Of a stretch of 64,000 nucleotides of DNA, positions 1 to 64,000 are shown in pieces. The DNA is from an uncultured Bacilli bacterium. GTDB taxonomy: Bacteria; Bacillota_I; Bacilli_A; RF39; UBA660. The stretch is taken from positions 10,746-74,745 of the forward strand of contig CALVKM010000002.1 in NCBI GenBank assembly GCA_944332705.1, in the 5' to 3' direction. The notes under the pieces are model-generated. The model saw only the letters and a list, made by a program, of their open reading frames with translations, was not told the origin of the DNA and did not search any database. The position numbers were made by a program, and so were the translations under genes. Within the stretch, counting starts at the first letter, position 1; each line of letters starts with the position of its first letter.

Positions 1-232
1 TTGTGAAATAAAAGAAATTAAATTAGTGAATAATAATGTAATAAAAACAAATTTTAAATATTCTCATATAGATATAATTACTTTAATAGATAATAAAATA
101 ACTACATTTTTATTAAATACTTCCAAAATAGGCTCTTTAGATAGTGATATTAATACTTTAAAAAATATTACTTTATCTTTAGAACAAATACTTGATTATA
201 TAAAAGAAATAGGGATAATTATAAGAGATTAA
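1..232 (+). CDS. hypothetical protein, probably 5'-truncated by window edge
   Basis: Frame is open from position 2 through the TAA at 230-232. Confidence 0.5.
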   Translation, partial: CEIKEIKLVNNNVIKTNFKYSHIDIITLIDNKITTFLLNTSKIGSLDSDINTLKNITLSLEQILDYIKEIGIIIRD

Positions 233-245
233 TGCATATTATTTA

Positions 246-785
246 ATGGTGATATACTTGACATTAAAAAAAATAAAAATAAATAATGTTGTAATCTTTT
301 TTGCCTTATCTTTTTTATGGCATTTTGTTTATGATTTAATTCCTAACTTTTTTACTGCCATATTTTTTCCCGTTAATGAATCAATTTGGGAACACATGAA
401 AATAATTTTTGGTGTTATAATATTTGGTTCTTTAATTAGTCTAATACTTATGCAAAAATTTAAAATTAAACATAATAACTTTTATATTGAAATAATTACT
501 AAAGCAATACTTGGAGTAATATTTTATTTAGCAATATTTATTCCATTATATAACTGGCTTGGTGAAAATATGTTTATTTCTATTGGTTTAATGCTTATAA
601 CTTATATAGTTATGGAATTTATTGGTTATAAAATATTATTACTTGATGATTTAAATATTAAAATACTTCCTATAATTCTAATAGTTTTATGTTATATTTT
701 ATTTGTTTTACTTACATTTTATCCCCCACATAATACAATATTTTTTGATGAAACTAAATTAATTTATGGTATACCTGAAAAGTAA
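246..785 (+). CDS. multi-pass membrane protein (DUF6512-like)
   Basis: HF.Y, PVNESIWEHMK and TFYPP motifs; about 5 TM segments. Confidence 0.65.
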   Translation: MVIYLTLKKIKINNVVIFFALSFLWHFVYDLIPNFFTAIFFPVNESIWEHMKIIFGVIIFGSLISLILMQKFKIKHNNFYIEIITKAILGVIFYLAIFIPLYNWLGENMFISIGLMLITYIVMEFIGYKILLLDDLNIKILPIILIVLCYILFVLLTFYPPHNTIFFDETKLIYGIPEK

Positions 786-794
786 AAAGAGTAC

Positions 795-1418
795 TTATAA
801 TTTTTCAAAGTACTCTTTTCCAACACCACACATTGGGCATTTAAAATCATCTGGTAATTCATCTAAATCCGTTTCATACCTATATCCGCAGATTTTACAA
901 ACAAAGACATTCTTTTTAGTTTTTTCTCCCTCCTGGTAGGTTGGGGCATATTTTGAAGTCCCACCCTTTAAATTTTCTTGATAATATTTATAAGTTAATG
1001 GCACTTTTTCATTTAATTTTGTAGCATTTGTAATTTTAGCAAGTACTACTAAATGAGTAGATGTTTCAATACATTTTTCATATTCACAAAATATAGTACC
1101 ACATGAATCTTTAATAACTGGTAGATCATTTACTAATTCGTAATTTGCATTTTCATATTTATTAACTTCATTACTTTTCTTAAATCCAAAAGTCTTAATT
1201 AGTTCAATATCAATATCTTCTGGTAAGATATTGATTGCAAATTTCTTAGTTTCTTCAATTACTTTAGTTGTATAATTTTCTTTATTTATACTTATTGCTA
1301 TAGTTTCACTATTTATTTGCATAATGCTATTAGCAACACAACCTACAAGTAAATCATTTTCTTTTGCAGAAATTATATAAACACCATAAGATAAATCTTT
1401 TAAAACACGCTTATCCAT
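795..1418 (-). CDS. flavin reductase-rubredoxin fusion (high-molecular-weight rubredoxin-like)
   Basis: LSYGVY/SINKENYT flavin reductase domain plus C-terminal CKICGY...CPMCG rubredoxin. Confidence 0.85.
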   Translation of the reverse strand: MDKRVLKDLSYGVYIISAKENDLLVGCVANSIMQINSETIAISINKENYTTKVIEETKKFAINILPEDIDIELIKTFGFKKSNEVNKYENANYELVNDLPVIKDSCGTIFCEYEKCIETSTHLVVLAKITNATKLNEKVPLTYKYYQENLKGGTSKYAPTYQEGEKTKKNVFVCKICGYRYETDLDELPDDFKCPMCGVGKEYFEKL

Positions 1419-2155
1419 TATGCTCTTCCTGCTCCATCAACAGATAGAATTTCGCCAGTTACAAAAGAAGCCATTGGACTTGCTAAATATAAAAAGGCAT
1501 TAGCAATATCTTCGGGTTCTCCGATACGGCCTAGAGGAATGCCTGCAATAATTGGAGCGATTACTTCTTTTGGAAGACTTGATACCATATCAGTATTAAT
1601 TACTCCTGGGGCAACAGCATTAACTCTAATTTTGTATTTACCAAGTTCTCTTGCTAAAGATTTAGTCATGCCATTAACAGCAAATTTACTAGTTGGATAA
1701 CCAACACCAGCGCTTTGTCCATAAATTGAAACCATTGATGAGGTATTAAGAATAACACCACCACCATTTTCTTTCATATATGGAACTACTAATTTAGTAC
1801 ATAAAAACATAGCATTAACATTTAAATCCATAATTTTGCTAAATTCTTCATAAGTATAATTATCTAAAGGAGTACTTGAAGAAATACCGGCATTATTAAT
1901 TAGAATGTCAATTTTTCCAAACTTATCCACAACTTTTTTTAAAGCATCAGCAACTTCATTTTCACTATTTAAATTAGGATACATTCCAAGAATATTATCT
2001 TTGTACTCACTTAGTTTATCAAGAGCTTTATTGACGCTTTCTTCTTTACTTCCAAATATTACAACTTTTGCATTATTTTCTAAAAATAATTTGGCAGTTG
2101 CAAAACCAATTCCTCTTGTTGCTCCAGTAATTACAGCAACACTACCATTTAACAT
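1418..2155 (-). CDS. SDR oxidoreductase, BaiA/3-alpha-hydroxysteroid dehydrogenase-like
   Basis: TGATRGIG, NNAG, YPTSK catalytic motif, GVGYP and SVDGA.R C-terminus. Confidence 0.8.
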   Translation of the reverse strand: MLNGSVAVITGATRGIGFATAKLFLENNAKVVIFGSKEESVNKALDKLSEYKDNILGMYPNLNSENEVADALKKVVDKFGKIDILINNAGISSSTPLDNYTYEEFSKIMDLNVNAMFLCTKLVVPYMKENGGGVILNTSSMVSIYGQSAGVGYPTSKFAVNGMTKSLARELGKYKIRVNAVAPGVINTDMVSSLPKEVIAPIIAGIPLGRIGEPEDIANAFLYLASPMASFVTGEILSVDGAGRA

Positions 2156-2212
2156 TTTATCACCATCCTAAATTAAGTATACCACAAACTCGCTTTTTTT
2201 GATATAATTTTA

Positions 2213-2725
2213 ATGGTGATAAAATTGGGAAAATTACAAATTTTAGTTGGAGATATTACAAGTGATGATATTTTAAAAGGTCATGATGCAATCGTTAATG
2301 CTACAAATCCGGCGATGATGCATGGCGGAGGAGTTTGTGGAGCTATTTTTGATAAAGCGGGATCAACTCTACTTAGCAACTACATTAAAAATAATTTTTT
2401 TACTAATATGGTAGTGGGAGAAATGCGTATTACACCTGGATTTAAAATAGGCATGGATATTATATTTGCTCAAGGACCAAAATATTATGAGTGTGATAAT
2501 CCGATAGATGAACTAAAAAAAACTTATCTTAATTTACTTGATACTATAAAAAACAATAATTATAAAAATGTTTTGCTTCCAAGTTTAGGTACAGGAATTT
2601 ATGGTTTTAAACATGGAGATGTTGGTAAAATGGTAGTTGATACTATTAATGAGTATATTAAAGATACTGATATAAATATTGATTTAGTGCTATACTTAGA
2701 AAAAGATAAGAAATATTATGAGTAA
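2213..2725 (+). CDS. macro domain protein (ADP-ribose binding/hydrolase)
   Basis: GDIT, AIVNATN, GGGV, LPSLGTGIYG motifs. Confidence 0.9.
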   Translation: MVIKLGKLQILVGDITSDDILKGHDAIVNATNPAMMHGGGVCGAIFDKAGSTLLSNYIKNNFFTNMVVGEMRITPGFKIGMDIIFAQGPKYYECDNPIDELKKTYLNLLDTIKNNNYKNVLLPSLGTGIYGFKHGDVGKMVVDTINEYIKDTDINIDLVLYLEKDKKYYE

Positions 2726-2769
2726 AATAGTTTAAAAAATTATTATTTTATGTTATAATCTTCTTAGTT

Positions 2770-2855
2770 GCCCGAGTGGTGGAATGGTAGACGCGGCGGA
2801 CTCAAAATCCGTTGGTAGCAATACCATGTCGGTTCAAGTCCGACCTCGGGCACCA
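2770..2855 (+). tRNA. tRNA-Leu(CAA)
   Basis: Cloverleaf with long variable arm, anticodon arm GCGGA-CTCAAAA-TCCGT, GGTTCAAGTCC T-arm, encoded CCA. Confidence 0.97.
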
Positions 2856-2882
2856 TTTTTATATTATGAGAGGTTTTGGAAT

Positions 2883-3212
2883 ATGGATAAAAATTATTAT
2901 GAATATTTAACTAAAGATTTTCCAGAAAACAGTGTACGAAAAGCTTGTTACGATGTTCGTGAATTTATGCGATGCCAAAAATATGGCGCTATGGATAGTG
3001 CAGTAACTGAAGAAGAATTTTATAAATCTTTAGATATTTTATTAGCATATTCTTATGAGCAAAGTAATGATGAAACTGTAGTTGAACAATACTATTGTGA
3101 TAGTGATTGTGAAAGAAATAATGGTATATATGGCTTTTGTCCTGGAGAATTTCAAATTAATTCTAAATCTCGAGTTTTGTGTAGACATTTTATAGATTCA
3201 AGTGAAAAATAA
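2883..3212 (+). CDS. hypothetical Cys-containing protein (109 aa)
   Basis: GAGG SD before ATG 2883; the ORF-track 5' extension overlaps the tRNA and is spurious. Confidence 0.65.
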   Translation: MDKNYYEYLTKDFPENSVRKACYDVREFMRCQKYGAMDSAVTEEEFYKSLDILLAYSYEQSNDETVVEQYYCDSDCERNNGIYGFCPGEFQINSKSRVLCRHFIDSSEK

Positions 3213-3306
3213 TTGTAAGTTAGAGAATTCAAACTAAAGAAATTGTACTTGTCAAAAACATTTTTTGTGTTATTGAATGTCTACCCAATTTTTGCTGAAT
3301 AGACAT

Positions 3307-3423
3307 TTAAGCTAAATGCTTAAGTGTCATTTTTTTATAACTACTATCACACATAATGATAAGGAGAAATAAAATGATAGTAATGAGCTTGAGAACTTTT
3401 ATGATAAAAGTCTTAGTTTTCAT
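3307..3423 (-). CDS. small hydrophobic peptide (38 aa), type I toxin-like
   Basis: GGAGG SD; MKTKTFIIKVLKLITIILFLLIIMCDSSYKKMTLKHLA; upstream TTGCTT-17-TATACT promoter. Confidence 0.6.
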   Translation of the reverse strand: MKTKTFIIKVLKLITIILFLLIIMCDSSYKKMTLKHLA

Positions 3424-3592
3424 TTTTATCAAACCTCCAATAGAGATTTGATAGACACTCAATGTAGCTGATATTCCCTATAACAAGTATACTATTAATA
3501 AACATTAAAAGCAAGTGAACAAAGAATACTTTATAAAAAATAACCTAAAAATAACAAGAATGCTTAAATTTAAGTGTTCTTGTTATTTGTAA

Positions 3593-3904
3593 TTAAATTT
3601 GCCTTTTTAATAATTCTTCGTTGTCTTTATATGTTTTACTACTTATTAATTCATCATTAATAAAACCTTGAATTGTAACGAAACTCGCATCAGTTACAAC
3701 TACTTCATAAATATTACCACTTTCTAATCTAATACTTTTATCATCGGGACTATCTAAATAATATTTTATTAAATCATCTGTATAATCTTGTTTAAAAGTA
3801 TTACCGTCAGTAATAAGTTTTGTGCTTAACTTATTACCTTTATATATTCCATTATAAATATAATAAGTGTTATTGGGATTATCATAAATTATTTGAGTGC
3901 TCAT
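3593..3904 (-). CDS. hypothetical protein
   Basis: ORF with AAGGGGG SD. Confidence 0.6.
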   Translation of the reverse strand: MSTQIIYDNPNNTYYIYNGIYKGNKLSTKLITDGNTFKQDYTDDLIKYYLDSPDDKSIRLESGNIYEVVVTDASFVTIQGFINDELISSKTYKDNEELLKRQI

Positions 3905-4047
3905 TTATATTACCCCCTTAAATATAAATATATGTAAATATTATACATTTATAATATCATAGGTTTGATGTAATTTAGTAAAATTTCCTATAAACCCATA
4001 GATTTTACTTCAATATTTTGATACAATAGTTAGTAGGGTGAGGTAAT

Positions 4048-4554
4048 ATGGAAAACATCAATAAACAAAGAAAAGAATATTTATCTTGGGATGAATACTT
4101 TATGGGAGTTGCTAAATTATCGGCTTTAAGGAGTAAAGATCCATCAACACAAGTTGGAGCTTGTATAGTTGGTGGTGATAATCGGATTTTATCAATTGGG
4201 TATAATGGTACTCCGAACGGATTTCCTGATAGTGATTTTCCTTGGGATAGAGAAGGAGATGCTCTAAATACTAAGTATTTTTATGTTTGCCATGCGGAAT
4301 TAAATGCTATACTAAATTTCCGTGGTAACCGAAGAGATTTAGAAGGAGCACGCATATATGTAGCGCTATTTCCATGTAATGAATGTGCTAAAGCTATTAT
4401 TCAATGTGGTATCAAAGAAGTAGTTTATTTAAGTGATAAATATAATAGTACTGAAGGTAATATCGCCTCAAAAAGATTATTTGATAAATGTGGTGTAACC
4501 TACAGAATGGTTAATGTTAAAAATAAAGAAATAACTTTGAATTTAGAAGAGTAG
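4048..4554 (+). CDS. dCMP deaminase (ComEB family)
   Basis: RSKDPSTQVGA, HAE, PCNEC zinc motifs. Confidence 0.92.
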   Translation: MENINKQRKEYLSWDEYFMGVAKLSALRSKDPSTQVGACIVGGDNRILSIGYNGTPNGFPDSDFPWDREGDALNTKYFYVCHAELNAILNFRGNRRDLEGARIYVALFPCNECAKAIIQCGIKEVVYLSDKYNSTEGNIASKRLFDKCGVTYRMVNVKNKEITLNLEE

Positions 4555-4561
4555 TGATTAT

Positions 4562-5506
4562 ATGGGTAAAGGTAAGAATGATAAATTATTAGAATACTTG
4601 ATGCCAGATGATATAGATGAAGTAATACTGCCAATGCTAAAGGCCGAAAAGGCCAAGAAAAAAATGTATCAAAAAAGAATAGTTGAAAAAAAGCTATCTT
4701 TGATGAAATGTGTGGTATTTTGTATATTTTTAATTTGTTTAGGTATTGCCTCATTTTCCGGTTATCAAATACTGGCTTGGAAAATTGATTCTGATAAAAC
4801 CTATGCGCAAATGGAGTTAATTGCAGATAATGCGGTAGTTGAAGAAGTAGAAGATACCGAAGCAACAGAGATTGTTAATCCCCCGGTAGAAGAGGATCCC
4901 GCCAATCCATATTGGGATTATATTAAAATGAATTTAATTAATGTTGATTTTTCTAAACTTTTAGAAATAAATAGTGATACTAAAGGGTGGCTTCAAGTAA
5001 GTGGTACCAATATTAATTATCCTTTTGTTCAAACAATTGATAATGATTATTATTTAAAAAGAGATTTTAATAAAGAATATAATTCCGCAGGTTGGGTATA
5101 CTTAGATTATCGAAATAATATAAATGAACTTGATAAAAATACTATTATCTATGCCCATGGAAGACTTAATGGAACAATGTTTGGTTCCCTAAAAAATATT
5201 TTTAATAGTGATTGGTTTAATGATATCAATAATCATGTTGTGAAATTATCAACACCAACTGAAAATACTTTATGGCAAGTATTTAGTGTTTATCATATAC
5301 CCACAACTAGTGATTACTTACAAGTTAAATTTAGTAATGATACAGATTTTTTAGATTTTGTTAATATGTTAAAGAGTAGAAGTCAATATGATTTTAATGT
5401 TGAATTTAGTGCAGAAGATAAAATTCTTACTTTATCAACATGTTATAATGATGAAGAAAGAGTAGTACTTCATGCTAAATTAATAAAAAGAGAGGTAAGA
5501 GAATAA
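4562..5506 (+). CDS. srtB: class B sortase
   Basis: N-terminal TM, NTIIYAH, MFGSL, LTLSTC and catalytic R. Confidence 0.88.
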   Translation: MGKGKNDKLLEYLMPDDIDEVILPMLKAEKAKKKMYQKRIVEKKLSLMKCVVFCIFLICLGIASFSGYQILAWKIDSDKTYAQMELIADNAVVEEVEDTEATEIVNPPVEEDPANPYWDYIKMNLINVDFSKLLEINSDTKGWLQVSGTNINYPFVQTIDNDYYLKRDFNKEYNSAGWVYLDYRNNINELDKNTIIYAHGRLNGTMFGSLKNIFNSDWFNDINNHVVKLSTPTENTLWQVFSVYHIPTTSDYLQVKFSNDTDFLDFVNMLKSRSQYDFNVEFSAEDKILTLSTCYNDEERVVLHAKLIKREVRE

Positions 5507-6384
5507 TGATTGAAGATTTAAAAACTAAAAAAGGCTTTATTGCAGCTATGGATCAAAGTGGTGGATCTAGTAAAAAGACTTTAGTCAATTATGGAGTAGA
5601 TGAGAGGCTAATAACTAGTGATGAAGTAATGTTTAACTATATTCATGAAATGCGTTCAAGAATTATTGGCAATGATGCCTTTAATTCTGATTCTATCATC
5701 GGAGCAATTCTATTTTATGATACTATGAAAAAAGATATAGATGGAATAAATACTGTTGAATATTTAAAAAATAAGGGAATATATGCATTTTTAAAAATAG
5801 ATGTTGGTTTAGAAGATGAATGTGATGGGGTAAGATTACTTAAAGATATTCCTGCCTTAGATGAAGTTCTAGATGAAGCAGTAAGTTATGGCGTAATTGG
5901 AACAAAAATGCGTTCGGTAATTAATGAATATAATGAATATGGAATTAAAAAGGTTGTTGAACAACAATTTAAGTTAGCAAGACAAATCATCGCTAAAGGT
6001 TTAATTCCCATTATAGAACCAGAAGTAAGTATTGATGCTAAAAATAAAAAGTTAATAGAATCGTTTTTAAGACAAGAATTATTAAAAAACTTATATAAAC
6101 TAAAAAAAGAAGATTATGTAATAATAAAACTAACTTTACCAGATGTTCCAAATTATTATAATCCACTTTTAACTCCTAAAAATGTTTTGAGAATTGTTGC
6201 TCTATCTGGGGGTTATTCAAGAGATATTGCATGTGAAAAATTAAAAGAAAACAAAAAAATGATAGCAAGCTTTTCTAGAGCTTTACTTGAAGGCTTAAAT
6301 ATAAATCAAAATGATAAAGAATTTAGTGATGTACTAAGTAAATCTATTAAAGAAATATATAAAGCATCAACAAGTAAAAGGTAG
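5506..6384 (+). CDS. fda: class I fructose-bisphosphate aldolase
   Basis: GFIAAMDQSGGS, GTKMRSVI, PIIEPEV, ALSGGYSR, ASFSRAL. Confidence 0.93.
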   Translation: MIEDLKTKKGFIAAMDQSGGSSKKTLVNYGVDERLITSDEVMFNYIHEMRSRIIGNDAFNSDSIIGAILFYDTMKKDIDGINTVEYLKNKGIYAFLKIDVGLEDECDGVRLLKDIPALDEVLDEAVSYGVIGTKMRSVINEYNEYGIKKVVEQQFKLARQIIAKGLIPIIEPEVSIDAKNKKLIESFLRQELLKNLYKLKKEDYVIIKLTLPDVPNYYNPLLTPKNVLRIVALSGGYSRDIACEKLKENKKMIASFSRALLEGLNINQNDKEFSDVLSKSIKEIYKASTSKR

Positions 6385-6400
6385 CAAAATTTTAAATTTG

Positions 6401-6628
6401 CTACCTTTTCATTATAGATTTAGGATATGGTTTTCTCTCATCTGTTAAATATAATATATAATCAATACTAGTATTATAAAATTCAGCAAGCTTTTTTAAA
6501 TATTCTAAAGGAATATTTACTTTCTCAAGTTCATATTTACTATAATTCGATTGATCTATTTTTAAATAATCAGCAATATCTTTTTGATATAAATCTTTGT
6601 CTTCTCTTAATTCTTTTAATCTGTTCAT
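6401..6628 (-). CDS. XRE-family HTH regulator
   Basis: RLKELRE..QKDIA..YSKYE..SIDY pattern. Confidence 0.9.
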   Translation of the reverse strand: MNRLKELREDKDLYQKDIADYLKIDQSNYSKYELEKVNIPLEYLKKLAEFYNTSIDYILYLTDERKPYPKSIMKR

Positions 6629-6673
6629 AATGTATCTCCTTGTAAATATATTACAACAGTTATAATTTGACTA

Positions 6674-6702
6674 TTGATAAATAGGTATATTTTGCCTATA
6701 AT
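6674..6702 (+). promoter_or_regulatory. sigma-A promoter with embedded palindromic operator
   Basis: TTGATA-17-TATAAT; the palindrome ATAGGTA-N5-TGCCTAT (6681-6699) fills the spacer. Confidence 0.6.
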
Positions 6703-6721
6703 TTTATTAGAAAGGTAAAAT

Positions 6722-8164
6722 ATGCATATAAAAAAGAAAGTATTGTTATTAAGTAGTGTGTTACTAACATTAATTATAATGGCTGGTGTTGTTTTTATTA
6801 TTAATAGAAAAGATTATTCTAATGAATTAGTTTTAAATAATGATAAAAATTTAATTAGCAATTCATTTTTAACTTTAATGTTAGAACAAAGTGATGGAAC
6901 ATACCAGGAATCCACTTCTAATACTTGGCCAGGAGAAGGTTACATTTTTAATAGTGAATTATCTAAATGCCAAAATGGAGGAGAACTAGATTATGATAGT
7001 GAAAATAATAAAGTAATACTATATTCAAATAAATCTGATGGATGTTATGTGTACTTTGATTTATATACTAAACCAACAATAAATAGTATCAATCTAGGAG
7101 AGGTAACGAATGATTGAATAACAGTAAGTGTAAGTGCTACTAATGGAACAAATGAAATAAGTAATTATTACTATATAATAAATGATGGAACACCAGTAAG
7201 TACTACAAGTAATACCTATACATTTAGTGAATTAAGTGCCGGTCAAACATATACTATCAAAGTATATGTTGTAGATACAGAAGGTTATTCATCTGATACA
7301 TCTAGTTTAAATGTAGAAACAGAAAATATTCCATTATTATTGGCAGAAATATGTAATAACGGAGATAATTTAGCAAATTGTATTATAAGTTTTTATAATA
7401 CTTCTGGATCTGATATAACAAAAATATATTATCACAATAGCAGTTTAGCTAATGGTGCAGGAGATAACTCATACAGATATGCTGGAGCAAGTGATGAAGT
7501 AAATAATTATGTATGCTTTGGATCAGATGCATCGACATGTACAAGTAATAACTTATATCGTATTATTGGAGTATTTGACGGTCAAGTAAAACTAATAAAA
7601 TCAACAAGTTATGGAAATTATTATTGGAGTGGTTCTAGTTATAATACAGGTAATGCATGGAGTAACAGTACATTAAATACAAGTACTTTAAATGGAACAT
7701 ATTTAAATAATTTAGAAAGTTATTGGAGCAATTTTATAACAAATCACACATGGAAAGTAGGAGAAACGACCTCAAGCCAAAGAAATAATCAGCCATCATT
7801 AGTGTTTGAATACGAAGTAGGAGCAAATAGCAGCAGCACAATATATAGTGCAAAAATAGGTTTAATGTATATAAGTGATTACGGATTTGCAGCAAGTAAT
7901 AGCTATTGGTCAACGACATTAAACAATGCAAATATAAGTATTAATAACTGGTTGTATATGGGGCTTTCCGAATGGACTATTTCCAGCAGCTTGTACCATT
8001 CGGACAGTGCGTTCCTTGTGTATAACCGCGGTGATCTCACTTACACCTATGTCTACGACTTCAACGGCTACCATGCGGTGCGGCCGTCCTTCTATCTTGA
8101 GTCTTCAACTGAATATTCTAGCGGATCTGGGACAGAGTCTGACCCTATTAGAATTGTGGTATAA
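6722..8164 (+). pseudogene. membrane-anchored FN3 + C-terminal CLec-like protein, single in-frame TGA at 7115-7117; candidate DGR target
   Basis: ORFs 6722-7117 and 7340-8164 share one frame; the intervening sequence reads ITVSVSATNGTN... (FN3-like), colinear with paralog 12284-13954. Confidence 0.8.
7946..8101 (+). other. putative DGR variable repeat (VR)
   Basis: GC-rich block; only 1 of 52 codons ends in A; runs of NNC/NNT codons between fixed GCG TTC/GTG/GGT and GCG GTG CGG CCG. Confidence 0.7.
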
Positions 8165-8197
8165 AAAAGAATAATTCGTTCTGAATTATTCTTTTTC
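8163..8197. terminator. bidirectional intrinsic terminator
   Basis: AAAAAAGAATAATTC-GTTCT-GAATTATTCTTTTT between convergent genes. Confidence 0.7.
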
Positions 8198-8413
8198 TTC
8201 TGGTACAGGATATGGTTTATTGACATCTGTTTGATAAAGAATATAATCAATTGAAGTATCATAATACTTTGCCAAATTTATTAAGCAATCTGCAGGTATT
8301 TTTTCTTTACTAGCTTCATATTCATTATACTTTTCTTCATCAATGTTTAGATAATCTGCAACATCTTTTGCCAATAAATCTTTACTTTCACGTAATTCTT
8401 TTAATCTATTCAT
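8186..8413 (-). CDS. XRE-family HTH regulator, paralog of 6401-6628
   Basis: MNRLKELRE...SIDYILY.TD..KPYP shared with 6401-6628. Confidence 0.88.
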   Translation of the reverse strand: MNRLKELRESKDLLAKDVADYLNIDEEKYNEYEASKEKIPADCLINLAKYYDTSIDYILYQTDVNKPYPVPEEKE

Positions 8414-8436
8414 TTTCCATCCTTTCCTTTATTATC

Positions 8437-8455
8437 ATAGACAGAATTTGTCTAT
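8437..8455. promoter_or_regulatory. palindromic operator candidate
   Basis: Perfect ATAGACA-N5-TGTCTAT, related to the 6681-6699 site. Confidence 0.55.
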
Positions 8456-8563
8456 ATATAATATAATAACATTATTTTGCTTTTTTTTATAGTGTTTATG
8501 TCAAAAAAATTAGTTTAATCTTTATTTATTTGGAAATATTAATTATAATAAAGATAAGGAGGA

Positions 8564-9337
8564 TTGATAAATTTGAAATTAGAAGGTAAAGTTGCTCTTG
8601 TAACTGGTGGGTTTAAAGGCGCCGGCAGAGGCATAGTAGATGTATTTTTAAAATATGGTGCTAAGGTTATAGTACTTGATTATGATGCAGAAGTGACTAC
8701 TATGAATAGTGATAATGTAATTGCTAGTCATGTTGATATTAGAAATGTTGATGATGTAAGAATGGCTATTGATGAAGCAATGGAGAAAATGGAATCTCTT
8801 GACATTTTAGTTAACAATGCTGGGGTTTGTAAGCTTGTGCCTTTTGCAGATATGACTGATGAAGAAAGAGATTATCACTTTGATATTAATATTAAAGGTA
8901 CTTGGAATGTAACTAAATGTGCTCTTCCATATTTAAAAGAAGGATCTGCTATTGTTAATATGTCTAGTGTAACTGGTCCAAATGTAGCTGATCCTGGAGA
9001 AGTTGCTTATGCTACAAGTAAAGCTGCAGTACTGGGATTTACTAAATCTTTAGCGGCAGAACTTGCTAGCAAAAAAATAAGAGTTAATGCGGTAATGCCT
9101 GGTTATATTCATACACCAATGGTTGATAATATGGCTAAAGATAGTAATCCTGATAACCCAGAATCTGTTATTGAAGGTATAGCTAGTGCAGTTCCTTTAA
9201 AAAGGCTTGCAACACCAGAAGAAATTGGCGAATTAGTAGCATTCTTGGGATGCGGTGAATCTAGTTATATAACCGGTCAAGGCATTATAATTGATGGTGG
9301 TTCAACCTTACCAGAAACAACTACTGTGGGAGTGTAA
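8564..9337 (+). CDS. ucpA: SDR oxidoreductase UcpA-like
   Basis: SSVTG.VADPGE.AYATSK and IDGGSTLPET C-terminus typical of UcpA. Confidence 0.8.
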   Translation: MINLKLEGKVALVTGGFKGAGRGIVDVFLKYGAKVIVLDYDAEVTTMNSDNVIASHVDIRNVDDVRMAIDEAMEKMESLDILVNNAGVCKLVPFADMTDEERDYHFDINIKGTWNVTKCALPYLKEGSAIVNMSSVTGPNVADPGEVAYATSKAAVLGFTKSLAAELASKKIRVNAVMPGYIHTPMVDNMAKDSNPDNPESVIEGIASAVPLKRLATPEEIGELVAFLGCGESSYITGQGIIIDGGSTLPETTTVGV

Positions 9338-9416
9338 ACAATCAAAAAAATGATTGTTTTTTTCTTTTAATGATATTAAATATAATAAAAGTGTTGTATA
9401 ATTAAATGGGGATAAT

Positions 9417-10481
9417 ATGGATAAAGTTATAAAAAGTGTACTTGATGAATTAAATAAAGAGTATGAGGCTTATCTCGTCGGAGGATATGTCAGAGATTAT
9501 TTACTCGGAATTAAAACTTATGATGTAGATATATGTACTACCGCTTTACCTAAAGATATTTATAGTATTTTTAATATTTGTGCCAATAATTATGGTGGGG
9601 CTAAGCTTATACTAGATAACTATAATATTGATATAACTACTTTTAGAAAAGATTCCCATTATAATAAAAGAAGACCTATGGAAGTAGAATATATTACTGA
9701 TTTAAAAACAGATTTAATGCGAAGAGATTTTACTATTAATACTATCTGTATGGATAAAGATGGCAAAATTATTGATTTGTTAAATGGCGTTAATGACTTA
9801 AATAACCGAACTATCAAAATGATCGGAGATAATATCGAGAGATTAGTCGAAGATCCTCTAAGAATACTTAGAGCTATTCGTTTTGCAACTGTTCTAGATT
9901 TTAATTTAGATGAAGAGTTAATTAAAGCTATAAAGAAAAAATATAAATTAGTTAACACTTTATCTAAAGATAGAGTTAAAGCGGAATTTAGTAAAATTTT
10001 AATGAGTCCAAATTATAGGAAAGGCCTAAAATTATGTGATGAATTTAAAATAAGTGAGGAATTAGGAATAGAATATGAAGATGTAGTTTATACAAAAGAT
10101 ATTATAGGTATGTGGGTTCAAGTAAAAATTTTTGATATCCCATTTACAAATGTTGAAAAAAGCAATATAATAAATATTACCGAGATAATAAATTATGGCA
10201 CTGTAAATAATGATACACTTTATAAATACGGTTTATATGCTAATATAATTGCTGGCATGATTATGAATATTAGCAGTAAAAGAATAAGTAGTATGTATAA
10301 AAAATTACCTATTAAAGATCGAAGTGATATTGCTATTAAAGGTAATGAAATTAGTGAATTATTGGGTATTTCTGGTAAAGATATTAATAATGTATATGAA
10401 AATTTAAAAGAATTGATATTGCATAAAAAGTTAAAAAATAAAAAAGGGGATATAATTAAATATTTATTAAAAAGGAAGTGA
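9417..10481 (+). CDS. cca: CCA tRNA nucleotidyltransferase
   Basis: VGGYVRD, D.DI, RRDFTIN, EDPLRILRA. Confidence 0.9.
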   Translation: MDKVIKSVLDELNKEYEAYLVGGYVRDYLLGIKTYDVDICTTALPKDIYSIFNICANNYGGAKLILDNYNIDITTFRKDSHYNKRRPMEVEYITDLKTDLMRRDFTINTICMDKDGKIIDLLNGVNDLNNRTIKMIGDNIERLVEDPLRILRAIRFATVLDFNLDEELIKAIKKKYKLVNTLSKDRVKAEFSKILMSPNYRKGLKLCDEFKISEELGIEYEDVVYTKDIIGMWVQVKIFDIPFTNVEKSNIINITEIINYGTVNNDTLYKYGLYANIIAGMIMNISSKRISSMYKKLPIKDRSDIAIKGNEISELLGISGKDINNVYENLKELILHKKLKNKKGDIIKYLLKRK

Positions 10482-10487
10482 AGTTTT

Positions 10488-11114
10488 ATGTTTAAAGATA
10501 ACAAAAAGTTTGTTTTAGAAAGTATTTTTATTAAAGAGGCATTAAAACAGGATTTATCTTTAAACGAATTTTTACTTTTGATGTATTTTGATAACTCTTT
10601 TGATTCTATTTTTAATATCAAAGTTATAGGTAAATCTTTATCTATGAGTGAAGATAAGATTTTGGAGGCTTATTCTAAATTAATGAGTAAGAAATTAATT
10701 AAGGTTAAAGCTGAAAAAGATGATGAAGGAAAAGTTGTTGAAAGAGTTAGTTTAGATAATTTTTATAATGAAATAAAAAGTGATAATAAAAAAGCTGAAA
10801 TTGAAAATAGTAGAAAGGATATATTTAGTGTATTTGAAAGTGAATTTGGTAAAACTTTATCAGCTATGGATTATGAAATAATTAATGCTTGGATTGATAA
10901 AGGATTTAGTGAAGATGTCATTATTGCAGCCCTAAAGGAAGCGGTTTATAATGGGGTATGTAGTTTAAGATATATTGATAAAGTTTTATATGAATGGAAT
11001 AGAAAAGGTTATAAAACAATTGATGAAGTCAATAATAGATTTAATGACGAATCTAGAGAAGATAAATTATTTGAAACAAGTATACTAAATTTTGATTGGT
11101 TAAATGAAAAGTAG
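10488..11114 (+). CDS. dnaD: DnaD replication protein
   Basis: FESEFGKTLS, ALKEAV, YIDKVLYEW; upstream of nth as in Bacilli. Confidence 0.88.
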   Translation: MFKDNKKFVLESIFIKEALKQDLSLNEFLLLMYFDNSFDSIFNIKVIGKSLSMSEDKILEAYSKLMSKKLIKVKAEKDDEGKVVERVSLDNFYNEIKSDNKKAEIENSRKDIFSVFESEFGKTLSAMDYEIINAWIDKGFSEDVIIAALKEAVYNGVCSLRYIDKVLYEWNRKGYKTIDEVNNRFNDESREDKLFETSILNFDWLNEK

Positions 11115-11721
11115 TGAAGTATTAGAAAAATTAGATTATTTGTATCCAGATGCTAGATGTGAACTTGAATATAACAAAGATTATGAACTTTTAATTGCCA
11201 CAATCTTATCAGCCCAATCAACTGATAAAAGAGTAAATTTAGTAACTAAAGTTTTATTTTCTAAGTATGATATCTTTAGTTTAAAAGATGCCAATTTAAG
11301 TGATATTGAAAAAATCATATATCCAGTTGGAACTCATAAAAGAAAAGCTGAATATATAAAGACAGTGGCAACTAGATTAGTTAATGATTACAACGGTACT
11401 GTTCCAAATGATAGAGCTTATTTAGAAAGCCTTCCTGGAGTAGGTAGAAAGACTTGTAATGTAGTATTATCTAATATTTATAATGTACCTGCTATTGCTG
11501 TAGATACTCATGTATCTAGAGTGTCTTTTCGCCTTGGCTTAACTAAAAGTGATGATGTATCTATTATAGAACAAGATTTAATGAAATTTTTTCCTAAGGA
11601 TAAATGGAGTAGAGTTCATCATCAATTAGTATTATTTGGTAGATACATCTGTAAAAGTAAAAATCCAGATTGTAATAATTGTCCATTTTATAAATGTATT
11701 TATTTAAAAAATAATAAGTAA
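11104..11721 (+). CDS. nth: endonuclease III
   Basis: LSAQSTD, LPGVGRKT HhH, AVDTHV, Fe-S Cys motif. Confidence 0.95.
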   Translation: MKSSEVLEKLDYLYPDARCELEYNKDYELLIATILSAQSTDKRVNLVTKVLFSKYDIFSLKDANLSDIEKIIYPVGTHKRKAEYIKTVATRLVNDYNGTVPNDRAYLESLPGVGRKTCNVVLSNIYNVPAIAVDTHVSRVSFRLGLTKSDDVSIIEQDLMKFFPKDKWSRVHHQLVLFGRYICKSKNPDCNNCPFYKCIYLKNNK

Positions 11722-11748
11722 CAAAAATCCAAGAAATATCTTGGATTT

Positions 11749-12186
11749 TTAACTTCTATTTAATATTTTATCAATTGAAACATTATAGTTTTTTGCTAAA
11801 GTAATTAAGGTAGTGGTAGTAATTAAAGTTTTACCATTTTCATATGCCCAATAAGTAGATTGATTAATATTGAGCGATTCTGCAAAAGGAAGTTGAGCCA
11901 TATTTAGTTTTTTTCTTAAATCTAATAAATTCTTACCAACAGCTTCTTTATTTAATTCCTTATTACAAAATACTTTATGTTTTTTATTAAGTCCCACTAA
12001 GTAATCTATATTTATTTGATAATATTCTGCCAGTTTATATAGTTGTAGAGTAGGTATAGTATCACTTCCACATTCCCAACTAGCATAAGTTCCTCTTTTA
12101 ACATTTAATATTTGAGCTATATCTTCTTGAGTTAATTCTAATTCATTCCTTATATTTTTCAATGCTTCAAAATTCATTAATCCCAC
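11749..12186 (-). CDS. double-HTH XRE regulator
   Basis: Two tandem XRE domains; divergent from 12284. Confidence 0.85.
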   Translation of the reverse strand: MGLMNFEALKNIRNELELTQEDIAQILNVKRGTYASWECGSDTIPTLQLYKLAEYYQINIDYLVGLNKKHKVFCNKELNKEAVGKNLLDLRKKLNMAQLPFAESLNINQSTYWAYENGKTLITTTTLITLAKNYNVSIDKILNRS

Positions 12187-12283
12187 CTAGATAATTGTCT
12201 CATTAAAATATATTATTAACTAAATTTGCAGTTGTATACGATTAAATTATTTGCTATAATTTATATAAAGGTAGGTTGAAGTA

Positions 12284-13954
12284 ATGAAAAAGAAAGTAAT
12301 ATTGATAAGTAGTGTGTTATTAACATTAATAGTGGTAATTAGTACTATTTTTATTATTAATAAAAATAATTCTAATAATGAAACAGTAATGCAAGATAAA
12401 AAAGCAATTAATAATTCATTTCTAACATTAATGTTAGAAGATGAAACAGGTAATTATGTTAAATCTACATCTAATACATGGCCAAGTGGTAATTATGCTT
12501 TTAATGAGGAATTAAGTAGATGTGAAAATGGGGGAGAACTTAGATGGAATAGAGAAACAGGTATAGTAAATCTTTTATCTAATAAGTCTGATGCTTGTTA
12601 TGTATACTTTGATTTATATAATGTAGTAACTATTACAAATGTATTTGCAACAAAAACAACAAATAGTGTAACATTATCAGTAACAATAGATGCTGGAGAA
12701 AATCCAGTAGCTACATATTACTTTAGTATGGATGGAGGAAAATCATATCAAGAAAGTACAACATCTAGTTATACTTTTAGTAATTTAAATGATAATACAA
12801 CATATACTTTTCAAGTGTATGCCAAAGATACTCTTGGATATGAATCAAATGAAGAAGTAATAGAAGTAACAACAGATGCATATGTAAATCCTACAGTTAA
12901 CAGCGTAACAGCAACAAATGTAACAAATAACGCAATAACAGTAAGTGTATCAGCAACAGCAGGAACAAATAATATTCAAACATATATGTATTCGATAAAT
13001 AATGGAGCATACCAAAGTAGTAGTTCAAATACCCATACATTTAGTGGTTTAAATGCTGGAACAAATTATAATATAAGAGTGTATGTAACAGATACCAATG
13101 GAGTAGATTCAAATGTATATACAATAAATGCCGAAACCGATGATACAATATTGTTAGCAGATGTATGTAGTACTGGAACAAATTTAGCAACATGTTTAAA
13201 AAATTATTATAATGAAGCAGGAACAGAAATGTCTGGAATGTATTATCATACATCAAGTTTAGCTAATTCAGCCGCAGATAATAGTTACAGATATGCCGGA
13301 GCAAACCCAAATAACTATGTATGTTTTGGAAGTGATGCTGCAACATGTCCAAGTGCCAATTTATATCGAATCATAGGAGTGTTTGGTTCGGAAGTAAAAC
13401 TAATTAAAAACACGAGTTATGGGGAATTTTTTTGGAATGGTTCAGGAGAAAGTTCTTATAGTAGCAATTCATGGAATATTAGTAGTCTTAATAGAAGTGA
13501 ATTAAACCAAACTTTTTTAAATCGATTTTCAGCAAATTGGCAAGAAAAAATTTCGACTCACACGTGGTTTGTTGGTGGTATAAATTCAATAGATACACCA
13601 TTAAATATATATAAAGCAGAAAGTTTTTCGGGCAATTATGAATCATACAACTCTAAAATAGGGTTATTATATGCCTCAGATTATGGATTTTCTACTGAAA
13701 GTAGTAATTGGTCATTAGCTATGGGAATGACAAACTATAAAAATAATAACTGGCTGTATCAGGGAAATAATGAATGGACAATTACCCCAAATTCAAGTAA
13801 TAGTGAAAATGTTATGTTAATTAGTAGAAATGGTAATATAATTAATTATTTAGCATATGCTTCAGCATCTGTTAGACCTACATTCTATTTAACATCATCA
13901 GTTCAATATTTAAGTGGTACAGGAACATCTAAGAGTCCCATAAGGATTGCATAG
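12284..13954 (+). CDS. membrane-anchored surface protein, 2x FN3 + C-terminal CLec-like (SVRP.FYL) domain
   Basis: N-terminal TM, two FN3-like repeats, NNYVCFG/LYRIIG/IGL..SDYG/EWT/VRPTFYL motifs. Confidence 0.8.
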   Translation: MKKKVILISSVLLTLIVVISTIFIINKNNSNNETVMQDKKAINNSFLTLMLEDETGNYVKSTSNTWPSGNYAFNEELSRCENGGELRWNRETGIVNLLSNKSDACYVYFDLYNVVTITNVFATKTTNSVTLSVTIDAGENPVATYYFSMDGGKSYQESTTSSYTFSNLNDNTTYTFQVYAKDTLGYESNEEVIEVTTDAYVNPTVNSVTATNVTNNAITVSVSATAGTNNIQTYMYSINNGAYQSSSSNTHTFSGLNAGTNYNIRVYVTDTNGVDSNVYTINAETDDTILLADVCSTGTNLATCLKNYYNEAGTEMSGMYYHTSSLANSAADNSYRYAGANPNNYVCFGSDAATCPSANLYRIIGVFGSEVKLIKNTSYGEFFWNGSGESSYSSNSWNISSLNRSELNQTFLNRFSANWQEKISTHTWFVGGINSIDTPLNIYKAESFSGNYESYNSKIGLLYASDYGFSTESSNWSLAMGMTNYKNNNWLYQGNNEWTITPNSSNSENVMLISRNGNIINYLAYASASVRPTFYLTSSVQYLSGTGTSKSPIRIA

Positions 13955-13985
13955 CAAAAAATCAAGGGTTTATTCCTTGATTTTT

Positions 13986-16574
13986 CTATTCTAATCCAGT
14001 ATCTGGTTTTTCATCAGGTTCTGTTGGCTTATTTGGTTTATCATCGTCATCATCAGGTTTTGGATTTATTATATCATCAACATTAGAATCCATTCCCAGA
14101 TTAACTTTTATTTCTAAATTATCTGATGCGTTATTAGTAAATATTGAATAAGATGCTCTTATTACATAAGTTACTTCACCAGTTTCAGTAGGTCTTAATG
14201 TATAACTTGTATTAGATGTTTGACCAATCAATGTAAGTGTACCATTATTTTCTTGTTTATAAATTCGATATTCTACTGTACCTATATATGAGCTATTATA
14301 ACTTAATCTTTGTTCATAATACTTACTAGCTTGATTACCATAATAAGTATTAAAATGATCTTGTAAGTATGATGTATTTATTGCATCAGGTGTTTTAATT
14401 GCATCCCAAGTTAAATTTAATGTAGTTCCATCAAATGTATATTTTCCATTTGTTGGTGTATCTAATTTTTGATATCTTGTTGAAACATCAGTAGGTTCTG
14501 TACCTTCTTTAAATAATTCTACAGTTCTCATATCTTCCGGAGTATATTCACTAGCAAGTTGTAATGGGAAAGTTTCTTTTTCAATTTCTACTTCAATAAC
14601 CCCACTAGGTTTACTAAATGTTTTATTTCTTGAGTAAACCTCTGAACCAACAGCTTTCATTACTCCGGAACGAACACGATTACCAACAGATACTGTTAGA
14701 TAATTATCTTTTGATGTACTATCATAACCAATCCATAGTGCTATAGCATATTCTGGTGAGTAGGTAACATTCCAAGCATCTCTAGTTGCAGATGTTGGAA
14801 CACCATTATTTTCTGCCCAAGTTCTATCAACATTTGATGTACCAGATTTAGCAGCAATGTCTGTACCACTAACTTCTACACCTCCAACACCTGATTCAGC
14901 AGCAGATACTAGCATATCAGTTATCATATAAGCAGTTTCTTCACTCATAACTCTTGTTTGTTCATATTTATATTCATAAACTTCACCAGTTGTTAGGTTT
15001 TCAGCACTAGTAAATGAATAAGGTTCAATATAGTATCCTCCGCGGCCAAATGCCGCATATGCTGCACTCATTTCAATCGGAGATATTCCTTCAAAACCAC
15101 CAATTGATGCTGATTCATAAAGGTCAGTTCCATAATCAATTCCTAAACTATGAACGAAATTAGAGATATATTCAGGATTTTCATTGTATACTGCTTGAAA
15201 AGCTTTTAGGGCTGGAATATTTCTGGAATTAACTAAAGCTGTGCGCATGGTAATTAGTCCCATATATTGTCTATCTGAATTATTAATTGTTGTGCCATTA
15301 CTATATGTATAGGGTTCATCTAAGAAGTATGTTCCTGGAGAACCATTTAAATATTCAATGTAAGGACCGTAGTCAAATAATGGTTTTGCAGTTGATCCCG
15401 GTTGTCTTCGAATGGTTGCTCGGTTTGTACCTAAAGCTGAATAATTTCTACCACCAGATAGGGCAACTATTGAACCATCTTCAATACTGGTTATGGCCAT
15501 ACCTTCTTGAATAACATCATTTGGAAATTCATATAATTCGCCACTTTCTAATTGGTTTAGTACTTCTTGAACATCAGGATTAATTGTAGTAACGATTTTC
15601 ATTGGAACATAGAATGGATCTTGACCAGTTTTTTCTTGAACTTCATTCATTACATAATCGATAGCAGCTTGGTTAGTAGAACTAGATTCTTGTTCTGTAA
15701 GTAATGATTCAATAGGTATTGCTAAGGCTGCTTCTTTTTCTTCTTCAGTAATATAACCATGATTAACCATTAATGTTAAAACGGTTATTTGTCTATTTCT
15801 AACTCCTTCGGGATTAGAATATGGATTATATAGATATGGATTTTGGAACATTCCAGCGATAATTGATGCTTCTGCTAAAGTGATATCCGATACAGATTTT
15901 CCAAAATAATATTGACAAGCTTGTTCCACTCCATAAATTCCTGTTGAGTTGATACTTGATGCTCCTGCAAACCACATAGCATTAACATAAAATTCAATAA
16001 TTTCTTCTTTTGTATAATTACTTTCTACTTTAAATATAGCCATATATATATCAGTGAACTTACGAATTATACCTGCAAGACCTTCATCTTCTGAATTAGT
16101 ATAAACTTGTTTTACAAGTTGCATGGTTAGTGTTGATGCACCACCAGCAGAACTATTACCAAGCAATTGCCCAAATGCGGCTTTAACAAATCTTAAAACA
16201 TCCATACCTTTATGTTGAAAAAATCTAGAGTCTTCTGTAGCAATAATGGCATCAACTAAAACTTGAGGGAGTTCATCATATGTTACTAAAACTCTATCTT
16301 CGGCACCAACTCTAGCGAGTTCAGTAACACCATCATTATAATAAAGTACTGTTGATTCTTTTGAATATAATTCATCCCTATCAAAATTTGGTGATGTAAT
16401 AATTATATATAGAGCAAATACTAATATTAAAGTAACTATAGCAATACCTAGTATTAACAAACCCGATAATATAATAGTTTTTGTTTTCTTCGGTTTATTA
16501 GTATTTTCTGTACTTGTTTTTTTCTTTAATTTCGGTTTCTTTACCTTTAATTTACCAACTTTTATTTTTTTCAT
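13986..16574 (-). CDS. ponA: class A penicillin-binding protein 1A
   Basis: EDSRFFQH, GASTLTMQL, STAK, SRN, KSG motifs; coupled to recU. Confidence 0.92.
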   Translation of the reverse strand: MKKIKVGKLKVKKPKLKKKTSTENTNKPKKTKTIILSGLLILGIAIVTLILVFALYIIITSPNFDRDELYSKESTVLYYNDGVTELARVGAEDRVLVTYDELPQVLVDAIIATEDSRFFQHKGMDVLRFVKAAFGQLLGNSSAGGASTLTMQLVKQVYTNSEDEGLAGIIRKFTDIYMAIFKVESNYTKEEIIEFYVNAMWFAGASSINSTGIYGVEQACQYYFGKSVSDITLAEASIIAGMFQNPYLYNPYSNPEGVRNRQITVLTLMVNHGYITEEEKEAALAIPIESLLTEQESSSTNQAAIDYVMNEVQEKTGQDPFYVPMKIVTTINPDVQEVLNQLESGELYEFPNDVIQEGMAITSIEDGSIVALSGGRNYSALGTNRATIRRQPGSTAKPLFDYGPYIEYLNGSPGTYFLDEPYTYSNGTTINNSDRQYMGLITMRTALVNSRNIPALKAFQAVYNENPEYISNFVHSLGIDYGTDLYESASIGGFEGISPIEMSAAYAAFGRGGYYIEPYSFTSAENLTTGEVYEYKYEQTRVMSEETAYMITDMLVSAAESGVGGVEVSGTDIAAKSGTSNVDRTWAENNGVPTSATRDAWNVTYSPEYAIALWIGYDSTSKDNYLTVSVGNRVRSGVMKAVGSEVYSRNKTFSKPSGVIEVEIEKETFPLQLASEYTPEDMRTVELFKEGTEPTDVSTRYQKLDTPTNGKYTFDGTTLNLTWDAIKTPDAINTSYLQDHFNTYYGNQASKYYEQRLSYNSSYIGTVEYRIYKQENNGTLTLIGQTSNTSYTLRPTETGEVTYVIRASYSIFTNNASDNLEIKVNLGMDSNVDDIINPKPDDDDDKPNKPTEPDEKPDTGLE

Positions 16575-17128
16575 TATCTATCCTCCATAAATTGATCAAT
16601 TATTTTTAAATAATCTAATCCTTTTAAACTTAATTTCATTTCATAGGCGTTTTCTTCTAAATATTTATATGGAATACTTTTTCTATCGTTATTTTTTATA
16701 AAATCTAAGAAAACACTTCCCATTAATAAAAAATATTTATTATTCATCATAATTATTAAAAAAACTATACCTCCATGTTTATTTATATTATATATATGTT
16801 TAATTTGATGTGGATGGACATTACTTATTGGAAAAGCAGTCTTATTTTCTGTAACCTTAGCATCAAATTCTATGTAATATCCCTTGTAAAGTCCATTAAA
16901 ATCTAGGGTAGATGGACTTTTATAATAACCATCTTGTATTCTTTTACCTTTATTACTATACGCAACTTTTGTAACTCCAATAGGAGTTGGCTTTTTATAA
17001 ATATATGCTATATCATTATCCCGATAGTATTCATTAGTACTTTCAATTAATCCTTCTAAATCCATACCACGATTACTATATGTTGTAGTTTTTTGATAAT
17101 CTTTTTTAATGTTGTTTGGATATAACAA
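16574..17128 (-). CDS. recU: Holliday junction resolvase RecU
   Basis: NRGM.LE, KKPTP, STLDFNG, EFDAK, HQI. Confidence 0.95.
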   Translation of the reverse strand: MLYPNNIKKDYQKTTTYSNRGMDLEGLIESTNEYYRDNDIAYIYKKPTPIGVTKVAYSNKGKRIQDGYYKSPSTLDFNGLYKGYYIEFDAKVTENKTAFPISNVHPHQIKHIYNINKHGGIVFLIIMMNNKYFLLMGSVFLDFIKNNDRKSIPYKYLEENAYEMKLSLKGLDYLKIIDQFMEDR

Positions 17129-17282
17129 AATAAATCACCTCTATAATTATACCACATATTGAATTTTTAAAAAACCACTTATAATTAATTAATTATAATT
17201 TGACAATAAAACTTTTGTCGATATTTGTCGATGTTAATGCATTTATTTAAAGTTTATAGTACAATAATTTCAGGTGATTATA

Positions 17283-17381
17283 ATGAATATAAATTATTTT
17301 TTAAATGCGATGTTAGAAAAAATTGATTGGGCAATACTTAATACTTATTTAGTGGATAAGAAAAAAAGAAAGAAAAAGTAA
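17283..17381 (+). CDS. putative small protein (32 aa)
   Basis: AGGTGA SD; MNINYFLNAMLEKIDWAILNTYLVDKKKRKKK. Confidence 0.4.
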   Translation: MNINYFLNAMLEKIDWAILNTYLVDKKKRKKK

Positions 17382-17445
17382 ATTTTTGGCATATTGACAA
17401 ACATATCTAAAATAGTATATAATTTTCTTGTTAGAAGGTGATATT

Positions 17446-17772
17446 TTGTATAATGATAGGTTCTATTTAACACCACAAGAAATATTGGAAAAAGAATTTA
17501 AGGTGGATGCCAGGGGATATCGGCCTCAAGAGGTTGATAAATTTTTGGATATGGTTATTAGAGATTATACAGAATATGCAAATATTATTAAAAAATTAGA
17601 AAAAGACATTAAGAATCTAATGGAAGATAATTCTAAATTGAAACAAGAAATTAGAAGATTGCAAAGTGAAGTAGATTCTACTAGTAATGCCCCATCAAGG
17701 AGTATTAGTAATGTCGACCTTCTAAAAAGAATTAGTAATTTAGAAAAAATTGTTTATGGTAATAATGAATAA
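17446..17772 (+). CDS. gpsB: cell division regulator GpsB (DivIVA family)
   Basis: EILEKEFK..RGY..EVDKFLD and DLLKRISNLEK.V.G; recU-gpsB-rnpB synteny. Confidence 0.92.
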   Translation: MYNDRFYLTPQEILEKEFKVDARGYRPQEVDKFLDMVIRDYTEYANIIKKLEKDIKNLMEDNSKLKQEIRRLQSEVDSTSNAPSRSISNVDLLKRISNLEKIVYGNNE

Positions 17773-18118
17773 TTCTTGGGCAAATGCTGCATATATTGTA
17801 ATGTAGAGGAAAGTCCATGCTCACACAAGCTGTGATGTTTGTAGTGTTCGTGCCTAGGGAAAAAATAACCTAGGGTAGCTTTTGCTAACGGCTTCGAGGA
17901 AACCTGTCAAATGGTTTTAGTAGATATAAAAGTGCCATAGAGACGAGTTAGTTTGGAAACAGACTAAGTGGAACGCGGTAAACCCCACGAGTGAGAAACC
18001 CAAATTATGGTCGGGGAGTTCTATTTCGGGAATCAAACTGAAATAGGGCCTGCTTGCAGGAGATAAATATTTGCCACTTTCATAACCTGAAAGTACAGAA
18101 CATGGCTTATAAAGAATT
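17771..18118 (+). ncRNA. rnpB: RNase P RNA, class B
   Basis: GAGGAAAGTCCATGC, AGTGCCA.AG, GGTAAACCCC, ACAGAACATGGCTTA conserved regions; ends pair. Confidence 0.93.
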
Positions 18119-18151
18119 ATTTTTTTATTTTCATAAAAAAGGAGTGAGATT

Positions 18152-18634
18152 TTGAACGAGATTGGTGAGTTGCTCAAGGAGACCAGAGAATCATCAGGTG
18201 TTAGTTTGAATGAAGCAAGTAAAGATTTAGATATTAAAGTAGAAATGTTGGAAAATATTGAAGATGGTCGAACTGGAGCATTTAAAGATATTTTTGAGCT
18301 AAAAGAATATATTACAAGTTATGCTAAATATTTAGGTTTAGATGAGAAAAGTCTAATAGATGAATTCAATGAATATATGTTTGAATATACTTCTAAGATA
18401 CCAGTAAAAGATATTGAAAAAACTATTGAATTAAAATTAAAAGAAGAAAAGAAAGAAAATCATGATGAAGTTGCATCACCTTATACTAGGGAAAGTAAGA
18501 AATATAATAGTTGGGTATATATTGTAATTTACGTTTTTATATTTTTAATGATATGTATTGCTGTATTTTGGTCAGTTAAACAAGTAACAATTAATAAAAA
18601 TGTAACAGATACAATAAGTTATGGAGGAAAGTAG
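18152..18634 (+). CDS. RodZ/YmfM-like HTH membrane protein (short)
   Basis: IGELLK..RE HTH, YAKYLGLD, C-terminal TM; upstream of pgsA. Confidence 0.75.
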   Translation: MNEIGELLKETRESSGVSLNEASKDLDIKVEMLENIEDGRTGAFKDIFELKEYITSYAKYLGLDEKSLIDEFNEYMFEYTSKIPVKDIEKTIELKLKEEKKENHDEVASPYTRESKKYNSWVYIVIYVFIFLMICIAVFWSVKQVTINKNVTDTISYGGK

Positions 18635-18635
18635 T

Positions 18636-19247
18636 ATGAATTTACCAAATAAAATAACAATAGCAAGAATTATAATGGCAGTAATAATTTTAGTAATAAT
18701 GTTAGTACCATGGTATTCTCTAGGAGTTGAATGGCCAGTTTATCAAGTAGGAAATGTTTCCCAAGTTGATTTAAAATACATTGTTGTAGGAATTTTATTT
18801 TTAATTGCATCTTTATCAGATTTTTTAGATGGCCACATTGCTCGTAAGAATAATTTAGTTACAGACTTTGGTAAAGTAGCAGATGCAATTGCTGATAAAG
18901 TATTAGTAAATGGACTTTTAATAGTACTTGCTTATTACCGTGTTATTTCTGTAGTTATACCGGTAGTTATTATAACTAGAGATATAGTAGTAGATTCTTG
19001 TAAAATGATTAGTGGCAACAAAGGTAAAGTCGTTGCGGCTTCCATCCTTGGAAAACTTAAAACAATTTGTATGATGGTTGGTTTAACCTTAACTTTATTT
19101 TACAATCTACCATTTGAACTTATTGGACTGCCAATTGCTGATTTATTTTTAATCGCTGCAACAATTCTTTCTGTTGTATCTGGTTGTCAATATTATTATA
19201 ATTCACGAGAATTTTTATTTCCTAAAGATTCTAAAAGGGCAAAATAA
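18636..19247 (+). CDS. pgsA: CDP-diacylglycerol--glycerol-3-phosphate 3-phosphatidyltransferase
   Basis: MNLPNKIT, DFLDGHIAR..VTDFGK..D..ADK, GKLKT. Confidence 0.93.
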   Translation: MNLPNKITIARIIMAVIILVIMLVPWYSLGVEWPVYQVGNVSQVDLKYIVVGILFLIASLSDFLDGHIARKNNLVTDFGKVADAIADKVLVNGLLIVLAYYRVISVVIPVVIITRDIVVDSCKMISGNKGKVVAASILGKLKTICMMVGLTLTLFYNLPFELIGLPIADLFLIAATILSVVSGCQYYYNSREFLFPKDSKRAK

Positions 19248-19323
19248 GTTGCCTTTTTTTTGTACTATATCCTAGACACATTTCTAAAATACTCATAATA
19301 TACACTAGAAAGGAATGTTGATA

Positions 19324-19656
19324 ATGAATTATTTTAATGAAAAAAGTTATGAAGATGTAAATGCTAAGGCTTATGATAAAAAAGCTATGGGAGAACATAC
19401 TACTTGTTCTAGTGGTATGAATATGAACATGAATATGGGTATGGATATGGGAATGAATTATGATTGTGGTTGTATGCCAGTTTATGAATGCCCTAGGGAA
19501 AGAGTATGTCATAGATATATTTGCTACAATGTACCCCACATTATTCCCTGCAACACGAGAATTATAAATCATCATGTATATAGACATACTTATGAGCCAG
19601 CTTATACTTGTTGCGAAGAAAATGTTTGTGAAAATGTCTTTGACAGATGCTGCTAA
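19324..19656 (+). CDS. Cys/His-rich spore coat protein (CotD-like)
   Basis: VPHIIP..T..INHHVYRH motif; sigma-K-like AC-N16-CATAATATA at 19276-19302. Confidence 0.6.
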   Translation: MNYFNEKSYEDVNAKAYDKKAMGEHTTCSSGMNMNMNMGMDMGMNYDCGCMPVYECPRERVCHRYICYNVPHIIPCNTRIINHHVYRHTYEPAYTCCEENVCENVFDRCC

Positions 19657-19740
19657 AAAGGTATGAATTTACCTTTTTATTTTGAAATATTTGCATTTTT
19701 CTAAAAAATATGTTATTATAATCCCTGTTAAGGGGGATAT

Positions 19741-20169
19741 ATGCAAAAAATTAGTGATTTGAATGTTGTTAAAAATCTTTTAATTGATATGTATGATAAT
19801 GGTATTGAAGAAAATGGTGTAGTTAGAAAAATGGATATATTAGATTATTATGCCATTTGTGATATTGATATTCGTAAATTAAATATTGTTTTAAGAGAAG
19901 CTGGTATTCCTAAAAATAACCATGAAAATAGTGTTATTAATCAGCTTGCAATAAAATATGGTGGTATAGTTTTATCTGAAGAAGATTTCTTTAAAAGAAT
20001 TCAAAGTGAAAAATTAAGTATTGCAGGTATTGAAATAACAGATGAAATTAAAATGGAAGTTATGAATTATTTTAAAGAAAACAATATACCATTAGTATAT
20101 AAAAATTATCATTATTACATAAGAAGATTAGTAGCAAACATCTTACAAGAAGAATCAAGAAGTCGTTAA
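19741..20169 (+). CDS. hypothetical protein
   Basis: ORF with SD, own promoter and terminator. Confidence 0.65.
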   Translation: MQKISDLNVVKNLLIDMYDNGIEENGVVRKMDILDYYAICDIDIRKLNIVLREAGIPKNNHENSVINQLAIKYGGIVLSEEDFFKRIQSEKLSIAGIEITDEIKMEVMNYFKENNIPLVYKNYHYYIRRLVANILQEESRSR

Positions 20170-20249
20170 GGCTTCTTTTTTTCTATATTTCATAAATTTA
20201 CCATGGAAATATAAATTATTTTATTATATAATTATTATGGGTGGATAAA

Positions 20250-21224
20250 ATGATTTTAGGAGATAATTATATAACTTACTTAAAAAAATTAAAGAAAGAT
20301 GAATTAATTAATATAATAAACGATTATAACTCTTTAAGAGAAATATATGGTGGCATCAAAATAGAAACTAAAAATGCTAAAAAGGATAAATTAATTGATG
20401 ATATAGCAGAAATTCAAAATACTTATTTTAAATATGTTATAATGTCTCTAGATTTAGAAGATTATAATATTTTAAAACATTTAATGACTAAAAAAATAAA
20501 TAATGATTATTTATTAGAAAATAGAGTCTTTTTAAATTATCTAATTAGTAAATGTATTTTAATTCAAGAACAAGATCTAATTATACCTAAAGATACTAAG
20601 GCTTTAATTAGTAATTTATTAAAGGATAAAGAAGTTATAACTTATATTAAAAAATGGGATCGAATTTATAAATTAGTTGATGGGGTAATTATTGCTTACG
20701 GAGTAGTTGATAGAAAATATTTTGATATCATAATTAGTGGTATTCTTGATAAAGAATTAATTATTCCTAAAATGAACTATTATTATAAAAAAGAATATAA
20801 AATAGATAATAAAAAGATTATTAGTACTAAATTATCTAATAAAAAAAGAATTGATAGTTATTTAAAAAATAAAAAATATAAATATTTTACTAACAAAGAT
20901 TATTGCTTATTAGGAAGTTCAATATATCATCATAATATTAAAAGTTATAAAAAATTTATTAAAATGTTAAAAAGTAATTATATATTTAGAAATAAAGATA
21001 TAGAATTTGTTGATAAGTTTATAGTTATTCCATATTTATATAATTCTCTAAATGAAGAAGAAGTTGCTAAAGAGAATCTAGAAGAAACAGTAACTAAATA
21101 TTTTGAGTTTAAGGGAGATAAATTAAAAACTAAAATGCTTAGTGAAATAATGAAAATAAGAGATGAATTTCCATTATGGGAATATCGGGGATTTAGTAAA
21201 ATGGAGGAGAAAAATGAAGAATAA
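20250..21224 (+). CDS. hypothetical protein
   Basis: Long Lys-rich ORF, IAYG and P.W..RG motifs. Confidence 0.65.
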   Translation: MILGDNYITYLKKLKKDELINIINDYNSLREIYGGIKIETKNAKKDKLIDDIAEIQNTYFKYVIMSLDLEDYNILKHLMTKKINNDYLLENRVFLNYLISKCILIQEQDLIIPKDTKALISNLLKDKEVITYIKKWDRIYKLVDGVIIAYGVVDRKYFDIIISGILDKELIIPKMNYYYKKEYKIDNKKIISTKLSNKKRIDSYLKNKKYKYFTNKDYCLLGSSIYHHNIKSYKKFIKMLKSNYIFRNKDIEFVDKFIVIPYLYNSLNEEEVAKENLEETVTKYFEFKGDKLKTKMLSEIMKIRDEFPLWEYRGFSKMEEKNEE

Positions 21225-21582
21225 TAGGGGAGCTGTATCAGTTGGTTTAATAGCCCTTTTAGCGGTTTTTACAGTTGGTTATTTTGCATTAGCCAATATG
21301 TTTTCTTATGATTTTGATGTGAATTATGAAGAAGATTTGTATGATTTAAAAATTGCTGCAATTGAAAAAAATGCTGTAATATATGCGGAAGGTCATGAAG
21401 AATTATTTGCAGAAACTAGTGATGTCTATATGACTGTTGAGGAACTTGCCTTAGCAAATGTTATTATTTCTAATTCAGAAGGTGTAGTGGAAGACCCTAG
21501 AAATAGTGAAGATACCCTAAATGATTTAAGAGTTAAAATTACTAATAAAGATGATGTAATAACTGCTGAGGTTTTAGCGTAA
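21214..21582 (+). CDS. hypothetical membrane-anchored (pilin-like N-terminus) protein
   Basis: GGAGG SD; MKNNRG followed by a hydrophobic helix. Confidence 0.6.
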   Translation: MKNNRGAVSVGLIALLAVFTVGYFALANMFSYDFDVNYEEDLYDLKIAAIEKNAVIYAEGHEELFAETSDVYMTVEELALANVIISNSEGVVEDPRNSEDTLNDLRVKITNKDDVITAEVLA

Positions 21583-21583
21583 A

Positions 21584-23476
21584 ATGGCAATTACTAAAAC
21601 TAATTTTATCAATTATAGTCGTTGTCCTAGATATGCGGCCTTAGAAGAAATAAAAAGTGAAAAACTGGATGCCGATATTACATATAAAGAATATAAACAC
21701 GAAGAAGAAAGCGAACAATTAAAAGAAATATTAGGTAGTATTTTTGAAGATGATACTTATGAAGTTGATTTAACTAATAAGGTCAATAAACAAATGGAAG
21801 CCATGATGCCTTATTATAAAATGGTCGAAATTGAAGCGGGCCGTATCACTAAAAAATATTTCGGTGGTAAAAGTACCTATGCAGAAGATACCTTTAGCCA
21901 AGAATCTTTTGAATTTAATAAAAACGGTATAAAATATATTTGTTATGTCGATATTTATAATGAGGTAGATAATGATATAAATATCATTGAAGTAAAAGCA
22001 ACAACATCTAATAAATATGTTAATCTAAAAGCAAATCATAAAAAGGGTGAAAAATATTCCATATTTCATTTTGACAAAGATAAAAATTGTTATTATTTAA
22101 AAGATGAAATAGAAGGCTATCCGCTTGATAGTGAAATGCCTTTGGATGCTTACCTAAAACAAAAAGAAAAATTATTTGATAGATATAGTTCTGTTGGATC
22201 TTACATTTTTGACTTAGCCATTCAAAGATTTATTTTAGAAGGTGAATACAAAGAATCACACAATGAAGAAAGATTAAAAAATGTTCACTATTATTTAGCG
22301 GTACTTAATCACAACTATGTTTTTGATGGTACTTATGAAGGTAAAAAAGCTATTTACAATCCTGATAATGAAGGAAATGAAATAGTAGTATTTTTTGATT
22401 TAACCAAAGTTACTGAAGAATACCAAAATATTATCAAGCAAACTGAGGCAAGCCTAGAAGAATATCTCTTTAATTTAAATGCGTCTCCATGTCCAATGGG
22501 TAAGTGGTGTGAAAGAAAAAAAGTCAAAGAATGTATTTACCTAGGTCCTGTCTGCGGTAAAATGATTCCCGCTAAAAATTCTTGTTTAAATTACTTAAAT
22601 AATGGTTTTGGTTTTAAAACTTTAGATGGCGAAAGATTAAAAGGTTTAGAACTAATCAATGCCGGATATATTAATATGTTAGATATACCAGAAGAATGGA
22701 TTACGAGTAAAAAACATGAAATTCAAAGAGACTCACTAAGATTTAATAAGCCTTATATTGATACCGAAAAAATAAGAGCAGGTCTAAATGCTCTAGAATA
22801 TCCGATATATCACTTGGATTTTGAAACAATGCCTTGTCCAATGCCAAGATTTCGCGGGGAAAAACCTTATATTCAATCGCCATTTGAATTTAGTTTACAT
22901 ATCGAACATGCTCCAGGTGTATGTGATAAAGAAAAAGATAATTATATCTTTTTAGCTAAAACTTTTGATAATGATGAAAGAGAAGAATTAGTCAAAGCTT
23001 TGTGTAAATATATTAATCCTGATAAAGGCACTTTATTTGCGCAAAATGTTGCTTTTGAAAAAGGCCGTATTAAAGAATTAGCAGCCATATTTCCAGAATA
23101 TCGCGAGAAACTCATGAAAATGTATAATCGGGGTTTTGACCTGCTTTGGTTAGTTAATACTAAAACTGAACTTTATGAAGAATTAGGTTTTGATAAAGAA
23201 AGGGCAAGCCTCCCAAATTATTACAACAAAGATTTAAGTGGTTCTTATTCTATCAAAAAAACTTTACCAGTTTTTAGTGATTTATCCTACAAAGACTTGA
23301 CAGTTAAAAACGGAACTGAAGCGATTGTTGCTTATGCTAGTTATAATAAAATGACAAAAGAAGAATATGATTTATATTATGAAGCCCTAAGAATTTATTG
23401 TCAGCAAGATACTTGGGCAATGGTTGTAATTTTACAAGCTTTAAGAGAATTATGTCAAATTAGTGTCAAATCTTAA
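21584..23476 (+). CDS. DUF2779-domain protein (PD-(D/E)XK + RNase H-like exonuclease)
   Basis: VDIY..IIEVK, Cys cluster, LDFET, FEK, SYSIKK, YCQQD. Confidence 0.78.
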   Translation: MAITKTNFINYSRCPRYAALEEIKSEKLDADITYKEYKHEEESEQLKEILGSIFEDDTYEVDLTNKVNKQMEAMMPYYKMVEIEAGRITKKYFGGKSTYAEDTFSQESFEFNKNGIKYICYVDIYNEVDNDINIIEVKATTSNKYVNLKANHKKGEKYSIFHFDKDKNCYYLKDEIEGYPLDSEMPLDAYLKQKEKLFDRYSSVGSYIFDLAIQRFILEGEYKESHNEERLKNVHYYLAVLNHNYVFDGTYEGKKAIYNPDNEGNEIVVFFDLTKVTEEYQNIIKQTEASLEEYLFNLNASPCPMGKWCERKKVKECIYLGPVCGKMIPAKNSCLNYLNNGFGFKTLDGERLKGLELINAGYINMLDIPEEWITSKKHEIQRDSLRFNKPYIDTEKIRAGLNALEYPIYHLDFETMPCPMPRFRGEKPYIQSPFEFSLHIEHAPGVCDKEKDNYIFLAKTFDNDEREELVKALCKYINPDKGTLFAQNVAFEKGRIKELAAIFPEYREKLMKMYNRGFDLLWLVNTKTELYEELGFDKERASLPNYYNKDLSGSYSIKKTLPVFSDLSYKDLTVKNGTEAIVAYASYNKMTKEEYDLYYEALRIYCQQDTWAMVVILQALRELCQISVKS

Positions 23477-23541
23477 ACTTTTTGTTGATTTTACTTTTCA
23501 AAGTGGGTATTATATATATTAAAGAGAGAGGAGTGAGAAAG

Positions 23542-23745
23542 GTGTTATATCCATCAATTGATAAATTACTTAATATCGTTGATTCTAAGTACAAATTAGT
23601 ACATGTTGCATCAATTAGAAGTAAACAAATGTTAGAAACAAAACACTTTCAAATGAAAGAATCTGAGTACAAAAACAAAAGGGAATTAGGTCGTGCCCTA
23701 GAAGAAGTTGAAGCAGGCTTAATAAAAATTGTGGAAGAACATTAA
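23542..23745 (+). CDS. rpoZ: RNA polymerase omega subunit
   Basis: LYPSIDKLL..VDSKYKLV..R..Q..ALEE. Confidence 0.9.
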   Translation: MLYPSIDKLLNIVDSKYKLVHVASIRSKQMLETKHFQMKESEYKNKRELGRALEEVEAGLIKIVEEH

Positions 23746-23793
23746 TTTAGCCCTTGATTATTTTACCGATATATGGTAAGATATTCTTGTTCT

Positions 23794-23870
23794 GGGGAAT
23801 TAGCTCAGCTGGCTAGAGCACCACGCTTGCACCGTGGGGGTCGCGGGTTCGAATCCCACATTCTCCACCA
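23794..23870 (+). tRNA. tRNA-Ala(TGC)
   Basis: G3:U70, anticodon arm CCACG-CTTGCAC-CGTGG, TTCGAAT loop, CCA. Confidence 0.96.
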
Positions 23871-23924
23871 GATTGATATTTAAGTCCTATCTTTAGGGCT
23901 TTTTATTTTAAAAAAAGAACTAAA

Positions 23925-24386
23925 TCATTCTGACTTAGTTCTTTTTCTGGTTCTGCTTTTATATTTTTCTATTTCTTCTTTTACTAAAGATATAGGTATA
24001 GTTTGGGTATTATCTCTTTTAGAAATAATTTCACAAAAAGCACTATTATATAATATATCTTCACTAATATTTAAATAATTAAGTTCATCATTATCTAAAA
24101 TATCAAAGGATTTTTGGAGTATTTCTTCTTTTGATATTTTAGATAATACATTTGGAACAAATATTCTACTAGGAATTATAAGACTAGCACTATCATTAGA
24201 TTCAATAACTACTTGTCTTCCTGTAATAAAATCCGTATATAAGTAACCGGATTCATAAGGATAAAGACGCTCTAAAAGTAGTGTTGCATTACTAATTTTT
24301 TCTTTAGTAAAATAGATACTATCCTCATTACTATGTCTTACCCATGCATCCGCATCAATAATTTTTAATTCATAAAATTCATTCAT
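23925..24386 (-). CDS. hypothetical protein
   Basis: GGGTGA SD before MNEF; basic C-terminus. Confidence 0.6.
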   Translation of the reverse strand: MNEFYELKIIDADAWVRHSNEDSIYFTKEKISNATLLLERLYPYESGYLYTDFITGRQVVIESNDSASLIIPSRIFVPNVLSKISKEEILQKSFDILDNDELNYLNISEDILYNSAFCEIISKRDNTQTIPISLVKEEIEKYKSRTRKRTKSE

Positions 24387-24463
24387 TTTAATCACCCAAT
24401 TAATTGTACTCTTATTTATTAAATAAGTAAAGAGCAAAAAATTATTTTAAAAAATAATTGACA

Positions 24464-24480
24464 AGTGTAAAAAATACGCA
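24464..24480. promoter_or_regulatory. NrtR-type operator within TTGACA-17-TATAAT promoter
   Basis: AGTGT-AAAAAAT-ACGCA (GT-N7-AC). Confidence 0.65.
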
Positions 24481-24508
24481 TATAATTATAGTAGGAAGGA
24501 GAATGATA

Positions 24509-25183
24509 ATGGAAGTTAATAATCCACTATATAAAAGGCAAGGCCTACATGTAATCACTGCCATTTTTACAGTGGATAAGGGAATGGTAAAAGTACTTCT
24601 CATTAGAAGAAAAAATGAGCCATATAAAAATATGTGGGCTTTAGTTGGGGGAGCACTTTATAACAATGAAACATTACTTGCAGGTGCTAAAAGAGAAATT
24701 AAAGAAAAGGTTGGCATAGAAAATATTGATTTATATACTGCTGGTATTTTTGATAAGGTTGATAGATCTCCAGTAATGCGTATGATAGCTATTGCTTATA
24801 TTGGAGTAATTGATCGCTATAGAGTTAAAATCTTAACAAAAACTCTAAAGACTGATGATGCCAAATGGTTTGATATATCGGATATTCCAAAACTTGCATA
24901 TGATCATAATGATATTTTAAACTCTTGTCTTGAAGAACTTAAAAAGAAAATATTAGATACAGATGTCTTAAAATCATTATTTATCAAAGGATTTACTATT
25001 CCTGAGTTGCAAAAAGTATATGAAACAATATTGGAAACCAAATTTGATCGTCGAAATTTTCGCAAAAAGATTCTTAGTTTAGATTTAATCACAGAAACGG
25101 ATTTGACGGAAAATTTTGAAGGAAATAAACCCGCTAAAGTATATAAGTTTAAAAATAATAAAAAAGGTAAAAATGTATTTTAA
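24509..25183 (+). CDS. nrtR: NrtR-family regulator (NUDIX + wHTH)
   Basis: Degenerate Nudix box, LAYDH, FTIPELQKVYE, RRNFRKK. Confidence 0.85.
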   Translation: MEVNNPLYKRQGLHVITAIFTVDKGMVKVLLIRRKNEPYKNMWALVGGALYNNETLLAGAKREIKEKVGIENIDLYTAGIFDKVDRSPVMRMIAIAYIGVIDRYRVKILTKTLKTDDAKWFDISDIPKLAYDHNDILNSCLEELKKKILDTDVLKSLFIKGFTIPELQKVYETILETKFDRRNFRKKILSLDLITETDLTENFEGNKPAKVYKFKNNKKGKNVF

Positions 25184-25210
25184 ATATACATTTTTAAAAA
25201 TTGAATTTAA

Positions 25211-25227
25211 TGCGTAAATGATACGCA
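25211..25227. promoter_or_regulatory. NrtR-type operator
   Basis: Perfect palindrome TGCGTA-N5-TACGCA (GT-N7-AC). Confidence 0.7.
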
Positions 25228-25243
25228 AATATAAGGAGGATAA

Positions 25244-27268
25244 ATGAAAGTAATAAATGATATATGGGGAAAAATTACCATTGATGATAAATATGAAAAA
25301 ATTATTAATACTAAAGAATTTAATGATATGAAACAAAAAAGTCAACTTGGTTTAAATACAAATCCTAATGCAATACACACAAGATATCAACATAGTTTAG
25401 GGGTTTATTATTTAGCTTGTAAATTAATTGAAATATGTAAGAAAAAATTTAATAGTACTTTATCAATTACCAAAGAAGATGAAGAAGCAATTAAATGTAT
25501 GGTTCTAGTACATGATATTGGACATGGTTGCTTCTCACATGTATCCGAGCAATTTTTACTGGGGACTCATGAAAATAGAACAATTGAAATATTACTTGAT
25601 GAAAATAGTGAAATCCATCAAGTTGTTGTTGAAAATTTTGGGGAAGTTGTTTTACAAAAAATAATAGATTTAATTAAAATGAAAGAAGACATTAAGGGTA
25701 ATAATTATGATAGTAATGATAATAATTTGAGTATGATTTTAGCCAAATTACTATCTGGAGGAATTGATATTGATAGAATAGATTATATATTTAGAGATTC
25801 CTTTTATGTTACTGGTGAAAGAAATGACTTTTCAGCTATTTTAGACAATATAGATTTAGAATATATTGATGATTCTTTAGAAATAGTTTATGATGCCAAA
25901 GCTGAATATTTAATTGCTAATTTCTTTAATAAAAGATTTGAACTATATGATACTATTTATTTTGGAAAAAATACTCGAGTGTTGGAAGCGATTTTTGGCA
26001 ATTTCATAAAAGAATTAGGTTTTCAATTTACTTGGAATACAACGGAGGTAGAAATTCAAAACTTATTTAGAGAAAATCTAAATAATCCAGATCCTATAAT
26101 AAGTCGTTATGCTAAACTTTTATATAATAGACAAAATGATGAACATTTTATTATTGCGGAAATAAATAATCAAGAAAAATATGAGTATTATTGTGCTGAA
26201 TTATTTTCAAAAGTACCAATATTAGCTAATTATCCGGAATGCTTTTTAGAATCAAATTGTAAATCAAGTATATATAGCGGCAATAAAATATTTATTAGAA
26301 AGGATGGCTTGATTAAAGATATATCAGAATGTTCTAAAATTCTTAATTCCGAATTAAAAAAAGAAAAATATATTTTAGGAATTGATTTAGATTTATTAAA
26401 AACTTTATTAAAAAAGGATGGCAGAAGTCCTGAAGAAATAAAAGATATAATTAAAGAAACTTTAAAAGCTACCGCAAATGAAATTGAACAAGAAAAAAAA
26501 TACGTTTTTACAGATGAAGCAAATATCAAACCTACAGAAGGCTTTAAAATAGTTAGAGATGAACTTGGTTTAGGAGAAGCACAATATATCGAAAATGTTG
26601 ATACTTATTATGATTGTGAAGGTATATTAGAGAAATATCGAATTAATGTAAGAAGGAGAGTTAGTAATGGGGATGAAGAATGGACGGTAAAAAGGCCATT
26701 AAATGATAAAACATCTATTTCTAAGAGAATTGAAAAAAATTTTAAATCTTTAGAAGATGTATTAGCATTTTTGCAAAAAGAATGGAATATTCCAATAAAT
26801 CATTTAGAAGAAACATTAACATTAAAAACTCTAAGAGCTAAATATAATTTAGATTATAATAATGGTTTATTTGAAATAGTGTTTGATAAAACAACTCCTT
26901 TTGTAAATGGAGAAGTATTAAAGCCTAATTATATGATCGAATGTGAACTAAAAAAAGGTAATTCTAGTGGTTTATTTCTAATTAATAGAGTTATTAGTAA
27001 ATTAAATTTTATTAAAGAATGTAAGTTTTCTAAAAAGGAAATTGCTATGATGCAAAGTAAACATGAAATGCCTTTGCAAGATGTTCAAGAATATCGGAGA
27101 CAAACTGTGCCTAATTATAGTTATGATTCAGACAGTGATATTAAATTGCAAAAAGACTATTTTGAACAAATGACGAAAATATCGCTAGATATTCCGATAC
27201 CTGAAGATAATCCATTTTTTACTGAGCATAAAGACCTAACTAGAAATAGAAGAAAGAAAAAAGAGTAA
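25244..27268 (+). CDS. HD-domain (dNTP triphosphohydrolase-like) protein fused to C-terminal CYTH domain
   Basis: HTRYQHSLGV, HDIGHG.FSH, DIDRIDY..RD; then EQEKK, DTYYD, VRRR, EIVFD, IECELK, SK. Confidence 0.8.
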   Translation: MKVINDIWGKITIDDKYEKIINTKEFNDMKQKSQLGLNTNPNAIHTRYQHSLGVYYLACKLIEICKKKFNSTLSITKEDEEAIKCMVLVHDIGHGCFSHVSEQFLLGTHENRTIEILLDENSEIHQVVVENFGEVVLQKIIDLIKMKEDIKGNNYDSNDNNLSMILAKLLSGGIDIDRIDYIFRDSFYVTGERNDFSAILDNIDLEYIDDSLEIVYDAKAEYLIANFFNKRFELYDTIYFGKNTRVLEAIFGNFIKELGFQFTWNTTEVEIQNLFRENLNNPDPIISRYAKLLYNRQNDEHFIIAEINNQEKYEYYCAELFSKVPILANYPECFLESNCKSSIYSGNKIFIRKDGLIKDISECSKILNSELKKEKYILGIDLDLLKTLLKKDGRSPEEIKDIIKETLKATANEIEQEKKYVFTDEANIKPTEGFKIVRDELGLGEAQYIENVDTYYDCEGILEKYRINVRRRVSNGDEEWTVKRPLNDKTSISKRIEKNFKSLEDVLAFLQKEWNIPINHLEETLTLKTLRAKYNLDYNNGLFEIVFDKTTPFVNGEVLKPNYMIECELKKGNSSGLFLINRVISKLNFIKECKFSKKEIAMMQSKHEMPLQDVQEYRRQTVPNYSYDSDSDIKLQKDYFEQMTKISLDIPIPEDNPFFTEHKDLTRNRRKKKE

Positions 27269-27317
27269 ACTCTTTATATTTAACCATTTTTTTGATATAA
27301 TCTTTATGTGTGGTAAT

Positions 27318-28037
27318 ATGAATTCAGAAAAAATAGGTAAATTTATTTATGATTTAAGAAAGAAATATAATTTAACTCAAAAAGAGTTAGCGGATAAACT
27401 TAATGTAACTGCCCAAGCTGTTTCTAAATGGGAAAATGGGCGTGGTGTACCAGATATCGAACTTTTGAAAAAATTAAGTGAAGAATTTGATGTAAGTATT
27501 ACAGAATTAATCGAAGGTGAAGAAAAAAATAATGGTAAAAAAATAGCCACTTTTGTAGCTATAGGACTAGTTGTTCTATCAATTTGTACAACTATCTTTG
27601 GTCTTTATGTATCACAAGATCAAGATTCATTCAATTTTTCATCTCTTACATGTAGCAATGATTCTTTTGATATTGAAGGGGTTATTGCTTATAACAATAG
27701 TAAAAAATCTATTTATATTTCGGATATAAATTATTGTGGAGAAGCTGAAGAACCAAAATTTGTAGCTGTAGAATGCATTTTATATGAAAAACATGAAAAT
27801 GATGAATCGAGAATTGCTAAATATGGTAGTTTGAATAAGAAAAATGCTGAAAGTTATAATTTATCTTATTATTTAGATGAAATAAGATTTAATATAAATA
27901 ATTTTAGTTTTAATAATTATTCTTGTACTTGTGATAGTGTTTGTGAAAATATTTATATAAGAATTAATGGATTAACTACTGATGATAATGTTATAACTTA
28001 TGATATTCCTCTAGAAGTTTTACCAGATTGTGAGTAG
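27318..28037 (+). CDS. XRE HTH protein with TM and extracellular domain
   Basis: TQKELA..QAVSKWENG HTH, then TM. Confidence 0.85.
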   Translation: MNSEKIGKFIYDLRKKYNLTQKELADKLNVTAQAVSKWENGRGVPDIELLKKLSEEFDVSITELIEGEEKNNGKKIATFVAIGLVVLSICTTIFGLYVSQDQDSFNFSSLTCSNDSFDIEGVIAYNNSKKSIYISDINYCGEAEEPKFVAVECILYEKHENDESRIAKYGSLNKKNAESYNLSYYLDEIRFNINNFSFNNYSCTCDSVCENIYIRINGLTTDDNVITYDIPLEVLPDCE

Positions 28038-28126
28038 GTAAACGGAAAGTTTAGTGAAATAAACTTAATGTTTATTGACAACATTACTAATTTAATGATA
28101 CTCTTTGTATGTGGAGGGAAAAGTGT

Positions 28127-28738
28127 ATGAAAAATAAAGGATTAATTATTAGTCTTGTTGCTATAATTGTAATTTTAATTGGAGTAGTAGTTTTCTTACT
28201 TGTTCGTGATAATAATGAAGAAAATGTTGAAGCAACTCCAACTGATGCTGAAAAGTTTGCAGAAGAATACTCAAGCATGCCTGATGATAATGTCTTTACT
28301 TATGCTACTGTTGATGAAATCATTGATGTTTTAGATGGTGGTAGTGGTATAGTTTATTTAGGTTTTCCAGAATGTCAGTGGTGTGGGGCATATGTTCCAT
28401 ATTTAAATGAAGTAGCTGAAGATGTGGGTATAAGTGAAATACTTTATTATAATATTAGAGAAGACCGAAGTAACAACTCCGAAAATTATCAAAAAATAGT
28501 AGAATTACTTGCTGGCTATTTAACAGATGATGAAGAAGGTAACCCAAGAATTTATGTTCCGGCGGTAATATTTGTTAATAATGGTACTATCGTAGGTTTT
28601 GATGATGAAACTTCACTTGATACTGGTGGATTTACAAATCCTGACGATTACTGGACTGAAGAAGAAGTTAATGATTTAAAATCTCGTTTAACAAGTTACA
28701 TGCAAAGTTGCACAATATGCATAGATTGTAACAGTTAG
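28127..28738 (+). CDS. membrane-anchored thioredoxin-fold protein
   Basis: N-terminal TM, GFPECQWC, YVP cis-Pro motif. Confidence 0.75.
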   Translation: MKNKGLIISLVAIIVILIGVVVFLLVRDNNEENVEATPTDAEKFAEEYSSMPDDNVFTYATVDEIIDVLDGGSGIVYLGFPECQWCGAYVPYLNEVAEDVGISEILYYNIREDRSNNSENYQKIVELLAGYLTDDEEGNPRIYVPAVIFVNNGTIVGFDDETSLDTGGFTNPDDYWTEEEVNDLKSRLTSYMQSCTICIDCNS

Positions 28739-28775
28739 TACTTGAAAAAAAGTTCAAGCATATGATATAATACTA

Positions 28776-28899
28776 GCAATCAGTGATGAATGGAATTTAC
28801 GACTCCAGAGCTGATGCGTTTAATCCGCGTTAAGGAAAATCAAGTTAAAAAAAGGATGGTACCGTGCTAATGCACTCCTTTGTGGTACCATCCTTTTTT
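28776..28899 (+). promoter_or_regulatory. T-box riboswitch (Tyr), ultrashort Stem I
   Basis: Antiterminator AAGGA-TGGTACC-GTGC-TAAT-GCAC-TCCTT; TAC codon at 28798-28800; upstream of tyrS. Confidence 0.8.
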
Positions 28900-28923
28900 A
28901 AATTTTAGAAAGAAGGAAATTTT

Positions 28924-30168
28924 ATGACAGTATTTGAAGATTTAAAATGGCGAGGACTTATTAATGATGTTACTAGTCCTGATGTTGAAGAAGCTATTAA
29001 CAAAGGAGGTCTGAAGTTTTATATTGGGGTAGACCCAACTGGTGATAGTCTTCATATAGGACATTATTGTACCGTAATTGCCACATCTAAAAGATTACTT
29101 GAAGCTGGACACACTCCAATAATTATTGCTGGTGGTGGTACAGGTTTAATCGGAGATCCTAAACCTAATGTTGAACGCCCAATGATTAGCAAAGAAGCGG
29201 TTGCTCATAATATTGAATGTATTAAAAATCAAGTTAGTACTATTTTAGGAAGCAATGTAGAAATTGTTAATAATGCTGATTGGCTTTGTAATATGCAAGC
29301 AATCGATTACTTAAGAGATTATGGTAAATACTTTAATATTAATTACATGCTTGCTAAAGATACCGTAAAAAGAAGATTAGATATTGGTATTACTTATACA
29401 GAATTTTCTTATATGATATTGCAATCAATTGACTTTTTAAAACTTTTCGAAGAACACGGTGTAACAATGCAAGTCGGAGGTCAAGACCAATGGGGAAATA
29501 TCACTTCAGGTTTAGAATTAATTCGTAAAATTCATGGGGCTGATGTTAAATGTTATGGCTTTACAGTACCTCTAATAACTCGGGCTGATGGCACTAAATT
29601 TGGTAAAAGTGAATCTGGTGAAGCATTATGGTTAGATATAAATAAAACATCAAGTTATGAATTATATCAATACTTTATTAATACCGAAGATGAAAAAGTA
29701 ATTGAATACTTGAAAAAATTAACATTCTTAAGTAAAGAAGAAATAGAAGCTCTAGAAAAAGAAGTTAAAGAACATCCAGAAGAAAGAAAAGCTCAAAAAG
29801 CTTTAGCAAAAGAGATGATTACTTTCTTACATGGTAAAGAAGAATATGAAAAAGCTTTAAATATTAGTGAATCTTTATTCTCTGATAAAATATGGAATTT
29901 ATCAAGTGATGAAATAATTTCTTCAATTAAAGATGTTCCAACATTTGAAGTAGAAGATAATACAAGTTTAATAGATATGCTTGTAAATAACAAAATTGTA
30001 AGCAGTAAAAGAGAAGCTCGCGAAATGATTAGTGGTAATGCTATAAGTATTAATAACAAAAAAGAAACTGATTTAGAAAAAATAATAACTAAGAGTGATG
30101 CCATTGATGAAAAAGTATTGCTGATAAAGAAGGGTAAGAAAAATTACTTTTTAGGACTTATGAAATAA
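28924..30168 (+). CDS. tyrS: tyrosyl-tRNA synthetase
   Basis: DPTG.SLHIGH, QVGGQDQWGNI, KFGKS, C-terminal S4. Confidence 0.97.
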   Translation: MTVFEDLKWRGLINDVTSPDVEEAINKGGLKFYIGVDPTGDSLHIGHYCTVIATSKRLLEAGHTPIIIAGGGTGLIGDPKPNVERPMISKEAVAHNIECIKNQVSTILGSNVEIVNNADWLCNMQAIDYLRDYGKYFNINYMLAKDTVKRRLDIGITYTEFSYMILQSIDFLKLFEEHGVTMQVGGQDQWGNITSGLELIRKIHGADVKCYGFTVPLITRADGTKFGKSESGEALWLDINKTSSYELYQYFINTEDEKVIEYLKKLTFLSKEEIEALEKEVKEHPEERKAQKALAKEMITFLHGKEEYEKALNISESLFSDKIWNLSSDEIISSIKDVPTFEVEDNTSLIDMLVNNKIVSSKREAREMISGNAISINNKKETDLEKIITKSDAIDEKVLLIKKGKKNYFLGLMK

Positions 30169-30185
30169 TAAGTCTTTTTTTTTAT

Positions 30186-30251
30186 TGATATATCTTGAAT
30201 TTGAATATAAAAATTGATATATTGTAATTGCAATAATTTATATTTTGGAGG
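30186..30251 (+). repeat. 66-bp direct repeat copy 1 (promoter + RBS)
   Basis: Near-identical to 31288-31353. Confidence 0.85.
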
Positions 30252-30260
30252 TTGTACGCA

Positions 30261-30956
30261 ATGGGATTATTAGAAAAACAAAAATATGAAAATTGGCAAG
30301 TTGGAGATGTATTTGCATTAAAATTAGAAGAAGTTGATAAATACTTAATATTGATATTGTATGAAGCACCTTATGAAACTAGTTGTGACATAAGATGTAA
30401 ATTTAGGGCTAAAATAACTAGTAATGAACAGTTACCTAAAGATAAAGCGGAAATAGATGCTCTAGAATTTATAAAAGTAGGTTTCATTCATTTTTATGAA
30501 AGGTATTTTCCTCTTAAAGGTAGCGAAACATATGCTGAATGTGTAGAAAGACAATTATCAAAAAAATTTTATCCAGATGAATATGATTATTTATATTATT
30601 ACTTATTTGAATTAGCATTGTTAAAAAGAAGTAGAATATATAAAGAATTAATTTATTTAGGAAATTTTGATATAATTCCTTCAACAGATGATTATACTAA
30701 TGGACATGAGAAATTATTCTTTTTGAAAGAATTAAAGGATGAATTGTATAAATGTTATATCAATTATAATTTACGGGAAAGTAGTGTTTATAATATGGTT
30801 AATCATGCTGAAATTGAAAAAAATAGTTTTATGGCTCTTAATTTAATGTTAAATTTGCCACCAATGGAAGAATTACATAAAATATATGGCCCTATTATAA
30901 AAAAAGAAAACAAGAAGAAAAGAGATACATTAACAAAAGTAGATTTTGATGATTAA
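30261..30956 (+). CDS. hypothetical protein, Imm26-like N-terminus; paralog of 31911-32570
   Basis: WQVGDVFALK, LEFIK.GF.H..ERY, PDEY.YLY, IYLGNFDI shared with the paralog. Confidence 0.65.
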   Translation: MGLLEKQKYENWQVGDVFALKLEEVDKYLILILYEAPYETSCDIRCKFRAKITSNEQLPKDKAEIDALEFIKVGFIHFYERYFPLKGSETYAECVERQLSKKFYPDEYDYLYYYLFELALLKRSRIYKELIYLGNFDIIPSTDDYTNGHEKLFFLKELKDELYKCYINYNLRESSVYNMVNHAEIEKNSFMALNLMLNLPPMEELHKIYGPIIKKENKKKRDTLTKVDFDD

Positions 30957-31030
30957 TTAGTTATTGATATATTATTATTTGAATAAGAATTGGTCGGTCC
31001 AATTCTTATTCTATTAAAGGGGGGAAAGAA

Positions 31031-31300
31031 ATGACTTTGACAATATCAGTAATAGTTATGTTAGTAACATATATATGTGGAGCAATAACTAAAATATTTA
31101 TAGAAGAAATACCAAATAGATACATACCAATACAAAATGTTATAATTGGCATAATAAGTGGAGTAATATGTTTTTTTATAGAAATAGATGACAATATAAT
31201 AGAATCTATATTAATATGTTTAATGTCAGCATTAAGTGCTGGTGGAATATCTGATTTAGTAGATACAAATAAAAAAACAAATATAGATGATATATCTTGA
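31031..31300 (+). CDS. phage holin-like membrane protein
   Basis: 3 TMs, IPNRYIP motif, charged C-terminus. Confidence 0.6.
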   Translation: MTLTISVIVMLVTYICGAITKIFIEEIPNRYIPIQNVIIGIISGVICFFIEIDDNIIESILICLMSALSAGGISDLVDTNKKTNIDDIS

Positions 31301-31353
31301 ATTTGAATATAAAAATTGATATATTATAATTACAATAGTGTATATTTTGGAGG
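31288..31353 (+). repeat. 66-bp direct repeat copy 2
   Basis: Near-identical to 30186-30251. Confidence 0.85.
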
Positions 31354-31362
31354 AAGTACTAA

Positions 31363-31863
31363 ATGGAATCAGAACATATAAGGAAAAATAATGATTCAAT
31401 TTTAAAATATATATTTATAGTTATAGCAGTAGCTTTTGCTTTTACCTTTTTTGGATTATTTATTTCAGATTTAATTTATAAATTTAATCCACAAAGACTA
31501 TATTTAGATCTATATAATATAGATATTATAAAGCCTGAAAAAATAGAAGAGTTATATCGTGAAGAAGCTATAAATATTGCTATATTTGAAAAATTAATTT
31601 ATAACAAAGAAGATTTCAATAAAGCTTTAGAATATGAATATGTATTAGAAATGGATAAAGAAAGAGTATTAAGATTTGTTAGAATTAGATTAAAGTATCA
31701 TTTAACTGATGAAGGAATAGAAAAAATAGATGAATATATTGATGATGAATTAATAAGTGATAGTAATTATTATGCAATATTTAGAGAAAGTAATGATTAT
31801 TATATTTTGTTTATATATAATATGGAAGAAAATTCTATTTATAGTTTCAGGTTGGTAGAATAA
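31363..31863 (+). CDS. hypothetical membrane-anchored protein
   Basis: N-terminal TM; MESE start shared with next gene. Confidence 0.65.
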   Translation: MESEHIRKNNDSILKYIFIVIAVAFAFTFFGLFISDLIYKFNPQRLYLDLYNIDIIKPEKIEELYREEAINIAIFEKLIYNKEDFNKALEYEYVLEMDKERVLRFVRIRLKYHLTDEGIEKIDEYIDDELISDSNYYAIFRESNDYYILFIYNMEENSIYSFRLVE

Positions 31864-31910
31864 ATATTTACTTATTATATTACAATAGTTTAATTATGGA
31901 GGATTACTAA

Positions 31911-32570
31911 ATGGAGTCAGAACAAATAAATAAAAGTAAAGTAAAAAAATGGCAAATAGGAGATGCTTTTGCAATAAAAATAAAACATTCTAATCAAAGT
32001 TATGATGGAAAGTATTTAATAATAATTAAAGGAGATTATGAGTGGAATTATGATTTTCCTAGATTTCAAACATGTTTATTAAAGATTACAAAAGATAAAA
32101 CAATACCTAAAACATTAGATGAAATTAATAATTTAGAATTTATTAAAACAGGCTTTGTTCACTATATTGAAAGATATAGTTCGCGTTCTATTGGTATGGA
32201 AACTTATGCGATGGTAGTAGAAAGATGTAAAGATTTAAAGTTTTTCCCAGATGAATATAATTATTTATATATGTATGACTTAACTTTAATGGCTGACTGC
32301 CGGAAAAACTATGATGATTTTATATATTTAGGAAATTTTGATATTAAGTATCCAGAAGATGAATTTCCACCGGTATGTATAACATATAGAAAATCAATAG
32401 TTGAAATTGATGATATTGTCAATGATGCAATTAATAGATATGAAGATTACAATCTAAAAAAAAGTAAGATTTATAATGAAGAAAGAGAAATAGTAGAAGA
32501 AAGAGCTAAAATGTTTTTAAAAATCCATCAAGAAGTGTTAGATGACACTTATGAAAAAGAATACTATTAA
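31911..32570 (+). CDS. hypothetical protein, Imm26-like N-terminus; paralog of 30261-30956
   Basis: WQIGDAFAIK and shared motifs. Confidence 0.65.
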   Translation: MESEQINKSKVKKWQIGDAFAIKIKHSNQSYDGKYLIIIKGDYEWNYDFPRFQTCLLKITKDKTIPKTLDEINNLEFIKTGFVHYIERYSSRSIGMETYAMVVERCKDLKFFPDEYNYLYMYDLTLMADCRKNYDDFIYLGNFDIKYPEDEFPPVCITYRKSIVEIDDIVNDAINRYEDYNLKKSKIYNEEREIVEERAKMFLKIHQEVLDDTYEKEYY

Positions 32571-32649
32571 ATTTTGTGACTTTAAAACTAGGCGATTAAA
32601 CTAAACAAAGTAGTCTTCTTTCATACAATATTATGAAAGGAGTTTTCTT

Positions 32650-32886
32650 ATGAATCCAAAATATAATACAATGTATCATCCTGTAAATAATAATGATCGT
32701 TTTGTATTTCCATTTTTAACTGGTGCCTTAGTTGGTGGAGCAGCAGTAGGTTTAACTCGTCCAAGACCAATATATAATGTTGCCCCATATCCACCATATC
32801 CGCCATATGGACCATACCCACCAAGACCATATCCTATGCCATATTATAGTACATCCTACAATTATAATTCTTTTGGGCCATATTAA
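32650..32886 (+). CDS. Pro/Tyr-rich spore coat protein-like (YmaG-like)
   Basis: FPFLTGALVGG + PYPPY repeats; CATACAATA sporulation-sigma-like -10 at 32622-32630. Confidence 0.55.
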   Translation: MNPKYNTMYHPVNNNDRFVFPFLTGALVGGAAVGLTRPRPIYNVAPYPPYPPYGPYPPRPYPMPYYSTSYNYNSFGPY

Positions 32887-33965
32887 TAGACGGATTTATT
32901 TAATATATTTAGAATAATACCTAAAAACATAAAATAAATTATAATTGTTGAACCACCATAAGACAAAAATGGTAGAGGTATACCAATAATAGGGAGTAAT
33001 CCTAAGTTCATTCCAATATTAATAAATTGTTGGAAGAAAAAAATACTAATAAAACTAATTAAAACTAGTTTTATTTGTTTTTGTTTTACAGTTAAATATT
33101 TATTAATTAAAAATATATCAATAAGTAAGTAACATAAAATTACTATAATTCCCGAAATTATTCCAAAATTACTAATATTAAATGCAAATATAAAATCAGT
33201 TGGTGCCTCAGGTATATATAAACTTACCTTATTTAAACCACTACCAAAAATAGTTGCAGATCCCATAGCAATAATAGCGTTTTCTAACTGATAACTAGAT
33301 TCCGTACTAAAAGTAATAAGTCTCTCAACTCTATAAAAGAAACTTGTACCAATTAAATTTATGAGTAAATCTTGATTATAAATATAAAGTAATATAAAAG
33401 TTCCTAATAAAAGAATAATAATTATTCCAAAAATTACAAACCAATATTTTTTGACTCCTGCAACAAGTAAGATGGTTATAGCAATTAAAAAATAAAAGAT
33501 AATTGCCCCAGTATCAGGCTCTAAAAATACCAGTATTGAAGGAATTAAAGTAATAATTATAACTTTTAATATTAGTTTAAAATCTGGTTTATTAAAGGCT
33601 GCTATACTACTCAAATACAAAGTCAAAGTAAGTTTTACTAGTTCACTAGGTTGAAAAGAAAATAATTTAAAATCAAACCAAGCAGTTGATCCATTAATAT
33701 TTTTACCAAAAAATAATACTAAAACAAGTAATAGAACTGAAATATAGTAATAATATTTAGAATACTTTAAAATAGTATTAATATTTATTTTGCTTATTAT
33801 AATAACTAAAATAATACCTATACCAAAAAATATTATTTGTTTAATTAAATTATGTTCATATAAAGTACTTAAAGCCTTAGCATTTTGCATATTAAGTAAA
33901 CTAATAATCATTATAATAAATAAGGGAATAATTAACATATATTTACTATTAATAATTTTATTCAT
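32883..33965 (-). CDS. SEDS family protein (RodA/FtsW)
   Basis: QPSELVK, EPDTG, PEAPTDFIF, LPFLSYGGS. Confidence 0.92.
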   Translation of the reverse strand: MNKIINSKYMLIIPLFIIMIISLLNMQNAKALSTLYEHNLIKQIIFFGIGIILVIIISKININTILKYSKYYYYISVLLLVLVLFFGKNINGSTAWFDFKLFSFQPSELVKLTLTLYLSSIAAFNKPDFKLILKVIIITLIPSILVFLEPDTGAIIFYFLIAITILLVAGVKKYWFVIFGIIIILLLGTFILLYIYNQDLLINLIGTSFFYRVERLITFSTESSYQLENAIIAMGSATIFGSGLNKVSLYIPEAPTDFIFAFNISNFGIISGIIVILCYLLIDIFLINKYLTVKQKQIKLVLISFISIFFFQQFINIGMNLGLLPIIGIPLPFLSYGGSTIIIYFMFLGIILNILNKSVY

Positions 33966-34021
33966 GTTATTATTATGTGTTCTTTTTCTAAATTTATCAT
34001 AAAATATAGTGAGGTGAGGCT

Positions 34022-34309
34022 GTGGAAAAACCTAGAGTATTTGCTAATCCTATCAATAAAAAACTTGATAACAATGAAGATTTATTTCGAAGTAGTAAGA
34101 GTGTAGTAAGAAATAATCCCAAAGACATTAACAAAAAAATTAATGAAATATTTGCATCAAGTAATCATGTTTATAAAAGTAGGGTAAAAGTAACTTTAAA
34201 AGATAAGACATTAGAAACGGATTTAATAGGTAAAACTAATTTAAATCTCTTAACATTAGATGGCGGACTTATTAGAATAACTGATATATTAGATATTGAA
34301 AAGTTATAA
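34022..34309 (+). CDS. hypothetical protein
   Basis: GAGGTGA SD, 95 aa ORF. Confidence 0.6.
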   Translation: MEKPRVFANPINKKLDNNEDLFRSSKSVVRNNPKDINKKINEIFASSNHVYKSRVKVTLKDKTLETDLIGKTNLNLLTLDGGLIRITDILDIEKL

Positions 34310-34320
34310 AAAAAGTATAT

Positions 34321-34638
34321 CTAAAGAATTTCTTCGATATACTTTTTTAATTGTTTAGCATTTTTGCCAAATATTATTTTTAATTGATTATCAATTTCTA
34401 CTATACCTTTAGCACCAAGTTTTTGAATACCTTCTTTGTTAGCTTTAGATACATCCTTAAGTATTACTTTAAATCTTGACATATTACATTCAGCATTAAC
34501 AATATTATCTTTACCACCAAGATAAGTTATTAATTTATTAGCTTCAATATTGAAGTTTTTCTTTGACAACTTAACTATAACTAAAGATATAATAATAAGT
34601 ACTATGGCAATAATACCATATTGGATAAATGTTTGCAT
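34321..34638 (-). CDS. PTS EIIB-domain protein with N-terminal TM
   Basis: LGGKDNI...CNMSRFKV..D. Confidence 0.75.
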   Translation of the reverse strand: MQTFIQYGIIAIVLIIISLVIVKLSKKNFNIEANKLITYLGGKDNIVNAECNMSRFKVILKDVSKANKEGIQKLGAKGIVEIDNQLKIIFGKNAKQLKKYIEEIL

Positions 34639-34685
34639 AGCTTCACCTCTTTAATTATACTACAAATTTTAAAATTTTAATAGTC

Positions 34686-36368
34686 TTAATTATTTGCTTG
34701 ATTTACTTCCATTATAACTGGCAGAATTATTGGCTTTCTACCTGTTAAATTATTAATAAATGGTAGTAACTCGAGTATTATTTGATTTTTTAAATCTGTA
34801 TAGGTATAAGGCCCTTTAGCTAAGAAATTATTAACAACTTCCGCAATTTTCTTTTCTATTTTGTTCATTAATTCTTGATTTTCATTGACTAAAACAAATC
34901 CTCTTGCTGTAACATTTGGCTTAAGTAGTAACTTACGAGTTAAAGTATTTATATTAAGTATTGTAATAAGAATGCCATCTTGACTCATCAGTTTGCGATC
35001 TTTTATAACAACACTACCAATATCTCCAACACGAGAACCATCAACATAAACATCTCCTGCTTGGACAGTACCATTTTTCTTAACAGTACCATTAAGTAGT
35101 TCTAAAACATCCCCATTAGAACATATAAAGGTGTTTTCTTGCTTTACACCACAATCTATTCCAATTTCCGCATGTCTTTTAAGCATTCTGTATTCCCCAT
35201 GCATTGGCATAAAATATTTAGGTTTAATAATTCTTAACATCCACTTTAATTCTTCTTCTTTAGCGTGTCCTGATGTGTGAACATCACTGAATTCAGAATT
35301 AGTAAAGACTTTAACACCTTTTAAATATAATTTGTTGATAATTTTATTAATACTTTCGGCATTCCCTGGAATAGGGTTAGATGAAAATATTACAAGATCA
35401 TCCCCAAGTAATGAAATCTGTTTATGTTGGTCATTAGCAATTCTTGATAAAGCCGCAAGGGGTTCACCTTGAGAACCAGTACACAAAATACATATTTCAT
35501 TACGCTTTAAACTCTTAGCATCATTTGCTTCAATAAATAAACTTTTATCATTGATAAGTCCATTATTTAGGGCAAGTTCAATAGAGTTTTCCATACTACG
35601 ACCAAAAACAATAATCTTACGGTTATACTTTTTACATGTTTCAACAATATGTTTTATTCTATATATATTTGAAGCAAATGTGGCAATTATAACTCTTCCA
35701 TAGTGTCTACCTATCATATCATTTAAGGTACTATCAACAGCACTTTCACTTTTAGAGTATCCACTAGATAAAGCATTAGTTGAATCACTTAAAAGTAGGG
35801 TAACACCATTTGCTCCCGCCTGAGCCATTTTATGAATATCAGCCATTGGTCCAACTGGAGTTAAATCAAATTTAAAGTCTCCAGTTTCAAATATTGTCCC
35901 ATTCGGTGTCTTAATCAAAAAGGCATAAGAATCCGGAATAGAGTGGGTAGTATTAACAAAAGTTATATTAAAATACTTTGTTTTTACTTCTAACTCTGGT
36001 GTAATTATTTCATAATTTTCATATTTGATATTCTTTTCTACCAATTTCTTTTCAATTAAATCTTTTGCAATCTTTGGTGTATAAATCTTTGGTATATTAA
36101 TTGCTTGTAGTAAAAAAGGTATTCCTCCGATATGATCTTCATGACCATGAGTTATAAATAAACCTTTAATTTTACTAGCATTTTTCTTTAAATATGATAC
36201 ATCTTGAATAACATAATCAACACCTAGTAATCCATCCTCCGGAAACATAACTCCAGCATCAATTACTAAAATCTCGCTATCATGTTCAATCAAATACATG
36301 TTTTTTCCAACTTCACCTAAACCACCAAGAGCAATTACTCTAGTGGGTATATTATTTTTATTTTCCAT
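34686..36368 (-). CDS. rnjA: ribonuclease J
   Basis: GGLGEVGKNM, THGHEDHIGG, GSQGEP, HTSGH, HGEYR. Confidence 0.93.
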   Translation of the reverse strand: MENKNNIPTRVIALGGLGEVGKNMYLIEHDSEILVIDAGVMFPEDGLLGVDYVIQDVSYLKKNASKIKGLFITHGHEDHIGGIPFLLQAINIPKIYTPKIAKDLIEKKLVEKNIKYENYEIITPELEVKTKYFNITFVNTTHSIPDSYAFLIKTPNGTIFETGDFKFDLTPVGPMADIHKMAQAGANGVTLLLSDSTNALSSGYSKSESAVDSTLNDMIGRHYGRVIIATFASNIYRIKHIVETCKKYNRKIIVFGRSMENSIELALNNGLINDKSLFIEANDAKSLKRNEICILCTGSQGEPLAALSRIANDQHKQISLLGDDLVIFSSNPIPGNAESINKIINKLYLKGVKVFTNSEFSDVHTSGHAKEEELKWMLRIIKPKYFMPMHGEYRMLKRHAEIGIDCGVKQENTFICSNGDVLELLNGTVKKNGTVQAGDVYVDGSRVGDIGSVVIKDRKLMSQDGILITILNINTLTRKLLLKPNVTARGFVLVNENQELMNKIEKKIAEVVNNFLAKGPYTYTDLKNQIILELLPFINNLTGRKPIILPVIMEVNQANN

Positions 36369-36487
36369 TAAAAAAATTCCTTCTTTCTTTTTGTTTGTAA
36401 AGTTTTTCTAACTGAATAAATTATAGCAAAAAAATTAATAATAGTCAAATACTTATCTTTGTGGTAAAATATTAGTACGGAGGATAT

Positions 36488-37474
36488 ATGGGATTATTTA
36501 GTAAATTTAAAGATATTTTTAAAACAAAAGAAAAAGAAGAAAAGACTAGTGAAGAGATTAAGAAATATGATACTGGTTTGGAAAAAACAAGAAATGAGTT
36601 TGTTTCTAAATTAAATTTGCTTGGTATAAAATATACTAAAGTAAATGAAGAATATTTTGAAGAATTAGAAAATTTGCTAATTATGGCTGATATTGGAGTT
36701 AAAACGGTAATGGACTTTATGGACCGTTTAAGGCGTAGAGTCAAAAGTGAAAACATAACTGATACCAAATTTTTAGGAGAAGTCATAGTTGATGAATTAT
36801 TTATTATTTATGTTAATAATGAATCTATCACTGATAAAATAAATATAAATCCTGATGGCCCAACAGTAATACTTATGGTTGGGGTAAATGGTGTAGGAAA
36901 AACTACTACCATTGCTAAACTTGCTTATAAATATAAAAGTGAAGGAAAGCGGGTTATGATGATTGCTGGAGATACCTTTAGAGCTGGTGCTGTAGAACAA
37001 CTAAAAATCTGGGCGGACCGTACTGATTCACTCTTCTTTGGTAAAGAAAATATTGACCCCGCCGGAGTAATCTTTGATGGCCTTGATAAAGCTATCGAGG
37101 AAAATGTCGATATAGTTTTAATTGATACCGCAGGAAGACTTCATAACAAAGTTAATTTAATGAAGGAACTAGAAAAAATTAATAAAGTAATAGGGACAAA
37201 AATAAATGGTGCTCCGCATGAAACTTTACTTGTAATTGATGCAACAACTGGTCAAAATGGCATTATGCAAGCACAGTCTTTTAAAGAAATAACTAACATC
37301 ACTGGTATAGTTTTAACTAAACTTGATGGCACCGCAAAAGGGGGAATTGTTCTAGCTATAAAAGAAGAAGTCAATTTACCAGTTAAATTTGTTGGTCTTG
37401 GTGAAAAAATGGAAGATTTAATTCCTTTTGATATTGAAAATTATATCTATGGTTTATTTAAGGATATGATGTAA
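36488..37474 (+). CDS. ftsY: SRP receptor FtsY
   Basis: GVNGVGKTTT, DTFRAGA, DTAGR, TKLDGTAKGG. Confidence 0.96.
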   Translation: MGLFSKFKDIFKTKEKEEKTSEEIKKYDTGLEKTRNEFVSKLNLLGIKYTKVNEEYFEELENLLIMADIGVKTVMDFMDRLRRRVKSENITDTKFLGEVIVDELFIIYVNNESITDKININPDGPTVILMVGVNGVGKTTTIAKLAYKYKSEGKRVMMIAGDTFRAGAVEQLKIWADRTDSLFFGKENIDPAGVIFDGLDKAIEENVDIVLIDTAGRLHNKVNLMKELEKINKVIGTKINGAPHETLLVIDATTGQNGIMQAQSFKEITNITGIVLTKLDGTAKGGIVLAIKEEVNLPVKFVGLGEKMEDLIPFDIENYIYGLFKDMM

Positions 37475-37771
37475 ATGGAAGAGTTTGTTTATTATGATTT
37501 ATTATTTGATATATATGAACAATTATTAAATGATAAATCTCGAGAATTTTTTAAATTATATTATGAAGAAAATTTAACTTTACAAGAAATTGCGGATAAT
37601 TATCATGTTTCCAAAAGTTATGTAGGCAGTGTCCTAAAGAAAACTGAAAAAAAATTAGATGAATTAGAAGCTAATTTAAAAATATATGAAAATCGCAGTA
37701 AACTAGCAGATTTATTAAAGTTAAATGATATTGAAAAAATAAAAAAAGGTATCAATAAAATTTTAGATTAA
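37475..37771 (+). CDS. ylxM: YlxM-like DNA-binding protein
   Basis: LFDIY..LL..YYEENLTLQEIA; follows ftsY. Confidence 0.8.
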   Translation: MEEFVYYDLLFDIYEQLLNDKSREFFKLYYEENLTLQEIADNYHVSKSYVGSVLKKTEKKLDELEANLKIYENRSKLADLLKLNDIEKIKKGINKILD

Positions 37772-38001
37772 AATGTTACATCGAGTAACATTTTTTTCTT
37801 TACTTAAGATAAACTTAATGTTATAATTTAATTAGATATTAAGGCCCTCCCTTGATTTTAGTTTATTATTTTTGATTTTATTTTAGGGCGAAATCTATAT
37901 GGAAAGGAGAAGAACTTTGGAAACAAAGTAATCAATAGTAACAACACATCACGCTATGATAATTGTTATAATTTATTAAGAAAATCAGAAAAGGAGGTAA
38001 A

Positions 38002-38865
38002 ATGAACAATAATAAGTTAGAAACAATAACAAATTTATTTGAAGGAGCCCAAATAAGAAGTGTTTGGGATAATAATAAAGAAGATTACTACTTTAGTGTA
38101 GTTGATGTAATTAGTGCACTAACAGGTAGTGACAGACCCAGAAAATACTGGAATGATTTAAAATTAAAATTAAAAGATGAAGGAAGTCAGTTGTCCGAAA
38201 AAATCGGACAACTGAAAATGGAATCATCTGATGGCAAAAAATATTTAACAGATGTACTTGATACTAAAGGTATATTAAGGCTTATTGAATCAGTGCCATC
38301 TCCTAAAGCAGAACCATTTAAATTATGGTTGGCATCCCTTGGTAGTGAGCGAATTGATGAAGTATTTGACCCAGAAAGAGCAATAGCTAGAGGAATTGAT
38401 TATTATCGTAAAAAAGGATATGATGATGCTTGGATTGAAGCAAGAATAAAGGGAATATTTAATCGTAAAAAGCTCACTGATGCATGGAAGAATGCTGGTG
38501 TTACTGAAGGTTATGAATATGCTCAACTAACCAATGAAATATACAAAGAGTGGTCCGGTATGACTGCCAAAGAGTATAAAGGTTTTAAAGGTTTAAGAAA
38601 AGAATCTCTAAGAGATAATATGTCTGATTTAGAAGTAGCTCTTACAGATTTAGGAGAAATTGCTACTAGAGAGCTTGTAAAAACACATAAACCACATGGT
38701 TTAAAGGAAAATAAAGAAATAGCAAAAAGAGGTGGCAAAATTGCTAAAAATACTCGTGACAATTTAGAACAAGAATTAGGTAAACCAGTAATAACTAACG
38801 AAAATCATTTAGGTTATCAATATATTGATGAAAAACAAATTGAATATAAAGAAAAAATAGGGTAA
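38002..38865 (+). CDS. Bro-N domain (phage antirepressor-like) protein
   Basis: IRSVWD..YFSVVDV, PSPKAEPFK.WLA, SLRDNM. Confidence 0.85.
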   Translation: MNNNKLETITNLFEGAQIRSVWDNNKEDYYFSVVDVISALTGSDRPRKYWNDLKLKLKDEGSQLSEKIGQLKMESSDGKKYLTDVLDTKGILRLIESVPSPKAEPFKLWLASLGSERIDEVFDPERAIARGIDYYRKKGYDDAWIEARIKGIFNRKKLTDAWKNAGVTEGYEYAQLTNEIYKEWSGMTAKEYKGFKGLRKESLRDNMSDLEVALTDLGEIATRELVKTHKPHGLKENKEIAKRGGKIAKNTRDNLEQELGKPVITNENHLGYQYIDEKQIEYKEKIG

Positions 38866-38926
38866 AGCAAGGATTTATTGCTTTACTTTTTTTAATAGTT
38901 ATGTTTAAATGTAAGTAAGATAGGAA

Positions 38927-39385
38927 GTGGTTTATTTGAAAAAAAGAACTTTAATTGTTTTGATTGTGTTTTTAATAATTATAGGAATAGTTATTATGTC
39001 AGTATTAAATGATGATTATTTAGTTAAAGAAAGCGACATTGTTATAGCTGATAATGTAACTATGGAAATTGTGAGTGGTACTTTAACAAAAACTAGTGCT
39101 ACAATAATAATTACCGATTTAAGTGGTAGTGATTATACTTATAGTAAACAATATACTATTGAAAAATATGAAGATGAAAAATGGTGGGTTATAAAACCTT
39201 TAATTGGAAATGAAATAACTACTCTAGAAGGATATTCCGTTGATGAAAATAACACTTTAACAATGGATTTAAATTGGGAAAGAAAGTATGGAGAGTTAAA
39301 AGAAGGTAGATATAGAATAGTAGTAAAAGTATCTGATAATTGGCCTAATGGAAAATATACTACGGCTGAATTTACAATAGATTGA
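38927..39385 (+). CDS. membrane-anchored Ig-like domain protein
   Basis: TM + NW..YG.L..G.YRIV..AEF. Confidence 0.65.
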   Translation: MVYLKKRTLIVLIVFLIIIGIVIMSVLNDDYLVKESDIVIADNVTMEIVSGTLTKTSATIIITDLSGSDYTYSKQYTIEKYEDEKWWVIKPLIGNEITTLEGYSVDENNTLTMDLNWERKYGELKEGRYRIVVKVSDNWPNGKYTTAEFTID

Positions 39386-39395
39386 TGGAGGTTAA

Positions 39396-39884
39396 ATGAA
39401 AAAAAGAGTTTTAATTGTTTGTGGAGTTTTAGTAGTTTTAATTATTATATTTGTTTTAATTGTTATATTTAATAAAGGAACATGGTCTTTTACTAAAGAA
39501 TATTCTTTAGAAAATATGAAAAGATATGTATCCAAATCCACTCAAATGGTTATATGTTTATATGAAGAGAATAGAGAAGAAGTTTGTGATAATGAATTAG
39601 TTAGAATTACATACAGTGATACTTTAGATGAATTTGCTACAATTATAAAAAGAGGTAATTTATTAGTATTTACTGAAAATGTCGATGCAAATAATACAGA
39701 AAATAATAATACAGATAATAATTATGTATATCAATTTTATATGTTAAATGATAAAGATGAAGTTTTATTAATTATTGATTATAATTATGATTATTTAAGA
39801 TTAAAAAAAGAAACATCTTCTAATATGTTAGTACTAGCTAGTGAAGATGATTATGACTTTATTAACAGATTACTTGTATATTAA
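39396..39884 (+). CDS. hypothetical membrane-anchored protein
   Basis: N-terminal TM. Confidence 0.6.
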   Translation: MKKRVLIVCGVLVVLIIIFVLIVIFNKGTWSFTKEYSLENMKRYVSKSTQMVICLYEENREEVCDNELVRITYSDTLDEFATIIKRGNLLVFTENVDANNTENNNTDNNYVYQFYMLNDKDEVLLIIDYNYDYLRLKKETSSNMLVLASEDDYDFINRLLVY

Positions 39885-39902
39885 AAAAGCCCTAAGGCTT
39901 TT

Positions 39903-41069
39903 TTATTGTTTTAATACATCTTTTCCTCTAGCAAACATTTGAATATTTCTTAGCATATAATCAAGTAAACTAGCTTTTTTAATTTCTTTTTTTACGGTTA
40001 CATCAACTTCATCAATAATATTGCCATCATTATCAATAATCTCTGCTGAACCAACGATATCCCCGGGCTTAACTGGTGCTTTAATAGTATCAACTTTTAA
40101 ATTAAATTCATAATTGCTCACATCTTCAGTATTTTTAAGAAGTTCTGTAGCATCTTCTAGTAACACAATCTCGGCAAAATTTTCTTTACCACGCTCAACT
40201 CGCACTTTACCTAAAACTTCATCTTTAGTTTTAATAGTATTAATTTTATAAGTATTAAATCCATAGTTTAATAACTTAACAGTATCACTGCTTCTATTTT
40301 CGGTACTATCTTCACCCATAACAACTGAAATAAGCCTGAAATCATCTTTTTTAGCAGTTGCCGTTAAACAATAACCGGCAGTTTCTGTAAATCCTGTTTT
40401 AAGACCATCGACCCCGTCATAAAATCTAACCAGTTTATTTGTATTAACAAGCCAAGTTTTAGTGCCATCATTTTTCTCTAAATATTCTTCATAAATACTG
40501 GTATATTCTAATATTTTTTCATGTTTAAGTAATTCTCTAGCAATAGTTGCCATATCACGAGCAGTAGAATAGTGTCCTTCGCTATCAAGACCATGGGCAT
40601 TCACAAAATTTGTGTTATTCGCTCCAAGTTCTTTAAACCTTTCATTCATCATATCAACAAATGCTCCTTGTGAACCAGCGACTTTTTCCGCAAGAGCTAC
40701 AACAGCATCATTACCAGAAGCAATAGCAACCCCCTTTAATAAATCATGAACTGTATATACTTCACCAGCTTCTAAAAATATTTGTGAACCACCCATTGAA
40801 GCGGCTTCTTCAGATATAGTTACTTCATTATCAAGTGATAACTTACCACTATCTATTGCTTCCATAATAAGTAACATACTACCGATTTTGGTCATTGATG
40901 CCGGAGCTAGTCTCTCATCAGCATTCTTTTCATATAATACTTCACCAGTTGCATAATCTATTAATATTGCACTCTTAGCAGTTGGAGTTAAATCTTCCTC
41001 GGCTTTTACAACCATTCCCTGATGCAAAAATAAACTTATACAAAGTAAAATTAAACAAATTCTTTTCAT
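39903..41069 (-). CDS. dacF: D-Ala-D-Ala carboxypeptidase, DacF-like
   Basis: PASMTK, GSQIFLE, SGND, WLVNTNKL, KTG. Confidence 0.8.
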   Translation of the reverse strand: MKRICLILLCISLFLHQGMVVKAEEDLTPTAKSAILIDYATGEVLYEKNADERLAPASMTKIGSMLLIMEAIDSGKLSLDNEVTISEEAASMGGSQIFLEAGEVYTVHDLLKGVAIASGNDAVVALAEKVAGSQGAFVDMMNERFKELGANNTNFVNAHGLDSEGHYSTARDMATIARELLKHEKILEYTSIYEEYLEKNDGTKTWLVNTNKLVRFYDGVDGLKTGFTETAGYCLTATAKKDDFRLISVVMGEDSTENRSSDTVKLLNYGFNTYKINTIKTKDEVLGKVRVERGKENFAEIVLLEDATELLKNTEDVSNYEFNLKVDTIKAPVKPGDIVGSAEIIDNDGNIIDEVDVTVKKEIKKASLLDYMLRNIQMFARGKDVLKQ

Positions 41070-41172
41070 ACCAACACCTTAATAATTATTATGAAACTCA
41101 AAACTAAATATTACTGATGATTGCTTAAATGCTAAAAATGTTATATAATTTTCATTAAGAGGTACTGCTATT

Positions 41173-41778
41173 ATGAAAAAATTATTATTTGCAACAACTA
41201 ATCAAAGTAAAATAAATCGATTTTATGAAGGACTACTAAAAAAAGGTATTGAATTATTATCTTTAGATGATTTAAATTTAAATATTGAAGTTGAAGAAAG
41301 TGGTACATCTGCTATCGATAATGCTTTAATTAAAGCTAGAGTATACCAACACCTAGTAGATATTCCTGTCCTTGCTATGGATGATAATTTATTTTTAGAA
41401 GGTGTTCCTGATAAACTACAACCAGGAACTAATGTTAGAAGAATAGGGGGTAAGAGACTTACTGATGAAGAGATGATTAAACATTATATTAGTTTAGTTA
41501 ATAATTATGGGGTTAATGGTAAAATTACTGCTCGTTGGGTCTATGGTATTGCTATAATTAATAAAACACGAGAATATACTCATACTTGGAGTAAAAGTGA
41601 TTTTTATTTAGTGAGTAATCCAACCGAAAAAAGAGATATAGGATATCCTCTAAATTCCATATCAATTAATAAGAAATTAAATAAATATTTTACAGATATG
41701 ACTGAAGAAGATAAAATAAGTCCCCAAGAAGATGAAAGTGATATAATAGATTTTATAGCCAATTCTTTGGAGGTATAA
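41173..41778 (+). CDS. Ham1/ITPase-like non-canonical NTP pyrophosphatase
   Basis: FATTN..K, EE.G....NA.IKA, DD. Confidence 0.7.
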   Translation: MKKLLFATTNQSKINRFYEGLLKKGIELLSLDDLNLNIEVEESGTSAIDNALIKARVYQHLVDIPVLAMDDNLFLEGVPDKLQPGTNVRRIGGKRLTDEEMIKHYISLVNNYGVNGKITARWVYGIAIINKTREYTHTWSKSDFYLVSNPTEKRDIGYPLNSISINKKLNKYFTDMTEEDKISPQEDESDIIDFIANSLEV

Positions 41779-41780
41779 AA

Positions 41781-42215
41781 ATGAATTTTAGAAGTGCTAA
41801 TTTAAATGACTCTTTGCAACTTGATAATTTATTAACTAAGTTAGTTGAGGATGAAAAAATAAATTATGATAAATACATTAACATAGGAAAAATTAATGGT
41901 TTATATCAAACTTTACTTATTAATAATAATACTCATGCTTTTGTTTGTGAAGAAAATAATAAAATTGTGGGTTATATTTATTGTTATGTTAATAATGAAT
42001 CAATTGGCATTTTAGATGCTTTATACATAGAAGAAGAATATAGAGGATTAGGTATTGCTACAAAATTAATTGAGTTAGCAATTAATTGGCTAAAGGATGA
42101 AAAGTTAGTTAAATTAATTGAAATAAGTGTAATGGATAAAAATGAACTAGCAAAAAAACTATATAAAAAATTGGGATTTCAAAAATTTAAGGAAACACTT
42201 AGAATAGAAATATAA
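41781..42215 (+). CDS. GNAT acetyltransferase
   Basis: YRGLGIATKL, N..A..LY.KLGF. Confidence 0.88.
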   Translation: MNFRSANLNDSLQLDNLLTKLVEDEKINYDKYINIGKINGLYQTLLINNNTHAFVCEENNKIVGYIYCYVNNESIGILDALYIEEEYRGLGIATKLIELAINWLKDEKLVKLIEISVMDKNELAKKLYKKLGFQKFKETLRIEI

Positions 42216-42226
42216 GGGAGGTTATT

Positions 42227-43495
42227 ATGGACACGATTACATTATTACCAGCAGATAGATATGTAATTTATAATAAAACTATCCTGACGGATTTTGATCG
42301 TAAAATACTTACAACATTTTATGAACCAATCATTGGTCATTTAGCGATAAGTTTATATCTAACTTTATGGAATGATTTAGAAGAAAACAAACAAATATCA
42401 AGAGAACTTAATCATCATCATTTGATGAGTATTTTAAAGTGTCCTCTAAATACAGTGAGAGAAGCTCGTGAATCTTTAGAGGCCGTAGGTCTACTTAAAA
42501 CATATTTTAAAAGTGGGGATATTAACAATTACATCTATGAATTATATTCCCCATTATCTCCAATTGAGTTTTTCAATCATCCAATTTTAAACATTGTTTT
42601 ATATAATAACATCGGAGCTAGTGAATATGAATATTTAAAAAAAGTTTATCAAAAATTAAAAATAGATACTAAAGACTATTTAGATATATCCAAAAAAATA
42701 AATGAAGTTTATACAAGTTGTTCAGATTTACCATACTTTGAAAGTGTTGAGCGGAGTATTGGTAATATAGATTGTACTGATCAAGTTGATTTTGATTTAA
42801 TTGCCTCAAGTATCCCTAAAGGCATTATTAATGAAAAAGCTTTTAATAAAAAGACGAAAGAATTAATTAATGAATTAGCATTTCTATATAATATTGATTC
42901 TTTAAAAATGGTGGAATTAATTCGAAGTGTTTTAAATGAATATGGGATGATTGATAAAAATAATCTGCGACTTGCTGCCAGAAAAATGTATCAATTTCAT
43001 AATGGTGCATTGCCAACTCTTATTTATAGAACGCAACCAGAATACTTAAAAACCCCAGCAGGAGATAATTCCATGCGCGGTAAAATTATTCAAATGTTTG
43101 AAAATATCAATCCTGTTGATTTCTTAAGAAAAAAATATAAAGGAGTAAAACCTACTAATAGGGATATTAAAATAATTGAGACACTCGTAATTGATTTAGA
43201 AATGCCCCCAGCAGTAGTAAATGTTTTACTAGATTATGTTCTAAGGAAAAACAATAATCGCTTATCGCAAGCATACATTGAAACTATCGCGGGACAATGG
43301 AAACGGGCAGGCCTTAAAACTGCTGGTGAAGCTATGGATTTCGCCGAAAAAGAAAATAAACGAATGAGTAAGAAAATGGATAATAAAGTTACAAGTAATA
43401 AAGAACCTGTTTGGTTTAATACAAAAAATGAAAAAGAAGAATTATCAGCAGAAGAACAAAAAGAATTAGAAACTTTATTTGAGGAGTTTAAATAA
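42227..43495 (+). CDS. dnaB: replication initiation/membrane attachment protein DnaB (Bacillus-type)
   Basis: FYEPIIG, LEAVGLLKTY, VVNVLLDY, IETIA..W; precedes dnaI. Confidence 0.88.
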   Translation: MDTITLLPADRYVIYNKTILTDFDRKILTTFYEPIIGHLAISLYLTLWNDLEENKQISRELNHHHLMSILKCPLNTVREARESLEAVGLLKTYFKSGDINNYIYELYSPLSPIEFFNHPILNIVLYNNIGASEYEYLKKVYQKLKIDTKDYLDISKKINEVYTSCSDLPYFESVERSIGNIDCTDQVDFDLIASSIPKGIINEKAFNKKTKELINELAFLYNIDSLKMVELIRSVLNEYGMIDKNNLRLAARKMYQFHNGALPTLIYRTQPEYLKTPAGDNSMRGKIIQMFENINPVDFLRKKYKGVKPTNRDIKIIETLVIDLEMPPAVVNVLLDYVLRKNNNRLSQAYIETIAGQWKRAGLKTAGEAMDFAEKENKRMSKKMDNKVTSNKEPVWFNTKNEKEELSAEEQKELETLFEEFK

Positions 43496-44385
43496 TGGAA
43501 AAAATGAATTTAACATTAAATGAAAAAGTAGAAAGAGAATTAGAAAAAAATTTACAAGAATCATTAAAAAATCCGGAATTTTGTAAATTAGTTAAAAGAC
43601 TTAAATTAAATAAAGAATTAACTAAAAAACATAATTCTGAACTAATGGATACGGTAAATGAACTTGCTAATTGTAGTAATTGTAAAGGACTATTTATGTG
43701 CAAAAATAAGCTAGAAGGTAATGTCTTATATCCAACGCTAAATAATGACACTCTAAAATTTATTTATATGCCATGTAAATATCAAAAAGAATTAATACAA
43801 AAAGAAGAAGAGAAAAAAGCTACTTTAAATGAACTTAAAAATGCTCGAATGAAAGATATTGATTTAAGTGATAAAAAAAGATTAAAAGCTATAAAATGGT
43901 TAAAAGAGTTTTATGATAAATATGAACCCGTTAATACCCTAAAAGGTTTATACTTACATGGTTCATTTGGTAGTGGTAAAACTTACCTTGTCGCTGCTTT
44001 ATTTAATGAACTTGAAATAAAAAAACATGCTAATACCGAAATAGTTTATTTTCCAGAATTACTTCGTAATATGAAAGAAGACTTTAGTTTAGTGGAAGAT
44101 AAATTAAATTACTTACAAAATGTTGATATCTTACTAATCGATGATATTGGAGCGGAAAATGTTACAGTGTGGGGTAGAGATGAAATCCTGGGAACAATTT
44201 TACAATATCGGATGAATAATAAATTAACAACATTTTTTACCTCTAATTTAACAATTGAAGAATTAGAACGACATCTATCGCTTGCCAAGGGTAGTGAAGA
44301 TACTGTTAAAGCTAGAAGAATCATTGAGAGAATTAAACAATTAACTGAAGATATTGAAATAGTTAGTGAAAACAGAAGAAAATAA
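43495..44385 (+). CDS. dnaI: primosomal helicase loader DnaI
   Basis: C..C Zn site, GSFGSGKT, LIDDIGAE, FTSN, RIIERI. Confidence 0.92.
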   Translation: MEKMNLTLNEKVERELEKNLQESLKNPEFCKLVKRLKLNKELTKKHNSELMDTVNELANCSNCKGLFMCKNKLEGNVLYPTLNNDTLKFIYMPCKYQKELIQKEEEKKATLNELKNARMKDIDLSDKKRLKAIKWLKEFYDKYEPVNTLKGLYLHGSFGSGKTYLVAALFNELEIKKHANTEIVYFPELLRNMKEDFSLVEDKLNYLQNVDILLIDDIGAENVTVWGRDEILGTILQYRMNNKLTTFFTSNLTIEELERHLSLAKGSEDTVKARRIIERIKQLTEDIEIVSENRRK

Positions 44386-44443
44386 AAAAACATCTTTAAT
44401 ATTTCTTTAATATATGTTATATTTATAATAAGGGTGTGATATT

Positions 44444-45319
44444 ATGCAAGAACCATTACTTAAAGATGAAGAAGAAAAATTAGCAGTTACGCCGAATAAT
44501 AAGTTAGTACCAACTAAGGGAAATAAAGAACAAAAAGAAAAAACACCATTTAAATGGGATAGAAATGTAATTATAACAATTATTTTAGCTATATTTATAG
44601 TATGGTTTTTTTGGAAGAATATAATTATACCATTTTATGTAGGCTTTAGATATTATGATCAAGTTCATGGCGATAAAGAGACTAGTTCTGGTGAAGAAAT
44701 TATTGTTACTGAAGAAGAAGATATAGATATAAATTCTGACATAGTAACTAATACTTATAATAAAATAAATATTGATAATTGTCTTAATTCTAGTTCTATA
44801 CTTAATAGGTTTTATGGAGGAACAACTCTAAATACTTTGAGTAATATTGAAAAAATGATTCTTATATTAAATCATTATGCAAGTGGTAGAGATTCTATTA
44901 CTTTAAATGATTTAAACATAGAAGCTATGTCTTTATTTAATGATACAAGTTTTATAACTACAGATTCTACTATTTATGGTAATTATCAACTAACTTTTGA
45001 TGAAGTAACTCAAACTTTTAATGTTACTTTAATGAATCCTAATACCTGTTCTAATGATTTTTTAATAAGACAAATTGATCATGCTACAACTCTAAATGAT
45101 GAATTATATATTTATGAAAAATTTGGGTATTTTAAGCTTTTAAGTGATAACACTTATGAAATATATAGTGATTCTATAGGAAGTAACTTAATTGGTAATT
45201 ATACTGATACTACAGGAAATAAAGAATATAGTGATATAACTAATTTAAAAACCTATAAATGGACATTCAAAAAGGGTAATGATAATAATTATTATTTTGT
45301 ATCTATTACCCCAGAATAA
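44444..45319 (+). CDS. hypothetical membrane-anchored protein
   Basis: Single TM, YKWTFKK..YYFVS C-terminus. Confidence 0.65.
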   Translation: MQEPLLKDEEEKLAVTPNNKLVPTKGNKEQKEKTPFKWDRNVIITIILAIFIVWFFWKNIIIPFYVGFRYYDQVHGDKETSSGEEIIVTEEEDIDINSDIVTNTYNKINIDNCLNSSSILNRFYGGTTLNTLSNIEKMILILNHYASGRDSITLNDLNIEAMSLFNDTSFITTDSTIYGNYQLTFDEVTQTFNVTLMNPNTCSNDFLIRQIDHATTLNDELYIYEKFGYFKLLSDNTYEIYSDSIGSNLIGNYTDTTGNKEYSDITNLKTYKWTFKKGNDNNYYFVSITPE

Positions 45320-45626
45320 TATTAGTGATTTGTCTAAATAATAAATTAATATTGTTTTCTAAATAGATTATCTTATAAGTATAATCTATTTTTTTTATGT
45401 AACTTTTAGTTTTAAGTAAATACCCATTTTTATAATAAGTTATTAATAGTTTATCATGAGTATAATAAGCATTAATTATTTTATTTTCTAATTCTTGCTT
45501 TTCATCTTCTGATAAAACTGGCATTTTTACTTTATTTTTTTCATTCATTAAATTATTTACTACAGTTCTTCCATTCATTAAAGAATTAAAAGGCATCCAT
45601 TTAATCATACCTCTATCTTTATTCAT
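45306..45626 (-). CDS. YolD-like protein
   Basis: DRGMIKW.PF, LSEDEK; overlaps stop of Y-polymerase. Confidence 0.85.
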   Translation of the reverse strand: MNKDRGMIKWMPFNSLMNGRTVVNNLMNEKNKVKMPVLSEDEKQELENKIINAYYTHDKLLITYYKNGYLLKTKSYIKKIDYTYKIIYLENNINLLFRQITNIILG

Positions 45627-46881
45627 GATGTCCTCCAACTTTAGTGTTTCTCTCAATTGCTGTTGAATCTGGAAGTAGGCTACTAGCTTTAATTAAACTA
45701 TTTTTTCCAAATTTATTTTTAATTTCATCAATAGCTTCATTTATTTTTTCTTCATTTTCTATAGTTTCAGTATTTTCAAAGAGATTTAATTGTACACCTT
45801 TTTTAGGTATTAAACCTCCACAAGATATACTTACTTTTCTAATAGGTAAAAATTCATAATATCTATCAAATATCATATTACAATATTTTACGATTTCTTT
45901 TGCTGCATCAGTTGGAGATTCTAATTTTAAGCTATGATAAAAACCACTACCAATATCTTTAGAATAACTAATACCTAACCCAATAACTGTAGTTTGTTTG
46001 TTATTGCTTCTTAGTCTTGCACATAATAAATCTACCATTTCACTAATAATTATTCTAATATTAGATTCATTATAATCTTTAAATAAAACTTGGGAATGGC
46101 TATAACTTTTATCTTTAGCTTGCACTTTAAAATCACTAATACGACTTAAATCTATTCCGTTTGCGTGATTCCAAAGCTCTAAGCCCATAACCCCAAATTT
46201 ATCTTTTAATTTATAAGGATCGTATTTGGCGAGATCTCCGACAGTATAGATATTTAAAATATTTAAATTTTTCTCCATTCTTGAACCAATTCCCCACATT
46301 TTAGATAAGGGAGTAATACTCCATAATTTAGTAGGTACATCATCATAAGTCCATTTGGCAATGTTATTTTTATGATGCTTTGCATCAATATCCATAGCAA
46401 CTTTGGCTAAGAGTAAATTTGGTCCAATGCCACAGGTAACAGTAAGGCCAGTTTTATCATAGACTTTTTGAATTATTTCCTCTGCTAATTCATAATCACT
46501 TTTTTTATATAATTTTAAATAATCTGTAACATCTAAGAAACACTCATCAATAGAGTATACATGTAAATCTTCTGGTGCTACATAATCTAAATAAATTCCT
46601 ACAACTTCTTTGCTTTTTTCAATATATAATTTCATTCGTGGTGGAACAATTGTATATTTAATATTCTTTGGAATATCATAAAGTCTACTTCTTGATGCCA
46701 CCCCTTGCTTCTTTAAATAGGGAGTAACAGCTAGAGTAATTGCTCCATTTCCTTGATTTTTATTAGCAACAACTAAAGGTACTTTAAAAGGATCTAAGCC
46801 TCGCTCAATACACTCACATGAGGCAAAAAAACTCTTTAAATCAATACACATAATATGTCTATTAAGATACAATTTTTCCAT
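45619..46881 (-). CDS. Y-family DNA polymerase (UmuC/UvrX-like)
   Basis: IDLKSFFAS.E, YSIDE, LLAK, WGIG, IGGH-like C-terminus. Confidence 0.92.
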   Translation of the reverse strand: MEKLYLNRHIMCIDLKSFFASCECIERGLDPFKVPLVVANKNQGNGAITLAVTPYLKKQGVASRSRLYDIPKNIKYTIVPPRMKLYIEKSKEVVGIYLDYVAPEDLHVYSIDECFLDVTDYLKLYKKSDYELAEEIIQKVYDKTGLTVTCGIGPNLLLAKVAMDIDAKHHKNNIAKWTYDDVPTKLWSITPLSKMWGIGSRMEKNLNILNIYTVGDLAKYDPYKLKDKFGVMGLELWNHANGIDLSRISDFKVQAKDKSYSHSQVLFKDYNESNIRIIISEMVDLLCARLRSNNKQTTVIGLGISYSKDIGSGFYHSLKLESPTDAAKEIVKYCNMIFDRYYEFLPIRKVSISCGGLIPKKGVQLNLFENTETIENEEKINEAIDEIKNKFGKNSLIKASSLLPDSTAIERNTKVGGHHE

Positions 46882-46891
46882 AATTTACCTC

Positions 46892-46905
46892 CGAACATTT
46901 GTTTC
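46892..46905. promoter_or_regulatory. LexA (Cheo) box
   Basis: CGAACATTTGTTTC resembles the Firmicutes GAAC-N4-GTTC box, adjacent to the umuC-like RBS. Confidence 0.7.
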
Positions 46906-46944
46906 TAAATAAATTATAAAACAAATACATTGATATAGCAATTC

Positions 46945-47142
46945 CTATTTTTGGAAATCTTTTACTAATTTTAATATATCTTTATCACTAATTTCTAATA
47001 CATTAATTAATTTGGCAAATGTTTCAATCTTAGGTATTTCTTCATCATTTTCTATTCTTTGAACAGTTCTAGTGTTTAGATCACTTCTTTCAGCCAATTC
47101 TTCTTGAGTTATTTTTAGTTTCATTCGATATTCTTTAAACAT
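46945..47142 (-). CDS. XRE HTH regulator
   Basis: GGAGG SD, TQEELAE..VQRIE; palindrome ATGACA-ATTA-TGTCAT at 47153-47168. Confidence 0.8.
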   Translation of the reverse strand: MFKEYRMKLKITQEELAERSDLNTRTVQRIENDEEIPKIETFAKLINVLEISDKDILKLVKDFQK

Positions 47143-47217
47143 AACTACCTCCATGACAATTATGTCATTATAAATAACATTTGTGTATGTCATAAAAGGC
47201 ATTTACACTATTTTTAC

Positions 47218-47430
47218 TTATTTTTTCTCAATAGTAATAATTAAACCTTCTTTTTTGGCTATTTTAAGTAATAGTTCAAAATCATAATTTCTTTGACCAT
47301 ATTCATAAAACTGAATAGCATTTTTACTTCTACCAATGCTTTTACCAAATTCTTCTTGCGTTTTGCCGCTCCATTCTCTAATAATTTTAATTACTTCGTT
47401 AGCCTTATAATCGTTAGCTACTATTTTCAA
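47218..47430 (-). CDS. XRE HTH regulator
   Basis: IRE..TQEEFG..IQFYEYG. Confidence 0.8.
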   Translation of the reverse strand: MKIVANDYKANEVIKIIREWSGKTQEEFGKSIGRSKNAIQFYEYGQRNYDFELLLKIAKKEGLIITIEKK

Positions 47431-47524
47431 AATATATCACCTCTTGACAAGCATACAAAATGTTGGTATTGTTTTGCTAGAAAAACAAACATATTGTTGG
47501 TTTTATATATTGGAGTGGTGTAGT

Positions 47525-47746
47525 GTGAAAAAAATATTGTTGATAACTAGCATTATTTTAACATTAAGTATAATAGTTATTTCTACATTTAATAATATGG
47601 ATAATAAAGAAAATAATATAATATCTAATGTAGAAAAGAATAAACAAGTAATCACTAATAAACTTGTTTTAGAAGGTGAAAAGCCAAAACTAATTGATGA
47701 ATGGCAAGAAGCAACAAGTTTATGGGATACTTTTTTTAAATTATAA
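47525..47746 (+). pseudogene. 5' remnant of a third surface-protein paralog
   Basis: MKKILLITSIILTLSIIVIST resembles the 6722/12284 N-termini; divergent from an XRE gene. Confidence 0.55.
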
Positions 47747-47778
47747 TTTGTATATATTGTTTGAATATTAAAAAATAT

Positions 47779-49361
47779 TTTGAGTTTCGGTGAAAAAAAT
47801 AGTTGACAAGAAAAAATCAGAAAATGTTGATAACTTTTTCTGATTTTTGATTGAAAAATAAGGTAAAACACTCCAAAGTTTAGTATAATAAAGTTGTATA
47901 CTAAATTATCATAGTAAACAAAAATATGGAGGTGTCTTACATGAATAATTTTACTACAAATACCTATGAGTTGAAAAGAGAAATTTGTAATTTTTCTGAA
48001 AAAATTGCAAATGGGACTAATAAACCAGCCAAAAAGTTTGTTATGGAAACACAATATGGTCTTGCTAAAGGTGGAAGTTGTTTAGTCTCTAACATGGCTA
48101 GAGCACTAGATGAAGATATAAAATTAAATTATACGATAGATAGATTATGTGATAATTTTGCAAATTTGGACGATGAGTATGAAAAAATTATATGGAGAAA
48201 TTATATAAATGAAGTAAAAAAGCATATAAATACGAAGGAGCCAATAGCAATATTTGATGATAGTGATATCAATAAGGAATATAGCAAAAAGTTAGAAGAT
48301 TTAGATCGTGTTCGAGATGCATCAAGTCCAGATAAAAGAATAGTAAATGGTTATAATGTGTGTGAAGCAGTGTTACTTAGTAAAAATACTAATCAACCAA
48401 TTAGTGTTTATAGTAAAATATACTCATGTAAAAGCAAAAATTTCAAAAGTAAAAACACTTATACCCTAGATAGTATAAAAGCTGTTGAAAATATAGTGGG
48501 GAAAAAATTTATAGGGATATTTGACCGAGGATATGATGATAAAAAAATATTTGATTATATGGATAAAAAAGAGCATTCATTTATAGTAAGATTAGAGGAT
48601 ACAAGAACGTTGTTATTTAAAGGCAAAAAAAAGAGTGTAGAAGAAGTTGCTAAATCCAGAAAAGGTAAAATAGCAATGAAAGTATTATTTGATGATAATG
48701 AAGAATATGAATTAATGTTAAGCTATACAAAAGCCACATTACCATATAACAAAAAAGAATACACTTTAGTAATTGTGTATGGATTAAGTGAAGATAAGCC
48801 GATGAAATTACTTACTAACATCAAGATTGAAAGTAAAGAAGATGTTATAAGAATAGTAAGATTATATTTGTCTAGATGGAGAATAGAAGAACATTTTAGA
48901 GGAAAAAAACAGGAATATGATTTTGAAAACATGAGAGTAAGAACACTAAAAAGTATGAATAATTTAAATATGATGCTTACTATACATCTGGGACATATAG
49001 CGATATTAGCAGATAAAATAGATAGCAAATTATTAACAATTAAAATTATATATGCATCAAAATCATTAAGAAGTAAAACTATTGTGTGGCTAAGTCAAAT
49101 TGCTAGAGGGATGAAAGAAATATTAAAGTATGCCCATGAAGGAATAAAACGATGGCAAGATATAGAAGTTAGAGACTCAAGACAATTAAGTTTAAAGCTT
49201 TAAAAAACAACAAAATATCAAGAATTTTAAAAAAGCATAAAAAGTGCTTTATTTTGGCATGAAAAAAAGGAAGATTTATGATGATTATTAATTAAATAAT
49301 ATGTAAAATTTCAAATATTTAAAAAATTTATAAATTTTTTCGTAAAAAACCGAAACTCAAA
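47779..49361 (+). mobile_element. IS4-family insertion sequence
   Basis: 13-bp TIRs TTTGAGTTTCGGT/ACCGAAACTCAAA; 10-bp TSD TAAAAAATAT at 47769-47778 and 49362-49371. Confidence 0.9.
47941..49203 (+). CDS. DDE transposase (IS4-like)
   Basis: FDDSD, FDRGYD, Y..RW.IEE.FR..K (YREK) motifs. Confidence 0.9.
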   Translation: MNNFTTNTYELKREICNFSEKIANGTNKPAKKFVMETQYGLAKGGSCLVSNMARALDEDIKLNYTIDRLCDNFANLDDEYEKIIWRNYINEVKKHINTKEPIAIFDDSDINKEYSKKLEDLDRVRDASSPDKRIVNGYNVCEAVLLSKNTNQPISVYSKIYSCKSKNFKSKNTYTLDSIKAVENIVGKKFIGIFDRGYDDKKIFDYMDKKEHSFIVRLEDTRTLLFKGKKKSVEEVAKSRKGKIAMKVLFDDNEEYELMLSYTKATLPYNKKEYTLVIVYGLSEDKPMKLLTNIKIESKEDVIRIVRLYLSRWRIEEHFRGKKQEYDFENMRVRTLKSMNNLNMMLTIHLGHIAILADKIDSKLLTIKIIYASKSLRSKTIVWLSQIARGMKEILKYAHEGIKRWQDIEVRDSRQLSLKL

Positions 49362-49405
49362 TAAAAAATATTGTAATTTATTTAAAACTTTGGTATATTA
49401 TATAT

Positions 49406-49480
49406 GTAAGTGTTACCTGTATTCAGGAAACGCCTACCAAAATTGGTATGACGCTACTTTTAATTGTTAGCGTCTTTATT
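49406..49480 (+). ncRNA. putative antisense RNA (type I antitoxin), copy 1
   Basis: TTGTAA-17-TATATT promoter (49371-49399), two hairpins, GACGCTA..TAGCGTC-TTT terminator. Confidence 0.6.
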
Positions 49481-49546
49481 ATTGTCCTTACCAAGGATGA
49501 TAAGGACAATAACTATGACTAATTGAAAGAAATGTTCTTCGTTCAT
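49460..49546 (-). CDS. small hydrophobic peptide (28 aa), type I toxin-like, copy 1
   Basis: AAGGGGA SD; MNEEHFFQLVIVIVLIILGKDNNKDANN; homolog at 53040-53123. Confidence 0.7.
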   Translation of the reverse strand: MNEEHFFQLVIVIVLIILGKDNNKDANN

Positions 49547-49669
49547 CGCATCATCCCCTTTACTTTCATAATCCTTTTAGAGGAGGAGAAAGAAATGGAC
49601 TAGCAGACGCTATCCCAAATACAGATAACAGTTATCTATTATAACTGTTATTTTTTTATTTGCAAGCAC

Positions 49670-49706
49670 TTCGACATAGTTCGACAAAACATATCAAAAT
49701 TCGATA
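49670..49706. promoter_or_regulatory. triple Spo0A-box-like array
   Basis: TTCGACA at 49670 and 49680, TTCGATA at 49700. Confidence 0.6.
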
Positions 49707-49754
49707 AAGAAAATTATATTCTTCCTAAAATCCAATCAATAGAAATATTACTAA

Positions 49755-49886
49755 TTTTACATAAACTCTCATGGGGTATATGCTGATACTGATGTTTATA
49801 TTATAAGGCCTGTTTTCTATCTCAACTCCAATGTTACCTATGTCTCTGGTGATGGTTCAATTGATAATCCATTTAGAATTGAGTAG
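49755..49886 (+). pseudogene. 3' remnant of surface-protein paralog
   Basis: FYINSHG..IIRPVFYLNSNVTYVSGDGSIDNPFRIE* matches the C-termini ending at 8164 and 13954. Confidence 0.75.
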
Positions 49887-49945
49887 TGTATACTACTTTT
49901 TTTCTTTAATTAATGTTATAATTAAGTTAAGAAAGAGATGATTTT

Positions 49946-50578
49946 ATGTTAGATAATGTTGAAGTATTAATTCATAGTAGTATTAAAATTAATAAAGGGT
50001 TAGTTATTTATTTTGATCCATACAAAATAAATAAAGATTATAATGATGCTGATATAGTATTTATTACTCATAGTCATTATGATCATTATTCAGAAGATGA
50101 TTTAAAGAAAGTAATAAAGGATAATACTATAATTGTAATACCTAGTGATTTAGAAATAAAAGCACTAGAATTTGGTTTTGATAAAGAACATATAATAGTT
50201 GTAAAACCAAGTGGAGAATATAATGTTCTTGGAATTAATTTTAAAACAATTCCGGCATATAACACGAATAAGAATTTTCATCCTAAAGTTAATAACTGGG
50301 TTGGTTATATAATAAAAATAGACAATACAACTTATTATATTGCTGGTGATACTGATATTACTGAAGAAAATAGAAAAGTTTCATGTGATGTAGCATTTGT
50401 TCCTATCGGAGGAACATATACAATGAATACTTTTGAAGCAGCAGAGTTAGTTAATGAAATTAAACCTAAAGTAGTTGTACCAATTCATTATGGTTTAATT
50501 GTAGGTACTAAAGAAGATGCTATTAATTTTAAAAATTTAATTGATAAAGATATAGAATGTAATATATTAATGAAGTAA
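49946..50578 (+). CDS. MBL-fold metallo-hydrolase
   Basis: THSHYDH, AGDT, PIHY. Confidence 0.88.
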   Translation: MLDNVEVLIHSSIKINKGLVIYFDPYKINKDYNDADIVFITHSHYDHYSEDDLKKVIKDNTIIVIPSDLEIKALEFGFDKEHIIVVKPSGEYNVLGINFKTIPAYNTNKNFHPKVNNWVGYIIKIDNTTYYIAGDTDITEENRKVSCDVAFVPIGGTYTMNTFEAAELVNEIKPKVVVPIHYGLIVGTKEDAINFKNLIDKDIECNILMK

Positions 50579-50598
50579 GAATTAATACTGAGGTATAA

Positions 50599-50889
50599 AT
50601 GAAAATAATTACAATATGTGGTAGCTTAAAATTTAAAAATGAAATGTTAAAAGTTGCAAGAAAATTAACTATCGCTGGGTATTTAGTTATAACACCAATT
50701 TTTCCAATAGATGATAATGATAAAATTACTGAAGAAGAAAAAAATATTTTTGATAGCGCTCATAAAGAAAAAATAAAATTGTCTGATGCTATTTTTGTTG
50801 TCAATGTTAATGGTTATATTGGTGAAAGTACTAAAAATGAAATTAATTATGCTAAATCTTTAAATAAAGAAATATTATATTTAGAATGA
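50599..50889 (+). CDS. small nucleoside deoxyribosyltransferase-like protein
   Basis: ITICGS, KIKLSDAIFVVN..GYIGEST..E. Confidence 0.6.
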   Translation: MKIITICGSLKFKNEMLKVARKLTIAGYLVITPIFPIDDNDKITEEEKNIFDSAHKEKIKLSDAIFVVNVNGYIGESTKNEINYAKSLNKEILYLE

Positions 50890-50967
50890 AATAAAATATT
50901 TAGCCAAATCTATATGCGATTCTCCTTTTTTGTTGTATAATATTAATTACTAAAAAGGAGGGATAAA

Positions 50968-52293
50968 ATGGAACAAGCATCACTTTTTGATGAATCAAAA
51001 TATGAACCACTGGCTTATAGAATGCGGCCCAGAAATTTAAGTGAATTTGTTGGTCAAGAGCATTTGATTGGGAATGGCAAAATACTTAAGAAAATGATTG
51101 AAAGTGATAATGTTTCATCAATGATTTTCTGGGGACCACCGGGGGTAGGTAAAACTACACTCGCTCGGATTATTGCTCATGAAACTAAATCAGATTTTAT
51201 TAATTTTTCTGCGGTAACATCAGGAATTAAAGAAATAAAAAAAGTAATGGAAGATGCCGATAATAATAAAAAGTTAGGTATTAAAACTATTTTGTTTGTT
51301 GATGAAATTCATAGGTTTAATAAAGCTCAACAAGATGCTTTTTTGCCATTTGTAGAAAAAGGAGCTATTGTTTTAATCGGGGCAACAACAGAAAATCCTT
51401 CATTTGAAATAAACAACGCTCTTTTATCTAGGTGTCGCACTTTTGTGTTAAAAGAACTATCAGTAGAAAATATTTTAACCCTTTTAAAACGAGCAATTAC
51501 TGATGAAAGAGGATTTGGTAAAAGTAAAGTTGAAATATCTGAAGATGATTTAAAATTTATTGCCACATTTGCGAGTGGCGATGCTCGTAGTGCCTTAACT
51601 ACTCTTGATATGATTATTACTAATAGTGATATTGATAAAGATGGAGTTATTCATGTAACTCGTGAAAATATTGAAGAATGTTTAACTAAGAAAACACTAC
51701 TTTATGATAAAGATGGGGAAGAACATTATAATATTATTTCAGCTCTTCATAAATCCATGCGTAATAGTGATCCTGATGCAGCCGTCTATTGGCTTGCTCG
51801 CATGCTTGAAGCGGGCGAAGAACCACTTTATATTGCTAGAAGAATAGTTCGTTTTGCATCAGAAGATATAGGTCTTGCTGATACTAATGCTCTAAATGTT
51901 GCGATAAATGTCTATCAAGCATGTCACTTTATTGGTATGCCAGAGTGTAATGTTCACCTAGCAGAAGCAGTTATTTATATGAGCATTGCTCCTAAATCTA
52001 ATGCATGTGATGTTGCATATATGAATGCTTGCAGGGATGCCCTAAATACTATTGCTGAACCAGTGCCCCTACAAATTCGTAATGCTCCAACTAAACTTAT
52101 GCAAAATCTTAATTATGGTAAGGGATATAAATATGCTCATGATTATGAAGATAAACTGACAACTATGGATTGTTTGCCACCTTCATTAATTGGTAAAACA
52201 TATTATCAACCAACAACTCAAGGTAATGAAATTAAATTTAAACAAAGACTTGAACAAATAAAAGAATGGAAGAAAAATCATAAAGATACATAA
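50968..52293 (+). CDS. rarA: replication-associated recombination protein A
   Basis: PLA.RMRP, GPPGVGKT, DEIHRFNKAQQD, SALHKSMR. Confidence 0.95.
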   Translation: MEQASLFDESKYEPLAYRMRPRNLSEFVGQEHLIGNGKILKKMIESDNVSSMIFWGPPGVGKTTLARIIAHETKSDFINFSAVTSGIKEIKKVMEDADNNKKLGIKTILFVDEIHRFNKAQQDAFLPFVEKGAIVLIGATTENPSFEINNALLSRCRTFVLKELSVENILTLLKRAITDERGFGKSKVEISEDDLKFIATFASGDARSALTTLDMIITNSDIDKDGVIHVTRENIEECLTKKTLLYDKDGEEHYNIISALHKSMRNSDPDAAVYWLARMLEAGEEPLYIARRIVRFASEDIGLADTNALNVAINVYQACHFIGMPECNVHLAEAVIYMSIAPKSNACDVAYMNACRDALNTIAEPVPLQIRNAPTKLMQNLNYGKGYKYAHDYEDKLTTMDCLPPSLIGKTYYQPTTQGNEIKFKQRLEQIKEWKKNHKDT

Positions 52294-52378
52294 ATGTTAA
52301 AAAACTTTGCGTAATTTCCAAACTATTTTGGTAGATATAAAAATGGCATTAATATATAATTGTTATCGAGAAGAAATT

Positions 52379-52948
52379 ATGGATTTAGGAAACAAAATAT
52401 TAAAATTAAGAAAGGAAAAAGGATACTCTCAAGAAGAACTAGCAGAAAAACTAGGAGTCACTAGACAAACAATATCCAATTGGGAACTTGGTAGTACACA
52501 ACCCAATCCCGAACAATTAAAAGGTTTATCAAAAATACTTAATGTAAGTATTGATGAACTTTTAGATAATGATATAAAAGCTGTGATTGAAGAAAAAGTA
52601 TCTAATACCGAAAAACTAGCAGGTATTATTATTAAAATACTTAAAGTCTTTGGAATACTTATTATTATATATATTTTGTTGTTGGTTATAGGTATTATTA
52701 CTTTTACTGTTTTTCGCAAAGAATCAAGTGAATCAGTTTGTAATAAAGCTACAAGTGCAACTCTAAATTGTTCAATTGAAGATAATAACTATACTGTAAC
52801 TATTGGTGATGATAACTATTTTGATTGTCCAGAATGCAATGAGGATATGCAAATTTATTTGAAAGATATTACTGATTGGGCCAATATAAATCATAGTGTA
52901 GAAAACATTAAAACCTATTTTAGGGAAAATGGTGGAAATTGTGAGTGA
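52379..52948 (+). CDS. XRE HTH protein with TM
   Basis: SQEELAEKLGVTRQTISNWE, then TM. Confidence 0.85.
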   Translation: MDLGNKILKLRKEKGYSQEELAEKLGVTRQTISNWELGSTQPNPEQLKGLSKILNVSIDELLDNDIKAVIEEKVSNTEKLAGIIIKILKVFGILIIIYILLLVIGIITFTVFRKESSESVCNKATSATLNCSIEDNNYTVTIGDDNYFDCPECNEDMQIYLKDITDWANINHSVENIKTYFRENGGNCE

Positions 52949-52988
52949 TTAACTTGTAATTTATTTTGAAATTTGGTATATTATAAAT

Positions 52989-53060
52989 GTAAGTGTTACC
53001 CATATTGGGTAACGCCTGAATTGTGTCAGACGCTACATTTTACTTGTCGGCGTCTTTTTT
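52989..53060 (+). ncRNA. putative antisense RNA (type I antitoxin), copy 2
   Basis: TTGTAA-17-TATATT promoter (52954-52982), covarying hairpins, AGACGC..GCGTCT-TTTTT terminator. Confidence 0.6.
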
Positions 53061-53123
53061 GTTGTTTGTTCCATAGATGACCAGTATCAAAATAACTACT
53101 AGTAGATATAAATCTTCATTCAA
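53040..53123 (-). CDS. small hydrophobic peptide (27 aa), type I toxin-like, copy 2
   Basis: AAGGGAGG SD, TTG start; MNEDLYLLVVILILVIYGTNNKKDADK. Confidence 0.7.
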   Translation of the reverse strand: MNEDLYLLVVILILVIYGTNNKKDADK

Positions 53124-53246
53124 CTGTACATCCCTCCCTTTTATCCTTGTTTAGAAGGAGGAGTTAAAAAACGGATAACAGCGACGCCTCACCAATAATG
53201 GGTAACGGTTATCTATTATAGTTGTTATTTTTTTATTTGCAAGCAC

Positions 53247-53283
53247 TTCGACACACATCGACAAAACAAGCCAAAATTCGACA
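53247..53283. promoter_or_regulatory. triple Spo0A-box-like array
   Basis: TTCGACA 53247, ATCGACA 53257, TTCGACA 53277. Confidence 0.6.
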
Positions 53284-53367
53284 TTCTTTGGTAGAATAAT
53301 AGTTGTGTTTACTTTAAATAATTGTTATAATTTATATGAAAAAAATTAATGAAAGAACTTGGGATAT

Positions 53368-54363
53368 ATGAATATAGAAAAAGAAATAATAAAAAAATGT
53401 ATATTAGATAAAGATAAATTAATACCTTTTGGTTTTATTAAAGAAAAAGATAATTATAAATATATAACTAATATTATGAATAATAAATTTAGGGTAGAAA
53501 TAATTATTAATGCAAATAATGAACTAATAGGTAAAATATATGATATAGAAACAAATGAAGAATATACAAACTTTAGAGTAGAAAATCTAGGATCTTTTTC
53601 TAATAGTGTTAAAGAAGAATATATAAATATATTAAAAAATATTGTTAGTAATTGTTATATTAGTCATTATTTTTCTTTTAATCAAACTAATCGTATTGTT
53701 AATGAAATAATAAAAAAATATAATGTTAGTCCTGAATTTTTATGGGATAAGTATCCGAATTATGGAATATTTAGAAATAAAAAGAATAATAAATGGTTTG
53801 CGGCTATTTTAAATGTTGATAAAAGTAAAGTTATCAACAATGAATCAGGAGAAATAGAAATAATTAATGTAAAAGTAGATGATTTAGTTAATGATTATTT
53901 AAAAGAAAAAGGCATTTTTCCGGCGTATCATATGAGTAAGAAAAGTTGGATAACTATTATTTTAGATGATACTTGTAAAGACGAAAAAGTTATGGAATTA
54001 ATAGACATTAGTTATGAACTTGTAAATAAAAAAAGTACTTGGATAATTCCGGCAAATCTCAATGTTTATGATATTGTTAGTGATTTTAAGAAAAGTGATA
54101 TAATGATTTGGAATCATCAAAGTAGTATGGAACTTGGTGATATAATCTATATTTATATGACTAAACCAATGGGGTATATAAAATATAAGTGTCAAATTAT
54201 AGATATAAATGATAATATAATGACTATAAAGTTAATGCAGGAATTTAATGATAATTTATTAACATTTGATTTACTTAACAATTATGGACTTAAATCTGTC
54301 CGGAGTCCAAGGAGAATTCCTGATAAATTAAAGAATTATCTAGAAACAATTAGGGAGGTTTAA
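53368..54363 (+). CDS. MmcQ/YjbR-family protein with C-terminal EVE-like domain
   Basis: KWFA, PAYHMSKKSW, LIDISY; then WIIPAN..YD, GD.IYIY...P, VRSPRR. Confidence 0.75.
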   Translation: MNIEKEIIKKCILDKDKLIPFGFIKEKDNYKYITNIMNNKFRVEIIINANNELIGKIYDIETNEEYTNFRVENLGSFSNSVKEEYINILKNIVSNCYISHYFSFNQTNRIVNEIIKKYNVSPEFLWDKYPNYGIFRNKKNNKWFAAILNVDKSKVINNESGEIEIINVKVDDLVNDYLKEKGIFPAYHMSKKSWITIILDDTCKDEKVMELIDISYELVNKKSTWIIPANLNVYDIVSDFKKSDIMIWNHQSSMELGDIIYIYMTKPMGYIKYKCQIIDINDNIMTIKLMQEFNDNLLTFDLLNNYGLKSVRSPRRIPDKLKNYLETIREV

Positions 54364-54917
54364 TGCGGGAATTTAAAGGTAATAGTTTAATAAAAGAATT
54401 AGATGATTATACAGTTGTAGATATTGAAACGACATCACTTGATTCAAGAAGTGGAGAAATATTAGAAATAAGTGCCATTAAAGTGCGAAATAAGAAAACA
54501 ATTGATACATTTTCTAAATTAATTAAAGTTTCATATGTTGGATCATTTACTACTCACCTAACAGGTATAACAAATGCAGAAATGTTAGAATATGGTGAAG
54601 ATTTAACTAAAGTTTTAGAAGACTTTTTAGCATTTTTAGGTAATGATGTCATTGTTGGACATAATGTGAATTTCGATGTTAATTTCTTATATGATAATTT
54701 AGAGAGTGAATTAGGTATTTTTCTAACTAATGATTATATCGATACATTAAGATTATCGAGAATGTTTTTGCCGAAGCTCAAACATCATCGATTAGATGAT
54801 TTGATTACTTATTTTAATTTAGAAGAAAGAAGCGAACACCGAGCTTTAAATGATTGCGTTCTTACTAATCAAGTTTATTTAAATTTATGGGGTTTACAAA
54901 ACAAAATATATAATTAA
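54363..54917 (+). CDS. DEDDh 3'-5' exonuclease
   Basis: VDIETT, GHNVNFD, HRALND. Confidence 0.9.
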   Translation: MREFKGNSLIKELDDYTVVDIETTSLDSRSGEILEISAIKVRNKKTIDTFSKLIKVSYVGSFTTHLTGITNAEMLEYGEDLTKVLEDFLAFLGNDVIVGHNVNFDVNFLYDNLESELGIFLTNDYIDTLRLSRMFLPKLKHHRLDDLITYFNLEERSEHRALNDCVLTNQVYLNLWGLQNKIYN

Positions 54918-54928
54918 GGAGAGTGTTT

Positions 54929-55345
54929 ATGGAAGATAAAAAATGTGTTATGATTATTGATGAAAATTTACCACTGGGATTAATTGCTAATACAGCAGCA
55001 GTTTTAGGCAATACAATAGGTGCTCATTATCCCAAGTTAGTTGGTAGTGATGTAGTAGATAAAAGTAATAATACGCATATGGGAGTAATAAAAATACCTA
55101 TTCCCATACTTAAAGGTAATGCTAGTATGCTGTTTTCGTTAAGGGAAAAACTTTATCAAGAAGAATATAGTGACTTAGTTGTTGCAGATTTTTCTTCAGT
55201 TGCTCAAAGTTGTAAAAATTATGAAGAATATATTTCCAAAATAAGTGAGGTTACTGCTAAAGACTTAAAATATGATGGCATTGCTATTTATGGCGATAAG
55301 AAAAAAGTTAATAAACTAACAGGTAGTATTGGTTTGTTAAGATAA
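54929..55345 (+). CDS. DUF2000-family protein
   Basis: LPLGLIANTAAVLG, KKVNKLTGS..LLR. Confidence 0.75.
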   Translation: MEDKKCVMIIDENLPLGLIANTAAVLGNTIGAHYPKLVGSDVVDKSNNTHMGVIKIPIPILKGNASMLFSLREKLYQEEYSDLVVADFSSVAQSCKNYEEYISKISEVTAKDLKYDGIAIYGDKKKVNKLTGSIGLLR

Positions 55346-55357
55346 AGGGAGACTAAA

Positions 55358-56518
55358 ATGTCTATAGTAGTTAATATTAATCCCCATAAAAAGAAAAAAA
55401 TAGATTTTAAATTACTAAATCAAATGGCTTATTCTAAAGAACTTTATATAGGAACTTTTGATGATGCTTATAGATACGAGCGATATACTGGTAAAAATGA
55501 TATTAGAAATGTACCTTTTATTTTGTTTTATAAAAAATTATTTGGGAGAGGTTTTTCTTTTTTAGTAAATGATGATTATAATGCTGAACTTACATTAAAT
55601 TATCCTTGTAGTGTAATAGATATAGCAATATTTTATAAATTTATTACAATGTATTGTAAACATTTTAATCTTGATAAATTTACTCAAGAAGGAGAAGTAT
55701 ATAGTTTAGATGATATAGAAAAATTGCAAGTAGAGGCCGATAATTTTAATAAAAGAATAGTTTGCAGGGAACTTAAAGTTGGTTTAACAATATTTGGTTG
55801 TATTTATCCCATTGTAATTGATGATGATTTAGTACTTAAATTAAGAAGTAATGAAGAGGATAAAGCTTATAATTATTTTGCTAAATATTTAGATAATTTA
55901 CAAAGACCAATGTATTACTATGCGATACCTTTAATATATAAAAATAATAATAAATATATTGCTAAATATGGATTAACTAAAGATGTTCCATCAATATTTC
56001 CCAAAAGTACATATTTACCATTTGGATATAATCAAAAACTACTTGATAATATAACTTCTTGGAGTGTTGCTATAATTGAAAATCAAGAATATAGTATTAC
56101 TTGTGAAATTCCTTATAATGATTTTTGTAAATTAATTAATATTAATAAATTACCTAAATTTGATTATAAACATAAACTAGTTACTATTGATGATAAAATA
56201 ATGGCTAAAATAAGTAAATATAAAATAGCAAAAGCTAAAGATGAATTAAGTAATTGGTTAAGTGATTATAGAGAACTTGGACACAAACCAAGTAAAATAG
56301 AATATACTAATGAATTTGTAACTGAAAACATTCATTGTTATATTTTTAAATATAAAAAAGAAATGTTCGGCAAATGGTATTTAGGTATAGTAAGTGATTC
56401 GGGAACTTTTAGTGAATTTAAGGAGTATATTAAGGAAACAGAAATAGATGATGCCAAAGAAATTATTAATTTATTAAAAGAATTTTGGAAGAAAACTGCT
56501 GAGAATGTGGACAAATAA
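55358..56518 (+). CDS. hypothetical protein (DUF4299-like N-terminus)
   Basis: GRGF, PSIFP motifs; C-terminal WL....ELG.KP..IE domain. Confidence 0.55.
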   Translation: MSIVVNINPHKKKKIDFKLLNQMAYSKELYIGTFDDAYRYERYTGKNDIRNVPFILFYKKLFGRGFSFLVNDDYNAELTLNYPCSVIDIAIFYKFITMYCKHFNLDKFTQEGEVYSLDDIEKLQVEADNFNKRIVCRELKVGLTIFGCIYPIVIDDDLVLKLRSNEEDKAYNYFAKYLDNLQRPMYYYAIPLIYKNNNKYIAKYGLTKDVPSIFPKSTYLPFGYNQKLLDNITSWSVAIIENQEYSITCEIPYNDFCKLININKLPKFDYKHKLVTIDDKIMAKISKYKIAKAKDELSNWLSDYRELGHKPSKIEYTNEFVTENIHCYIFKYKKEMFGKWYLGIVSDSGTFSEFKEYIKETEIDDAKEIINLLKEFWKKTAENVDK

Positions 56519-56558
56519 GAAAAAATATAATAAAATAATACTCATTCAAGGGGGATTT

Positions 56559-57110
56559 ATGAATAAAGAATTGTTAAAACATGCTCAAGAATATATCGAA
56601 AAAATGGCTCAAGGTATCAATCCAATTACGGGAGAAGTAGTGCCAGAAGATGATACACTTAATAACATTAAAATAACTAGATGTCTTTATTATGTTAATG
56701 ATGTTTTAAAAGAAGTTATTGCTAAAGGAATTAAAGGAAATAAAAATAAAGGTATTCCATTTAATTTAACAATTGATGAATTAAATAACTATGAATTTAC
56801 TGAAGAATTACCATTATCTAAAATAGTTAAAAAAATAAATGATTTAAAAAATAATTTGGATATGAATGATTTAAAATTAAAAGATGTCTATAATTGGTTA
56901 TTAGAAAATGATATTTTAAAAATTGAAGTTATTAATAATAAAAATTGTAAAAGACCAACTGAACTTGGTAAAAGCATGGGGATAACTGTTAGAAGAATTA
57001 ATAATAATTTAGAAACATATGATATTGTATTTTATAGTATTGAATTTCAAAAGTTTATGATAGATAATTTTAATAGTTTACTTGAGTATATAAATAGAGT
57101 TGGTAAGTAA
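56559..57110 (+). CDS. hypothetical protein
   Basis: GINPITGE..P.DD, PTELGK.MGI motifs. Confidence 0.65.
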   Translation: MNKELLKHAQEYIEKMAQGINPITGEVVPEDDTLNNIKITRCLYYVNDVLKEVIAKGIKGNKNKGIPFNLTIDELNNYEFTEELPLSKIVKKINDLKNNLDMNDLKLKDVYNWLLENDILKIEVINNKNCKRPTELGKSMGITVRRINNNLETYDIVFYSIEFQKFMIDNFNSLLEYINRVGK

Positions 57111-57197
57111 TTATCAACTTTTTAGTTGAATTTTAGGTAATTTATCTTTTAAAAGTAATAAATATATGATAAAATAACCTTATTGAAAGGTGGTTTT

Positions 57198-58676
57198 ATG
57201 AAACAAGAAGAACTTAAAAGAATAATAGGGCAAATAAAAAGATATGATTTAGTTAGTGAGTTTGAAGAGGTCGAAGATGTAAAAAGATGGCTAGAAAATT
57301 TAAATGAAAGACAAATAGGTAATTTTATTAATTTAAATATTGATTTAAGTAATATTAAATTTCCTAAAGATATATTACTTAATAAAGCATTTTTAAATCA
57401 TCCTGATTTTTTGCATAGAGTAGATATGTTAATTGCTAGTGGTTATGATAAAAGACTTAGTAGTGCATTTTTAATTAGTAATTATTTTGAGGATGCTATT
57501 AAGTTGTTGGATAACCCTATGATAGATGAAAAAATTAAAAGTCTACTAGATAGTGATTATTTTATAAATAGTCCATATTATAAAAGCGATTTAGATTTAA
57601 TATTAAAAGTTAAAAATCCTCGTGTTTTACAACTATTAATTAATCTTGCAGATGAAGAAGATTTTATTAAAAGTCCATTTCATGAATCAGATATGAAATT
57701 TATTGCTAGTCTTGAAGATATATCCGAAGAAAAAGCAGATTTATTATATAGTTATGTTATAAATGATGATGCTTTAAATGATTCATGGCGCAATGAAAAT
57801 TTAAAAGTATTATTGAATAATAAATATGAGGATGGTTTGTTATTTGAGTTATTGACAAACCCAGATTTTATTGAAGGCAAATATTATCGTACTGAGGTAG
57901 AATATTTTTTAAAAGCAGCAAGTCCATATAATGCCGCAGCTTTATATGGACACATGATTAAAAATTCTTCACTTAATTTTAAAATATTTGATTATACTAG
58001 AAAATTTGGTTTTAAAAGTGAACATTTAGGAAGCATATATTTAGGATTTTGTAATGTAGATAAAATAACTGATACAAATTATTTAAAAGAATTAGAATTA
58101 TTAACTAATATGAATGAGTTGATTGTTATATTTGTAGAAAGGCTTATGAGAAATAAAGAATTTATTACTAGTCCTAATTTTGAATTTGATTTAAAATTAT
58201 TGGAATCTTTAGCTGCTGAAGAACAATTTAATCTCAATATATTTGTTGATGTATTTAGGGTAATTAAATTTGCTTTTAACGAACCAACTCATCGAAAAGA
58301 TGTAATGCTTATACGAAATGAAGCAAGAGATCAAAATAGAGCATTTATGGCTATGATAGCAATTAATGAAAACAATCTTCAAAGTATTAATCATGATTAT
58401 GATATGTTGTTTATTAAAAATATGGATTTTAGTACTTTAGATGATGAACAAATAAGAAGAATAGAGTATATTATGACAAATTCTAAATATATAAATAGTC
58501 CAAAACATAAAGATATGCTAGAACAAGCATTAAATAATAATTTTGTAAGTGAAAATACTGATATTTTAGCTTATTTAAATGAACTTGAAAGTAATCCAAA
58601 ATTATTACAATATGAAATACCTAAAAAAAGTAGTCTGTTAAGAAGAATTAGAAATGGATTTAAAGATGAATTATGA
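57198..58676 (+). CDS. hypothetical helical-repeat protein
   Basis: Recurrent F/YI.SP....D motif. Confidence 0.65.
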   Translation: MKQEELKRIIGQIKRYDLVSEFEEVEDVKRWLENLNERQIGNFINLNIDLSNIKFPKDILLNKAFLNHPDFLHRVDMLIASGYDKRLSSAFLISNYFEDAIKLLDNPMIDEKIKSLLDSDYFINSPYYKSDLDLILKVKNPRVLQLLINLADEEDFIKSPFHESDMKFIASLEDISEEKADLLYSYVINDDALNDSWRNENLKVLLNNKYEDGLLFELLTNPDFIEGKYYRTEVEYFLKAASPYNAAALYGHMIKNSSLNFKIFDYTRKFGFKSEHLGSIYLGFCNVDKITDTNYLKELELLTNMNELIVIFVERLMRNKEFITSPNFEFDLKLLESLAAEEQFNLNIFVDVFRVIKFAFNEPTHRKDVMLIRNEARDQNRAFMAMIAINENNLQSINHDYDMLFIKNMDFSTLDDEQIRRIEYIMTNSKYINSPKHKDMLEQALNNNFVSENTDILAYLNELESNPKLLQYEIPKKSSLLRRIRNGFKDEL

Positions 58677-59137
58677 TTAGAAAAATGAATTTAAATGATT
58701 ATGAAGATGTAAGAATATTAGTTAAGCAAATTCATGAATTACATTTAAGTAATAGACCAGATATTTATAATGATGGTGAATCATTTCCTAAGGAATACTT
58801 TGAAAAAGTATTAAGTGATGCAAATAATCTTAATTATGTATATGTAGAAAATAAAAAAATAGTTGGAGTTTTAAATGCGACTTTACAGCATACTAATCCA
58901 CTACCTATTATTAAGCCTAGAACTTATTATTTTATTGAAAATTTAGTAGTGGATAAAAATCATAGAAGAAAAGGTATTGCTAAAAAGTTATTTCATTATT
59001 TAACTTTAAAAGCAAAGGAAAATAATATAGATTCAATAGAACTAAATGTTTGGGCGTTTAATAAAGATGCAATTAAGTTTTATGAATATATGGGAATGAA
59101 TATTAAAAATATAAGAATGGAAATAAAGTCTAAATAA
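58673..59137 (+). CDS. GNAT acetyltransferase
   Basis: HRRKGIAKKL, LNVW.FN..A.KFY..MG. Confidence 0.88.
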   Translation: MIRKMNLNDYEDVRILVKQIHELHLSNRPDIYNDGESFPKEYFEKVLSDANNLNYVYVENKKIVGVLNATLQHTNPLPIIKPRTYYFIENLVVDKNHRRKGIAKKLFHYLTLKAKENNIDSIELNVWAFNKDAIKFYEYMGMNIKNIRMEIKSK

Positions 59138-59211
59138 ATATAGACTTTTTTTCTGTTTTTTGATAAACTATATTGGTAATTGGACATATAATAATAGGAA
59201 GTGGGAAGTAT

Positions 59212-60960
59212 ATGAATAAGATTAAGAAAACTAAAAAAGTTATGGATGATAAAAAGAAAAAGTATATTTATATAGGTGTTATTATAATTTTAGTAATGCT
59301 TATTTTATTAGTATGGTTATATTGGTTTTTATCTAATAAAGAAATAGAAGTTAAAGCGCAATCTAATATTAATTCTAATGAAACAATAGAATCGGTATTA
59401 GTTGATAAAACATTTGATGAACAAAAAAATATTTTATTAGAATTGTTAGATGAACAAATGAGTATTTATAATAATATTTGTTTAGATACCGATAATGAAG
59501 AATGTATTACGGAAGAAGAAAAAGAAGAAATACTTACTAATTTAGAATCTTTAAAAGAAAAAGTAAATTCTTTAGAAAGTGCTGAAGAAGTAAGTAATGT
59601 GTCAGTGGAAATAAGTGATTATTTAAATTCTTTAAAACTAGTTGATGAAGAAGAAAATGAATCAAGTTCTTCTAGTTCCTCATCTAATAAAGGCAATAGT
59701 TCATCAAGTTCATCTAGTGGTTCTTATGCTCCATCTGGTAGTATTGAGAGTATTTTAAATAGTGCTAAATTAAATCCCACTAAAACTGGTTATCCAACAC
59801 TTGATAATTATGCTACATCAGTTTTAAATTCCGTAACTAATGATTCAATGTCCACTTATGAAAAAGTAAAAGCCGTATATGATTGGATAATTAATAATAT
59901 GAGTTATCAATTAGGTTTTGTTATTGGAGAAGAAATAGATAGTTTAATAAATACTTATGGTTTTTATGAAAGAGATGCAATAGAAGTTTTCTTGGCAACT
60001 AATGGATTTGGAACACATAAAGGCTCTTGTGATAATTACTCAGCAATGTTTGTTGTTCTAACAAGAAGAATTGGTCTTGAAAGTTATCCGATTAGTGCTA
60101 TAACTAATGCTGGGGGAGGACACACTACTGTTAATATTAAAATTAATGGTAAATGGTATAATTTTGACCCACAAAGAGAAGATAATTCTTTAAAAAATGG
60201 TAAAATTACATATCTTGCTTTTGGGGAAGATGATAATGATTCCAAACCTTATAAATATATAAATCGTAATAATGATGTGGCATCTTTTCATGGATTTCAA
60301 AAACAACCTGAAAGTAATTATTTGAAAGCAACAATCACTATCGCCGGTAAAAGCTATACTGCTAAAACTGCCGTTAGTAGTTATAAATATGTTATTCCTG
60401 ATACATTTGAAATTGATTATGCAACAAATCCAACAACTTATATTAATATTGAAGCAAATAGTAAAGTAAATTATATCCATAAAATGTCTGATAATACTGC
60501 TACTAATTATGTATGGGAAACTGTCTCTGGTGATAGAGGAACAATAAATACCAGTGGGACAATTAGTATTACCCAAAAATGGGGGGCTTTAAGATATGAA
60601 ATAATTCATCTAGAAGATGAAATGGGCAGAGAACTTAACTTTGTTGTAAGAGTTAATTACCGAGACCCTAATAAGCAATTTACAATCGAACAACAAGTGG
60701 CAGATTTAAGTTATACTGATTATGTTGATTATGGAGTTAGTACAAGAGATTCAGTCGGAGAAGTTACTTTAAGTGGTAAAGTAATTGAAACTAATGATCC
60801 AAAAGGTGCTGATGCTATAGTTGTTGGAGATTCGCCATTTTATGATCTGCGGGTAAGTAATCTTGATCGAACTAAATATTATTATGTTGTTGAGATAACT
60901 GGTGTAGATGAAGCTGGTAATGTTGCTAAAGATACAGTAAGAATTGAGGTTAAATCTTAA
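59212..60960 (+). CDS. membrane-anchored transglutaminase-like domain protein
   Basis: TM, Ser-rich linker, GSCDNYS / H / WYNFDP triad. Confidence 0.8.
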   Translation: MNKIKKTKKVMDDKKKKYIYIGVIIILVMLILLVWLYWFLSNKEIEVKAQSNINSNETIESVLVDKTFDEQKNILLELLDEQMSIYNNICLDTDNEECITEEEKEEILTNLESLKEKVNSLESAEEVSNVSVEISDYLNSLKLVDEEENESSSSSSSSNKGNSSSSSSSGSYAPSGSIESILNSAKLNPTKTGYPTLDNYATSVLNSVTNDSMSTYEKVKAVYDWIINNMSYQLGFVIGEEIDSLINTYGFYERDAIEVFLATNGFGTHKGSCDNYSAMFVVLTRRIGLESYPISAITNAGGGHTTVNIKINGKWYNFDPQREDNSLKNGKITYLAFGEDDNDSKPYKYINRNNDVASFHGFQKQPESNYLKATITIAGKSYTAKTAVSSYKYVIPDTFEIDYATNPTTYINIEANSKVNYIHKMSDNTATNYVWETVSGDRGTINTSGTISITQKWGALRYEIIHLEDEMGRELNFVVRVNYRDPNKQFTIEQQVADLSYTDYVDYGVSTRDSVGEVTLSGKVIETNDPKGADAIVVGDSPFYDLRVSNLDRTKYYYVVEITGVDEAGNVAKDTVRIEVKS

Positions 60961-61027
60961 AAAGTCCAAATTATAATGGACTTTTTTACATATATTTGAT
61001 ATTATAACATTTATTGGAAGTGATTAG

Positions 61028-62644
61028 ATGAATATAGAACTATATAGTTATAAAAATTTAAGTTTAGGAACTAAAGAACTTATGAAATATGCTTGTTCAA
61101 TTTATCAAACGATGTTAAATAAATCAAATAACGTTAAAGATGCCATAAGAACTGCTGTGATAGATTCTTATAGTAGTGAAGAAAAGTTTGCTTATGCCCT
61201 ATATTTAGCTTTTTTCTTTGCAGATAATAGTTGGGGAACAAAATTAACGTTTTATAAAGATTTAAATATTGATGATTTATTGGGTTTTGTTTGTTTAAAA
61301 AAAGAGGATATTAAAATATTAGAAGAAAAAGAAATTATTGAAATATATAAAAAATATTATCAAATTATAATAGCTAAAATTTCTAATAAATCAGAAGAAA
61401 TTAAATTTATGAGTTCTGAAGTTCTTTATAGTTTATTTTATGAAATATTTTGGGGTAATACAAAAATATTAGATGCTTTTGCTCAAAAATTTATGCCATA
61501 TTTAAGTAGTTTTAAATATCATAAAAGTTTTGATGAAGCCTATAATTATGCTCTTAAAAATGGTAGTTTAAAAGTACTTGATGAAATTGAACATGAAGAA
61601 GCATCAACAATTACAGATTTAGTTGCTTTAGAAAAGAAAAATTATATTAGTTTAAATAGTGATAAATTATGGAATTTGTTAGAGGATATAAAGAAAAGAT
61701 TTGTTGGTCAAGAAGAATTAGCTGAAAATTTATTTTATAATATTATTAATAATATTTCAATTGCTCTTAATAATGGGGATGCTTCTAGTCGTTCTATTAT
61801 TTTTCTTGATGGTTCAACAGGAACTGGTAAAACAGCTATAACTAGTGCTATTTCAAGTGGATTAAATGTTCCTTTTGCGGCTTCATCAATTACCAATTAT
61901 TCAGCAACAGGTTATGTCGGAGGTAATATAACTGATACTTTAGTTAGTTTATATAATAATGCTCATGGTGATTTAGCTAAAGCCGAGAGAGGTATAATTG
62001 TTTTTGATGAATTTGATAAATTAGCAATTCAAGGTAATAATTTAGAAATGAAAAAAGCCGTTCAACAACAACTCTTAGACTTTTTAGGGGGTGGAAAATA
62101 TTTTATAAATCCGAGTTCAACTGAAAAAAACATTGAGTTTGATACATCAAAAATTACTTTTGTTTGCCTTGGAGCCTTATCAGAATTAAGAGATGAATTG
62201 ACTAATGTATCTAATCCTATTGGTTTTGAAAGAGTATTTGAAAGCACTCATGATACTTATGAAATAACTCCCGATGATTTAGTGAGAATTGGTTTAGAAC
62301 GCGAATTAGTGGGAAGATTTAATACTTATTTACATACTAATGATTATACTAAAGAAGATTTATACAAAATCTTAACTGAATCATCAATTAGTCCTTTAAA
62401 AACTTTTGCAGAATTAGTGGAAAATAATGGCAAAAAATTAGTAGTTGGAGAAGGAGTTTTAGAAATTATTGTTGATGAAGCATATAAATTAAAAACTGGA
62501 GCCAGAAGTTTACAGACAATTGTTAATAGTATTAGAACAAAGTATTTAAAAGAGATTTTAAGAAGTTCAAATGATACAGTTTATTTAGATAAAGATATAG
62601 TTTTAGAAATAACTGGTAATACTTTTAAAAGAATTAGAAGATAA
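61028..62644 (+). CDS. ClpX-like AAA+ ATPase with atypical N-terminal domain
   Basis: VGQE, GSTGTGKT, GYVG, FDEFDK, VQQQLL, IGF loop, TGARSL. Confidence 0.8.
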   Translation: MNIELYSYKNLSLGTKELMKYACSIYQTMLNKSNNVKDAIRTAVIDSYSSEEKFAYALYLAFFFADNSWGTKLTFYKDLNIDDLLGFVCLKKEDIKILEEKEIIEIYKKYYQIIIAKISNKSEEIKFMSSEVLYSLFYEIFWGNTKILDAFAQKFMPYLSSFKYHKSFDEAYNYALKNGSLKVLDEIEHEEASTITDLVALEKKNYISLNSDKLWNLLEDIKKRFVGQEELAENLFYNIINNISIALNNGDASSRSIIFLDGSTGTGKTAITSAISSGLNVPFAASSITNYSATGYVGGNITDTLVSLYNNAHGDLAKAERGIIVFDEFDKLAIQGNNLEMKKAVQQQLLDFLGGGKYFINPSSTEKNIEFDTSKITFVCLGALSELRDELTNVSNPIGFERVFESTHDTYEITPDDLVRIGLERELVGRFNTYLHTNDYTKEDLYKILTESSISPLKTFAELVENNGKKLVVGEGVLEIIVDEAYKLKTGARSLQTIVNSIRTKYLKEILRSSNDTVYLDKDIVLEITGNTFKRIRR

Positions 62645-62700
62645 CTTCTTCTTTTTTAATGCATTTTATGATACAATTAGAGTAGTTAAGGAGATGCGTT

Positions 62701-63147
62701 ATGGATTATAATATTGATGATGTAAAAAGTGTATTAAGGGATAATGCAATAAAATTTCCAGATAAGAAGATAATTTATAATTTATATTCGGTGTTAAGTA
62801 AATTGTATGATAATGATTTAACCAAATATGAAAATGATATATACATTATTAATAATAATAAATTACTAACAGATCAAGAAAGAGTAGGATTAGAAATTGA
62901 AAGTTTATTAAAAAAAGTAAATGAGAACCAAAATAATGCAGTGGTTAGGGAAATATTAATTTTAATGAAACAAGCTTATGATAAAGGAGAATTATCTTCT
63001 AGTTTAATTGCTTATTTTAAAAAGTTGATAACAGAAATTCAAATTATTTTGGGAGAAGATATTACTTTTTATAGTGTTGCAGAAGAATTGTTTGATGAAA
63101 AGATGTTGAAATTAATTAAAGATAATAAAGAATATAAGGAACGTTGA
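62701..63147 (+). CDS. hypothetical protein
   Basis: AAGGAG SD, 148 aa ORF. Confidence 0.6.
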   Translation: MDYNIDDVKSVLRDNAIKFPDKKIIYNLYSVLSKLYDNDLTKYENDIYIINNNKLLTDQERVGLEIESLLKKVNENQNNAVVREILILMKQAYDKGELSSSLIAYFKKLITEIQIILGEDITFYSVAEELFDEKMLKLIKDNKEYKER

Positions 63148-63148
63148 T

Positions 63149-64000
63149 ATGAATATAGGTGTGTTTAAAAAATATTTATTAGATAAAATAGCGGATTTTT
63201 CAGAAAAACTAAAGATAATTGATGAAAGAAATAAATTATATGATGGTTTAGAAGATATTATTGCTGCTTTAGAAGAAAATATTACAACAATTAGTGATGA
63301 AGCTCTTACAACTATAATTCGCTTGGTGGCAAGTGAAGATTTTACTATGTCCCGAATTAATGAAATAAAGAAAATTTATCCTTATTGGAATTTAATGGAT
63401 GATGAAAAGAAAAGCGTTATAAGTGATTATATTAAGGCATTTGTTAATAAAATAAGAGAAACTCAAGCTAAAAATAGAGAAAACAATAACTCAGAAAAAG
63501 AAGCAATTTTAGTCCAAATAAAAACATATGAAGAATATAGTGCACTCATGGATGATGAGAGGATAATTAAGCCAATAAGTAGTGATAACTTTGCATCATT
63601 TATGGAATTTTTAAATGAAGTAGAATTAGAGCCATTGGTAAAACAACAATTAATACTAGAGTTTTATGATTACAATATTAAGTTTTATAAAAGAGAAGAA
63701 CAAATTAAGAAAAATATTGTTGTAGATGAAATAAAAACTAAAGCAAGCGTAATTGCTAAAGAATTAAGGCAAACTAAAGAAGTTGAAACCCTAGATATCG
63801 AAGGGTTATTAGAGCAAATAAGAATTAATGCTAAAGAAGATGAAGTAGAAGTAATAAATCAAATAATCGGTATTTATAAGAAGCTAAAAGTTGCTGCGAT
63901 TGTTAGTGATAATGAATTAATTAAAGAATTTTTAAAAGATAATTTTGCATTACAAGATCATATAGATGCTTGGAGTTTTGAAAGTGATTTAAAAAGAGCA
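63149..64000 (+). CDS. hypothetical protein, 3'-truncated by window edge
   Basis: ATG 63149 (MNIGVFKKYLL...) appears open to the window end. Confidence 0.6.
   Translation, partial: MNIGVFKKYLLDKIADFSEKLKIIDERNKLYDGLEDIIAALEENITTISDEALTTIIRLVASEDFTMSRINEIKKIYPYWNLMDDEKKSVISDYIKAFVNKIRETQAKNRENNNSEKEAILVQIKTYEEYSALMDDERIIKPISSDNFASFMEFLNEVELEPLVKQQLILEFYDYNIKFYKREEQIKKNIVVDEIKTKASVIAKELRQTKEVETLDIEGLLEQIRINAKEDEVEVINQIIGIYKKLKVAAIVSDNELIKEFLKDNFALQDHIDAWSFESDLKRA

What the first reader, a model, noticed from the sequence alone, without database searches (positions are those of the whole stretch)
7946..8101. Orphan DGR variable repeat at the 3' end of a surface FN3/CLec-like gene (trans-acting DGR target)
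Seen: within an A-rich gene, 52 consecutive codons switch to GC-rich composition with only one A-ending codon. Runs of NNC/NNT codons (e.g. TAC ACC TAT GTC TAC GAC TTC AAC GGC TAC CAT) sit between fixed blocks (TCG, GCG TTC, GTG, GGT) and end in GCG GTG CGG CCG. Established: DGR template repeats are AAC/AAT-rich, adenine mutagenesis yields NNY codons, and VRs lie at the C-terminus of CLec-fold domains ending in a G/A-V/F-R motif. Inference: the template would read about AAC AAT TCG AAC AAT GCG TTC AAT GTG AAT AAC AAC GGT AAT CTC AAT AAC AAC AAT GTC AAC... GCG GTG CGG CCG. I found no RT, avd or TR in the 64 kb. This would therefore be a chromosomal, remotely targeted surface protein diversified in trans.
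Basis: partly seen in the sequence, partly recalled or inferred. Interest (0 to 1): 0.88.

Follow-up and report, generated by a model that had tools for sequence, protein, structure and literature searches.

The report
Orphan DGR variable repeat, probably a relic
The GC-rich stretch is a genuine retroelement-written "variable repeat" at the end of a surface-protein gene, but its template was found nowhere and the gene is broken, so it looks like a leftover and not a working target.

Summary
Window 7946-8101 has GC 0.50 against 0.27 for the window. Only 1 of 52 codons ends in A. It is the only GC island in the 64 kb that is not a tRNA.

The stretch is homologous to real DGR variable repeats. 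The 1.43-Mb genome (a chicken-gut Bacilli MAG near Ca. Onthocola) has 35 copies of this C-terminal domain. It also has four DGR reverse-transcriptase cassettes on other contigs. Nine of the 35 repeats match an assembled template with at most 3 non-adenine mismatches.

This repeat matches none of them: the best template gives 12 adenine and 17 non-adenine mismatches. No compatible template turned up in the assembly, 56 genomes of the genus, JGI metagenome contigs or IMG/VR.

The gene is cut by an in-frame TGA, which is a true stop in this genome. It lacks the strong downstream hairpin of the targeted copies. It is a mosaic of paralogues. Sister species carry an ordinary AT-rich end at this locus.

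Contigs from three other studies replace the repeat core. The verdict is a DGR-derived orphan repeat, most likely a relic. An unassembled template is not excluded.

The parts
6401..6628 (-). XRE-type helix-turn-helix gene (75 aa), upstream member of a pair of paralogues that flank the target gene
   Evidence: ORF list. The second copy at 8186-8413 begins with the same residues. Sister genomes G072 and G073 have only one such gene and no target gene at this site.
6722..7114 (+). N-terminal part of the target gene: membrane anchor plus N-domain (131 aa), ended by the TGA
   Evidence: Full-length paralogues of 520-760 aa start with the same anchor and domain.
7115..7117 (+). In-frame TGA that splits one 481-codon frame (6722-8164)
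   Evidence: TGA is a true stop here: the 325 TGAs in 585 long TAA/TAG-bounded frames fall 167 and 103 in the first and last deciles and 3-12 in each inner decile. Paralogue C35 reads Ser at this place.
7118..8164 (+). Rest of the frame: FN3-like domain and the about 270-aa C-terminal domain that carries the repeat. The first start codon after the TGA is TTG at 7340 (274-aa ORF).
   Evidence: fn3 E=2.8e-4, 21.5 bits, below the 25-bit cut-off. The 274-aa ORF has no Pfam hit of its own. Of 59 aligned homologues, 14 hit DUF6273 and 17 hit fn3.
7946..7978 (+). Conserved 5' block (N-W-L-Y-M-G-L-S-E-W-T) just upstream of where template homology starts in the real pairs
   Evidence: 88-93% DNA identity over about 40 nt to many paralogues and to other species. 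Template homology begins at the following ATT TCC in the C3 pair and the G021 pair.
7979..8086 (+). The variable repeat proper (ATT TCC ... CGG CCG, 108 nt)
   Evidence: Same scaffold as the template/repeat pairs of this genome and of G021. The core 7982-8101 has no other match in the genome at E<=1e-3.
8075..8089 (+). GC-rich 3' end of the repeat (GCGGTGCGGCC GTCC), like the initiation-of-homing site of known DGRs
   Evidence: The G021 pair has almost the same end: GCGGTGAGGCC followed by GTCC in the repeat and by GAGA in the template. The name IMH is recalled from the DGR literature.
8115..8154 (+). Weak, degenerate inverted repeat where targeted copies have a strong GC hairpin
   Evidence: -7.9 kcal/mol here, against -14.9 to -22.2 in the five repeats that have a C3-, C52- or C8-type template.
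8186..8413 (-). Second XRE-type gene (75 aa), downstream flank

Best explanation
Window 7979-8086 is a variable repeat made by a diversity-generating retroelement. A DGR reverse transcriptase copied a template RNA with errors at adenines, and the cDNA replaced the end of a DUF6273-type (C-type-lectin-like) domain. That history explains the GC-rich, A-poor, NNY-codon segment ending in GCGGTGCGGCC. This copy is now an orphan and most likely a relic. Its template belonged to the lineage of the C3, C8, C52 and G021 cassettes, but it has diverged, been lost, or never lay in this strain. The segment probably reached this locus by recombination among the 35 paralogues. The gene around it is broken by a TGA, and the repeat lacks the downstream hairpin of the copies that are being rewritten. 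Shown here: the homology to real pairs, the missing template, the stop codon, the weak hairpin, the mosaic gene and the sister-species state. Inferred: the mechanism, the relic status and the recombination route.
For: 1) DGRs are real in this genome. There are four RT genes of 354-358 aa, one of them split by an intron. Each follows a target gene, a template, a MutS-domain-I-like ORF and a bAvd-like ORF. The template/repeat pairs differ almost only at template adenines: 20 adenine and 0 other mismatches of 105 positions for C8, 15 and 1 of 107 for C16, 16 and 2 of 113 for C3.
2) Our segment shares their scaffold, position and GC-rich end. Its GC of 0.49 equals that of repeats with a template (0.42-0.53). 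Paralogues without the signature have 0.22-0.35.
3) No cognate template was found. The best assembled template gives 12 adenine and 17 other mismatches over 80 aligned positions. A template-compatible scan of the whole assembly found only A-runs. A degenerate pattern with up to 3 mismatches matched only the repeat itself, in 1 of 56 genus genomes. JGI metagenome contigs and IMG/VR gave 0 hits.
4) Orphans are common. Only 9 of 35 copies have at most 3 non-adenine mismatches to a template. Several GC-rich copies without a template are gene fragments, such as C19, C1:21161 and C29.
5) The gene has an in-frame TGA at 7115-7117 and TGA is a real stop here. By depth arithmetic, a near-identical contig from another study (X2 record 10, 1 other letter in 181) keeps T at 7115 and A at 7117.
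6) The downstream hairpin is -7.9 kcal/mol, against -14.9 to -22.2 for all 5 repeats with a C3-, C52- or C8-type template. In phage BPP-1 such an inverted repeat is needed for efficient homing (abstract of PMC3240598).
7) The gene is a mosaic. Its N-terminal part matches C60 at 82-90%, its FN3 part matches C35 at 88-90%, and later pieces match C78, C12 and C16 at 84-88%.
8) At the same site two sister species have an intact gene whose equivalent stretch is ordinary (GC 0.34 and 0.38, usual codons). Two others have no gene there at all.
Against: The MAG is only 84% complete in 81 contigs, and DGR cassettes sit at contig ends (C52, C5, C16), so a fifth cassette could be missing. The GC content is as high as in active repeats, so nothing dates the last rewriting. 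Repeats on other contigs than their template do exist in this genome: C15, C6 and C3:77023 for the C17 template, and C46 for the C3 template. Contigs from three other studies match the flanks at about 98% (9 other letters in 390, 6 in 403) but replace 7990-8112, so the locus changed after the strains split. Ongoing homing could also cause that. Repeats of the C17 type have a matching template but no hairpin (-5 to -8.3 kcal/mol), so a weak hairpin does not prove incompetence. A broken gene can still be rewritten by a DGR.
Confidence: 0.6

Rival explanations
1. One reading: the repeat is a live, remotely targeted DGR substrate. Its template and RT lie in the unassembled 16% of the genome or on a mobile element, and the protein or its C-terminal part is diversified in trans.
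For: The assembly is incomplete and breaks at DGR cassettes. Other repeats match templates on other contigs. GC is as high as in active repeats. About 45% of the inferred variable first and second codon positions are still A, much as in active pairs (my count from the codons and the pairs). In three other studies the repeat core is replaced while the flanks stay about 98% alike.
Against: No compatible template was found in the assembly, 56 genus genomes, JGI metagenome contigs or IMG/VR. An in-frame TGA lies upstream and no membrane anchor is left on the C-terminal ORF. The hairpin is weak. The replaced stretch in other strains runs to 8112, 26 nt past the CGGCCG end. By record arithmetic it is about 144 and 114 letters long instead of 123. 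One template does not change length or rewrite beyond its own end. Sister species have a non-DGR end at this site.
Confidence: 0.25
2. The variation at this locus comes from recombination or gene conversion among the 35 paralogues and among strains, not from a retroelement acting here. The GC-rich piece was diversified elsewhere and arrived as a passenger cassette. It was never rewritten at this site.
For: The gene is a mosaic. The other strains' alleles differ beyond the repeat end and in length. The gene itself is present in some sister species and absent in others, and where present it is only 68-73% alike while the flanks are 90-95% alike. This reading overlaps with the best explanation and differs only on whether homing ever took place at this locus.
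Against: No donor copy exists in the assembly. The core 7982-8101 has no other match at E<=1e-3, and the best match in 41 related genomes is 79-81%.
Confidence: 0.1
3. The segment has nothing to do with DGRs. It would be a chance or horizontally acquired GC-rich fragment, or an assembly chimera.
For: Only the lack of a template.
Against: It aligns codon for codon with repeats that have adenine-specific templates in this genome and in G021. A 983-nt contig in run X1 covers 7270-8252 with no difference. That run may be the source sample, so it is not independent.
Confidence: 0.03

Closest known systems
DUF6273-type DGR target proteins of gut Bacillota phages (tentaclins of phages nd4 and nd12; Faecalibacterium prophages Lelie, CP11, Roos, Pioen)
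   Different: Here the proteins are chromosomal and membrane-anchored, in 35 copies in a 1.4-Mb genome, and are not phage tail proteins. This copy has no template, and the 274-aa ORF itself gets no Pfam hit.
Treponema denticola DGR with remote targets, and other chromosomal DGRs with non-adjacent targets (Wu et al. 2018, PMC5758913)
   Same: One template serves several genes far from the RT. That paper assigns 73 non-adjacent targets to 45 of 372 DGRs, with at most seven for one DGR, the Treponema one (passages read). This genome also has repeats that match templates on other contigs.
   Different: Those targets are defined by adenine-only differences from a known template. This repeat fails that test.
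DGRs with the MSL (MutS-like) accessory gene, architecture D of Wu et al. 2018, including the Legionella DGR
   Same: The cassettes here carry a small MutS-domain-I-like ORF (30.3 bits in the C8 cassette) and a bAvd-like ORF before the RT. The paper says MSL-bearing DGRs also carry avd.
   Different: These cassettes lie on other contigs, and none of them is linked to this repeat.
Bordetella phage BPP-1 Mtd target site (GC-rich IMH plus hairpin/cruciform)
   Same: The repeat has a GC-rich end. The targeted copies of this genome have a strong stem-loop downstream. The abstract of PMC3240598 reports such an inverted repeat as needed for efficient homing.
   Different: In this copy the stem-loop is degenerate. 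In the copies that have it, it sits inside the coding tail about 20-50 nt after the repeat, not immediately after it.

Membership tests
DGR variable repeat (active target of mutagenic retrohoming) | A cognate template repeat that differs from it (almost) only at template adenines | tested here: not met
   The best of 5 assembled templates gives 12 adenine and 17 other mismatches over 80 positions. The closest related template, from G021, gives 22 adenine and 15 other mismatches plus 12 unaligned letters. No compatible sequence was found in the assembly, 56 genus genomes, JGI metagenome contigs or IMG/VR. The assembly is 84% complete, so absence is not proven.
DGR variable repeat (active target of mutagenic retrohoming) | A DGR-clade reverse transcriptase in the same genome | tested here: met
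   RVT_1 matches of 354-358 aa lie on C8, C17 and C52, and a split one on C3. A motif I-G-N-x-S/T-S-Q occurs in C8, C17 and C3, and I-S-N-M-T-S-Q in C52. That this motif marks DGR RTs is recalled, not tested. All are on contigs other than the window's.
DGR variable repeat (active target of mutagenic retrohoming) | Position at the C-terminal end of a C-type-lectin-like or Ig-like domain | tested here: inconclusive
   The position matches that of the repeats with a template in the paralogues. Homologues hit DUF6273. A profile search of the PDB sequences gave 0 hits.
DGR variable repeat (active target of mutagenic retrohoming) | GC-rich 3' end shared with the template (IMH-like) | tested here: met
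   GCGGTGCGGCC at 8075-8085. The G021 pair has GCGGTGAGGCC in both the template and the repeat, and after it the repeat continues as ours does.
DGR variable repeat (active target of mutagenic retrohoming) | Inverted repeat (hairpin/cruciform) downstream of the repeat | tested here: not met
   -7.9 kcal/mol, against -14.9 to -22.2 in the 5 copies with a C3-, C52- or C8-type template. This is not universal: copies with the C17-type template also lack it.
DGR variable repeat (active target of mutagenic retrohoming) | Hypervariability in populations confined to adenine-derived positions | tested here: inconclusive
   Only Logan contigs were on offer, not raw reads. Contigs of X2, X3 and X7 join 7989 to 8113 with the part between unknown. 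The letters could not be read.
Pfam DUF6273 (PF19789) | Match to the family model above its gathering score (23.5 bits) | tested here: inconclusive
   The window's 274-aa ORF has no match at E<=1. Homologues that are 52-53% identical over 99% of it do match: P0048 at 30.9 bits and P0060 at 24.3 bits. In all, 14 of 59 aligned homologues match at E<=0.001.
Fibronectin type III (PF00041) | Match above the gathering score (25 bits) | tested here: inconclusive
   21.5 bits, E=2.8e-4, for residues 13-61 of the 348-aa frame. Seventeen of 59 homologues match at E<=0.001.

The most novel reading that the evidence does not exclude
The four to five DGR cassettes and 35 paralogous targets of this 1.4-Mb genome form a promiscuous network. 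Any template of the C3/C8/C52/G021 lineage could overwrite any paralogue that keeps the conserved 5' block and a GC-rich 3' end. One locus would then carry repeats of different template lineages and lengths in different strains. On this reading the 'orphan' here records a template switch, not decay, and the replaced cores seen in three other studies are other templates' products.
Probability: 0.15. Interest if true: 0.65.

Novelty: new member of a known kind. Interest (0 to 1): 0.4.

Why it matters
The repeat alone is another DGR-type repeat in a known target domain, so it changes little. The setting is worth more. A reduced, uncultured gut Bacilli genome spends about 35 genes and at least four retroelement cassettes on one family of anchored lectin-like proteins. 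Those copies range from freshly templated to decayed. That spread makes the genome a good place to study how DGR targets are born, moved by recombination and abandoned. It is also a warning that composition alone cannot separate live targets from relics.

Tried and rejected
Alternative genetic code. I considered TGA read as Trp (code 4). I rejected it because TGAs in long TAA/TAG-bounded frames pile up at the frame ends: 167 and 103 in the first and last deciles, 3-12 in each inner decile.

A profile of 59 homologues found nothing among PDB sequences at E<=10. The protein atlas did not hold the window's protein. For the stored homologue P0048 it returned only DUF6273 or unnamed Bacillota clusters.

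Orthologous alleles. Two protein searches gave no relative above 60% and 64% identity, so other strains' alleles could not be read as protein. A 30-letter flank pattern found nothing in JGI metagenome contigs.

Read and contig evidence that must stay here. Depth in bin 7998-8056 was 0 in X2 and X7 and 2.2 in X3. That is no evidence of absence. The length estimates for the replaced cores (about 144 and 114 letters) are my arithmetic from record lengths and 'side' values, and those values may belong to other records. Loose ends at 7981-7983 in X2 and X7 probably come from paralogues that share the conserved block. A low-depth joint 7984-to-8077 in X1 (depth 5.8, side 21) was not interpreted. Run X1 may be the source sample, so it is not independent.

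Template-compatible scoring without an identity filter only returns A-rich DNA.

The best matches in relatives were checked as possible templates. All 11 are A-poor coding repeats, with A fraction 0.17-0.26.

C44 and C46 were tested as possible population variants of the C3 target. They are paralogues about 89% alike, not variants.

Literature. A search for DGRs in RF39, Tenericutes or Onthocola returned 1,565 papers holding two of the five terms. None of the 12 listed held the DGR term. I make no claim about what is or is not in print. Supplementary tables of PMC5758913, which list DGRs per genome, were not open to me and may include relatives.

Full report
OBSERVATION

The stretch 7946-8101 is the last fifth of a gene frame on the + strand. 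It holds 52 codons with GC 0.50 and 19% A. Only one codon ends in A. The 606 bases of the same ORF before it have GC 0.30, 40% A, and 83 of 202 codons ending in A. The differences are far beyond chance (Fisher p from 3e-6 to 2e-9). In the whole 64 kb (mean GC 0.269) only 0.04% of 156-nt windows reach GC 0.50, and all of them lie here. The only other island above 0.45 is a tRNA-Ala gene.

THE GENE

Reading the frame backwards shows one frame of 481 codons, 6722-8164. It is interrupted once, by TGA at 7115-7117. Before the TGA lie a membrane anchor and an N-domain. After it lie an FN3-like domain (21.5 bits, under Pfam's cut-off) and a C-terminal domain of about 270 aa. The first start codon after the TGA is a TTG at 7340.

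TGA is a true stop in this genome. Of 325 TGAs inside 585 long frames bounded by TAA or TAG, 167 and 103 fall in the first and last deciles and only 3-12 in each inner decile. Paralogue C35 reads Ser at this place. In run X2, from another study, a 181-nt contig with one difference from the window covers the codon. By depth arithmetic it keeps T at 7115 and A at 7117. The stop is therefore probably real and shared between strains. The C-terminal ORF has no anchor of its own.

THE FAMILY AND THE RETROELEMENTS

The window is contig C2 of a 1.43-Mb assembly with 81 contigs, 84% complete and about 27% GC. By an aldolase at 93-94% identity, its nearest named relatives are chicken-gut MAGs: Candidatus Onthocola stercorigallinarum and uncultured Bacilli or Tenericutes. 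All four runs laid are recorded as chicken-gut or plain metagenomes.

tblastn finds 35 copies of the C-terminal domain that reach its end, this one included. Most sit in frames of 520-760 aa with the same anchor. The family is very large in public data: 5365 proteins at E<=1e-30 among the 6936 candidates scored. The window's own ORF gets no Pfam hit. Of 59 aligned homologues, 14 hit DUF6273 and 17 hit fn3. DUF6273 is described as a DGR target domain with a C-type-lectin-like model and the variable region at its C-terminal end. I read the relevant passages of PMC10743442 and PMC11792537.

The genome has RVT_1 genes of DGR size on C8, C17 and C52, and a split one on C3. Each follows the order target gene, template, MutS-domain-I-like ORF, bAvd-like ORF, RT, small ORF. 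This is the MSL architecture of Wu et al. 2018 (passages of PMC5758913). The RTs of C8, C52 and C3 are 83-91% alike. The C17 RT is a separate lineage at 43-47%. A fifth, degenerate template lies at the end of C5 without an RT.

Template/repeat pairs show the DGR signature:
- C8: 20 adenine and 0 other mismatches of 105 positions.
- C16: 15 and 1 of 107.
- C3: 16 and 2 of 113.
- C17: 11 and 1 of 63.

In all, 9 of 35 copies have at most 3 non-adenine mismatches to an assembled template. Some of these are on other contigs: C15, C6 and C3:77023 for the C17 template, and C46 for the C3 template. Remote targeting is therefore real in this organism.

THIS REPEAT HAS NO TEMPLATE

The repeat aligns codon for codon with those pairs and shares their fixed codons and GC-rich end. 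It matches none of them as a template. The best, the C8 template, gives 12 adenine and 17 other mismatches over 80 aligned positions. The searches for a cognate template were:
- The core 7982-8101 has no second match in the assembly at E<=1e-3.
- A scan for sequences equal to the repeat or carrying A at every position found only A-runs.
- A 50-nt degenerate pattern with up to 3 mismatches matched only the repeat itself, in 1 of 56 genomes of the genus.
- A 32-nt version found nothing in JGI metagenome contigs or in IMG/VR.
- The best DNA matches in 41 related genomes are 79-81% identical. All 11 that I examined are themselves A-poor coding repeats.

One relative, G021, has a cassette whose template and repeat end in GCGGTGAGGCC. 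After it the repeat continues as ours does. That pair has 20 adenine and 2 other mismatches of 107. Against our repeat the same template has 22 adenine and 15 other mismatches plus 12 unaligned letters. Our repeat thus belongs to the lineage of the C3, C8, C52 and G021 cassettes, but its own template is not at hand.

SIGNS OF A RELIC

First, the stop codon described above.

Second, the hairpin. All five repeats that have a C3-, C52- or C8-type template carry a strong GC stem-loop 12-58 nt after the repeat (-14.9 to -22.2 kcal/mol). So does the C5 copy next to its degenerate template (-17.7). Ours has -7.9, inside the range of the untemplated paralogues, all but one of which (C19, -13.7) lie between -3.1 and -9.6. 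The G021 cis target folds to -17.0 over 75 nt, against -10.4 for ours. In phage BPP-1 an inverted repeat after the repeat is needed for efficient homing (abstract of PMC3240598). The test is not absolute, because repeats of the C17 type lack a hairpin too.

Third, orphans are the rule. Many GC-rich copies have no template, and some of them are plain gene fragments of 80-110 aa. High GC therefore persists after a copy dies.

Fourth, the gene is a patchwork of paralogues.

Fifth, synteny. Between the aldolase and the SDR gene, sister genomes G072 and G073 have no such gene. G074 and G076 have an intact one that is only 68-73% alike, although the flanks are 92-95% alike. Their equivalent stretch is ordinary, with GC 0.34 and 0.38 and usual codons.

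SIGNS OF RECENT CHANGE

Contigs of three other studies (X2, X3, X7) follow the window at about 98% identity up to 7989 and resume at 8113, with the part between unknown (tables 5 and 8). The core therefore differs between strains whose flanks are nearly identical. The replaced part extends 26 nt beyond the CGGCCG end. By my arithmetic from record lengths it is about 144 and 114 letters long, against 123 here.

Adenine mutagenesis from one template changes neither the length nor the sequence past the repeat's end. This pattern fits cassette replacement, either by recombination among paralogues or by homing from a different template. It does not fit simple diversification. I could not read the letters, because only contigs were served and one call was allowed.

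VERDICT

- That the segment is DGR-derived: about 0.9.
- That it is an orphan and not rewritten today (a relic, probably moved here by recombination): 0.6.
- That it is a live remote target of an unassembled cassette: 0.25.
- That variation here is recombination only, with no homing ever at this locus: 0.1.
- That it is unrelated to DGRs: 0.03.

The claim of action in trans is not shown. In kind this is a new member of something known. The interest lies more in the genome-wide system than in this copy.

LIMITS

No structure model could be made. No raw reads were available. The assembly is incomplete. Supplements of the papers were not open.

Noticed in passing
G000 contig C3, about 64449-66334 (locus L010:776-2638): A complete group II intron sits inside the YMDD-coding codons of a DGR reverse transcriptase gene. 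Rfam gives RF02005 at 140.6 bits and RF00029 at 55.8 bits, and the intron encodes a 431-aa RT/maturase. The flanks start with GTGCG and end in AT. By eye, joining the exons would read Y-M-D-D-F-I-I-M-D, like the intact C52 RT. This is one retroelement inserted in another's active-site codons.
   Followed up: partly
G000 contigs C3, C8, C17, C52 (with C16) and C5: There are four DGR cassettes with the order target, template, MutS-domain-I-like ORF, bAvd-like ORF, RT, small ORF. A fifth, degenerate template at the end of C5 is followed by an unrelated gene instead of an RT. Several templates serve repeats on other contigs.
   Followed up: partly
G000 contig C52:2565-4566: Two ORFs of 418 and 254 aa lie between the RT and the small trailing ORF of the C52 cassette. 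In the C3 and C8 cassettes the trailing ORF follows the RT directly. This looks like an inserted mobile element, but I did not scan the two ORFs.
   Followed up: no
window 12284-13954 (+): A second, intact 556-aa paralogue of the same family lies in the window. Its repeat-equivalent stretch has GC 0.26 and 40% A, so it has no DGR signature. It serves as an internal control for the composition argument.
   Followed up: partly
window 6401-6628 and 8186-8413 (both -): Two paralogous 75-aa XRE-type genes flank the target gene. Sister genomes G072 and G073 have one such gene and no target gene between the aldolase and the SDR gene. The XRE-plus-target unit therefore looks like a module that is gained or lost as a whole. 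The C3 target also has an XRE-like gene just upstream.
   Followed up: partly
window 7946-7978 and the same block in paralogues and relatives: The roughly 40-nt block coding N-W-M/L-Y-M-G-L-x-E-W-T is 88-93% identical at the DNA level among paralogues and species whose proteins are otherwise about 50-60% alike. It lies just outside the template homology. Possible causes are gene conversion or a DNA-level role in cDNA integration. Neither was tested.
   Followed up: no
G000 contigs C68, C72, C74: Three short contigs have GC 0.50-0.61 in a genome of about 0.27. They are probably contamination of the bin. C68 carries a 607-aa RT frame that does not belong to the DGR set.
   Followed up: no
G000 contig C30:1-72: The contig begins with a run of about 70 A, probably an assembly or read artefact.
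   Followed up: no

Follow-up and report, generated by a model that had tools for sequence, protein, structure and literature searches.

The window, by which we mean the whole stretch of 64,000 nucleotides that was analyzed, comes from an uncultured Bacilli bacterium. Toward its far end it holds a small locus, which we call copy 1, with transcription predicted from both strands. On the minus strand, a promoter is followed by a long 5′ UTR and by the ORF of a short hydrophobic peptide. On the plus strand, a convergent promoter precedes a predicted antisense RNA that reaches into the end of the ORF, and the first part of the mRNA is complementary to the mRNA's own 3′ UTR. Table 1 gives the coordinates, together with those of a second module present in the window.

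Table 1. Features of copy 1, and position of the second module, in coordinates of the window
Feature	Position	Strand	Remarks
Three heptamer boxes, candidate regulator site	49670..49706	-	Upstream of the sense -35
Peptide mRNA promoter, TTGCAA-16-TATAAT	49638..49665	-	10/12 consensus matches; predicted start near 49631
Closing helix, 5′ arm	49600..49630	-	Fold, covariation, wobble bias
Remainder of 5′ UTR	49547..49599	-	CU-rich tract, Shine-Dalgarno-like AAGGGGA, short upstream reading frames
28-codon ORF, hydrophobic peptide	49460..49546	-	Homologues intact in 65/69 modules
Antisense terminator	49450..49483	+	Stem 49450-49456 with 49468-49474, U-tract 49475-49483
Closing helix, 3′ arm in mRNA 3′ UTR	49411..49440	-	Wholly inside the antisense-covered stretch
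Predicted antisense RNA of ~78 nt, candidate antitoxin	49406..49483	+	5′ hairpin, middle hairpin, terminator
Antisense promoter, TTGTAA, 17 nt, TG-extended -10 TATATT	49371..49399	+	Conserved
Second module in window	52954..53300	-	27-codon ORF starting TTG; antisense fold z = -4.3

The original prediction, made from the sequence of the window, was that copy 1 is an unannotated type I toxin-antitoxin-like module. It placed the promoter of the mRNA, a 28-residue peptide, and a convergent extended -10 promoter where we find them, and all three are conserved in related copies. The short RNA that it proposed, with hairpins and a terminator overlapping the 3′ end of the peptide gene, does fold, and its stems carry G·U pairs that are specific to the antisense orientation. 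The ORF, the promoters, and the structures of both RNAs support the identification as a whole, at the level of sequence comparison.

Related copies and the peptide ORF

Copy 1 by itself would not prove much. One AT-rich kilobase around it has 10 promoter-like sites, compared with 7.5 ± 2.7 in shuffles, which is not an enrichment. A terminator scan of positions 49000-50000 reports none, because the loop of the hairpin (11 nt) is larger than the limit of the scan (8 nt). Could AT-rich promoter-like hexamers, a short ORF, and hairpins have come together here by chance? The equal frequency of promoter-like sites in shuffled sequence would agree with that, but the conservation, covariation, and selection observed across 69 modules in three genera already contradict it, and we give chance next to no probability. 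It is conservation and covariation in related copies, and not copy 1 on its own, that lift the features above chance.

The host genome (G000) is a metagenome-assembled genome of 1.43 Mb with 27% G+C, 84% complete and with 5% contamination. Its RNase P RNA is of class B, which places the genome in Bacillota. The 336-nt stretch of copy 1 has 12 DNA matches in it, and a peptide profile has 8. Ten regions of G000 were examined, and in seven of them the homologous ORF is intact, the others being extended, frameshifted, or degenerate. Altogether, the comparison of these copies with each other establishes 8 related ORF-bearing copies in G000. DNA matches are found in 20 of the 41 genomes of relatives (G000 included) and in 16 of the 24 that belong to the same genus, with up to 20 in one genome. 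A 27-nt pattern describing the antisense promoter retrieves 54 stretches from 14 public assemblies: nine of uncultured Bacilli, one of Tenericutes, two of Candidatus Onthocola, one of an uncultured bacterium, and one Muribaculaceae bin, for which the match is probably a mis-binned contig. The hosts are uncultured gut Bacilli with small genomes (1-1.5 Mb, 27% G+C).

A profile search over the DNA fetched from these sources gives 121 matches, which reduce to 69 distinct full-length modules. Using 59 of their 69 antisense RNAs, after dropping 8 modules without a polar tail and 2 near-duplicates, we built a covariance model and searched one genome from each genus of the family, 151 in all. The model reports 8 modules in G000, 10 in the genome from genus g103, and 3 in the one from genus g182. 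The g103 and g182 modules have the same order as copy 1 (box, promoter, 5′ arm, Shine-Dalgarno, ORF, hairpin, 3′ arm, antisense -10), and their ORFs of 22-28 codons are very hydrophobic; their arm sequences and peptides differ. The peptide profile, searched against 201 genomes of the order, matches strongly only inside the genus, in G000 and G001, and weakly in G151, and we treated the single matches found elsewhere (E-value 2.8e-4 or worse) as chance.

The copy 1 peptide has an acidic N-terminus, an uncharged core, and a Lys-rich C-terminus that ends after Lys-Asp-Ala. An intact ORF of 23-39 codons is found at the equivalent place, behind a Shine-Dalgarno motif, in 65 of the 69 distinct full-length modules, although this and the other conservation counts are partly so by construction, since the modules were gathered with the family's own profile. 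For the selection test, 114 pairs of ORFs of equal length and at most 30% different were compared. The median dN/dS is 0.25, and dN is smaller than dS in 98 of the 100 pairs with a usable dS, pairs that are not independent of each other. The differences distribute over codon positions 1, 2, and 3 as 361, 211, and 574, and the remaining two frames of the region are almost never open. On this comparative evidence, the peptide ORF evolves under purifying selection.

There are 53 distinct peptides, between 23 and 39 aa in length (median 27 aa), below the 60 aa that bound the small hydrophobic peptides of type I systems. The uncharged core is mostly 14-16 residues long, short for a membrane span; the N-terminus is neutral or acidic, and 48 of the 53 carry a net positive charge on the C-terminal side of the core. 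The peptides form at least six classes with little mutual identity. In the classes with a polar tail, the codons for the C-terminal Lys-Lys-Asp-Ala double as the U-tract and the stem of the antisense terminator, and it is because of this second role that these residues are the most conserved part of the peptide. A second peptide on the antisense strand was also considered and rejected: open frames of at least 20 aa begin within the antisense RNA region in 49 of the 69 modules, in places and with sequences that vary, and a Shine-Dalgarno-like motif is found with only 1 of them.

The original prediction did not recognize the peptide family, and neither do the databases. Pfam has models for toxin families of the Fst/Ldr, Hok, TxpA/BsrG, Ibs, and TisB types, and for 5 peptides it reports no family at E-values up to 10. 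In NCBIfam no family scores above its cut-off, and the only match is a sub-threshold one to MgtU (E = 0.028). A profile of 17 peptides finds 0 PDB chains at E-values up to 10, and a 32-aa variant has no usable match in the ESM Atlas. Rfam has no relevant match in the window at the gathering score, nor at E-values up to 10 in positions 49200-49800. The full-text literature search turned up no paper that treats type I systems of uncultured gut Bacilli, whether RF39-like, Tenericutes-like, or other; a listing in T1TAdb or in a supplement is possible. This lack of any match to a curated family and of any description in the literature points to a new peptide family, or families, carried on an RNA scaffold that is itself new and brings known principles together.

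RNA structures on the two strands

Comparison of the modules establishes both promoters. At the site of the sense promoter, the pattern TTGNNN with TANAAT occurs in 67 of 69 modules if variant -35 hexamers are permitted, and in 46 of 69 under the strict pattern. For the antisense promoter (TTGNNN with TGNTATAYT), the same two counts are 64 and 45 of 68. The conservation of the module stops just outside both -35 boxes, with the exception of the heptamer boxes: TGTCGAA at 49676-49670 and at 49686-49680, and TATCGAA at 49706-49700. The two proximal TGTCGAA boxes are spaced 10 bp, and as a pair they are kept in the consensus of 65 upstream flanks. With at most one mismatch, the TGTCGAA pair occurs at 33 places in G000. 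Behind the other pairs are genes for dnaA, for cold-shock, DivIVA-like, MiaB-like, and SpoIIIAH-like proteins, and for a dockerin protein, with no common theme. CtsR was rejected as the regulator, as there is no CtsR domain in G000 (84% complete).

From the sense promoter we predict a minus-strand mRNA of at least ~225 nt. Its 5′ UTR includes a CU-rich tract, CTCCTCCTC, which a direct reading of the sequence locates at 49588-49580, and the Shine-Dalgarno-like purines AAGGGGA at 49560-49554. The CTCCTC in this tract had been proposed to act as an anti-Shine-Dalgarno sequence. The tract is there, but in the minimum-energy fold of copy 1 the Shine-Dalgarno pairs with other upstream bases. In predicted folds of 65 modules the Shine-Dalgarno bases have a mean paired probability of 0.77, against 0.63 for all bases, so that the burial of the ribosome-binding site would be only modest above background. 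Short reading frames also precede the ORF in the 5′ UTR of copy 1, with a stop that overlaps the peptide's start codon; an upstream frame of 2-3 codons with that overlap is found in only 26 of 65 modules. None of the sense-strand hairpins has a U-tract behind it.

A long helix of the mRNA joins its two ends. The original prediction included a complementarity between the mRNA 5′ end and its own 3′ region, and that complementarity covaries and extends further than was claimed. The 12-mer at 49629-49618 forms 12 pairs, one of them G·U, with 49423-49412, and in the minimum-energy fold of 49631-49408 the closing helix grows to 30 pairs, between 49630-49600 and 49440-49411. The energy of this fold is -87.6 kcal/mol (z = -10.2), which none of 200 shuffles equals. 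RNAalifold consensus structures, calculated on 21 and on 69 sense transcripts, have the same closing helix and a hairpin at the end of the ORF. The smaller alignment, which was the first, took 21 of the 25 modules then known, dropping three truncated modules and one near-duplicate (L043, with the same peptide as L004). One by one, 64 of 65 modules have the closing helix in their minimum-energy fold, and so do 6 of 6 distant modules from genera g103 and g182.

How much of this is evolutionary signal? All the modules come from related metagenome-assembled genomes, so the rows of the alignment are not independent, and relatedness alone can beat a shuffle control such as ours, in which 0 of 500 shuffles match the covariation score of the consensus pairs, 16 of 27 of which are altered on both sides. 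Two other observations are the stronger arguments. One is that 95.5% of the pair cells in the 69 sequences are standard pairs, a figure that falls to 34-51% once the 3′ partners are shifted by 1-3 columns. The other is the strand-specific wobble bias: read on the peptide strand, the closing helix has 157 G·U cells versus 9 A·C cells.

The opposite strand has structures of its own. The fold of 49406-49484 in the plus-strand orientation consists of three hairpins (z = -5.0), and the last of them, the terminator hairpin, is followed by UUUAUUAUU. The stem of the terminator, which overlaps the last codons of the ORF, covaries. Of the 9 nt behind the stem, 5-8 are T in all 69 modules when read in the antisense direction, and 0-3 in 60 of 69 when read in sense. 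In the antisense orientation we count 105 G·U and 2 A·C in the 5′ hairpin, and 45 G·U and 1 A·C in the terminator, for a total of 150 to 3; if the terminator hairpin is read on the peptide strand, the counts are 11 A·C and 1 G·U. The predicted antisense RNA is fully complementary to the last 7 codons of the ORF, to the stop codon behind them, and to all of the 3′ arm of the closing helix.

Thus the G·U and A·C biases are opposite on the two strands: the DNA has been shaped for end-to-end pairing when read one way, and for local hairpins when read the other way. An inverted repeat maintained at the DNA level would show no such asymmetry. Comparison of the modules therefore establishes both RNA structures, and by this comparative evidence selection acts on two RNAs, the locked mRNA of the peptide and an antisense RNA of ~78 nt.

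The antisense RNA had also been proposed to pair with the 5′ UTR, by way of a direct repeat of GACGCTA. The repeat exists (plus strand, at 49450 and 49606), and the proposal has some support: an element of 5-7 nt in the 5′ UTR, located ~60 nt upstream of the start codon, could form pairs with the antisense RNA in 85.5% of cells. The same 5′ UTR bases are paired in 94.1% of cells within the closing helix, a competing pairing that is better supported, and the alternative with the GACGC element is the weaker of the two.

Among 11 sequencing runs, the best share in a possible RNA library is 0.12, and no run recorded as RNA contains the stretch. The contigs of four runs match it only in short pieces of 90-95% likeness, uninformative on starts, ends, and strand, and they speak neither for expression nor against it.

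Genomic setting and turnover of the copies

Both modules of the window occupy intergenic gaps among ordinary chromosomal genes. In order, these are a Y-family polymerase, two HTH genes, a DDE transposase, and module 1 (copy 1). Then come an MBL-fold hydrolase, a 96-aa ORF, MgsA/RarA, a membrane-anchored XRE protein, and module 2, which is followed by a YjbR-domain protein and an exonuclease. No conserved partner gene beside the modules and no prophage context are seen in the window. Searches of phage and plasmid collections, by tblastn with the peptide and by blastn with the module, gave no match.

The site of module 2 differs between relatives. In G239, the same module (97% identity) lies between the XRE and YjbR genes, whereas in G010 two other small ORFs and no module occupy that gap; in G024 the interval has a different length, and in G020 what comes after the XRE gene is a module with a peptide of another class. 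Modules are commonly arrayed in tandem, two or three together, and tandem arrays also occur at ldr, ibs, and aapA loci. In agreement with such arrays, one contig of a sequencing run (X6) connects one module's end with the beginning of another. There are copies with a stop or a frameshift, and in 4 of 36 modules (a pattern-defined set) an internal deletion removes the ORF or its start and leaves both arms and the antisense part in place. One such ORF-deleted module is 95% identical to copy 1.

Such observations could also suggest a selfish DNA repeat, such as a miniature inverted-repeat element or an intergenic repeat, whose terminal inverted repeats would work at the level of the DNA and to which ORF and promoters are incidental. 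There are many copies, inverted repeats end a unit of ~230 bp, a transposase gene adjoins copy 1, and presence at a fixed site is variable. But a repeat of that kind would not account for the purifying selection on the ORF, nor for arms that allow G·U and not A·C on one strand only. The conserved unit runs past the inverted repeats into both promoters, the arms vary between copies of one genome and yet are complementary within each copy, and the phage and plasmid collections are without a match. We consider a selfish repeat highly improbable.

A further question is whether the peptide is a toxin at all. Both RNAs and the peptide could be real, and the peptide a small membrane protein that does no harm, its synthesis being tuned by a cis-antisense RNA. 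Toxicity is here a prediction, small regulatory membrane proteins do exist (for example, modulators of transporters or sensors), the hydrophobic core is short, and the one weak database match, below the cut-off, was to MgtU. The copies themselves argue the other way, with at least 8 diverged paralogues in a genome of 1.4 Mb, tandem arrays, classes of peptide that swap at one chromosomal site, and ORF-deleted or frameshifted copies that retain the antisense part. An elaborate lock of the mRNA is typical of type I toxins and would be unusual for a housekeeping micro-protein, and the absence of a conserved partner gene in the window adds to the case against. We find a harmless protein unlikely, and prefer to read the peptide as a candidate toxin.

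Known type I systems and a proposed mechanism

Several described systems are relevant for comparison. SR4 overlaps the 3′ end of bsrG, and their duplex goes to RNase III; BsrG has 38 aa; and the hok and aapA1 mRNAs undergo a refolding that depends on processing, all according to PMC8309996. T1TAdb uses 5′-3′ long-distance interactions as descriptors, as presented in PMC8594479. For Fst/par, the account in PMC7472228 gives convergent promoters, a hydrophobic core with a charged tail, a buried mRNA 5′ end, and a 5′ UTR element that pairs with the antisense RNA, and it names as criteria PxxxG in the hydrophobic domain of Fst/Ldr peptides and a bidirectional intrinsic terminator that both RNAs share.

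In layout, copy 1 is closest to bsrG/SR4 and txpA/RatA of Bacillus subtilis, which are also small hydrophobic peptide genes with a convergent cis-antisense RNA over the mRNA 3′ end, with the addition of a lock like that of hok or aapA1. As for bsrG/SR4, a long perfect duplex is to be expected, and G000 encodes an RNase III. On the other hand, Pfam, NCBIfam, and Rfam reveal no sequence relation to bsrG or txpA, and the peptides here are shorter than BsrG (a median of 27 versus 38 aa). Many copies of the module are present on the chromosome, no prophage context is seen in the window, and the target of the antisense RNA doubles as one arm of the 5′-3′ lock of the mRNA. We know of no such use of a lock arm as antisense target in bsrG or txpA.

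In hok/sok (Escherichia coli, plasmid R1) and aapA1/IsoA1 (Helicobacter pylori), the full-length mRNA is likewise closed by 5′-3′ pairing, and it is kept inactive in that form, a likeness of mode and not of homology. The antitoxins of those systems bind the 5′ part of the mRNA, whereas here the RNA covers the 3′ arm. In particular, the antisense RNA is not on the 5′ leader as in hok/sok, and an overlapping frame like that of mok is present only in the minority of modules mentioned above. Those systems belong to Proteobacteria and Campylobacterota and this one to Bacillota, and Pfam and PDB show no similarity of the peptides.

The original prediction had named the architectures of both Fst/par and TxpA/RatA. 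The general type I layout holds, near that of txpA/RatA, but an assignment to Fst/par does not. Copy 1 shares with the par locus of Enterococcus faecalis pAD1 (RNA I/RNA II, Fst) the convergent promoters, complementary hairpins near the 3′ ends, an extreme mRNA 5′ end that is buried, a peptide with core and charged tail, and perhaps a second, short element in the 5′ UTR that could pair with the antisense RNA. These likenesses would speak for a diverged Fst/Ldr superfamily member, a par-type locus, instead of a new family. However, PxxxG is found in 0 of the 53 distinct peptides (and Pro of any kind in 5), the terminator works in the antisense direction only and is not bidirectional, no DRa/DRb repeats are seen over the start codon, and the partner of the 5′ end lies in the 3′ UTR instead of in a nearby upstream segment, as it would for a local helix. 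Because there is no PxxxG, no bidirectional terminator, and no match in Pfam, NCBIfam, Rfam, or PDB sequences, we do not count these modules as members of Fst/par, and membership by way of divergence seems to us very unlikely.

The ibs/sib and ldr/rdl loci of E. coli also encode very short hydrophobic peptides in tandem chromosomal modules, each with its own cis-antisense RNA, but there the Sib and Rdl RNAs cover either the whole ORF or its 5′ part. The class of peptides here that ends directly after its hydrophobic core recalls Ibs peptides in composition, whereas Pfam shows no sequence relation to Ibs or Ldr.

Putting these observations together, we think it probable that copy 1 belongs to a hitherto undescribed family of type I toxin-antitoxin-like modules, present on the chromosome in many copies, and that it acts in the following way. 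Transcription, the order of events, the action of RNase III, and toxicity are steps that we infer. Transcription of the minus strand would produce the mRNA of the 28-residue membrane-type peptide. As the first ~30 bases of the mRNA pair with the 3′ UTR, the whole transcript would be closed into a ring-like form in which the ribosome-binding site is mostly paired. With both ends buried, the locked mRNA should be stable, and it would be poorly translated. Transcription of the plus strand would produce the ~78-nt antisense RNA, which its own terminator would end within the final codons of the ORF.

The first contact of the antisense RNA with the mRNA could take place at the spacer between the hairpin and the 3′ arm, which is unpaired in both the sense fold and the antisense fold, or between the complementary hairpin loops. 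From there the antisense RNA would displace the mRNA 5′ end, which its own sequence resembles, and form a duplex of ~78 bp; cleavage of this duplex by RNase III would leave no peptide. Once the antisense RNA is lost, or once trimming removes bases from the 3′ arm as in hok and aapA1, the mRNA would open and the peptide would be made, insert in the membrane, and presumably halt growth.

There is a bolder version of this mechanism. In it the antitoxin is a mimic of the mRNA 5′ end, and its binding is the opening of the lock, a three-strand exchange that would be a new design for type I systems; the scaffold, made of both promoters, both arms, and the terminator, serves as a holder whose unrelated hydrophobic peptides are exchanged when copies recombine; and the toxin promoters belong, by way of phased TGTCGAA boxes, to a genome-wide regulon. 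We put it forward tentatively, as an idea that may well be wrong.

Type I systems are thought to be under-counted because searches begin from known sequences, according to PMC12390103. The family presented here was found without homology to known toxins. It joins two principles from different lineages, the 3′-overlapping antitoxins of Bacillota and the 5′-3′ lock of hok and aapA1. It is also a clear comparative case of separate selection for RNA structure on the two strands of one stretch of DNA, in which covariation and the opposite wobble bias together provide testable structures for both RNAs without RNA-seq. Unrelated-looking peptides ride on the same RNA scaffold in g103 and g182, and such a diversity of peptides on one scaffold would make a panel for asking what makes a peptide of 25 residues toxic. 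With at least 8 copies in 1.4 Mb, these modules would be a notable share of the intergenic RNA genes in these genome-reduced gut Bacilli.

Genes adjoining the modules

Module 1 is directly adjoined by a gene for a DDE transposase, past which lie two small HTH genes and a gene for a Y-family (ImpB/UmuC-type) polymerase. Because transposase, HTH and Y-family polymerase genes are found there, this flank is possibly a small patch of mobile or SOS-like character. The neighbor of module 2 is a gene encoding an XRE-type HTH protein, which has a membrane segment near its C-terminus as well as a Cys-rich tail; this gene stops 6 bp short of the predicted antisense promoter. In the genome of a relative (G020), the same XRE gene is followed by a module of a different class. 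Also in the window are a class B RNase P RNA and two tRNA genes, which help to place the organism in Bacillota.

Tandem arrays and the upstream frame

Modules of different peptide classes can also stand in tandem, two or three per array, with no terminator between them. In the C12a copy of G000, the 1.43-Mb genome that contains the window, a T-run with one extra T shifts the frame after the ATG, and the peptide frame is regained at a GTG four bases downstream. Separately, one collected stretch (L074) carries a complete module on a 6.3-kb contig that was assigned to a Bacteroidota bin (assembly titled Muribaculaceae); mis-binning explains this more simply than transfer does.

In 26 of the 65 modules with an intact ORF, mostly of one peptide class, an upstream frame of 2-3 codons (AUG, one or two codons, UGA) has a stop that overlaps the peptide start codon (AUGA). 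The version in module 1 is longer, 8 codons, with its own purine-rich motif. This frame possibly acts as a start-stop or coupling element, with a faint likeness to mok/hok.

TGTCGAA box pairs and possibly related units

Coordinates of the features (C, contigs of G000; L, collected stretches)
Feature	Location	Strand
DDE transposase gene	window 47926-49203	+
Farther genes	window 45619-47430	-
XRE-type HTH gene	window 52307-52948	+
RNase P RNA, class B	window 17772-18114	+
tRNA genes	window 2770-2852, 23794-23867	
Upstream frame, module 1	window 49544-49570	-
TGTCGAA boxes, module 1	window 49670-49706	
Example box pairs	C6:3088, C12:23306, C16:478, C2:27961 (window 17216), C2:86344	
Short unit	C1:109800-110250	+
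Short unit	C1:51872	-
Short unit	C8:42940-43254	-
Tandem array	C12:9300-10060	-
Tandem array	L037:1044-1988	
Tandem arrays	L063, L045, L036, L039, L069, L099	

All predicted toxin promoters carry a TGTCGAA-N3-TGTCGAA pair, a heptamer repeat at 10-bp phase. Three further short transcription units in G000 share this box-plus-TTGCAA promoter type. As in the peptide modules, their 5′ end has a complementary stretch downstream, here about 120 nt away. Their ORFs are short and non-hydrophobic, or absent; possibly they are RNA modules related to the peptide ones but lacking a membrane peptide.

The pair occurs at 33 places in G000 (at most one mismatch), often with a −35 box directly adjoining it; the expectation for an exact pair in a genome of this size is far below one. 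The layout resembles that of CtsR operators; a search of G000 (84% complete) found no CtsR domain. Other genes preceded by a box pair are dnaA and cold-shock, DivIVA-like, MiaB-like and SpoIIIAH-like genes. The pair is probably the site of a global DNA-binding protein.
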